23,192 nucleotides of DNA from a bacterium. Lineage in GTDB: Bacteria; Sysuimicrobiota; Sysuimicrobiia; Sysuimicrobiales; Humicultoraceae. The DNA is taken from contig JBGQGY010000048.1 of the NCBI GenBank assembly GCA_041497675.1, forward strand, positions 1 through 23,192, in the 5' to 3' direction. Positions within the stretch are counted from its first letter, which is position 1. Every line of letters starts with the position of its first letter. The notes under the pieces are model-generated. The model had not been told where the DNA came from, searched no databases, and worked only from the letters and a program-made list of their open reading frames with translations. Below, in pieces: positions 1-23,192 of this stretch. The position numbers were made by a program, and so were the translations under genes.

Positions 1-23
1 AACGCTGGGAAGGGGTGTTGTGC

Positions 24-449
24 ATGTCTACGCGTCGAGGGTCGGCGATCGTACTGGGTTTTATCGCATTGGGTCTTCTACTCTGGCTCGCTCCTCCTGC
101 GCTCGCCGACATCGGTGACGTCTCCATCGGTGGCGTTTGGGTTTGCCGTCTTACCAAGGGCGCTGGCGGGCTCACTCTGGAGCAGCGGATGCAGCAGATC
201 GAGCGCAACATATACATTGTTGTCGACAATCCCAAATACCATCAGCGGGGAAGTGTCCCCGTCTCGATTCGCGCGGCGGGCCAGGGGGTAGCCATCATAG
301 TTGAGAGTCTTGTGATCTTTGTCGTGACCCCTGACGACGTCGCGGGGACTGGTGCGAAGCCGATTGAGGCAGCCCGGCAGTGGGCGCAGCTTCTCGCCAA
401 GGGGTTCAACCAAGCGCTTCCCCGACGCAGCAATCCGAGCGGTTTGTAG
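24..449 (+). CDS. Secreted/exported hypothetical protein (~141 aa)
   Basis: ATG at 24 after purine-rich GGGAAGGGG; N-terminal signal peptide (RR-hydrophobic-ALA|D); stop TAG 447-449. The ORF track starts at GTG 15. Confidence 0.75.
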   Translation: MSTRRGSAIVLGFIALGLLLWLAPPALADIGDVSIGGVWVCRLTKGAGGLTLEQRMQQIERNIYIVVDNPKYHQRGSVPVSIRAAGQGVAIIVESLVIFVVTPDDVAGTGAKPIEAARQWAQLLAKGFNQALPRRSNPSGL

Positions 450-757
450 TAGCCGTCAGCCCTCTCAGGGGAACACAGGGTCCAAGATCGCGTCTTCTGG
501 ACCGCACAGACTTTCGAGACTTGCGGAACTGATCAGGCTAATAATAAGGGGCGCGAACACTTATTCGCCCTAGGCCGCCTTACCGAGTAGCTCCCGCATC
601 AACTCCAGGTCAAGCGGGTGCTGCTTCAGGGAGGTTCGAAGGTCTCCGACGAGGGCCCACTTTCCCGGATGGCTAGACTCCAAACAGCATCTACCCTGTT
701 TCCTGCGCCCGGATGCGAACCAAGTTTCACAGCATCGTCCTCAGTGAAAAACGTCTG

Positions 758-781
758 TGAGAGACCTCTGCGGGTCTCTCA
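758..781 (+). promoter_or_regulatory. 9-bp perfect inverted repeat immediately upstream of the RBS of the small membrane protein
   Basis: TGAGAGACC-tctgcg-GGTCTCTCA, followed by ACAACGGAGGTGGGTC-ATG. Confidence 0.4.
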
Positions 782-797
782 ACAACGGAGGTGGGTC

Positions 798-956
798 ATG
801 AGCAGATTGGGAAACCGGTCGTGGGGAATGATCCTGCTTGCTATCTATCTCATCCTGGTGGGCCTTGGAGTTCTCGGGTTTGCCCTGCCGCTGCAGCTGA
901 CGGGCATTATTGCCCTCGTCGCTGGCGTTTTGATCCTGGCTCCACTCATTCGATGA
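798..956 (+). CDS. Small two-helix membrane protein (52 aa)
   Basis: GGAGGT RBS before ATG 798; MSRLGNRSWGMILLAIYLILVGLGVLGFALPLQLTGIIALVAGVLILAPLIR has two hydrophobic segments. It is the 3' part of track ORF 618..956. Confidence 0.8.
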   Translation: MSRLGNRSWGMILLAIYLILVGLGVLGFALPLQLTGIIALVAGVLILAPLIR

Positions 957-1035
957 ACCGATTGCCATCGGGCTCTCGAAAGCGCGCGAGGCGAGTCATT
1001 AGAAGGGCTCATATCACGGACGCAGGAGGAGGCAC

Positions 1036-1419
1036 ATGCTCGGAAACTTTCCGCTCGCGGCCATACTGCCCGTTGTTGACTTAGAATGAGCCAAGAAATT
1101 TTACGGCGGATCGCTCGGGCTCAAGCAAGTTGAGGAAACCGAGGTCGGTGAGGTCATGTACCAAGCCGGCGCAGGAACAACGCTGGGCATCTACCGACGC
1201 CCCCCCCACCAAGGCCGATCACACCGCAGTGGGTTCATGGTTGACGACCTCAACAAGGTGATGGCCCGTCTTCGATCCAGGGGCGTGAAGTTCGAAGAGT
1301 ACGATATCCCCGAAATGGGACTTAAGATGGTCAATGGCGTGGCCACGATTGGCAAGGATAAGGGAGGCTGGTTCAAGGATCCGGATGGGAATATCCTGAG
1401 CGTCTTCCATCGCGGCTAA
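1036..1419 (+). pseudogene. VOC/glyoxalase/bleomycin-resistance family gene with in-frame TGA at codon 18 (1087-1089)
   Basis: Strong RBS AGGAGGAGG then ATG 1036: MLGNFPLAAILPVVDLE*AKKFYGGSLGLK, in frame with track ORF 1156..1419 (GFMVDDL...GVKF...WFKDPDGNILS). These are the typical N- and C-terminal VOC motifs. Confidence 0.8.
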
Positions 1420-1515
1420 GGGTCGGTGACCAATCTGGCGAGACGTTCGAACGCTCCCTGGAAACATCCAGAGGCGAACGAGGGATTCGCTGGCATCTGA
1501 AAGGAGTTTGGTCCC

Positions 1516-2934
1516 TCATTCGGGTCCCTCTTCCACTGCTGGAGGGATATTGTGGTTTAGCCTGAAGAAATTCGTTGGATCGTAGACTCTCTTCACCGTG
1601 ACCAGTCGCCTGTAACGGATCCCAAAAGCGGCTCGGACGACATCCTCCGGCTCATTCCCGACAAAGTTCAGGTACGTGCCGTCAAGCGCGAAGGGCCTGA
1701 GGGCATCATGAAAATCCCTCACCCGCCGAATGTGAATCTCTGACTCGGCAGGATCGTCCCAGGTCCCGACGAGATGAACAACGAAGGGCGCACCGCGGGG
1801 TCCGAAGGCCGTCTCCTCCTCGGCAATGTTGCCCACCGCGCCTCCCAGCGGGACAATGCGTGTCATCGAAAACGGGGCACGCATCTGAGGGGCGTGCGAC
1901 ATCAGCGTCTTGATGACATCGCCATCCAAGCGTGTGAGGAAAGACGCCTTCCAATAATTCTGAAGTCCTGGCGGTGCAACGGGATCCTGCGCTTGCTGAA
2001 GTGCTGTGTAGGGTACCGGTCCTACGTTGACTGCCACGGGAGGGCCGAATTCTCGCAAAGGGCGTATGATTTCTTCCCCTTTCTCGATGGGTCCAGCGTA
2101 GCAGACTTCGATGGAGATGATCGGCTCCCCGTGGAAGCGAGGCGGAATGAACGGTAAGGGCCGAGCGGTGACGAAGGCGAGCGTCGCGTTCAGTTCGTCG
2201 GGCGCCAAAGCCATGAAGTCGCGGAAGAAAGAGATAATTGCATCGGCGCGTTCTAGCTCGTGGTACATTGCCCCGCCCAAAATGACCGGTCCCACGTCGT
2301 GGAGGCCAAATTCAAAGGAGGTAACGATCCCGAAGTTGCCTCCACCCCCACGGATAGCCCAGAAGAGGTCAGGGTGATCCTCCTCGCTGGCCGTGACGAA
2401 CCGTCCATCGGCCAGGACGATATCAACGGACCGCAGGTTGTCACATGCTAGTCCATGCTTGCGCGTGAGTCTGCCCAACCCACCGCCGAGTGTAAAACCG
2501 GCGACCCCCGTGGTAGAGATCACACCGCCAGGCGTGGCCAACCCAAAGACCTGGCTCTCGTGATCGAATTCCCGCCAGACGAGTCCGGGTTGGGCCCGCG
2601 CCGTGCGGGTAGCCGGGGTTACCCTGATGCCTTTCATCAGGCCGAGATCGATCACAAGCCCGCCGTCGCAGGTGCCATAGCCGGCGATGCTGTGGCCCCC
2701 ACCCCGCACTGCAACCAATAGATCGTGGTCGCGGGCAAACTCCACCGCCGTCTGGACGTCAGCCACGCTGGTACAGCGGGCGACGAGGGCCGGGTATCTG
2801 TCGATGGCGCCGTTCCACACCCGCCGCGCCTGTTCGTAGCTATCATCCTCCGGCTTGAGCAGAGGACCATGGAAGCCAGCTCTCAGCCTCTCGATCGCCG
2901 AGCCTGACAGCATCCCACGCATCCCAGTGACCAT
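1516..2934 (-). CDS. FAD-binding oxidoreductase, VAO/berberine-bridge-enzyme family (6-hydroxy-D-nicotine oxidase-like)
   Basis: VWNGAIDRYP, RGGGHS (covalent-FAD His), GVAGFTLGGG, DLFWAIRGGGGNFGIVT, C-terminal BBE motif YRRLVTVKRVYDPTNFF. Start is ATG 2934 or GTG 2982. Confidence 0.92.
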   Translation of the reverse strand: MVTGMRGMLSGSAIERLRAGFHGPLLKPEDDSYEQARRVWNGAIDRYPALVARCTSVADVQTAVEFARDHDLLVAVRGGGHSIAGYGTCDGGLVIDLGLMKGIRVTPATRTARAQPGLVWREFDHESQVFGLATPGGVISTTGVAGFTLGGGLGRLTRKHGLACDNLRSVDIVLADGRFVTASEEDHPDLFWAIRGGGGNFGIVTSFEFGLHDVGPVILGGAMYHELERADAIISFFRDFMALAPDELNATLAFVTARPLPFIPPRFHGEPIISIEVCYAGPIEKGEEIIRPLREFGPPVAVNVGPVPYTALQQAQDPVAPPGLQNYWKASFLTRLDGDVIKTLMSHAPQMRAPFSMTRIVPLGGAVGNIAEEETAFGPRGAPFVVHLVGTWDDPAESEIHIRRVRDFHDALRPFALDGTYLNFVGNEPEDVVRAAFGIRYRRLVTVKRVYDPTNFFRLNHNIPPAVEEGPE

Positions 2935-3006
2935 TTCTTCTTCCCTATCTTCGTTGCGCCCAGGTCCGTTCCCGTGTCTCACCTCGCCCCCAATCGTGTG
3001 CGCGGG

Positions 3007-4410
3007 TCAGCGCGAGCCGTCCCGCTTCGCCACGTCGATGATCCGCTGCGCCACCGCCCGCCCGAGCGCCAGCCCGGCGACCACATCGGTGCGGTAGTGG
3101 ATGCCCGCCCAGATCCGGGATTCTGCTGCCTGATCGGCAAGCCCGTTGAGCGTTTGGGCATCGCGCGGGAACAGGTACGCGATCGCCGCGGCTACGGCGG
3201 ATGAGACACATCCATGCGCTGCAGGGTAGCTGGGGTGGTTGGGTGTTGGGAAGAGAGGCCTGAACGCTGGGTCCAACTGAAAGGGGCGAATCTGCCAGTA
3301 GGCGTACTTCGCGTCCCAGCACGCCACTGTCGCATCGTAAGACGCAATGCTGCCGATGGCGTAGGCACGGGCCACGCGTGGCGGGTTGGCTTCCAGCCGG
3401 TATTCGAGGATCTTCTTGGTGAGTTGCTCGTTCCAGTACCAGTAACCCTTGAGACCGCCGACAGCATACTCCCAGAAGAACGCGTCCGCGATCGTCTTCG
3501 GTGTGCGCTGGTAGTTCCGCAGTTCCGCCATTTCGGCGGCCATTTGAGGGGAGTCATGCGCGGGTGGAGGTCCTGGCCGCAGCTCACTACCGGAGGCCAG
3601 CACCCATGTCTTCCAAGTTCCGGCCATAGGGAGGATCGGGTTTGTCCCGTTCCAGTAGCCCGGGCCGGTTGGCATGGCCCCGTCCCACCGCGCGTCCGAG
3701 CCGTCGGTCTTCGCGCGTTCGATGACACGGGCGGCCACGGCCCGGCCGAGTTCGAGACCGGCCGTCACGTCGCTCGGATACTCCACGCCTGCCACCAGGC
3801 GGGACCTGATCTGTTCGTTGGCTTTGTCCGCGAAGAGCTTCGCGTCGCCAGGGAAGAGGTATGCGAGCATAGTCGAGGCCGCCCCAGCCGCCACGGCGTG
3901 CTCGGATGGATACGAGGGGCTCTGGGGATTCGGTAGGACTGTCGTGAGTGACGCGTCGACCTCGCTCGGCCTAGGTCGACGGTAGGTGTATTTGGCCGAC
4001 CAGGCGGCAATCGTCGCATCATAGATGGCGACATGGACGAAAGCCAGGGCTCGCCAGGCGAAGTGCCCGTTCAGGTTGTTCTTGAGGGCTGTGTCAAGAG
4101 TCATTTCATTCCATCGGTGCGAGGGGGCGCCAGTGTTCCAAAAGGCGATTTGATCGAGGGCGGCCGTTTGACGTTCTGAGACCAACCCCTGGAGTTGTTT
4201 GATTTCTGCCGCCGTGGCGGACCGGTCCGGAGGAGCCGGCACGCGAAGCTGGCGGCCGGAGGTGAGTACCCAGGGTCTCCACATGCCGGCTCTGGGTTCG
4301 GCCTGGCTGGTGCCCGGTGGGGACTGGACCATCGCAGCGCCGGAGCCCGGCGAGCTGGAACCGAGAAACGTGATGACCATCAGGATTGCCAGGGCAAAAG
4401 CTGGCCTCAC
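3007..4410 (-). CDS. Secreted PAP2-superfamily (vanadium haloperoxidase/acid phosphatase-like) protein with two tandem PAP2 domains
   Basis: GTG start after GGGAGGGA; signal peptide; two copies of K-x6-RP / PSYP-x-x-H / SR-x-x-AG-x-(H/E)Y-x-x-D. Confidence 0.88.
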   Translation of the reverse strand: MRPAFALAILMVITFLGSSSPGSGAAMVQSPPGTSQAEPRAGMWRPWVLTSGRQLRVPAPPDRSATAAEIKQLQGLVSERQTAALDQIAFWNTGAPSHRWNEMTLDTALKNNLNGHFAWRALAFVHVAIYDATIAAWSAKYTYRRPRPSEVDASLTTVLPNPQSPSYPSEHAVAAGAASTMLAYLFPGDAKLFADKANEQIRSRLVAGVEYPSDVTAGLELGRAVAARVIERAKTDGSDARWDGAMPTGPGYWNGTNPILPMAGTWKTWVLASGSELRPGPPPAHDSPQMAAEMAELRNYQRTPKTIADAFFWEYAVGGLKGYWYWNEQLTKKILEYRLEANPPRVARAYAIGSIASYDATVACWDAKYAYWQIRPFQLDPAFRPLFPTPNHPSYPAAHGCVSSAVAAAIAYLFPRDAQTLNGLADQAAESRIWAGIHYRTDVVAGLALGRAVAQRIIDVAKRDGSR

Positions 4411-4502
4411 GACGATCCCTCCCCGTCTTCCTTCGCGTCATCCACGTACGGCGCGCGAAGTGTGATTGATTGGCACGGCCTTGTACAAAATGCCTCGACT
4501 GC

Positions 4503-4547
4503 AATATACGGACTTCAAGGCGACTCAGAAACCCGAGGAATCCCCGG
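4503..4547 (-). promoter_or_regulatory. Putative activator-dependent promoter of the PAP2/FAD-oxidoreductase operon with a candidate LuxR operator
   Basis: Minus-strand TATATT (4508-4503) as -10 with no clear -35; imperfect palindrome CCGAGGA-A-TCCCCGG (4533-4547) centred about 44 nt upstream of the inferred start site. Confidence 0.4.
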
Positions 4548-4651
4548 ACTTTGGCGGGAACCTCCCAAGAGAGCGTGGTGAACGCTGACCGAATCGCTTC
4601 GAATGGGTCGGCGGCGCCGGGCGAGGCGCTTTCTAAGGGGATCGGCGAGAC

Positions 4652-7468
4652 ATGGGAACAGGGCTCATCGAGCGCGCGGAGGAGCTATCAACCCTCACCC
4701 GGTTTCTTGATGACCTGCCCAAAGGGCCTGCCGCCCTCCTGCTGGAGGGAGAGGCCGGCATCGGCAAGACGGCCTTATGGATCGAGGGTTTGCAGGCCTC
4801 CCGGGCGCGCCTCCACACCGTTTTGTCTTGCCGGCCGATCGAATCAGAGACTCAACTGCCCTTCGCCAGCCTCGGCGACGCATTAGAGGGTCTGCCGGAT
4901 TCCGCATTCTCAGATCTCCCCACGCCTCAGCGTCGTGCCTTGGACGCCGCCCTGCTTCGTGCAGAACCGGCCACTGGTTCAACAGAACAGCGCGCGATTG
5001 GGCTGGCTGTGTTGAGTGTGCTAAGGACGTTAGCTTCTTCTTCAGTGGTTGTCGTGGCTGTAGACGATGTGCAATGGGTTGATTCCCCGACAGCTCGGGT
5101 CTTCGAGTTTGCGATCCGTCGCCTGCGGACAGAGCCTGTAGGGGTTCTTGTTGCCCGACGCGGCGGGGGTCAAGACAAACTTCCCTTGATGCTTGCGACC
5201 TTCCCTGCCGAGCGGATGTCGCGGGTGAAGCTGGGACCGCTAAGTGCCGGTGCCCTCAATCGCTTGATCGTGACACGCCTCGGCCTTCAGTTCAGCAGGT
5301 CCACCCTTGTGCGGCTTTACGTCGCAACCGGCGGTAATCCGTTCTTTGCACTCGAACTCGCCCGGGCACTCGCGCGCCAGGGCGCAGAGCCGGCACCGGG
5401 CGAGCCTCTTCCGATTCCCGACAGCCTTGGAGCGGTTGTCGGCCATCGTCTGGCTGAGCTTTCCCCGCTGGCACGCGAGGCTGCCGTTATCGTTGCCGCC
5501 CTTTCGCAGCCAAGCGCTCAGATCATCAAGCTTGCCCTCGGCGACAGCGATACCCTCGGGACGCATGCGGCGTTGAAGGAGACGATCGAGGCCGGAGTTC
5601 TCGAGTCTGAGGGTGATCGTATCCGGTTTTCTCACCCGCTCCTAGCCTCGATTCTCTACCAAGGGCTTCTACCCGAGCAGAGGAGGGAGCTCCACCGTCG
5701 TCTCTCGGCTCTGGTCCCCGATTTGGAAGAGCGGGCACGGCACCTCGCGCTCTCAGCGGAAGGAGCCGACGAGCAGATCGCTGCGGTCCTCGAACAGTCG
5801 GCGCACAGGACGAGGGCTCGGGGGGCGCCCGACTCGGCGGCAGAACTTGCTGAGCGGGCACGCCGTCTGACGCCTCCCGGACTCATCGACAATTGGAGGC
5901 GGCGTGGCATCGAAGCAGCAGACTACCATTTTGCCGCGGGCAATACCGGGCGAGCTGCAGAAATTCTTGAAGAAATCGTCACTTCGACGGCTGCTGGTCC
6001 GGCGCGGGCCCACGTGTTGCGGCGGCTGGCTCTAGTCCGCTATCACAACGGTAAGCGACAGGTTATGGCCGATCTCTTCGAGAGAGCACTCAGCGAAGCC
6101 GGCGACGACTTGCGAACGAAGGCCACCGTGGTGCGAGACCAAGCCTGGCTCAGCCACATGCATGGCCAGGTCGTTTTGGGGAGATCGCTCCTGGAACCCG
6201 CAGTCGAGCTCGCCGGGCGTCTTGAAGACACGGACCTGCTGGCCGAGATGCTTCCCATCCTTGTCTTCTCGCAATCAGCAAACGGCATCCGGGACGAGGC
6301 GACTGTGGAACGCATGCTTGCGCTGGAGTCCCGCACAGGGCAGATTGCGATCATTCATCGTCCTGCGTTCGTTCTTGCTGTCCAAGCGAAGTGGATGTTT
6401 CATCTTTCTGCTGCACGGGAGCAAATGGAGAGCCAATATCGACTTGCTTTGGAGGTGGGGGACTTCGGGTCGCTGCCTTTCCTCCTCTATCACTTGAGCG
6501 AATTAGAGAGTTGGGCCGGAAGATATGAGACGGCCTTGCAGCATGCCGAGGAGGGACATGAAGCAGCCGTCCAGACAGGCCAGGAAACCTCCCGCACGCT
6601 TCTCCTGTACTGTCAGGCGCTCGCCGAGGCACATCTAGGAAGGGTGCACGACGCACGTGTCCACGCAGAAGAAGGCCTTATCTTGGCGGACCGTATCGAC
6701 ATTCCGTTGAGAGCTGTACAGAACCTCACTGCCCTTGGGTTCGTCGCCTTGTCCACACAGAAGTTCGACCGAGCCAGGGAATATCATGATGCGCTCCTGG
6801 CCCGGCAGGTCGCTAGAATGGGGCCTTCACCCCACTTCTTCCACAATGTCATCGAGACACTCGTCGCGCTCGGAAAGTTGGAGCAGGCCGCCGCATTGCT
6901 CGTGGAGTTTGAAGAAGGTCAGCAAGACAAACTTTGGGGTGGGTGGGTGCAGGCTATCGCCCGTCGCTGCCGGGCTCTGCTGGCCTCATCACAGGGCAAG
7001 ATGGACGTCGCGATTGCAGACGCAGAAGATAGCGTCAAGCGTCTCGAGCAGACGGAGGTGCCGTTCGATTTGGCACGTTCTCTGCTCGTTCTCGGGACGG
7101 TGCACCGTCGAAGCAAGCACAAGCGGCAGGCGCGAGAGACGCTGGAACGTGCAGCTCAGCTCTTCGACGATCTGAAGGCTGTGCTCTGGGCTCAAAGAGC
7201 GCGCGCCGAACTTGGCCGCATCGGGGGCCGCGCGGCCACGCGGCGGTCACTCACGGAAACCGAGCGGCGCGTCGCACAGCTAGTCGCCAGTGGGCATACG
7301 AACCGTGAGGTTGCCGACACCCTCTTCCTGGCTGTGAAGACTGTTGAGTGGAACCTCTCCCGCATCTATCAGAAACTTGGTGTCCGGTCGCGCAGTGAAC
7401 TTGCAGCCATGTTAGCGACAGCCTCCATTGCCCCAACGAACACGCTGCCGGATAGGCCGGCAACCTAG
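4652..7468 (+). CDS. Large ATP-binding LuxR-family (LAL/MalT-like) transcriptional regulator: AAA ATPase, helical repeats, C-terminal LuxR HTH
   Basis: Walker A GEAGIGKT, Walker B VAVDDVQWVD, TGGNPFFALEL, FSHPL, C-terminal LTETERRVAQLVASGHTNREVADTLFLAVKTVEWNLSRIYQKLGVRSR. Confidence 0.95.
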   Translation: MGTGLIERAEELSTLTRFLDDLPKGPAALLLEGEAGIGKTALWIEGLQASRARLHTVLSCRPIESETQLPFASLGDALEGLPDSAFSDLPTPQRRALDAALLRAEPATGSTEQRAIGLAVLSVLRTLASSSVVVVAVDDVQWVDSPTARVFEFAIRRLRTEPVGVLVARRGGGQDKLPLMLATFPAERMSRVKLGPLSAGALNRLIVTRLGLQFSRSTLVRLYVATGGNPFFALELARALARQGAEPAPGEPLPIPDSLGAVVGHRLAELSPLAREAAVIVAALSQPSAQIIKLALGDSDTLGTHAALKETIEAGVLESEGDRIRFSHPLLASILYQGLLPEQRRELHRRLSALVPDLEERARHLALSAEGADEQIAAVLEQSAHRTRARGAPDSAAELAERARRLTPPGLIDNWRRRGIEAADYHFAAGNTGRAAEILEEIVTSTAAGPARAHVLRRLALVRYHNGKRQVMADLFERALSEAGDDLRTKATVVRDQAWLSHMHGQVVLGRSLLEPAVELAGRLEDTDLLAEMLPILVFSQSANGIRDEATVERMLALESRTGQIAIIHRPAFVLAVQAKWMFHLSAAREQMESQYRLALEVGDFGSLPFLLYHLSELESWAGRYETALQHAEEGHEAAVQTGQETSRTLLLYCQALAEAHLGRVHDARVHAEEGLILADRIDIPLRAVQNLTALGFVALSTQKFDRAREYHDALLARQVARMGPSPHFFHNVIETLVALGKLEQAAALLVEFEEGQQDKLWGGWVQAIARRCRALLASSQGKMDVAIADAEDSVKRLEQTEVPFDLARSLLVLGTVHRRSKHKRQARETLERAAQLFDDLKAVLWAQRARAELGRIGGRAATRRSLTETERRVAQLVASGHTNREVADTLFLAVKTVEWNLSRIYQKLGVRSRSELAAMLATASIAPTNTLPDRPAT

Positions 7469-7526
7469 GGACTTACTGTTGCGAGAACTCGGTCCGGACC
7501 GAGTTGAGATGTCCGCTGCTTCGAGC

Positions 7527-8330
7527 CTAGCTAACGGGTTTAATCCCCCGGAGGTGCACCGTGTAAATGGGGGACTGCCCACCAAACTGCTCGAACAGCC
7601 ACTGGAGGAACTGCTCGGTGAACAGGGGATAGAGCCCGAGCCGCGCCTTGTCGAGCGGGACCCGCTCGCCGAGGGCCTCGACCTTTTTGAACCCCGCCTT
7701 GTCCATCTTGGCGATCAGCGCCGGCTCCGCCAGCGTGCCGGCGAGTCACCCCGCGTAGGCCGCTTCGTTCTCCAGAACCTCTTTGGGGAGGCAGCCGTCG
7801 ATCACCGAGTCGGCGAAGACGAGGCGGCCACCGGGACGCAGGACGCGGAAGCACTCAGCGAACACCCGGCCCTTCTTCGTGGACAGGTTGATCACTCCGT
7901 TACTGATGACCACATCCGCGCTGGCGTCTGGCAGCGGGATCTCTTCCATCGTGCCGTACACGAACTCAGCGTTGGTCAGACCCATCATCGCCGCGTGGCT
8001 TCGGGCGCGATCAAGCATCCGCTCGGTGAAGTCGATGCCCACGGCGCGACCGGTCGGTCTCACGCGCAGCGCGGCGAGCAACGTGTCGATGCCGCCTCCG
8101 CTGCCGAGATCCAGGACCGTCTCGCCGGATCCTGGGTCCGCGTAGCGAACGGGGTTGCCCATTCCGAGCGCCATCTCACGCACCGGAGCGGGTAGCTGCG
8201 CCAGTTCTTCTGCCGTGTACACGCTGTCGGCGACGCCTGTGCCGGCACCTGGGACGACGGCGCCGTAGGCTTCCCGGACGATGCGCGCCGCGTCCTCGTC
8301 AGTCCATTTGAGGGGTGCTTCCTCGGCCAT
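7527..8330 (-). CDS. ArsM-like class I SAM-dependent methyltransferase, probable selenoprotein (Sec195 at TGA 7748-7746; 267 aa)
   Basis: VLDLGSGGGID, GIDFTERML, DVVISNGVINL, RVLRPGGRL. After TGA the frame reads LAGTLAEPALIAKMDKAGFKKVEALGERVPLDKARLGLYPLFTEQFLQWLFEQFGGQSPIYTVHLRGIKPVS to TAG 7529-7527, which matches the ArsM C-terminus (GC-x-AG...AGF...KP). ATG 8330 follows GAGGTG. Confidence 0.85.
7709..7745 (-). promoter_or_regulatory. Candidate bacterial SECIS element directly 3' of the in-frame UGA
   Basis: mRNA after UGA: CUCGCCGGCACGCUGGCGGAGCCGGCGCUGAUCGCCA. UGGCGG(+14..19)/UCGCCA(+32..37) lower stem, AGC/GCU upper stem, CGGC loop at +23. An alternative 7-bp stem CGCCGGC/GCCGGCG is also possible. 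Folded by eye. Confidence 0.55.
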
Positions 8331-8341
8331 GCCCTTCACCT

Positions 8342-8782
8342 CTACTTGATGGCTTTCAGGGCGTCGTCGAGCATCCCGCCGAGCTTCTTTGCCCCGGTCT
8401 GCGCCGCGGCCAAATCCTTCATACCGAGTACGTTCACGCCCAGCTTCGCGGCGTCTTCCGAAATCTTGAGGGCGGCCGCACCCTTGGCGCCGGCGGTCTT
8501 GAGGTCCTTGAGAGCGCCGTTCCCCTGGCCCTCGCAGACGTTACCCCATTTCTTGTCGAAGCGCCTTTCTGTGGGGCCGACCAGACAGTTGACGGCATGA
8601 CCCGTGTGCTGGTACACGCCATTCAGTGAATCGGACGCCGCCGCGAACCCCGCGTGGGTCTTGGCCGTGTTCAACTCGGCCTTCGCCTGATCCAACGGGC
8701 TCATCGGCGCGGCGCTCGACCTCGTGGAATAGGGAGCCAGGATCAGGGCCAAAGCGGCGAGCGAGATGACGACGATGCGCAT
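8342..8782 (-). CDS. Secreted helical protein with His/Cys motif (H...HxxHxxNC...NxC), function unknown
   Basis: ATG 8782 after GAGGGG; signal peptide MRIVVISLAALALILAP...SSA; KTHAG, QHTGHAVNCLVGP, GNVCEGQGNG; ends 11 nt before the methyltransferase ATG. Confidence 0.8.
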   Translation of the reverse strand: MRIVVISLAALALILAPYSTRSSAAPMSPLDQAKAELNTAKTHAGFAAASDSLNGVYQHTGHAVNCLVGPTERRFDKKWGNVCEGQGNGALKDLKTAGAKGAAALKISEDAAKLGVNVLGMKDLAAAQTGAKKLGGMLDDALKAIK

Positions 8783-8898
8783 ATCAGGTTCACCCCTCGA
8801 CAAACGATCATGTACTTTCTAGAGAGTCATCATAGCAGGTTACGCAGCCGCTCACGATAAAGTTCTCGACAAATACAGCACGGGGCGAGGAGACCAGA

Positions 8899-9384
8899 AT
8901 GGCGACGAAGCAATGGAATGCTCCACCTTCGATGGCGATCGATCCCAAGAAAAAGTACCAGGCCCGGATACAGACCGCGAGGGGCGCGATCACGGTCGAG
9001 CTGCACGTGCAGCATGCGCCGAAAACCGTGAACAACTTCGTGTTCCTGGCGGGTGAGGGGTTCTATGACGGCATCATGTTCCATCGTGTGATCCCCGACT
9101 TCATGATCCAAACCGGCGATCCGACCGGCACGGGGCGCGGGGGGCCCGGGTATCGCTTCGAGGACGAGACGAAAGGGAATCCAGCCCGGCACGAGACAGG
9201 CGTCATCTCCATGGCCAACGCCGGGCCGAACACCAACGGGAGCCAGTTCTTCATCACCCATGCTCCGCAGCCCCATCTGGACGGGAAACATACGGTGTTC
9301 GGGAAAGTCGTCGATGGACAGGATGTCGTGAACGCGATCCGGCAAGGCGATCAATTGACAAAGGTGGAAATCGACGAAGTTTAG
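8899..9384 (+). CDS. ppiB: Cyclophilin-type peptidyl-prolyl cis-trans isomerase
   Basis: [66 protein letters not shown]. ppiA/ppiB naming is ambiguous. Confidence 0.97.
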
Positions 9385-10211
9385 ACGACGAGTGCCTGGC
9401 CGTAGTCGCTGGTCCGGTCTAGGACTACCATCGTCTCGTGTACGGCGCGCGCGGCTTCCACGACCCAACGTTCCTGTTCGCTTGGCTCCTGCATGCCAAA
9501 CGCGGTCATGATCGCCATCGCGTAAGGTCGGCGTGGAAGGAACACCACTCCCGCGTCACACTTGACCCGATCCATCCCGCCCGGCTTATTCGCCATCGGC
9601 ACCGTCGCCGGCACCGCGACGTTGAACCACCCGCGCTTGGGCTTCTTGAGGATCGCCAGCGCCCGCTCGGCAACCCAAGGCGTCGGTTGACCGGCGAGGA
9701 GCCGCTCGAGCATCGCGACGCACTCGGCGGGCGTGGCGACGTTTTCGTCGTTGCGGGCAACCGCGGCCTGATCCTGCATCTTGCGGCGCAGCGTGGTGCG
9801 CGGGAGTCCCATCTCGCGTATGAGCGCATTGGTCGCGTCCATGCCGGCCAGGTCGATGCACACGTTCGTGGCGCTATTGTCCGAGACGATGATCATCAGG
9901 ATGGCGACGTCAAGGATGGTGAGCTCCGGATCGCCCTCCAGGTAGGTGAGGACCCCGCTCCCGGGTACGCGCGCGGAAGGTTCGATCCGTATCCTCTTCG
10001 CGAGATCGATCTCGCGCCGCTCGGCGCGGCGCAGCAATTGCGTGAGGATGTGGATCTTGATCGTTGAAGCGGTGGGGAACAGGTCATCGGCCCCAATGGC
10101 GATGACCGCGCCCCGCGTGAGGTCCTTGATGTAGACGCCCGCCGTACCGGGGAATCCCGCGACGCGCCGGGTCACGTCGTGCTCAAGCCGCTGCCACAAC
10201 GGTGCGCTCAT
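9381..10211 (-). CDS. Serine hydrolase, class A beta-lactamase-like (Beta-lactamase2 family), no signal peptide
   Basis: FPTASTIK (SxxK), [11 protein letters not shown] (SDN), ANKPG (KTG-like); ATG 10211 after AAGGGG. Confidence 0.9.
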
Positions 10212-10227
10212 GTTCTTGGACCCCTTT

Positions 10228-10620
10228 TCACCAGATACACGCGACGTCGAACGCGGCAAAAGCGCGATCCTCGGTGAGGAGCGGCACACCCTCGATCTGC
10301 GCTTGAGCGGCCAGCATCCGGTCAAAGGGATCACGGTGGGCCACGGTGAACGCACCCGCCCTCAGTGCGTGCTCAGAGGTCATCGGGAGTTCAATGCCTC
10401 CCAAGCGCTGCAGGTGGCGACGGTAGCCTGCGAGGACCGCTTCGGCTCCCGCGAGCCTGCCCAGGCGGTGCTTCGTGGCGATCTCCCAGGCCGACGCACT
10501 GGAGACGACGACGGTGTTTGCCTGGTCTTCGACGAGCGAGCGGGCCCGCCTAGAGAGTCGCTTTGGCTCCATGAGCGCCCAGAGGAAAACGTGGGTATCG
10601 AGGAGCAGGGTCAGCGCCAC
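10228..10620 (-). CDS. vapC: PIN-domain (VapC family) toxin
   Basis: LLLDTHVFLW, SSASAWEI, HRDPFDRMLAAQA, LLTED; overlaps the antitoxin 3' end. Confidence 0.93.
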   Translation of the reverse strand: MALTLLLDTHVFLWALMEPKRLSRRARSLVEDQANTVVVSSASAWEIATKHRLGRLAGAEAVLAGYRRHLQRLGGIELPMTSEHALRAGAFTVAHRDPFDRMLAAQAQIEGVPLLTEDRAFAAFDVACIW

Positions 10621-10838
10621 GCTGCGAGTTCCTCTTCGGGCAGAGGCTCGAAGAAGGATTTGGGCACGTGCCCCATGATGAATCCTAATACGCGCTTCCT
10701 GGGCGCCTCGTACGGCACGAGCTTGGCGAAGGGCTTGCCGTACTTGGCCAGCACGATCTCCTCCCCGGCTTTCACCCGATCCAGGAGTTCGGAAAGGTGC
10801 GTTTTGGCCTCGTAGACATTGACGATGCTGTCGCCCAT
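10611..10838 (-). CDS. Phd/YefM-family antitoxin
   Basis: VNVYEAKTHLSELLDRVKAGEEIVLAKYGKPFAKLVP; GGAGG RBS before ATG 10838. Confidence 0.93.
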   Translation of the reverse strand: MGDSIVNVYEAKTHLSELLDRVKAGEEIVLAKYGKPFAKLVPYEAPRKRVLGFIMGHVPKSFFEPLPEEELAAWR

Positions 10839-10857
10839 CGACGGCACCTCCAATTCG

Positions 10858-10886
10858 AGTCTACTAGATTAGATCAACATGGTCAA
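10858..10886 (-). promoter_or_regulatory. Sigma70-type promoter of the TA operon with a palindromic operator over the -10
   Basis: Minus strand TTGACC (10886-10881) - N17 - TAGACT (10863-10858); palindrome TCTA-C-TAGA at 10860-10868. Confidence 0.75.
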
Positions 10887-11968
10887 GACTGCGCTCCCGC
10901 CAGCCGGTGCCACAAGAGGACAAACTGCTGAATCCACGCGGCCTCCGGCCCCGCCGATTGGGTGAGCGTCCACCAGGTCTGTGGCCGCCCGAGGTGGACA
11001 ACCTTGGGATCGCCCAGAGAGATCCCCGCGAGACCGGCGATCACCCACTTGTGAAACGGCGGCTCCGGAAGGTCGGCCGCCGCCGCCATCGCCTGTCGAA
11101 CCAGTTCGATCAATCGCTCATACCGTGCGTGTTCGTCACCGTAGTATGACACGAGGTTGAGGCGACCCTCCGCTGCGTCGTCGGCCTGATCGGTATACTC
11201 ATCGAGCAACACCTGGAGCCGGCCGATGGCGGACAGATACGCGGCGGCGCACCGGCTGACGGCGAACCGGCCGGGATCCGGCTGGGCGGCGAGCCGAAAC
11301 AAGGCGAACACCCCGAGCGGGGATCCGTACGCAGCGACGGTTTCCGGCCACGTGTGACCCTCATGCGCGAGCTCATGAGACCATCGCTCGAATGCCCGTT
11401 CCGCGTCGCTCTTCGAGTAAGTATGCCTGCGTTCTTGGAAGTCGATCAACAGCTTGGTGACCATGGTGATCGTCGGCGCCACGGCCGCGTAGCCTGCCAT
11501 CTGGGCCACGGCGCCCCGGCACGCGCCCACCAGCGCGCCGAGGTACCCCCCGTCGTCCCTGTGCGGGTGGAAGTCGTAGTAACCGCCTCGGGCGCGCCCG
11601 GGATCCACCGCGTCAAGCAACGCTCCGTGCAGGCGATGATGGTCGTCGGCGTCGAGTTCGTCGGCGGAGTCGCCGATCGTATCGAGATAGTCGGCAATCG
11701 CCTGAAAGGCCACGCTTGCGGTGATCACCGCGTCAGGCGCCTTGAGACCGGTGGCGTACACGGCGGCGCCTTCATAGTGGAAGCGAGCGGCCCGGATGGT
11801 GGTCACCGCCTGGTGCCTGAGGACTGGGTGTGGGATTGCGTGGGCGCGGGGCAGCCAGTACGTCGCCACCTGCCGGCGGCTCTGCATCAACGCGCCGAGC
11901 ACATACATCGCCGAAAGACGCAGAAAGTGGAGGCGGTCGATCGTGAAGAGCCCGGCTTCCTGAAGCAC
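10883..11968 (-). CDS. ytpB: YtpB-like (tetraprenyl-beta-curcumene synthase / DUF2600, class IB) terpene synthase
   Basis: FHYEG, AFQAIADYLDTIGD, YYDF...DDGGYLGALVGAC, GSPLGVF, LQVLLDEYTDQADDAAEGRLNLVSYY, FHKWVIAGL, LGDPKV are colinear with the B. subtilis YtpB motifs as I recall them. Start is uncertain; GTG 11968 chosen, because the track start at 12133 overlaps the divergent ABC gene. Confidence 0.88.
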   Translation of the reverse strand: MLQEAGLFTIDRLHFLRLSAMYVLGALMQSRRQVATYWLPRAHAIPHPVLRHQAVTTIRAARFHYEGAAVYATGLKAPDAVITASVAFQAIADYLDTIGDSADELDADDHHRLHGALLDAVDPGRARGGYYDFHPHRDDGGYLGALVGACRGAVAQMAGYAAVAPTITMVTKLLIDFQERRHTYSKSDAERAFERWSHELAHEGHTWPETVAAYGSPLGVFALFRLAAQPDPGRFAVSRCAAAYLSAIGRLQVLLDEYTDQADDAAEGRLNLVSYYGDEHARYERLIELVRQAMAAAADLPEPPFHKWVIAGLAGISLGDPKVVHLGRPQTWWTLTQSAGPEAAWIQQFVLLWHRLAGAQS

Positions 11969-12071
11969 ACTAATCGAGTTTCTTGTCGCGGGATCGAATT
12001 CCTGTCCTAAGGGTATGGGTGCACGCGCCTCGCAGAGGGGTTCGCTGGCTCGGCTCGAAGCGTGTTGCACG

Positions 12072-12764
12072 ATGTCGGCCGCCCTTGTCCACCTAGAGCG
12101 TGTTTCGCACGTGTTCGAGGCAGGTCTCGTCAAGGCGCTCGGCGACGTGACGCTGACGATTGGTCACCAGGAACTCGTCGCCGTCCTGGGGGCGAGCGGG
12201 AGCGGGAAGTCCACGCTCCTACACGTGTTGTGCGGGTTGCTCGCGCCGACCTCCGGACGCGTCGTGTTTGAAGGGATGGTGCCACCCGGGCAGCGGGCGT
12301 GGGCGCGCCTGCGCGCCACGCGGATCGGGTTCGTGTTCCAATCGATCCACCTGCTGCCCACCTTGACCGCGCTCGAGAACGTCCAGGTGCCCATGTTCGG
12401 CGTCATCAAGCGTGAGACAGATCGCATCAAGCGCGCGGCCGGGCTCCTCGAACGGGTGGGACTGCGCGACCGGATGCGCCATCTTCCCGGCCAGCTTTCG
12501 GGTGGTGAGCGGCAGCGAGCCGCGATTGCCCGGAGTCTTGCCAACACCCCCACGCTCGTGCTCGCCGACGAACCGACCGGCAACCTCGATTCCGAAAGCG
12601 CCGCCGGCGTGCTCGATCTCTTCACAGAGTTGCACGCCACGGAAGGCGTGACGCTTGTCGTGATCACGCACGACCTGGACGTCGCCCGGCGGTGCCGGAG
12701 GTTGGTGCGCGTGGCAGACGGCCGGCTCGTGAGCGACACCATCGTCGAGGGAGCCGGGTCGTGA
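12072..12764 (+). CDS. ABC transporter ATP-binding protein (LolD/MacB-like)
   Basis: GASGSGKS, IGFVFQ, LSGGERQR, LADEPTGNLD, VITHD; ATG 12072 preferred over 12015. Confidence 0.95.
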   Translation: MSAALVHLERVSHVFEAGLVKALGDVTLTIGHQELVAVLGASGSGKSTLLHVLCGLLAPTSGRVVFEGMVPPGQRAWARLRATRIGFVFQSIHLLPTLTALENVQVPMFGVIKRETDRIKRAAGLLERVGLRDRMRHLPGQLSGGERQRAAIARSLANTPTLVLADEPTGNLDSESAAGVLDLFTELHATEGVTLVVITHDLDVARRCRRLVRVADGRLVSDTIVEGAGS

Positions 12765-13882
12765 AGTTTTTGATTCTCCCGGTACGGAACATCACCCGGC
12801 GGCCGATCAGATCAGCGTTGACGGCCGCAGGGATTGCCGTTGCCATTGCCAGCTTCGTCGCCCTGACAGGCATGTCGCGGGCGCTCGAAGGCGGGTGGGT
12901 GCGGAGTCTGGTCGAGCGAGACACGCACCTCATGGGGTTGCGAAAGGGTGCGGTCGAGATCCTCACCACTACACTCGACGAGAACCTGACCGGGCCGATG
13001 AAGCAGGTGAGCGGCGTCAAAGACGTCGCCGGAGAGCTTGTCGATCTGGTCACGCTCCCGACGGGCCAGGCGGTGCTGATGACCGGATGGCCGGCAGGGA
13101 GTTTTCTCTGGCAGACGCTCCCGCTGCGGGACGGTCGCGTGCCGGCCGCCGATGATGAGCGGTGGGTCGTGATCGGGGAACCGATGGCCGCCCACCTGGG
13201 TGTCGGTGTGGGCGACACGCTGTCGATTCGCGGCGCGCCGTTCACGGTGGCCGCGATCTCCAGACCAAAGGCCGTGCTGAACAGACACGCGGTGGTGGCG
13301 CCGCTGCGCGCGATGCAGCGTCTCTTGGATCGACCCGGCCGGGTGACCGTGTTTAACGTGCGGCTCGAACGCCCGGACGATCCCGCGGCGGTGGCCCGCG
13401 CGCGCGCGCAGCTGAGCGTGATGTTTCCGGACGTGACCTTCACCGAGAGCGGAGCCGTTGCCGAGCAAAACGAGATTCTCGGCATGCTGCGCGCCGTCGC
13501 CTGGGGGACGTCGACCATTGCGCTGCTGATGGGGTTGATGGCCGTCCTGAATACGCTGTTGATGGCGGTCACTGAGCGAAGCCGGGAGATCGCGTTGCTG
13601 TCGGCCATGGGGTGGCCGCAAGCACGCGTCCTCTGGTTGATCCTGCTCGAAGGGCTCGTGCTTGCGCTGGTGGGGTCGGGTGTGGGCGCGGCGCTCGGCC
13701 TCGGCGCGCTCCAGGGTATCAGCCGGCACCCGAGCATGCGGGCGTTCCTGGAAATCCAGGTTGGCCCCAGGGTGATCTGGGAGGTCGTGGCGGCCGGCGT
13801 CGCGTTGGGCGGGTTGGGCGGGTTGTATCCGGCCTGGCGGGCCGTCCGGCAGCCGCCCGCCGAGGTTCTCCAGCGCGAATGA
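12761..13882 (+). CDS. ABC transporter permease (FtsX/MacB/LolE-like)
   Basis: GTGA overlap with the ATPase stop; RNITRRPIRSALTAAGIAVA, extracytoplasmic domain, NTLLMAVTERSREIALLSAMGW, GLYPAWRA. Confidence 0.93.
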   Translation: MKFLILPVRNITRRPIRSALTAAGIAVAIASFVALTGMSRALEGGWVRSLVERDTHLMGLRKGAVEILTTTLDENLTGPMKQVSGVKDVAGELVDLVTLPTGQAVLMTGWPAGSFLWQTLPLRDGRVPAADDERWVVIGEPMAAHLGVGVGDTLSIRGAPFTVAAISRPKAVLNRHAVVAPLRAMQRLLDRPGRVTVFNVRLERPDDPAAVARARAQLSVMFPDVTFTESGAVAEQNEILGMLRAVAWGTSTIALLMGLMAVLNTLLMAVTERSREIALLSAMGWPQARVLWLILLEGLVLALVGSGVGAALGLGALQGISRHPSMRAFLEIQVGPRVIWEVVAAGVALGGLGGLYPAWRAVRQPPAEVLQRE

Positions 13883-13883
13883 C

Positions 13884-14546
13884 ATGCACTCATATCTGGT
13901 GACCAGCCTGTTCCTGACGGCACTCTGTCTGGCCGGTCTCTGGCTCGTCCCGCGGCATCGGACGCCCGCTCTGCTCAGCGCGGTGCTCGGCGTTCCTGGC
14001 GCCGCGTACTCGCTCGTCTTTGTGCCCACGTATTGGAATCCCGTCCGGATCCTCGCGCTGCCAATTGGCATCGAAGACGTGCTGTTCTCCTTTGCCAACG
14101 GCGGGCTCGTGTGGCTCCTCGTGGCCGTCTGGACACCCGGCATCCGGGTGAGCATCGACGCGGCGACAGTGGCGAAGCGATGGCTGGCGGTGACGGCGGC
14201 TTTTACGCTGCTGCTGGTCGTCATCGCGCGCGCGGGCGTTCCCGTGATGCATGCCGGTCTGGTCGGCGCCGCCGTCATTTTTGGAGCGCTGCTTTGGCTT
14301 TGCCCCGCATACTGGCCGCTCGCTGTGCGGGGCGCGATCGCCTTCACCATTCTCTACGGAGCGATCCTGTTCGGGAGCCTGCAGCTCTGGCCGGGCGCGC
14401 TGTCCCAGTGGAACACACGGGTGCTGAGCGGGATCGTGTTTCTCGGTGCGCCGGTCGAAGAGGTGGTCTGGGCGCTGGCGTACGGCGCACTCTATCCCGT
14501 CGTGATGGCGTTCTTCCTCGACGCGCGCATGTCTCACCGCCGGTAG
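13884..14546 (+). CDS. Polytopic membrane protein with two lycopene-cyclase (CrtYc/Yd-type)-like repeats
   Basis: About 7 hydrophobic segments; two repeats W-N...(P/G)-x-E-(D/E)-V-x-(F/W): YWNP...IGIEDVLFSF and QWNT...GAPVEEVVWAL; starts 1 nt after the permease stop. Confidence 0.7.
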   Translation: MHSYLVTSLFLTALCLAGLWLVPRHRTPALLSAVLGVPGAAYSLVFVPTYWNPVRILALPIGIEDVLFSFANGGLVWLLVAVWTPGIRVSIDAATVAKRWLAVTAAFTLLLVVIARAGVPVMHAGLVGAAVIFGALLWLCPAYWPLAVRGAIAFTILYGAILFGSLQLWPGALSQWNTRVLSGIVFLGAPVEEVVWALAYGALYPVVMAFFLDARMSHRR

Positions 14547-15889
14547 GCGACCCGCCAGATCGTGTTGTTGCCGTCCTCCGTGACAAGCAGCGAACCGTCG
14601 CGCATCACGGCCACGCCGACCGGGCGTCCCCACACGCTGTTGGCGTCCGCCACGAACCCCGTCAGAAAATCCTCATAGACGCCCGTCGCGCGGCCATCGC
14701 GCACGATCACGCGGACCACCTTGTACCCCGTCCGCGTTTCACGGTTCCATGACCCGTGGAGCGTCACGAAAGCGTCGCCCCGATATTCCGCGGGAAACTG
14801 ATTGCCGTCGTAGAAGACGATCCCCAGCGTCGCAGAGTGAGCCTGGATCAACACGTCGGGCACCGTGACGGCGCCCCGCAGATCGGGACGGGCACCCCTG
14901 AGCCGCGGGTCTTCGTTGGCGCCGATGTAGTACCAGGGCCATCCGTAGAACGCGTCTTGCTGGACACGCGTGGCGTAGTCGGGCGGTACGTTGTCACCGA
15001 GATGGTCGCGCTCATTCACCACACACCAGAGGCTGCCGGTCCCCGGCTGAATGGTCACGCCCGAACAGTTGCGGAGTCCTGTCGCATAGTTCCGAATCTG
15101 GCGCCCATCCGGATCAAACACCCGGACCACGGCGCGATTCTCCTCACTGCCCCACGCGGCGCCGCGGCCGTGCGTGGCCTCGAAGGTCCGAATGTCCTCT
15201 GCGCTGCGGGATGCCAGTCCCCCGGCGACGTTTGATGCCGATCCCACGGCGACGAACAGCCGGCTCCCGTCGGGCGCGACGGCGAGGTCGCGCGTCCAAT
15301 GTCCGGAGGCTGGGATGTTGGCGATGATGACCTGCGCGGGCCCGCTCGCCTTCAGATCGCCGTTGGTGTACGGGTATCGGACGACCTGGTGCGTTTCGCC
15401 CACGTAGACGAAGCGCGGGTTGTCGGCGGGGTGGAACGCGATCCCGTACGGCCTTGATAGATTTTCCGCGAAGATCTCCTGCTGCGCGGGTCTGGCGGCG
15501 CCATCGGGGGCGCGGAGAACGCGAATGCGGCCGGCGCCGCTCTCCGCGACAAAGATATCGCCGTTGGGGGCGCGACGAACGACGCGTGGCACGCTAAGCC
15601 CGGTGGCGTAGACATCCACGGTAAACCCGGCGGGTACGCGCGGTGAGGTGTTTTCAGGACGCTGGACAACTCTGGGACCCGCCCGCACATCGGCATTTTC
15701 GGCTTCGGTCGCGTTCTTGGGTGGCGGGAGGTCGTTCGGGCTGATGTGACGCTGCACTCCCGGAGCGTCGGTTCGCCAGTCCCCAAAGGCGGTCGTTCCG
15801 GTGCGGATCTGAGCATCGGACGTCATGGTGAGCAGCACCACGCTCAGGGCCACCATGCACGCGAGCACATACACAAGCGAATTGCGCAT
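14534..15889 (-). CDS. Exported PQQ-dependent sugar / L-sorbosone dehydrogenase family beta-propeller protein
   Basis: Signal peptide; APNGDIFVAE, HWTR, VGSASN, GLRN, NERD, YGWPWYY, HGSWNR, GRPVGV; AGGAGG RBS before ATG 15889. Confidence 0.9.
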   Translation of the reverse strand: MRNSLVYVLACMVALSVVLLTMTSDAQIRTGTTAFGDWRTDAPGVQRHISPNDLPPPKNATEAENADVRAGPRVVQRPENTSPRVPAGFTVDVYATGLSVPRVVRRAPNGDIFVAESGAGRIRVLRAPDGAARPAQQEIFAENLSRPYGIAFHPADNPRFVYVGETHQVVRYPYTNGDLKASGPAQVIIANIPASGHWTRDLAVAPDGSRLFVAVGSASNVAGGLASRSAEDIRTFEATHGRGAAWGSEENRAVVRVFDPDGRQIRNYATGLRNCSGVTIQPGTGSLWCVVNERDHLGDNVPPDYATRVQQDAFYGWPWYYIGANEDPRLRGARPDLRGAVTVPDVLIQAHSATLGIVFYDGNQFPAEYRGDAFVTLHGSWNRETRTGYKVVRVIVRDGRATGVYEDFLTGFVADANSVWGRPVGVAVMRDGSLLVTEDGNNTIWRVAYRR

Positions 15890-15902
15890 TGGAGTTCGCC
15901 TC

Positions 15903-17129
15903 CTACCGTGCAGTCTCTCGGGCACCCTGCGCCCGGCGCATCAGCGCTGCGCCGGTCAGCGTACACAGTGCCGAGATCGTCAGGATGACTTTGGAACCCA
16001 CCACGGGGAGAAGCAGGCCGCTCAATATCGGCGCGATCACACCGCGTACGCCGACCAGCGTATTGTAGATGGCCACGTAGTGGCGGATTTGGCCAATCGG
16101 CGCGTATTGGAAGACACCCTGCAGCCAGCCCAGGTCGATGCCCGCTGAGGTGAGGCCGTCCGTCACCCCCGCTGCCAGCGCCATCCACGGCGTGGTGGCG
16201 ACCAGGTAGATCAACGGCGTCATGGTGCCGACTACGAAGACCGGGACCACGGCGTGGGTGGCCGGCCTGCGATCCATGAGCCGTCCCCAGTAATAGTAGG
16301 CGACGATCGCGGTCGCGGAGGTCGTCGCACCGAGCAGGCCGACCTGGAAGTTGCTCGCGTGGAGCACGTCGACCAGCAGGATGGGTATGACGGGCGCCAT
16401 GAGCCAGACGCCAAATCCAAACACGAAGAACCCGGCGAGAAACCGCAAAAAGGGACGATCGGTCCGCAGGAGGTGCCAGGTGTCCGTGAGGGTGCTCGGC
16501 GCCTGCCCTGTGTCGGACACTCGCATCTGCTTGAGCATGAACGGGCTGATGATGCCGAAGAGCGCGGCAGCCGCGAACACCCATTGAAACGGCACTTCTT
16601 GCAGGACGCGCCCGCCGACAAAGGCCGTCACCGCCCAGACGAGGGCCATCCACGCGCGCACGAACGCCACGATTCGAGCGCGGACCTCTTGCGGGTACGC
16701 CTCGCGGATCACCTGGGCGTACGCGAGACTGCCGATCGAGGTGACGGTGTACTGCAGAAGAATCAGGCCCACATAGGGTTCCGGCGCGTGGACCAGCGGC
16801 AACAGCAACAAGAGCCCCCGCCCGGCGACCTGCGTGCGGATGATCATGTGCAGGGAGGGCGTGCGGTGAATGGCGTTGGCCCACCAGAGCGAGCCAAGCA
16901 GGCCAATCGAGGGAGCCGCGACGAGCAGCGAGACTTCTAGCGGCGAGGCACCGAGGCGTCGGCCCATGACGGGCACAAACGGGACAGTGAGGCCGGCGAA
17001 GACCCCAAAGAGGATTGCCGCTGTGAGATCCGCCTTGACGCTCGGTCGAATCGCGGGAGGCACCCACCGGAGAACGCGATCCCACACGGTCAGCGCACGA
17101 TCACGACCGCGGCCGCCTGCGTCCTTCAT
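15903..17129 (-). CDS. MFS transporter
   Basis: About 12 hydrophobic segments, WGRLMDRR motif-A-like loop. The start may be a slightly downstream GTG near the upstream gene's stop. Confidence 0.88.
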   Translation of the reverse strand: MKDAGGRGRDRALTVWDRVLRWVPPAIRPSVKADLTAAILFGVFAGLTVPFVPVMGRRLGASPLEVSLLVAAPSIGLLGSLWWANAIHRTPSLHMIIRTQVAGRGLLLLLPLVHAPEPYVGLILLQYTVTSIGSLAYAQVIREAYPQEVRARIVAFVRAWMALVWAVTAFVGGRVLQEVPFQWVFAAAALFGIISPFMLKQMRVSDTGQAPSTLTDTWHLLRTDRPFLRFLAGFFVFGFGVWLMAPVIPILLVDVLHASNFQVGLLGATTSATAIVAYYYWGRLMDRRPATHAVVPVFVVGTMTPLIYLVATTPWMALAAGVTDGLTSAGIDLGWLQGVFQYAPIGQIRHYVAIYNTLVGVRGVIAPILSGLLLPVVGSKVILTISALCTLTGAALMRRAQGARETAR

Positions 17130-18345
17130 GGGTGAGCGTCAACGTGAGGAGGCTTCCCGGCACCGGCAGCAGGCTCACCACCGTCAAGACCGGGATAATC
17201 CCAAAAATCTGGGCCAGCGCGCCCACCGTCCCGACCAGCAGACCACCCATGCCCATCCCCAGGCCCATCATCAGCCCCGCGGCCGTGCTCGCGTGGGTCG
17301 GAAGCAGGCTTTGTGCCTCCACGGTGACAAGCGAGGACGAACCGAACAGGGCGCCGCCCCCCAGCGCCAGCAGGACGATCGACGCCGGCCCGGTGCCGAG
17401 AATCCCTCCTAGGAAGAACGGCGTGGCGAGGAGGAACGAGACGAACAACACCCGCCGCCGGCCATAGCGATCAGACAGATACCCCGCCGCCATGCCGCCC
17501 AGGGCCCCGGCAAAGACCATCGCCGTGATCGCCGCCGCGCCCGTGGTCGCAGGTGCGCCGCGTGCCCGATACAGGAACGGCAGCAGCGCCAGCATGCACT
17601 GGACAACCAGCGAACGCGACAAGACGAGACCCATCAGCCGGATCAACCCGCGGCGGTTCTGACGCAGGGCCGACCGCAGGCTCTCCGGGCTTCCCGAGGC
17701 GCCCGCTCGCTGCGGCGTGCGCAGGTGCCAGGGGACGGCCCGCAGCAGGACGAGGGCCATGATCAACCCGGGGATCGCGGTCACGGCTACCCACGGCAGC
17801 CCGGCGCGCACTGCGATGTACGCGGCGATGAGCGGGCTCAGGGCCTGTCCGGTCTGGCCCGCCATGATGTACGTCGCAAACCGAGTGCCCTTACGCTCGC
17901 CCGAGAGTTGGTGCACCAGCCCGGCCGACTGTGGATGGAACGCGGCGATGCCGAAACCATAAAGGAGGCTCAGGAACGCGAGCGCCGAGTATGATGGCGC
18001 CACGCCGAGCAGCGAGGAACCCAGCACCGTGCTGGCGAGTCCCACCACGGCGACCGAGCGGAGCCGCGCGCTGTCGGCGAGATACCCGAACACGGGTTGC
18101 AGGATCGATCCGCTGATCGTGGAGATCGACACCAGCAGGCCGGCCTGCGCGAGGCTGAAGTGGTGGGCGTCGGCCAGAAGCGGAAGCAGCGCGTTGAGGA
18201 AGTTGACGTACAGGTCGTTGGCAAAGTGCGCAAACATCAACCAGCCAAGCGCACCCGATGCCGCGATCAGGGGCGCCGCGGATGTCGCGGATCTCTCCAG
18301 GGATGCCGCCCCCGCGGGGTTGGCGCTGTCGGTATCGAATCCCAT
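17101..18345 (-). CDS. MFS transporter, Fsr (fosmidomycin-resistance)-like
   Basis: HFANDLY...LLPLL, LQPVFGYLAD, GIAAFHPQS, GYLSDRYGRR. Confidence 0.9.
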   Translation of the reverse strand: MGFDTDSANPAGAASLERSATSAAPLIAASGALGWLMFAHFANDLYVNFLNALLPLLADAHHFSLAQAGLLVSISTISGSILQPVFGYLADSARLRSVAVVGLASTVLGSSLLGVAPSYSALAFLSLLYGFGIAAFHPQSAGLVHQLSGERKGTRFATYIMAGQTGQALSPLIAAYIAVRAGLPWVAVTAIPGLIMALVLLRAVPWHLRTPQRAGASGSPESLRSALRQNRRGLIRLMGLVLSRSLVVQCMLALLPFLYRARGAPATTGAAAITAMVFAGALGGMAAGYLSDRYGRRRVLFVSFLLATPFFLGGILGTGPASIVLLALGGGALFGSSSLVTVEAQSLLPTHASTAAGLMMGLGMGMGGLLVGTVGALAQIFGIIPVLTVVSLLPVPGSLLTLTLTHEGRRRPRS

Positions 18346-18430
18346 AGACGTCTACTCTGATCTCTTCTGCGCGGGGTCACCCTCTCTCCTTGGGGATACT
18401 GTGCGGATCGTCGGGAGGTTGTGTCGTCGC

Positions 18431-19651
18431 ATGATCACCTTCGACCATTTGCTTACGGCGCCGTCGTTCTTTCAGAATCCCTATCCGACGTATGATCTCA
18501 TGCGCGAGCAGGCGCCGGTCGTTCGGAGCGAGGCCTGGGGTGGATGGGTGCTGACGAGGTACGCGGACGTGGTCGCCACCCTGCGCGATCACCGGCGTTT
18601 CTCAAACAAAGGTCGAGTCGACCACATGTTGGCTCACGTGCCTGAACACGCGCGGGCTGAGGCCGGCACCCTCGAGGCGCACTTTGCCGCCAACCTGGCG
18701 CACGCCGACCCACCGGATCACACGCGCATGCGCGCGCTGCTCAATCGCGCGTTTACACCCCGGCAAATGGAGAAGATGGTACCGCGCGTGCAGGCCGTCG
18801 TCGACGCGCTGCTCGATCGTGTGGACGCGCGTGGGGACGGCCGGATGGACGTGATCGCCGACCTGTCCTTCCCGCTGCCGGCCACCATTATCGCTGAGAT
18901 GATCGGCGCGCCGGGCGACGACAGCATGCAGTTCCAGGACTGGGCGAACGGCGTGAACCAGTTATTCAGCAGTGTGGGCCGCGCGACGGCGGGACAGGTC
19001 GCGACGGCCCAGCAGCACGTGGAGGGTATTCGCGCCTACACGCTGCAGCTTGCCCATCGCCGCCGCGACGAACCGCAGGACGACCTGATGACGATGCTGA
19101 TGGAGGCCGTGAATCAGGGGACCCTCAGCCTGGACGAGCTCGTCTCGACCGTTGTCACACTGTTCATCGCCGGGCATGAGACGACGACCTACACGCTGGC
19201 GAACGGCGTCCTGGCCCTGCTGCGTCACCCTACGCAGCTTGACCTGCTGCGCGCGCATCCGGACCTGATGGAATCTGCGGTCGAGGAGATCTGGCGGTAC
19301 GATACGCCGGTCCAGCGCGGTTGGAAACTCGCGACTGAGGATGCCGAGATCGACGGACACGGCATCCGAGCAGGCGAGCTCGTCCTGCCCATGCCGGGCG
19401 CCGCCAATCGCGACCCGGCGCAGTTTCCGGAACCTGCCCGGTTCGACGTGACGCGCAAGGATAACCGCCACGTGGCGTTCGGATATGGCATTCACTTTTG
19501 TATTGGCGCGCCGCTCGCCCGCGTTGAGGTCCCGGTCGCCCTGGCAAGCCTCCTGCGGCGGTACCCCGATCTCCATCTGGCCACGGACGCGCTCGAGTGG
19601 CGACATGATGTCGCTATGAGGGGGCCCGTTCGATTGGAGCTGCGTTACTAG
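18431..19651 (+). CDS. Cytochrome P450 (bacterial, CYP107/BioI-like)
   Basis: [14 protein letters not shown]-helix AGHETT, EEIWR (ExxR), ANRDP, heme motif [16 protein letters not shown] before ATG 18431. The track start at 18029 overlaps the MFS gene and is spurious. Confidence 0.96.
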
Positions 19652-21408
19652 GCGACGGGTGACGGTTTGGACGAGGTGGCGGCGGGTACGATGAGCGCCG
19701 AGTGTGCCGCGGTCCCGGTTTCTTCGAGCAGACTCCCTGCCGATTCGGCATCCTGTGGATATGCGAAGTAGTGACCCTGTCCGTACGTGCAATCCAGCTC
19801 CTGGAGGAGCGCCACCTGGTCCGCCCGTTCGACGCCTTCGGCGACCACGTCCAGCCCGAGGGTGTTGGCCAGGCTGGTGATGGCGCGCAGGACCTGAGAG
19901 CCGTCCGACGACGACGTGTCCAGCTCAGCGACGAAGGCACGATCGATCTTGACCACGTCGATGGGGAACCGCTGGAGCAGACTGAGCGACGAGTAGCCTG
20001 TCCCGAAGTCGTCGATCGCCACCCGAAGCCCCATCGCGCGTAGGGTGGCAAGGGTCCGCGCCGCGTCCTCGGCATCCTCCATGATCGCGCCCTCAGTGAT
20101 TTCGAGCATCAACCGTGACGGCTCCAGCTGCGACTCCTGAAGCAAGCGAGTGACATTCTGGACGAGGTCGGCGTGCGCGAGTTGACGGCGCGAGAGATTG
20201 ACGCTGATCCATAGCGGCGACCGCGTGGGATACGTGGCCCGCCATTGACGCAACTGGCGCCAGGCCTCGCCCAGGACCCACTCGCCGATAGGGATGATCA
20301 GTCCGGTCTCCTCGGCGACCGGGATGAACTCACTGGGCAGAACGGTGTGTCCCTGCGGATAGTTCCAGCGGGCCAGCGCCTCGAAGCCCACCACTCTGCC
20401 GGTCTGGAGGAGCACGATCGGTTGATAGACGAGGCTGAACTCCTTGCGGTCGAAGCTGCGCCGCATGGCGGTTTGCATCTGGAGCGTCTTCAGCACTTCC
20501 TGCCGCATCTCTTCGTCGAACACCTGGTAGGTGCCCCTGCCGGAGTTCTTGGCACGATACATAGCGGTGTCCGCGTTTCGCAGCAGTGTCTCCGGCTCGG
20601 CGTTTTCCTGTGGGGCGACCGCGATCCCCAGGCTCACCGTGATGAACACTTCCTGCCCACGCAGGTGGAAAGGGTGTTCGAGCCGCTGCTTGATGCGTTC
20701 GGCTACGAGGACGGCGTGACGCGCCCCGGGCAGGTCTTCGAGCAGCATGCCGAACTCGTCGCCGCTGAGCCGGGCGATCGTGTCACCCTGACGCACGCAC
20801 GTCGTCAGCCGACGGCCGAGGTCCGCCAGCAGTTGATCTCCGGCGCTGTGGCCAAAGCTGTCGTTGAGGAACTTGAACCGGTCCACGTCCATGAAGACGA
20901 CGGCAAACCCCGACGCATTCTTGCGACCGGCGCGGTCCACGACATGACGGAGCCGGTCCATGAAGAGCGTCCGGTTCGGTAGTCCGGTGAGCGGGTCGTG
21001 GATGGCGCTGGACTGAAGCTTTTCGGTCATCTTCCGCAGGCTGCCGGTCATTTGATTGAAGGACGTCGCCAGGACTTCCAGCTCGTCGTTGGTCCGTATG
21101 GTGATTTGCGTGTCGAGATTCCCGTCCGCCACGGCGCGGGTCCCGGCGATCAGCATGGCGATGGGGCGTGTGATGGTTCGCACGAGCACGTAGGTGAACG
21201 CCGCCGCCCCCAAGAGACCGAATCCGATCCCAAAGGTGAGGCGGTTGTTGGCGGTCATGGTGGTCACGATCGCCCCGAACATGATCAGAAGCCAGCAGAC
21301 GATCAGGAGGATGAACTTCCCGTGCAGACCGATACGAAGGAGAAATCTGCGGTGAATAGGATCCGACGCTCCCGGTGTACCGACCGTGGCCAATCCCCGA
21401 GCCTCCAA
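19648..21408 (-). CDS. Membrane-anchored HAMP-GGDEF-EAL c-di-GMP metabolising protein
   Basis: 2 TM, HAMP (ITRPI...[13 protein letters not shown]), [15 protein letters not shown]-site with [35 protein letters not shown]; exact start uncertain. Confidence 0.95.
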
Positions 21409-21429
21409 CCCTGCTGATCGCGAGAAGTG

Positions 21430-21813
21430 TTAGTCTCGTTCGAGGTTTTGCAGGGATGACCGCAGCTTCTGCCGTGAGCCCATGCCCCAGGCCAATGCAT
21501 CGGCGTTGTACCGGCCGATGTGCAGCAGCGCCTGGCGGACCCGTTCCACGGCCTTGAGCGCTTCAGTGTCATCTGTCTGCTTCGCGGAGGCCTCAATGGC
21601 CTGGAATTCCGTGAACAGGCGGGCGCCTCCGCCAATGAGGATCTCCTCCAGCAGCGCATGGACTTGTGAGGCATCGAGACGGCCGGCCTCGGCGAGGACC
21701 GGCACCACGCTCTCAGGCGTTTGTCGCAGTTCCCACGCAATGAGGACGTCGGCGTACACCTCGATCAGGTCTTCGAGGTGCTGGAGCTGGTCGAACAAGA
21801 GCAGATGAGCCAT
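21430..21813 (-). CDS. Hypothetical alpha-helical cytoplasmic protein (~127 aa)
   Basis: GGGGGAG RBS before ATG 21813 (alternative ATG 21837); protein-like amphipathic sequence filling the gap between two co-oriented genes. Confidence 0.7.
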   Translation of the reverse strand: MAHLLLFDQLQHLEDLIEVYADVLIAWELRQTPESVVPVLAEAGRLDASQVHALLEEILIGGGARLFTEFQAIEASAKQTDDTEALKAVERVRQALLHIGRYNADALAWGMGSRQKLRSSLQNLERD

Positions 21814-21845
21814 CCGGGCTCCCCCGATCTGTTCCATCGTGTTGT

Positions 21846-23189
21846 CTACAGCTTGCTGAGCAGCACCGCGGCCTCGTCGGCCTGCGGCCCCGTCCGCGCC
21901 AGTTCGATCACTTTCTCGAGTATCGGTCGGGCCTCGGCTTGTCGATCCGATCGGATCAGCGCCCGGGCGAGCCACAGATTAGCCTCCGGCGACCGCGGAT
22001 CAAGGCTCACGGCTTCCCGGAACCGTCCCACCGCGGGCCCGAACCACCCTTTGTTGTAGAGTTCGATCCCCTCGCGCATGACGGTGTCGAAGCGCTTATG
22101 TCCACTGGAGCTCGCTTTCGTCGGCTGGGCGCGCGGTGTCTGAGCGATCTTCGGCTGCTGCAGCCTGACCGTCACGGCCTGGTTTCCCTCCGAGCCCACG
22201 GTCAGAACGCCGCGCCAGATCCGGTTGTCCTTCTGCGCCACGATGGTCAGCACGTCACCGGGTTTGCCCTCAAGACTCAACGGTGTCGTGCCGCGCAATT
22301 CCCCGTCGACGGTCACACGAGCGCCGCTGGGCTCTGACTGGAGGAGCACAGTGGTGACGCGGACCGGGTCTTGCGTCCTGACAGGCGCCGGCGCCCCGAT
22401 CGCCACGTTCCCGGGTCGCCCCTTGGCCGCGGGGGTATCGGAGGCTGGTGTGGTCTTCACCCGCAAGACGAGCGAGGCCGCCCCGATCAGCACGACGAAT
22501 CCCGCTGCCGTCAGGGCCGGCAACAGCCGGGCCGCGCGCGTTCCGCGCTTGCCCGCCGGCCCGGTCTGAACAACTTCGGTGGCCGCGATTGGTTCCGGCG
22601 CGTCATCCGGGACGGTCCGGTGGAGGGGTGCGTCAGCCGGATCCACGTTTGACGGCATCGCCGAGGCGGCCGGTATGGAAGGGAGCGCGGTCGCGGCCGG
22701 CGTCTCCGACGCCACACGCACGGTTGGCCGTTCCTGTGGACGCGGCATCTCTGGCTGCGCGACACCTGCCTGAGCGCCACTCTGCCGGATGAACTCCATG
22801 ACCTTCGCGGTCCTCGGGGCATCGGGATCGCGGTCCGTGTGGAGCTGCATCGCCGCTGTGGAGAGCTGGAGGGCGTGCTCGAGGTCGAAGTGCGGTGACG
22901 CTTGGTCGAGGCCGAGCGTCCCCCTGCTCTCGGACCAGCGTTCTCGCACTGCGATCGCCTGATGACGAAGGGCGATGATGATCGCGCGGCGGGTCCGCTC
23001 GAGGAAGGTTGTCTCCCAGTCGGAGAGCCCACCGGCCCCCGCCTCAGCGAGTGAGGCCCGTAAGGCGAGGAACTCCCGATGGAGCGCAAATGCGCGGTCG
23101 ACCTTGGGAGTACGGTCGCCAAGGACAAGCACCCGGGCTTCCCGGTATGCTCGAGCAAGTTGATCGGTGAACAACGCCGACTTTGACAT
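21846..23189 (-). CDS. Single-pass membrane protein with PEGA domain and C-terminal TPR repeats (possibly 5'-truncated by the window edge)
   Basis: Helical N-terminus, Pro/Ala linker, TM (LLPALTAAGFVVLIGAASLVL), PEGA motif SEPSGARVTVDGELRGTTPL, TPR (GIELYNKG...AVSLDPRSPEANLWLARAL). Confidence 0.82.
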   Translation of the reverse strand: MSKSALFTDQLARAYREARVLVLGDRTPKVDRAFALHREFLALRASLAEAGAGGLSDWETTFLERTRRAIIIALRHQAIAVRERWSESRGTLGLDQASPHFDLEHALQLSTAAMQLHTDRDPDAPRTAKVMEFIRQSGAQAGVAQPEMPRPQERPTVRVASETPAATALPSIPAASAMPSNVDPADAPLHRTVPDDAPEPIAATEVVQTGPAGKRGTRAARLLPALTAAGFVVLIGAASLVLRVKTTPASDTPAAKGRPGNVAIGAPAPVRTQDPVRVTTVLLQSEPSGARVTVDGELRGTTPLSLEGKPGDVLTIVAQKDNRIWRGVLTVGSEGNQAVTVRLQQPKIAQTPRAQPTKASSSGHKRFDTVMREGIELYNKGWFGPAVGRFREAVSLDPRSPEANLWLARALIRSDRQAEARPILEKVIELARTGPQADEAAVLLSKL

Positions 23190-23192
23190 ATG

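Follow-up and report, generated by a model that had tools for sequence, protein, structure and literature searches.

The window, by which is meant the whole stretch of 23,192 nucleotides that was analysed, carries on its minus strand a 267-codon gene (7527..8330) that runs from an ATG (8330..8328) to a TAG (7529..7527) when an in-frame TGA (7746..7748, minus strand) is translated as selenocysteine (Sec). Under genetic code table 11, the same open reading frame (ORF) ends at 7746 and yields a protein of 194-197 aa. The ATG agrees with the N-termini of close homologues in an alignment. Upstream, the ORF list places a gene for a 153-aa protein (8342..8803, minus strand) with an N-terminal hydrophobic, signal-like segment, which belongs to no Pfam or NCBIfam family. 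The TAG of this gene (8344..8342) overlaps a GAGGTGA ribosome-binding-like site that sits 5 nt before the methyltransferase ATG and, judging from this overlap and spacing, the two genes are probably co-transcribed. On the other side, a terminator scan gave no convincing terminator for the methyltransferase gene, while an inverted repeat between the convergent genes (7486..7505) does fold, but no better than shuffled sequences.

The assignment of the TGA as Sec at residue 195 (U195, within AYAG-U-LAG, a UxxG motif) is well supported. In HMMER alignments, its position pairs with the Cys of GECLAG or GECLGG in the solved ArsM structures, which is the column of Cys224 in CmArsM, and full-length homologues have a Cys in that column. 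The coding region that follows the TGA (7530..7745, minus strand) contributes 72 residues, including a helix (202-212) and two strands (215-225 and 255-263) that complete the fold, and the AF2 model, in which this region supplies core strands, gives it a pLDDT of 94-98. By BLASTP, the frame beyond the TGA matches the post-Cys part of Cys-form homologues (E 6e-08 for P0114, 8e-08 for P0126), with which it has the motif LYPLFT in common. The two features by which a selenoprotein gene is recognised, that is, a TGA aligned with the Cys of homologues and conserved coding beyond it, are thus both present. The same holds outside the window, since five of six genome loci of the clade described below have a TGA in this column followed by an open, alignable frame, and these five come from different phyla. 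Of the 18 ORFs that were treated as window genes, none but this one has an in-frame TGA, and seven of the 17 others end in TGA as their ordinary stop. In public databases, the U195 column is where 113 of the 120 closest protein clusters break off, their last residue being the one just before it, and these close relatives (60-97% identity to the window protein) have been deposited as proteins of 158-199 aa, with a single exception of 227 aa. No tRNA-Sec, selA, selB or selD was found within the 23-kb window.

A SECIS-like hairpin (CGCUGGC-GGA-GCCGGCG, 7735..7719, minus strand) is predicted to begin 11 nt past the UGA, with a longer, competing stem (CGCCGGC...GCCGGCG, 7743..7719, minus strand) as the predicted alternative. 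Bacterial SECIS elements are expected at a set short spacing past the UGA, and hairpins are seen at that spacing, 5-13 nt past it, in the window, in the five clade-a Sec loci and in a paralogue (L005_b). Locus L005 has the same hairpin as the window with two paired changes (G-C to A-U and U-G to U-A), and L004_b has only short, weak stems. Taken alone, the hairpin is weak evidence because its fold energies are no better than those of shuffled sequences (z -0.30 to -0.36 in the window; -2.1 at best elsewhere). A scan of the window with Rfam at gathering thresholds returned no match and no bacterial SECIS model. As for a riboswitch upstream of the relatives' start codons, this idea was discarded, Rfam having found none there and the conserved upstream "translation" behind it being that of the small anti-sigma gene in another frame.

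Translation through the TGA gives a complete selenoprotein of 267 aa that has the ArsM fold and whose SAM site is intact. The AF2 model of this read-through protein has a pLDDT of 96.2 and a pTM of 0.93, its top Foldseek matches are CmArsM (4fr0, 6cx6) and CrArsM (5evj) with TMq 0.70-0.75, and the first 11 PDB matches are all ArsM entries (TMq 0.65-0.75), so that the overall fold is that of ArsM. The protein has the class I SAM-binding Rossmann domain of ArsM/AS3MT, with a match to Pfam Methyltransf_31 (E 2.5e-30) and a glycine-rich motif VLDLGSGGGID (residues 72-82; 8085..8117, minus strand) to which Pfam domains of SAM methyltransferases match, and in which D74, G76, G78, G80 and D82 are invariant in two homologue alignments. 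Its best NCBIfam match is NF008823 (arsenite methyltransferase), although the score of 217.8 bits lies below the cut-off of 263.

It is in its cysteines that this protein departs from ArsM. The original prediction had drawn attention to the motifs LGMGNP and ISNGVINL and to a non-canonical Cys in IDGCLP, 15 residues before Sec, all of which are found on the minus strand where it had placed them, and the correspondence that it proposed between the motifs and the ArsM Cys columns is borne out by the HMMER alignment to solved ArsM structures. LGMGNP (residues 55-60) pairs with WGCGNP in CrArsM (5evj) and YGCGS in CmArsM (4kw7), which puts Met57 (8160..8162, minus strand) in the Cys72 column of CmArsM, while ISNGVINL (residues 142-149) pairs with ISNCVINL or ISNCVCNL, which puts Gly145 (7896..7898, minus strand) in the Cys174 column. 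Two canonical cysteines are indeed replaced, as had been claimed, and since the window protein has no cysteine before residue 160, the N-terminal column (CmArsM Cys44) is empty too. Three of the four ArsM columns have therefore been lost, and the only one that is filled is that of Cys224, by Sec. Among the 113 close relatives, the residue at the Met57 column is L in 82 and M in 31; clade members at a greater distance have V there. A subfamily comparison shows G at the Gly145 column for 31 out of 32 rows of the clade, and C for all 52 canonical rows. The cysteine columns aside, a consistent difference from canonical ArsM is seen at no more than three positions (columns 54, 62 and 128), so that this may still be a pocket for arsenic.

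As for the non-canonical Cys180 (7791..7793, minus strand), it is present in the window protein but it is lineage-specific, which is where the original prediction has to be qualified. The 113 close relatives have C (68), T (21), A (10), S (7), Q (4), R (2) or M (1) in this column, distant members have D, E or other residues, and a Cys-Sec pair is therefore not family-defining. That Sec is the only conserved nucleophile, another part of the prediction, agrees with the finding that cysteine is completely missing from the part before the TGA in 39 of the 113 close relatives, and the Sec/Cys column is, to judge from the alignments, the sole conserved thiol or selenol.

The window gene belongs to a large clade of the ArsM family in which Cys72 has been replaced by V, L or M and Cys174 by Gly, in which the N-terminal Cys is absent, and which keeps the Cys224 column only, as Cys or, often, Sec. 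A phylogeny scored at the Cys columns, which had been suggested as a check, recovers this rewired clade (32 rows) with an SH-aLRT of 95. The loss of cysteines is, on the sequences compared, an old, conserved and clade-wide state, not a private mutation. The three column states of the window protein are found again in 113 of its 120 closest clusters, 14 of 150 family representatives (the nearest ones) and six of 80 genome loci (a comparison in which the nearest relative reached 53% identity at most). The 14 representatives are non-Cys at both the Cys72 and Cys174 columns, whereas 123 of the 150 are C/C/C. Sec is concentrated in the clade: eight of its 14 representatives end at the Sec column vs none of the 136 others, which makes eight out of eight Sec forms among the 150, and a TGA occupies the column in five of six clade loci vs none of 74 canonical ones. 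From this distribution comes a testable idea of what favours Sec. Within the clade, Sec and Cys have switched at least seven times. There is also a second paralogue group, which is V/G/C in 115 of 120 matches. In three of its 120 members the Sec/Cys column is occupied by W or L, and this residue is thus dispensable in a few lineages; the copy of Blastococcus deserti, which belongs to this group, has Trp there. A quick tree set this group apart from the clade of the window protein, as if cysteines had been lost twice independently. However, a single clade was compatible with the AU test (p-AU 0.76), the tree constrained to it being better by 15.7 log-likelihood units, and no convergence is therefore claimed.

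The genomic context offers a clue as to what these enzymes might do. No ArsR, ArsB/Acr3, ArsC, ArsA, ArsD or ArsH was found in Pfam scans of the 17 further ORFs of the window, in keeping with the original prediction that no ars genes lie nearby, and none was found in the six related genome loci. In all six of these loci, the methyltransferase gene is preceded by genes for an ECF sigma factor (confirmed by family scan in four of the four scanned) and an anti-sigma protein, the latter, an RsrA-like HxxxCxxC protein, being encoded directly upstream. The anti-sigma proteins of three scanned loci score 39.9-47.9 bits against TIGR03988, below the cut-off of 62.5. The loci with this sigma/anti-sigma pair are those of relatives with 39-53% identity, and the window is without it. 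Other hints come from fusions and neighbours: a TusA domain is fused to the Cys-form homologue P0138 and, more weakly, to P0142 (20.4 bits, below the cut-off of 28.6), a similar C-terminal extension is found in L032, and L003 has a weak CMD/AhpD-like neighbour (21.2 bits, below the cut-off of 23); the window gene has no TusA fusion. An RsrA-like zinc anti-sigma protein and an ECF sigma factor upstream of the gene, which are seen in relatives only, point to a role in the response to thiol stress or thiophilic toxicants.

The reading to which we incline, with modest confidence, is that the window enzyme would use SAM to methylate a soft substrate bound to it through one Se bond, and would not be a classical As(III) enzyme; we infer its substrate class only from the missing cysteines. 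In such an enzyme, (i) the acceptor of the SAM methyl group would be a soft, thiophilic atom placed beside it, (ii) one Se-X (or S-X) bond would tie the substrate to the protein in place of the two- or three-thiolate clamp of ArsM for inorganic As(III), and the likeliest substrates would therefore be those for which one protein ligand is enough, candidates being already alkylated arsenicals such as dimethylarsenite, or S, Se or Te species, (iii) the reductive or resolving chemistry of the lost cysteines would be supplied in trans, by a low-molecular-weight thiol, by Cys180 in this lineage or, in relatives, by fused or neighbouring thiol proteins and (iv) Sec would provide tighter binding and a selenenyl-sulfide that is easily resolved. 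A bolder version, which we regard as possible but doubtful, extends this to the whole V/L/M-Gly-Cys/Sec clade, which might represent a distinct ArsM-derived "one-ligand" class. Here, a lone selenolate or thiolate would capture a monovalent soft species covalently (dimethylarsenite, for example, or an atom of sulfane sulfur or selenium delivered by a TusA-like carrier) and present it to SAM, an external thiol would resolve the selenenyl-sulfide, and an RsrA-type sigma/anti-sigma switch would control the system in many bacteria; with no other ligand remaining, Sec would be favoured for precisely that reason. As to the methyl-Sec intermediate and the other substrates listed in the original prediction, these are speculation.

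Two other functions have to be weighed. That the enzyme might still be an arsenite methyltransferase, to which As(III) would come as a thiol conjugate (with glutathione, mycothiol or similar), to remain bound to those small thiols, with Sec as the one protein ligand and the small thiols also performing the reductions that the lost cysteines carry out in ArsM, is rather unlikely. The ArsM fold, the near-identical pocket and NF008823 as the best family match are all consistent with it, as are a single-cysteine Thermus enzyme reported to make mainly DMAs from As(III) and an ArsM needing only two cysteines, which is cited there by title (PMC8649762). However, the NF008823 score falls short of the cut-off, both cysteines are absent across the whole of an old clade when most representatives keep all three, no ars genes lie beside the gene in the window or the six related loci, and the Thermus enzyme is described in that source as evolutionarily distant, with a different cysteine and two histidines (PMC8649762). 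The original prediction that this is probably not a classical arsenite methyltransferase therefore survives in part: three empty Cys columns, the NF008823 score and the missing ars genes speak for it, but a pocket that differs at three further columns only and the Thermus precedent speak against it.

The second alternative, on which we would not put much weight either, is a chalcogen methyltransferase that would methylate sulfide, selenide, methanethiol/methylselenol, or a persulfide or perselenide carried by Sec/Cys or a TusA-like protein, as a detoxification under thiol stress. The TusA fusions (with the similar extension in L032) and the RsrA-like anti-sigma and ECF sigma factors found upstream in six of six loci would suit such a function, and other families of Rossmann methyltransferases include bacterial enzymes for H2S and MeSH that oxidative stress induces, according to the parts of the reports available (PMC12904073, PMC11445057). 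Nevertheless, these Mdd enzymes are by their descriptions UbiG/UbiE-family proteins of 204-210 aa that are not ArsM-like, and the window gene has neither the TusA fusion nor the sigma pair. Moreover, a free sulfide or thiol could accept the methyl group with no covalent link to the protein, which would leave the strict conservation of Cys/Sec unexplained unless this residue carries the substrate. Finally, if the TGA were a real stop, the gene would make a truncated protein of 194 aa, inactive or regulatory in nature. This would match the annotation of the 113 close relatives, the lack of visible Sec machinery in the window and the weak hairpin statistics, but it is most improbable given 72 further open codons homologous to the C-termini of Cys forms, an equally open and homologous frame in five of five TGA-bearing loci from different phyla, core strands modelled with high pLDDT from the part beyond, and a stop that would fall exactly on the catalytic Cys column in a clade where Sec and Cys keep alternating.

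For enzymology, this clade serves as a natural experiment, with the multi-thiol clamp of ArsM cut down to one ligand. It is large, unnamed and routinely mis-annotated, and with 113 out of 113 close relatives stored cut off at the Sec codon, a whole clade of selenoproteins is invisible as such. There are practical consequences for estimates of arsenic methylation. Surveys of arsM that ask for at least three of the four cysteines, a rule found in the accessible part of PMC5552862, discard the clade, while those based on domains count it in. Many members carry the JGI label "arsenite methyltransferase", by which arsenic methylation potential is credited to enzymes that probably do something else. 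The link with an RsrA-like redox switch suggests, in addition, an undescribed methylation branch of the thiol-stress response.

Among known systems, the closest is ArsM/AS3MT (CmArsM 4FR0/4FSD/6CX6, CrArsM 5EVJ and NF008823), with which the window protein has in common the fold (Foldseek E 1e-18, TMq 0.70-0.75), 30-33% identity, the SAM motif, the frames of the GNP and SN-VINL motifs and a nucleophile in the Cys224 column. It differs by having Met for Cys72, Gly for Cys174, Sec for Cys224 and no N-terminal Cys, as well as by the lack, in its 267 aa, of the algal C-terminal domain and, around the gene, of an ars neighbourhood. A second group comprises the ArsM-type selenoproteins with a UxxG motif and the families NF041537 (ArsM/AhpD), NF041536 (ArsM/DUF2284) and NF047649 (methyltransferase/UXPK-star). 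Sec is in the same column (ULAG), and the three families share with the window protein the ArsM-like methyltransferase domain and the mis-annotation as truncated. However, the scores (169.4 vs a cut-off of 510, 150.5 vs 575 and 160.4 vs 460, respectively) place it outside all three, and it has a single Sec and ends in GIKPVS, with no AhpD, DUF2284 or C-terminal UXPK. ArsM selenoprotein families of these three types were reportedly described by Haft and Tolstoy in 2025.

More distant parallels are instructive for function. TtArsM from Thermus thermophilus, which in the available part of its description methylates As(III) with one cysteine, C77, aided by two histidines (PMC8649762), is likewise a SAM methyltransferase, and it shows that the full cysteine triad may not be indispensable; compared by description, it differs in not being a selenoprotein. 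MddH (PMC11445057) and MddM1/MddM2 (PMC12904073), which the accessible portions of these papers present as bacterial methyltransferases of H2S and MeSH, with MddM induced by oxidative stress, are also cytosolic Rossmann-fold SAM enzymes, and they act on soft chalcogen nucleophiles, which makes them a model of how the window enzyme could operate. They are set apart by description, as members of the UbiE/UbiG families with no catalytic Cys or Sec reported in these portions. MddM1/MddM2 were considered as members of the same family but, being described as UbiG/UbiE-type proteins of 204-210 aa, are taken as a functional analogy only. The main text of the BSepDB paper makes no mention of methyltransferases, and papers on an Aromatoleum tellurite/selenite methyltransferase and on Stenotrophomonas arsenic methyltransferases contain nothing on this ArsM-like clade. 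What is known already is the Sec of the UxxG motif at this ArsM-type column, which, in the parts available of PMC13188914 and PMC9312934, is listed as a selenoprotein family; the window protein is a variant of this known kind, and it lacks the other ArsM cysteines.

The methyltransferase is a full-length selenocysteine (Sec, U) protein, with an ArsM fold and an intact SAM site. Its ORF starts at ATG 8330 on the minus strand, and 5 nt upstream of it, as read from the sequence, a GAGGTGA site overlaps the preceding gene's TAG stop. It runs to an in-frame TGA at 7748..7746 (minus), the first stop under table 11, and read-through leads in the same frame to a TAG at 7529..7527 (minus), giving 267 residues. 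All four features of the original prediction were found in this translation, that is, LGMGNP (Met57), ISNGVINL (Gly145), IDGCLP (Cys180) and AYAG-U-LAG (U195). Their assignment to ArsM cysteine columns was borne out by HMMER alignment of the query P0001 (residues 1-266, U replaced by C) to solved structures (CrArsM 5evj, E 1.7e-27; CmArsM 4fr0/4kw7, E 5.6e-21). Met57 aligns with the Cys of WGCGNP and YGCGS, Gly145 with that of ISNCVINL and ISNCVCNL, and U195 with that of GECLAG and GECLGG, which are the Cys72, Cys174 and Cys224 columns in CmArsM numbering. These are conserved arsenite ligands, Cys44 being the fourth, according to a survey (PMC5552862). Since there is no cysteine before residue 160, one of the four ArsM cysteine columns is filled, by Sec. 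Pfam detects generic SAM-methyltransferase domains only, the best NCBIfam match is NF008823 arsenite methyltransferase (217.8, under the cut-off of 263), and three curated NCBIfam models for ArsM-type selenoproteins score far under their cut-offs. An AlphaFold2 model (101-row alignment; pLDDT 96.2, pTM 0.93) folds the post-TGA segment as core strands (pLDDT 94-98), and in Foldseek searches of the PDB ArsM structures rank first (4fr0, 5evj, 6cx6; E about 1e-18, TMq 0.70-0.75).

The window TGA is very probably a Sec codon. Among the 120 best clusters in a large protein database, 113 end in ...EAA[YFW]AG at the residue preceding the U column (158-199 aa, except P0066 with 227), while the remaining seven are full-length (264-290 aa), all with LGVGNP and ISNGVIN, and have Cys at the U column in each of the five that were aligned. 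The 71 post-TGA residues match the post-Cys part of these Cys-form homologues (BLASTP E 6e-08 and 8e-08), with which they share a LYPLFT motif. In one genome collection, six of the 80 loci returned are of the clade type; their column codon is TGA in five and TGC in one, and all are alignable past it. Two selenoproteome reviews (PMC13188914, PMC9312934) already list ArsM-type proteins with Sec in this position (UxxG). A reassigned genetic code is excluded because none of the 17 other window ORFs taken as genes has an in-frame TGA, and seven of them end in TGA as an ordinary stop. A predicted hairpin 3' of the TGA (CGCUGGC-GGA-GCCGGCG), with which a longer stem competes, begins 11 nt past the UGA and is found with paired changes in locus L005. 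In the other four Sec loci of the window's clade the stem measures 8-9 bp and is closed by a CGUGU loop; in two of them it is the MFE fold. Of the Sec paralogues described below, L005_b forms a hairpin of its own and L004_b short, weak stems only. The hairpin is consistent with a SECIS but falls short of proof, since in this GC-rich sequence folding energies are indistinguishable from those of shuffles (z -0.30 and -0.36 in the window, -2.1 at best elsewhere). The window holds no tRNA gene, and Pfam scans of its ORFs returned no selA, selB or selD family.

Loss of the three cysteine columns is a conserved, clade-wide property, and Sec is enriched in the clade that lacks these cysteines. When the Cys72, Cys174 and Cys224 columns were scored in the best 150 representatives of a 1.84-billion-protein library, 123 were C/C/C, 14 had non-Cys residues at both first columns (V/G/C 5, V/G/stop 4, L/G/stop 3, V/G/gap 1, V/A/stop 1) and 13 showed other or incomplete patterns. 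Eight of the 14 end at the Sec column, as against none of the other 136, and TGA occupies the column in five of six clade loci but in none of 74 canonical (C/C/C) ones. A quick maximum-likelihood phylogeny with 86 rows nests the window's clade within canonical sequences and supports it with an SH-aLRT of 95. Of the clade's 32 rows, 11 are Cys forms and 21 are Sec forms (one uncertain), and at least seven switches between Sec and Cys are needed. The original prediction that no nucleophile but Sec is conserved is borne out; 39 of 113 close relatives have no cysteine whatever before the TGA. A conserved Cys-Sec pair is not, Cys180 being present in just 68 of the 113 (otherwise T 21, A 10, S 7, Q 4, R 2, M 1) and its column being mostly D, E or P in more distant members. 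Three close relatives (P0052, P0056, P0096) read ICNGVINL, with a Cys two residues before the canonical ArsM position.

Two of the clade loci, L004 and L005, carry a second ArsM-like gene directly after the first (L004:2881-3717 and L005:4723-5487), with FAGVGNP, ISNGVINL and W-T-G/A-U. The columns that lost their cysteines read V/G in this gene too, and the Cys224 column again holds an in-frame TGA. Searches with this paralogue return a very large, mostly actinobacterial group that includes the cultured Blastococcus deserti, and many members of which bear the JGI or UniRef label 'arsenite methyltransferase'. Its 120 hits are V/G/C (115), V/G/stop (2), V/G/W (2) and V/G/L (1). As TGG is one base from both TGA and TGC, the Trp and Leu copies (P0274, P0278, P0287, one from B. 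deserti) may be decayed or repurposed. The quick tree separates this group from the window's clade, yet a single clade of all V/G rows is not rejected by the AU test (constrained tree better by 15.7 log-likelihood units, p-AU 0.76), so the cysteines may have been lost once, before a duplication. L005 also holds an ORF with a domain of the UGSC family (7533-8945, minus), which is listed among selenoproteins.

In the window, the methyltransferase is preceded by a 153-aa ORF (8342-8803, minus) with a signal-like N-terminus, two cysteines and no Pfam or NCBIfam family, which leaves a gap of 11 nt to the methyltransferase start; the two genes are probably co-transcribed. On the other side lies a convergent LuxR-type AAA/TPR regulator, and between the two is a perfect 20-nt palindrome, AACTCGGTCCGGACCGAGTT (7486-7505), which folds no better than shuffles and might serve both genes as a terminator hairpin, although one that lacks a T-run. 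The neighbourhood further includes a cyclophilin, a class A beta-lactamase-family protein, a GGDEF-EAL protein, a PAP2 protein, an FAD/BBE oxidase and a gene run (10883-19651), possibly a small cluster for terpenoid or other secondary metabolites, with DUF2600, an ABC transporter (ATPase and FtsX permease), a lycopene-cyclase-domain membrane protein, a sorbosone-dehydrogenase-like protein, two MFS transporters and a P450 among its members. As originally predicted, Pfam scans of the window ORFs found no ars genes (nor sel genes), and none were found in six related loci, which share 39-53% identity and come from Actinomycetota, Chloroflexota, Deferrimicrobiaceae and an unclassified bacterium; the scan of the genome collection returned no close relative. 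Directly 5' of the methyltransferase, all six carry a short gene (about 80 codons) that encodes an H-x3-C-x2-CC motif, which in three of three scanned matches the anti-sigma factor RsrA (TIGR03988, 39.9-47.9 bits, under the cut-off of 62.5), itself preceded by an ECF sigma factor in four of four scanned (TIGR02937, 66-79 bits, cut-off 42.9). The Cys form P0138 is fused to a TusA domain (29.0 bits, barely over the cut-off of 28.6), P0142 has a weaker match (20.4 bits, under it), L032 has a C-terminal extension of similar kind, P0136 carries a cupin, and a neighbour in L003 weakly resembles CMD/AhpD (21.2 bits, cut-off 23). These signals, which come from relatives and not from the window, point to thiol-redox biology. 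L003 also has tandem c-di-GMP-I-GGC riboswitch aptamers (4680-4759 and 4846-4925, plus; 73.9 and 71.1 bits, cut-off 59) upstream of family-less small ORFs, about 3 kb before its sigma/anti-sigma/methyltransferase module.

What might such an enzyme do? The acceptor would be bound via one Se-X bond, and the protein would therefore be suited to species needing one protein ligand (dimethylarsenite, or S, Se or Te species), with redox help supplied in trans. A serious rival is that As(III) methylation continues with the help of small thiols: a single-cysteine Thermus arsenite methyltransferase has been reported (PMC8649762), and the pocket appears nearly unchanged, since beside the cysteine columns only positions 54 (A vs S), 62 (R vs A) and 128 (M vs I) differ consistently between the clade and canonical ArsM. 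As for novelty, full-text literature searches found no description of an ArsM-like clade that has Sec at Cys224 but no cysteine in the Cys72 and Cys174 columns. The nearest NCBIfam selenoprotein families are reportedly defined in 2025 work by Haft and Tolstoy, which may bear on this. For methylation of sulfur species, an analogy, implying no kinship, is offered by bacterial methyltransferases of other Rossmann families, namely MddH (PMC11445057) and MddM1/2 (PMC12904073), which methylate sulfide and methanethiol and are tied to oxidative stress.

Follow-up and report, generated by a model that had tools for sequence, protein, structure and literature searches.

A probable single-selenocysteine methyltransferase of the ArsM/AS3MT superfamily whose gene is cut short by annotation at an in-frame TGA

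Analysis of a 23,192-nucleotide stretch of bacterial DNA, referred to here as the window, identified a minus-strand gene (7527..8330) whose in-frame TGA at 7748-7746 very probably encodes selenocysteine (Sec), and we hold with high confidence that this is a real selenoprotein gene. Its sequence and a structural model place the product among the class I SAM-dependent methyltransferases, in the ArsM/AS3MT superfamily, and the most fitting description is a SAM methyltransferase with a single selenol. The fuller reading, in which the selenoprotein is an ArsM-like methyltransferase of a separate single-chalcogen subfamily and would hold its substrate through one selenium bond, appears likely to us, if somewhat less secure than the Sec assignment. 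A preliminary description of this DNA had proposed a Sec-containing ArsM-like protein that standard annotation would truncate. The Sec at the position of the catalytic cysteine (Cys224 of Cyanidioschyzon ArsM, CmArsM) and the truncation by annotation stood, whereas the novelty and the function implied there did not.

Re-reading of the sequence bore out the frame that had been described. From an ATG at 8330-8328 the gene runs to ...NEAAYAG-TGA and, with the TGA read through, continues for 72 sense codons to a TAG at 7529-7527 (...VHLRGIKPVS), giving 267 aa. The Sec codon (7746..7748, minus strand) is residue 195 counted from this ATG and 198 counted from the GTG at 8339, where the ORF listing opens the frame to give 270 aa; orthologs start at the equivalent Met (MAEE.. 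or MSD..), and a Shine-Dalgarno-like GAGGTG (8337..8342, minus strand) lies 6 nt 5' of the ATG. The extension beyond the Sec codon (7527..7745, minus strand; 72 codons and the stop, ending ...RGIKPVS) is modelled as the last helix and two beta-strands. The motif G-U-L-A-G-T, followed by AGF and a terminal KP, is present exactly as had been stated. One detail needed correction: the Sec peptide suggested for detection began at AYAGU, and trypsin, cutting behind the K in LPK, would release a peptide that starts EVLENEAAYAGU...

The GAGGTG overlaps the stop codon (8344-8342) of an upstream co-oriented ORF of 153 aa (8342..8803, minus strand), whose product has a signal-peptide-like N-terminus and matched no Pfam family. 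This stop codon lies 11 nt ahead of the methyltransferase ATG, and co-transcription of the two genes is possible. A LuxR/AAA regulator converges on the methyltransferase gene from its downstream side, and a cyclophilin (PPIase) gene and a beta-lactamase-family gene lie further out in the window. No ars genes were found among the 15 window ORFs scanned, and none of the gene's neighbours, the 153-aa ORF included, was conserved beside orthologs at the 31 other loci searched. A promoter/terminator scan gave no promoter-like site; a weak terminator-like site at 7464-7444 falls within the last part of the convergent gene and was not counted as evidence.

The TGA does not stem from faulty assembly: it is spanned by contigs of two further DNA runs, one (X2 record 10) over 7630-8377 with no differences and the other (X3 record 15) over 7300-8377 with two differences, at 7914 and 7991. 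No alternative letter at 7746-7748 was reported in the four runs compared, a comparison of contigs rather than raw reads, so that rare variants would stay hidden. A variant about 96% identical, from run X17, also retains the TGA; this run is RNA only by guess and was not counted as proof of expression. A contig of 151 nt (7630-7778) from a metatranscriptome library (X18) covers the TGA, extending 30 nt past it on one side, and gives a weak hint, short of proof, that the gene is transcribed. At least half of the stretch's sampled words were contained in each of 16 sediment-metagenome runs.

Comparison with related genomes placed the TGA in a single conserved column. When the read-through protein was searched against 41 related genomes, exactly one in-frame TGA was present in each of the 19 top-scoring matches. 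The phylum's 94 genomes together had full-length TGA-bearing copies at 29 places, spread over 28 genomes, besides one partial copy and two stop-free orthologs; the alignment comprises 28 TGA loci, leaving out two copies for which there was no locus (the second one of genome G038 and the partial one of G059), and these 28 together with the two TGC orthologs are the 30 family members considered below. The preliminary description had proposed examining homologs for Cys or TGA at this position, and the result was uniform: TGA occupies one common column in 28/28 aligned TGA orthologs (AAYAG-U-LAG or AAWAG-U-[LI]SG), and both stop-free orthologs (L047 and L048) have TGC there. Cys is found at the Sec column in 23/23 three-Cys paralogs of the phylum. 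In phmmer alignments with solved ArsM structures (5evj and the CmArsM chains), the window Sec aligns with the Cys of 'GECLAGAL'/'GECLGGAL', which is CmArsM Cys224, in agreement with the position originally assigned to it.

The protein downstream of the TGA is conserved to ...KP in 30/30 family members, and identity in the downstream frame across the 28 orthologs is 43-88%. Values of dN/dS after the TGA were 0.22-0.78, below 1 in 8/8 pairwise comparisons, against 0.08-0.23 before it; constraint past the TGA is weaker than ahead of it. TGA is also the true terminator of the same gene in 11/30 family members, which counts against general recoding of TGA. selA was present in 24/28 TGA genomes, the four without it being 59-88% complete, and was found in neither of the two Cys-form genomes (72% and 83% complete); because related genomes are not independent, we treat this co-occurrence as a consistent pattern and not as a statistic.

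The genome that carries the window also contains the Sec machinery for which a search had been suggested, namely selA, selB, the tRNA-Sec gene (selC) and a Sec-containing selD. selA (536.6 bits) and selB (361.5 bits) are neighbours on contig C24, and about 2.5 kb beyond them ARAGORN identified a tRNA-SeC(tca) whose extra arm is long; Rfam model RF01852, with its gathering score of 47, confirmed this tRNA at 62.8 bits. selD (393.6 bits) has one in-frame TGA, read ...CAGUASK, at what we take to be the known Sec/Cys position of SelD.

A candidate SECIS hairpin (CGCUGGC-GGA-GCCGGCG; 7719..7735, minus strand) follows the UGA, with a 7-bp stem, a 3-nt loop (GGA), a UGA-to-loop distance of 17 nt and a folding energy of -10.6 kcal/mol. 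It satisfies the bSECIS constraints given in PMC13188914, i.e., an apical loop of 3-9 nt, an upper stem of 4-16 bp, a G within the first two nucleotides of the loop, a UGA-to-loop distance of 16-37 nt and an MFE at or below -7.5 kcal/mol. The hairpin was picked from the comparative alignment, and single-sequence MFE favours an alternative pairing; folding of the window's 62 nt alone was not above that of shuffled sequences (z = 0.06; 105/200 shuffles equally good). In clade A (the window plus 8 sequences), 63/63 cells were paired (100%), and only 19-48% remained paired when the partners were slid. One pair of the clade-A hairpin changes on both sides (UA, GC, GU); this double change is tied to a Pro/Gln/Leu codon change, and the opposite, compensating change is synonymous. 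In clade B (19 sequences) the hairpin is another one, 9 bp long, whose CGUGU loop lies 21 nt past the UGA (-10.3 kcal/mol); it was 97.1% paired, against 25-65% with slid partners. The Cys-form ortholog L048 encodes the same peptide, yet 4/9 stem pairs do not form. Each clade's hairpin has one double-change pair, a number that was matched by 383/500 shuffles for clade A and 193/500 for clade B, and covariation support for the hairpins is thin. Since the two clades have different hairpins, there is no family-wide SECIS, and searching 7400-8400 against Rfam matched no family above chance level (best E 2.6). The proposal that this TGA encodes Sec is upheld by several lines: one TGA column, TGC in the stop-free orthologs, the machinery, the hairpin and the conserved frame.

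Pfam analysis assigned the protein to Methyltransf_31 (2.5e-30), Methyltransf_11 and Methyltransf_25; the protein retains both the SAM motif DLGSGGG and the NP motif. Its best sequence matches among solved structures were the ArsM proteins of Chlamydomonas (1.7e-27) and Cyanidioschyzon (5.9e-21). An AlphaFold (AF2) model, for which the 30 family sequences were the input, showed seven predicted beta-strands with a pLDDT of 91.7 and a pTM of 0.91. Strands 6 and 7 (residues 215-225 and 255-263) follow the Sec, in a post-TGA block with pLDDT 88-97, so a product of 194 aa would miss part of the core sheet. In a Foldseek search with this model the first 11 matches were all ArsM (TMq 0.67-0.75), with 4fr0, 6cx6 and 5evj at the top (TMq 0.68-0.75).

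The function implied by the preliminary description, arsenite methylation, did not withstand inspection of the other conserved cysteines. HMMER alignments showed that the position of CmArsM Cys72 ('GCGNP') is Met and that of Cys174 ('SNCV') is Gly in the window protein, and there is no Cys in its residues 1-60. The positions of Cys72, Cys174 and Cys224 are occupied by M/L/V, G and U/C, respectively, in 30/30 family members, as compared with C, C and C in 23/23 stop-free paralogs fetched from the phylum. The window protein scored 217.8 bits with the arsenite methyltransferase model NF008823, below its cutoff of 263, as did the six further subfamily members tested (193.5-242.3), 7/7 in all, and both canonical paralogs tested passed (359.9 and 270.2). 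In a maximum-likelihood tree, midpoint-rooted for drawing only, the 35 single-chalcogen rows and the 25 canonical rows fell on opposite sides of a split supported at 100/99. The same genome also encodes a three-Cys ArsM (C10:50539-51366). According to a review (PMC6138428), As(III) methylation needs all four conserved cysteines, with Cys174 and Cys224 making up the metalloid site; a phylogenetic survey (PMC5552862) accepted proteins as ArsM only with at least three of the four cysteines (44, 72, 174 and 224). With Cys72, Cys174 and the N-terminal Cys pair gone, the canonical three-thiol As(III) site cannot form, and the missing cysteines together with the sub-cutoff NF008823 score suggest that the protein is ArsM-like in fold only. 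The function of this single-Sec branch is therefore probably not canonical arsenite methylation.

The way in which the branch is stored in databases bears out the claim that annotation truncates the gene. In a search of 5.8 billion clustered proteins, the best 120 matches covered at most 73% of the query, and 119 of these 120 stop at ...A[YF]AG, directly ahead of the Sec column. The L/M plus G pattern was seen in 117/120, and the truncated matches bear names such as 'methyltransferase domain-containing protein', 'SAM-dependent methyltransferase' and 'arsenite methyltransferase'. The C-terminal part by itself gave no match in a word-based search. When its 95 terminal residues were used for an exhaustive profile search, the result was 600 proteins at E <= 0.001, many of which are ORFs of 57-100 aa that start just past the Sec column, and a few of which are full-length Cys forms with the single-Cys pattern. 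In a scan of species-representative genomes, which covered the top 80 matches out of 600 or more and says little on Sec forms outside the phylum, 75 loci were three-Cys ArsM, none of them with TGA at the 224 position; two were Sec forms, matching aligned members L053 and L054, and three were single-Cys forms (Anaerolineaceae, Limnocylindrales and Nitriliruptoraceae).

Gene context was examined in the relatives. In clade B the gene lies behind an ECF sigma factor (21 loci) and a zf-HC2 anti-sigma factor (20 loci), and is often followed by a CMD/AhpD-like gene (12 loci), a DUF1326 gene (6 loci) or a PpoB2-family PF09948 gene (5 loci). Contexts in clade A vary and include a gene of the PpoB2 family (L044), a LysR regulator (L028), an IclR regulator (L045) and an epoxide hydrolase (L024). 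Clade-A locus L043 has an ArsR-HTH/rhodanese regulator and a cation-efflux gene, and is the sole relative locus with an ArsR-family regulator; association with ars genes is common for ArsM and not a strict requirement. Some single-Cys members carry a Cupin_2 or TusA-like C-terminal tail, the latter scoring 20.4, 28.6 and 29.0 bits against a Pfam cutoff of 28.6.

Two other readings of the TGA were weighed against Sec. If it were a true stop, the gene would encode a truncated 194-aa methyltransferase or be a pseudogene, with the downstream frame a relic. Gene callers do end there, as the 119/120 best matches illustrate, some catalogues call separate small ORFs just past the Sec column, and single-sequence RNA folding is not significant. 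However, the downstream frame is open and conserved in 28 orthologs (43-88% identity) with dN/dS below 1, the stop-free orthologs and all paralogs have Cys in the column, the shortened product would be without beta-strands 6 and 7, and the Sec machinery is complete, which together make a true stop very improbable. Alternatively, the TGA might be read as Trp, Cys or Gly, via a variant code or near-cognate suppression. Any code in which TGA stands for an amino acid would leave the frame open; we nonetheless give this reading hardly any credence, given that TGA ends the same gene in 11/30 members, that reading TGA as a residue elsewhere produces implausibly long fused frames, that TGA co-occurs with selA and is replaced by Cys in two genomes where selA was not found, and that a SECIS-type hairpin lies at the expected distance.

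A different alternative accepts the Sec and holds that the protein is an ordinary ArsM that detoxifies inorganic As(III), with Sec merely in place of Cys224. NF008823 is indeed its best NCBIfam match (1.8e-64), its best PDB matches in both sequence and fold are ArsM, its Sec stands at the UxxG position listed for known Sec-ArsM, and some truncated relatives are named 'arsenite methyltransferase' in databases. We nevertheless consider this explanation unlikely: only the Cys224 position is kept in 30/30 members, although all four cysteines are required according to the review (PMC6138428); the score of 217.8 bits falls short of the curated cutoff of 263; the published screen wants at least three of four Cys (PMC5552862); and the genome has a three-Cys ArsM besides, with no ars genes among the window ORFs scanned.

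For the selenoprotein of a single-chalcogen subfamily that we favour, the following mechanism may be proposed. SelB with Sec-tRNA(Sec) would decode the UGA at 7748-7746, directed by the hairpin at 7735-7719, 11-27 nt past the UGA. The selenol occupies the place of the metalloid-binding Cys224 of canonical enzymes, and Sec (or Cys) is the sole conserved chalcogen ligand of the subfamily. A substrate could then be held via one Se-X bond beside the SAM methyl group and methylated. Two candidates, about equally likely and not separable by sequence data, are a one-ligand species (dimethylarsenite or another organoarsenical, for example) and a sulfur, selenium or tellurium species, for example a persulfide or selenide. 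DMAs(III) needs one thiol only and is weakly held by Cys224 alone, according to PMC6138428 and PMC3877260, which makes a third methylation step after the resident three-Cys ArsM a candidate. On the other hand, relatives show associations with TusA, CMD/AhpD-like and rhodanese proteins and a sigma/anti-sigma operon of the thiol-stress type, which hint at sulfur or selenium species. The proposed substrates are thus drawn from the surroundings of the gene in relatives; the window's own neighbours are unrelated and give no clue to function.

A bolder interpretation, which we put forward as a tentative possibility, is that the single-selenol subfamily is a new type of enzyme, not an arsenite methyltransferase, whose substrate sits on one Se-X bond. 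If so, persulfide or selenide delivered by TusA/AhpD-like partners could be converted to methanethiol- or methylselenol-type products; alternatively, the enzyme might take over from the genome's three-Cys ArsM and perform the last step, from DMAs(III) to trimethylarsine. Under the new-enzyme interpretation Sec would have been recruited in one phylum, possibly twice, since the two clades differ in their SECIS hairpins and the Cys forms branch between them. A methyltransferase whose sole conserved ligand is one selenol offers a simple system for asking why Sec is preferred to Cys outside redox enzymes, with natural Sec and Cys orthologs already at hand for comparison. The finding also matters for surveys. 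Because the branch is stored cut at the Sec codon, selenoproteome and arsenic-gene surveys built on called proteins miss or misname it, and homology-based 'arsM' counts would book it as arsenic methylation capacity, though the arsenite-site residues are absent.

The family-level novelty implied by the preliminary description has to be given up, because Sec arsenite methyltransferase (UxxG) is already an established selenoprotein family. In PMC13188914, 'Arsenite methyltransferase' (NF008823/PRK11873, UxxG, WP_011987699.1) appears among verified prokaryotic selenoproteins and is credited to Fomenko et al. 2007, and a GOS survey counted 8 Sec versus 245 Cys sequences for it (PMC2398784). NCBIfam has three further models of the Sec-ArsM type, NF041537 (ArsM/AhpD), NF041536 (ArsM/DUF2284) and NF047649 (methyltransferase/UXPK-star), which PMC13188914 credits to Haft and Tolstoy 2025. 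The single-Sec branch is apparently an undescribed, systematically mis-annotated branch of a known kind. The main text of two descriptive papers on the phylum (PMC11604079 and PMC11962464) contains no word starting with 'selen'; the text of the BSepDB paper makes no mention of methyltransferases, and the branch may already be catalogued in BSepDB.

With the known Sec-ArsM proteins, the window protein shares the superfamily, the UxxG Sec (U-L-A-G in the window), the bacterial SelA/SelB/SECIS decoding and common Cys homologs. The window protein and its 29 relatives are without equivalents of Cys72 and Cys174; the known Sec-ArsM WP_011987699.1 was compared by description only. Canonical ArsM/AS3MT proteins (CmArsM 4fr0, 4fs8 and 6cx6; CrArsM 5evj; human AS3MT 8xt7) have a fold in common with the window model, including the ArsM-specific C-terminal part (Foldseek TMq 0.63-0.75, 26-34% identity). 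In contrast to them, the window protein keeps one of the four conserved cysteines, as Sec, has no N-terminal Cys-rich segment and no ars context, and is 267 aa long, whereas the solved chains are roughly 320-390 aa. The fused Sec-ArsM families of NCBIfam have a methyltransferase domain with a UxxG Sec, as does the window protein, and the CMD/AhpD-like gene just downstream in clade-B relatives (12 loci) echoes the ArsM/AhpD fusion NF041537. Unlike these families, which call for a second domain (AhpD, DUF2284 or a UXPK-star tail) and a second Sec, the window protein has one Sec and no fused domain, and it scored far below their cutoffs (169.3 bits against 510 for NF041537, 150.4 against 575 for NF041536 and 160.3 against 460 for NF047649). 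Single-Cys subfamily members of other phyla (proteins P0131, P0134, P0136 and P0137; loci L084, L095 and L097) fall inside the single-chalcogen clade and share with the window protein the LGVG(N/D/H)P / (S/T)NGV / AAWAGC pattern and the C-terminal domain; these members, from Chloroflexota and Actinomycetota lineages, carry Cys where the window protein carries Sec.

The genome to which the window belongs carries the genes for selenocysteine incorporation, and one of its contigs, C24, groups three of them at 23715-29607, namely selA (23715-25061), selB (25097-26962) and the tRNA-Sec gene (29512-29607). The selenophosphate synthetase gene, selD, lies on contig C39 (15011-15934; extracted locus L007:1441-1680) and has its own in-frame TGA, which reads ...MVACAGUASKLPPG in translation with the TGA as U. 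Therefore, this genome encodes at least two selenoproteins, the Sec methyltransferase and SelD. Separately, ARAGORN reported a 94-nt tRNA-like gene on contig C26 (1353-1446), designated "tRNA-?(Glu|Arg)(tc)". Its extra arm is long and its anticodon loop irregular; it may represent an unusual tRNA or else an artefact.

Among relatives of the Sec methyltransferase, the loci of clade B, one of the two Sec-form clades (L029-L040 and L046-L054), have kept an arrangement in which an ECF sigma factor gene comes first, a zf-HC2 anti-sigma factor gene second and the Sec/Cys methyltransferase gene third. The next gene is often CMD/AhpD-like, and some of these loci have a DUF1326 gene and a PpoB2-family (PF09948) gene close by. 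Single-Cys subfamily members from other phyla carry C-terminal extensions: a TusA-like tail on P0130, P0134 and P0136, with matches at or just under Pfam's cutoff, and a Cupin_2 tail on P0137 and at locus L095. Public catalogues also hold "proteins" of 57-100 aa (P0139, P0143 and about 30 others) that start directly after the Sec column of the family; these are the post-TGA part, taken by gene callers as a separate ORF.

Upstream of the methyltransferase gene, both flanks at window 8407-8486 were matched by a related strain's contig from X17, a sequencing run only guessed to be RNA, and the 78-nt stretch between them was diverged and equal in length. The stretch, which falls within the small ORF upstream of that gene, seems to be a variable segment. 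A 130-aa PIN-domain (VapC-like) ORF (10228-10620, minus strand) overlaps the frame end of a beta-lactamase-family gene and possibly encodes the toxin half of a toxin-antitoxin pair. Two neighbouring MFS transporter genes (15903-18345, minus strand) lie beside genes for a cytochrome P450 (18029-19651, plus strand) and a HAMP-GGDEF-EAL protein (19648-21408, minus strand).

Finally, the same genome contains a canonical, three-Cys ArsM paralog on contig C10 (50539-51366), which has N-terminal CC pairs and the motifs LGCGAP, SNCVINL and TACIGGA, and is 42% identical to the Sec protein.
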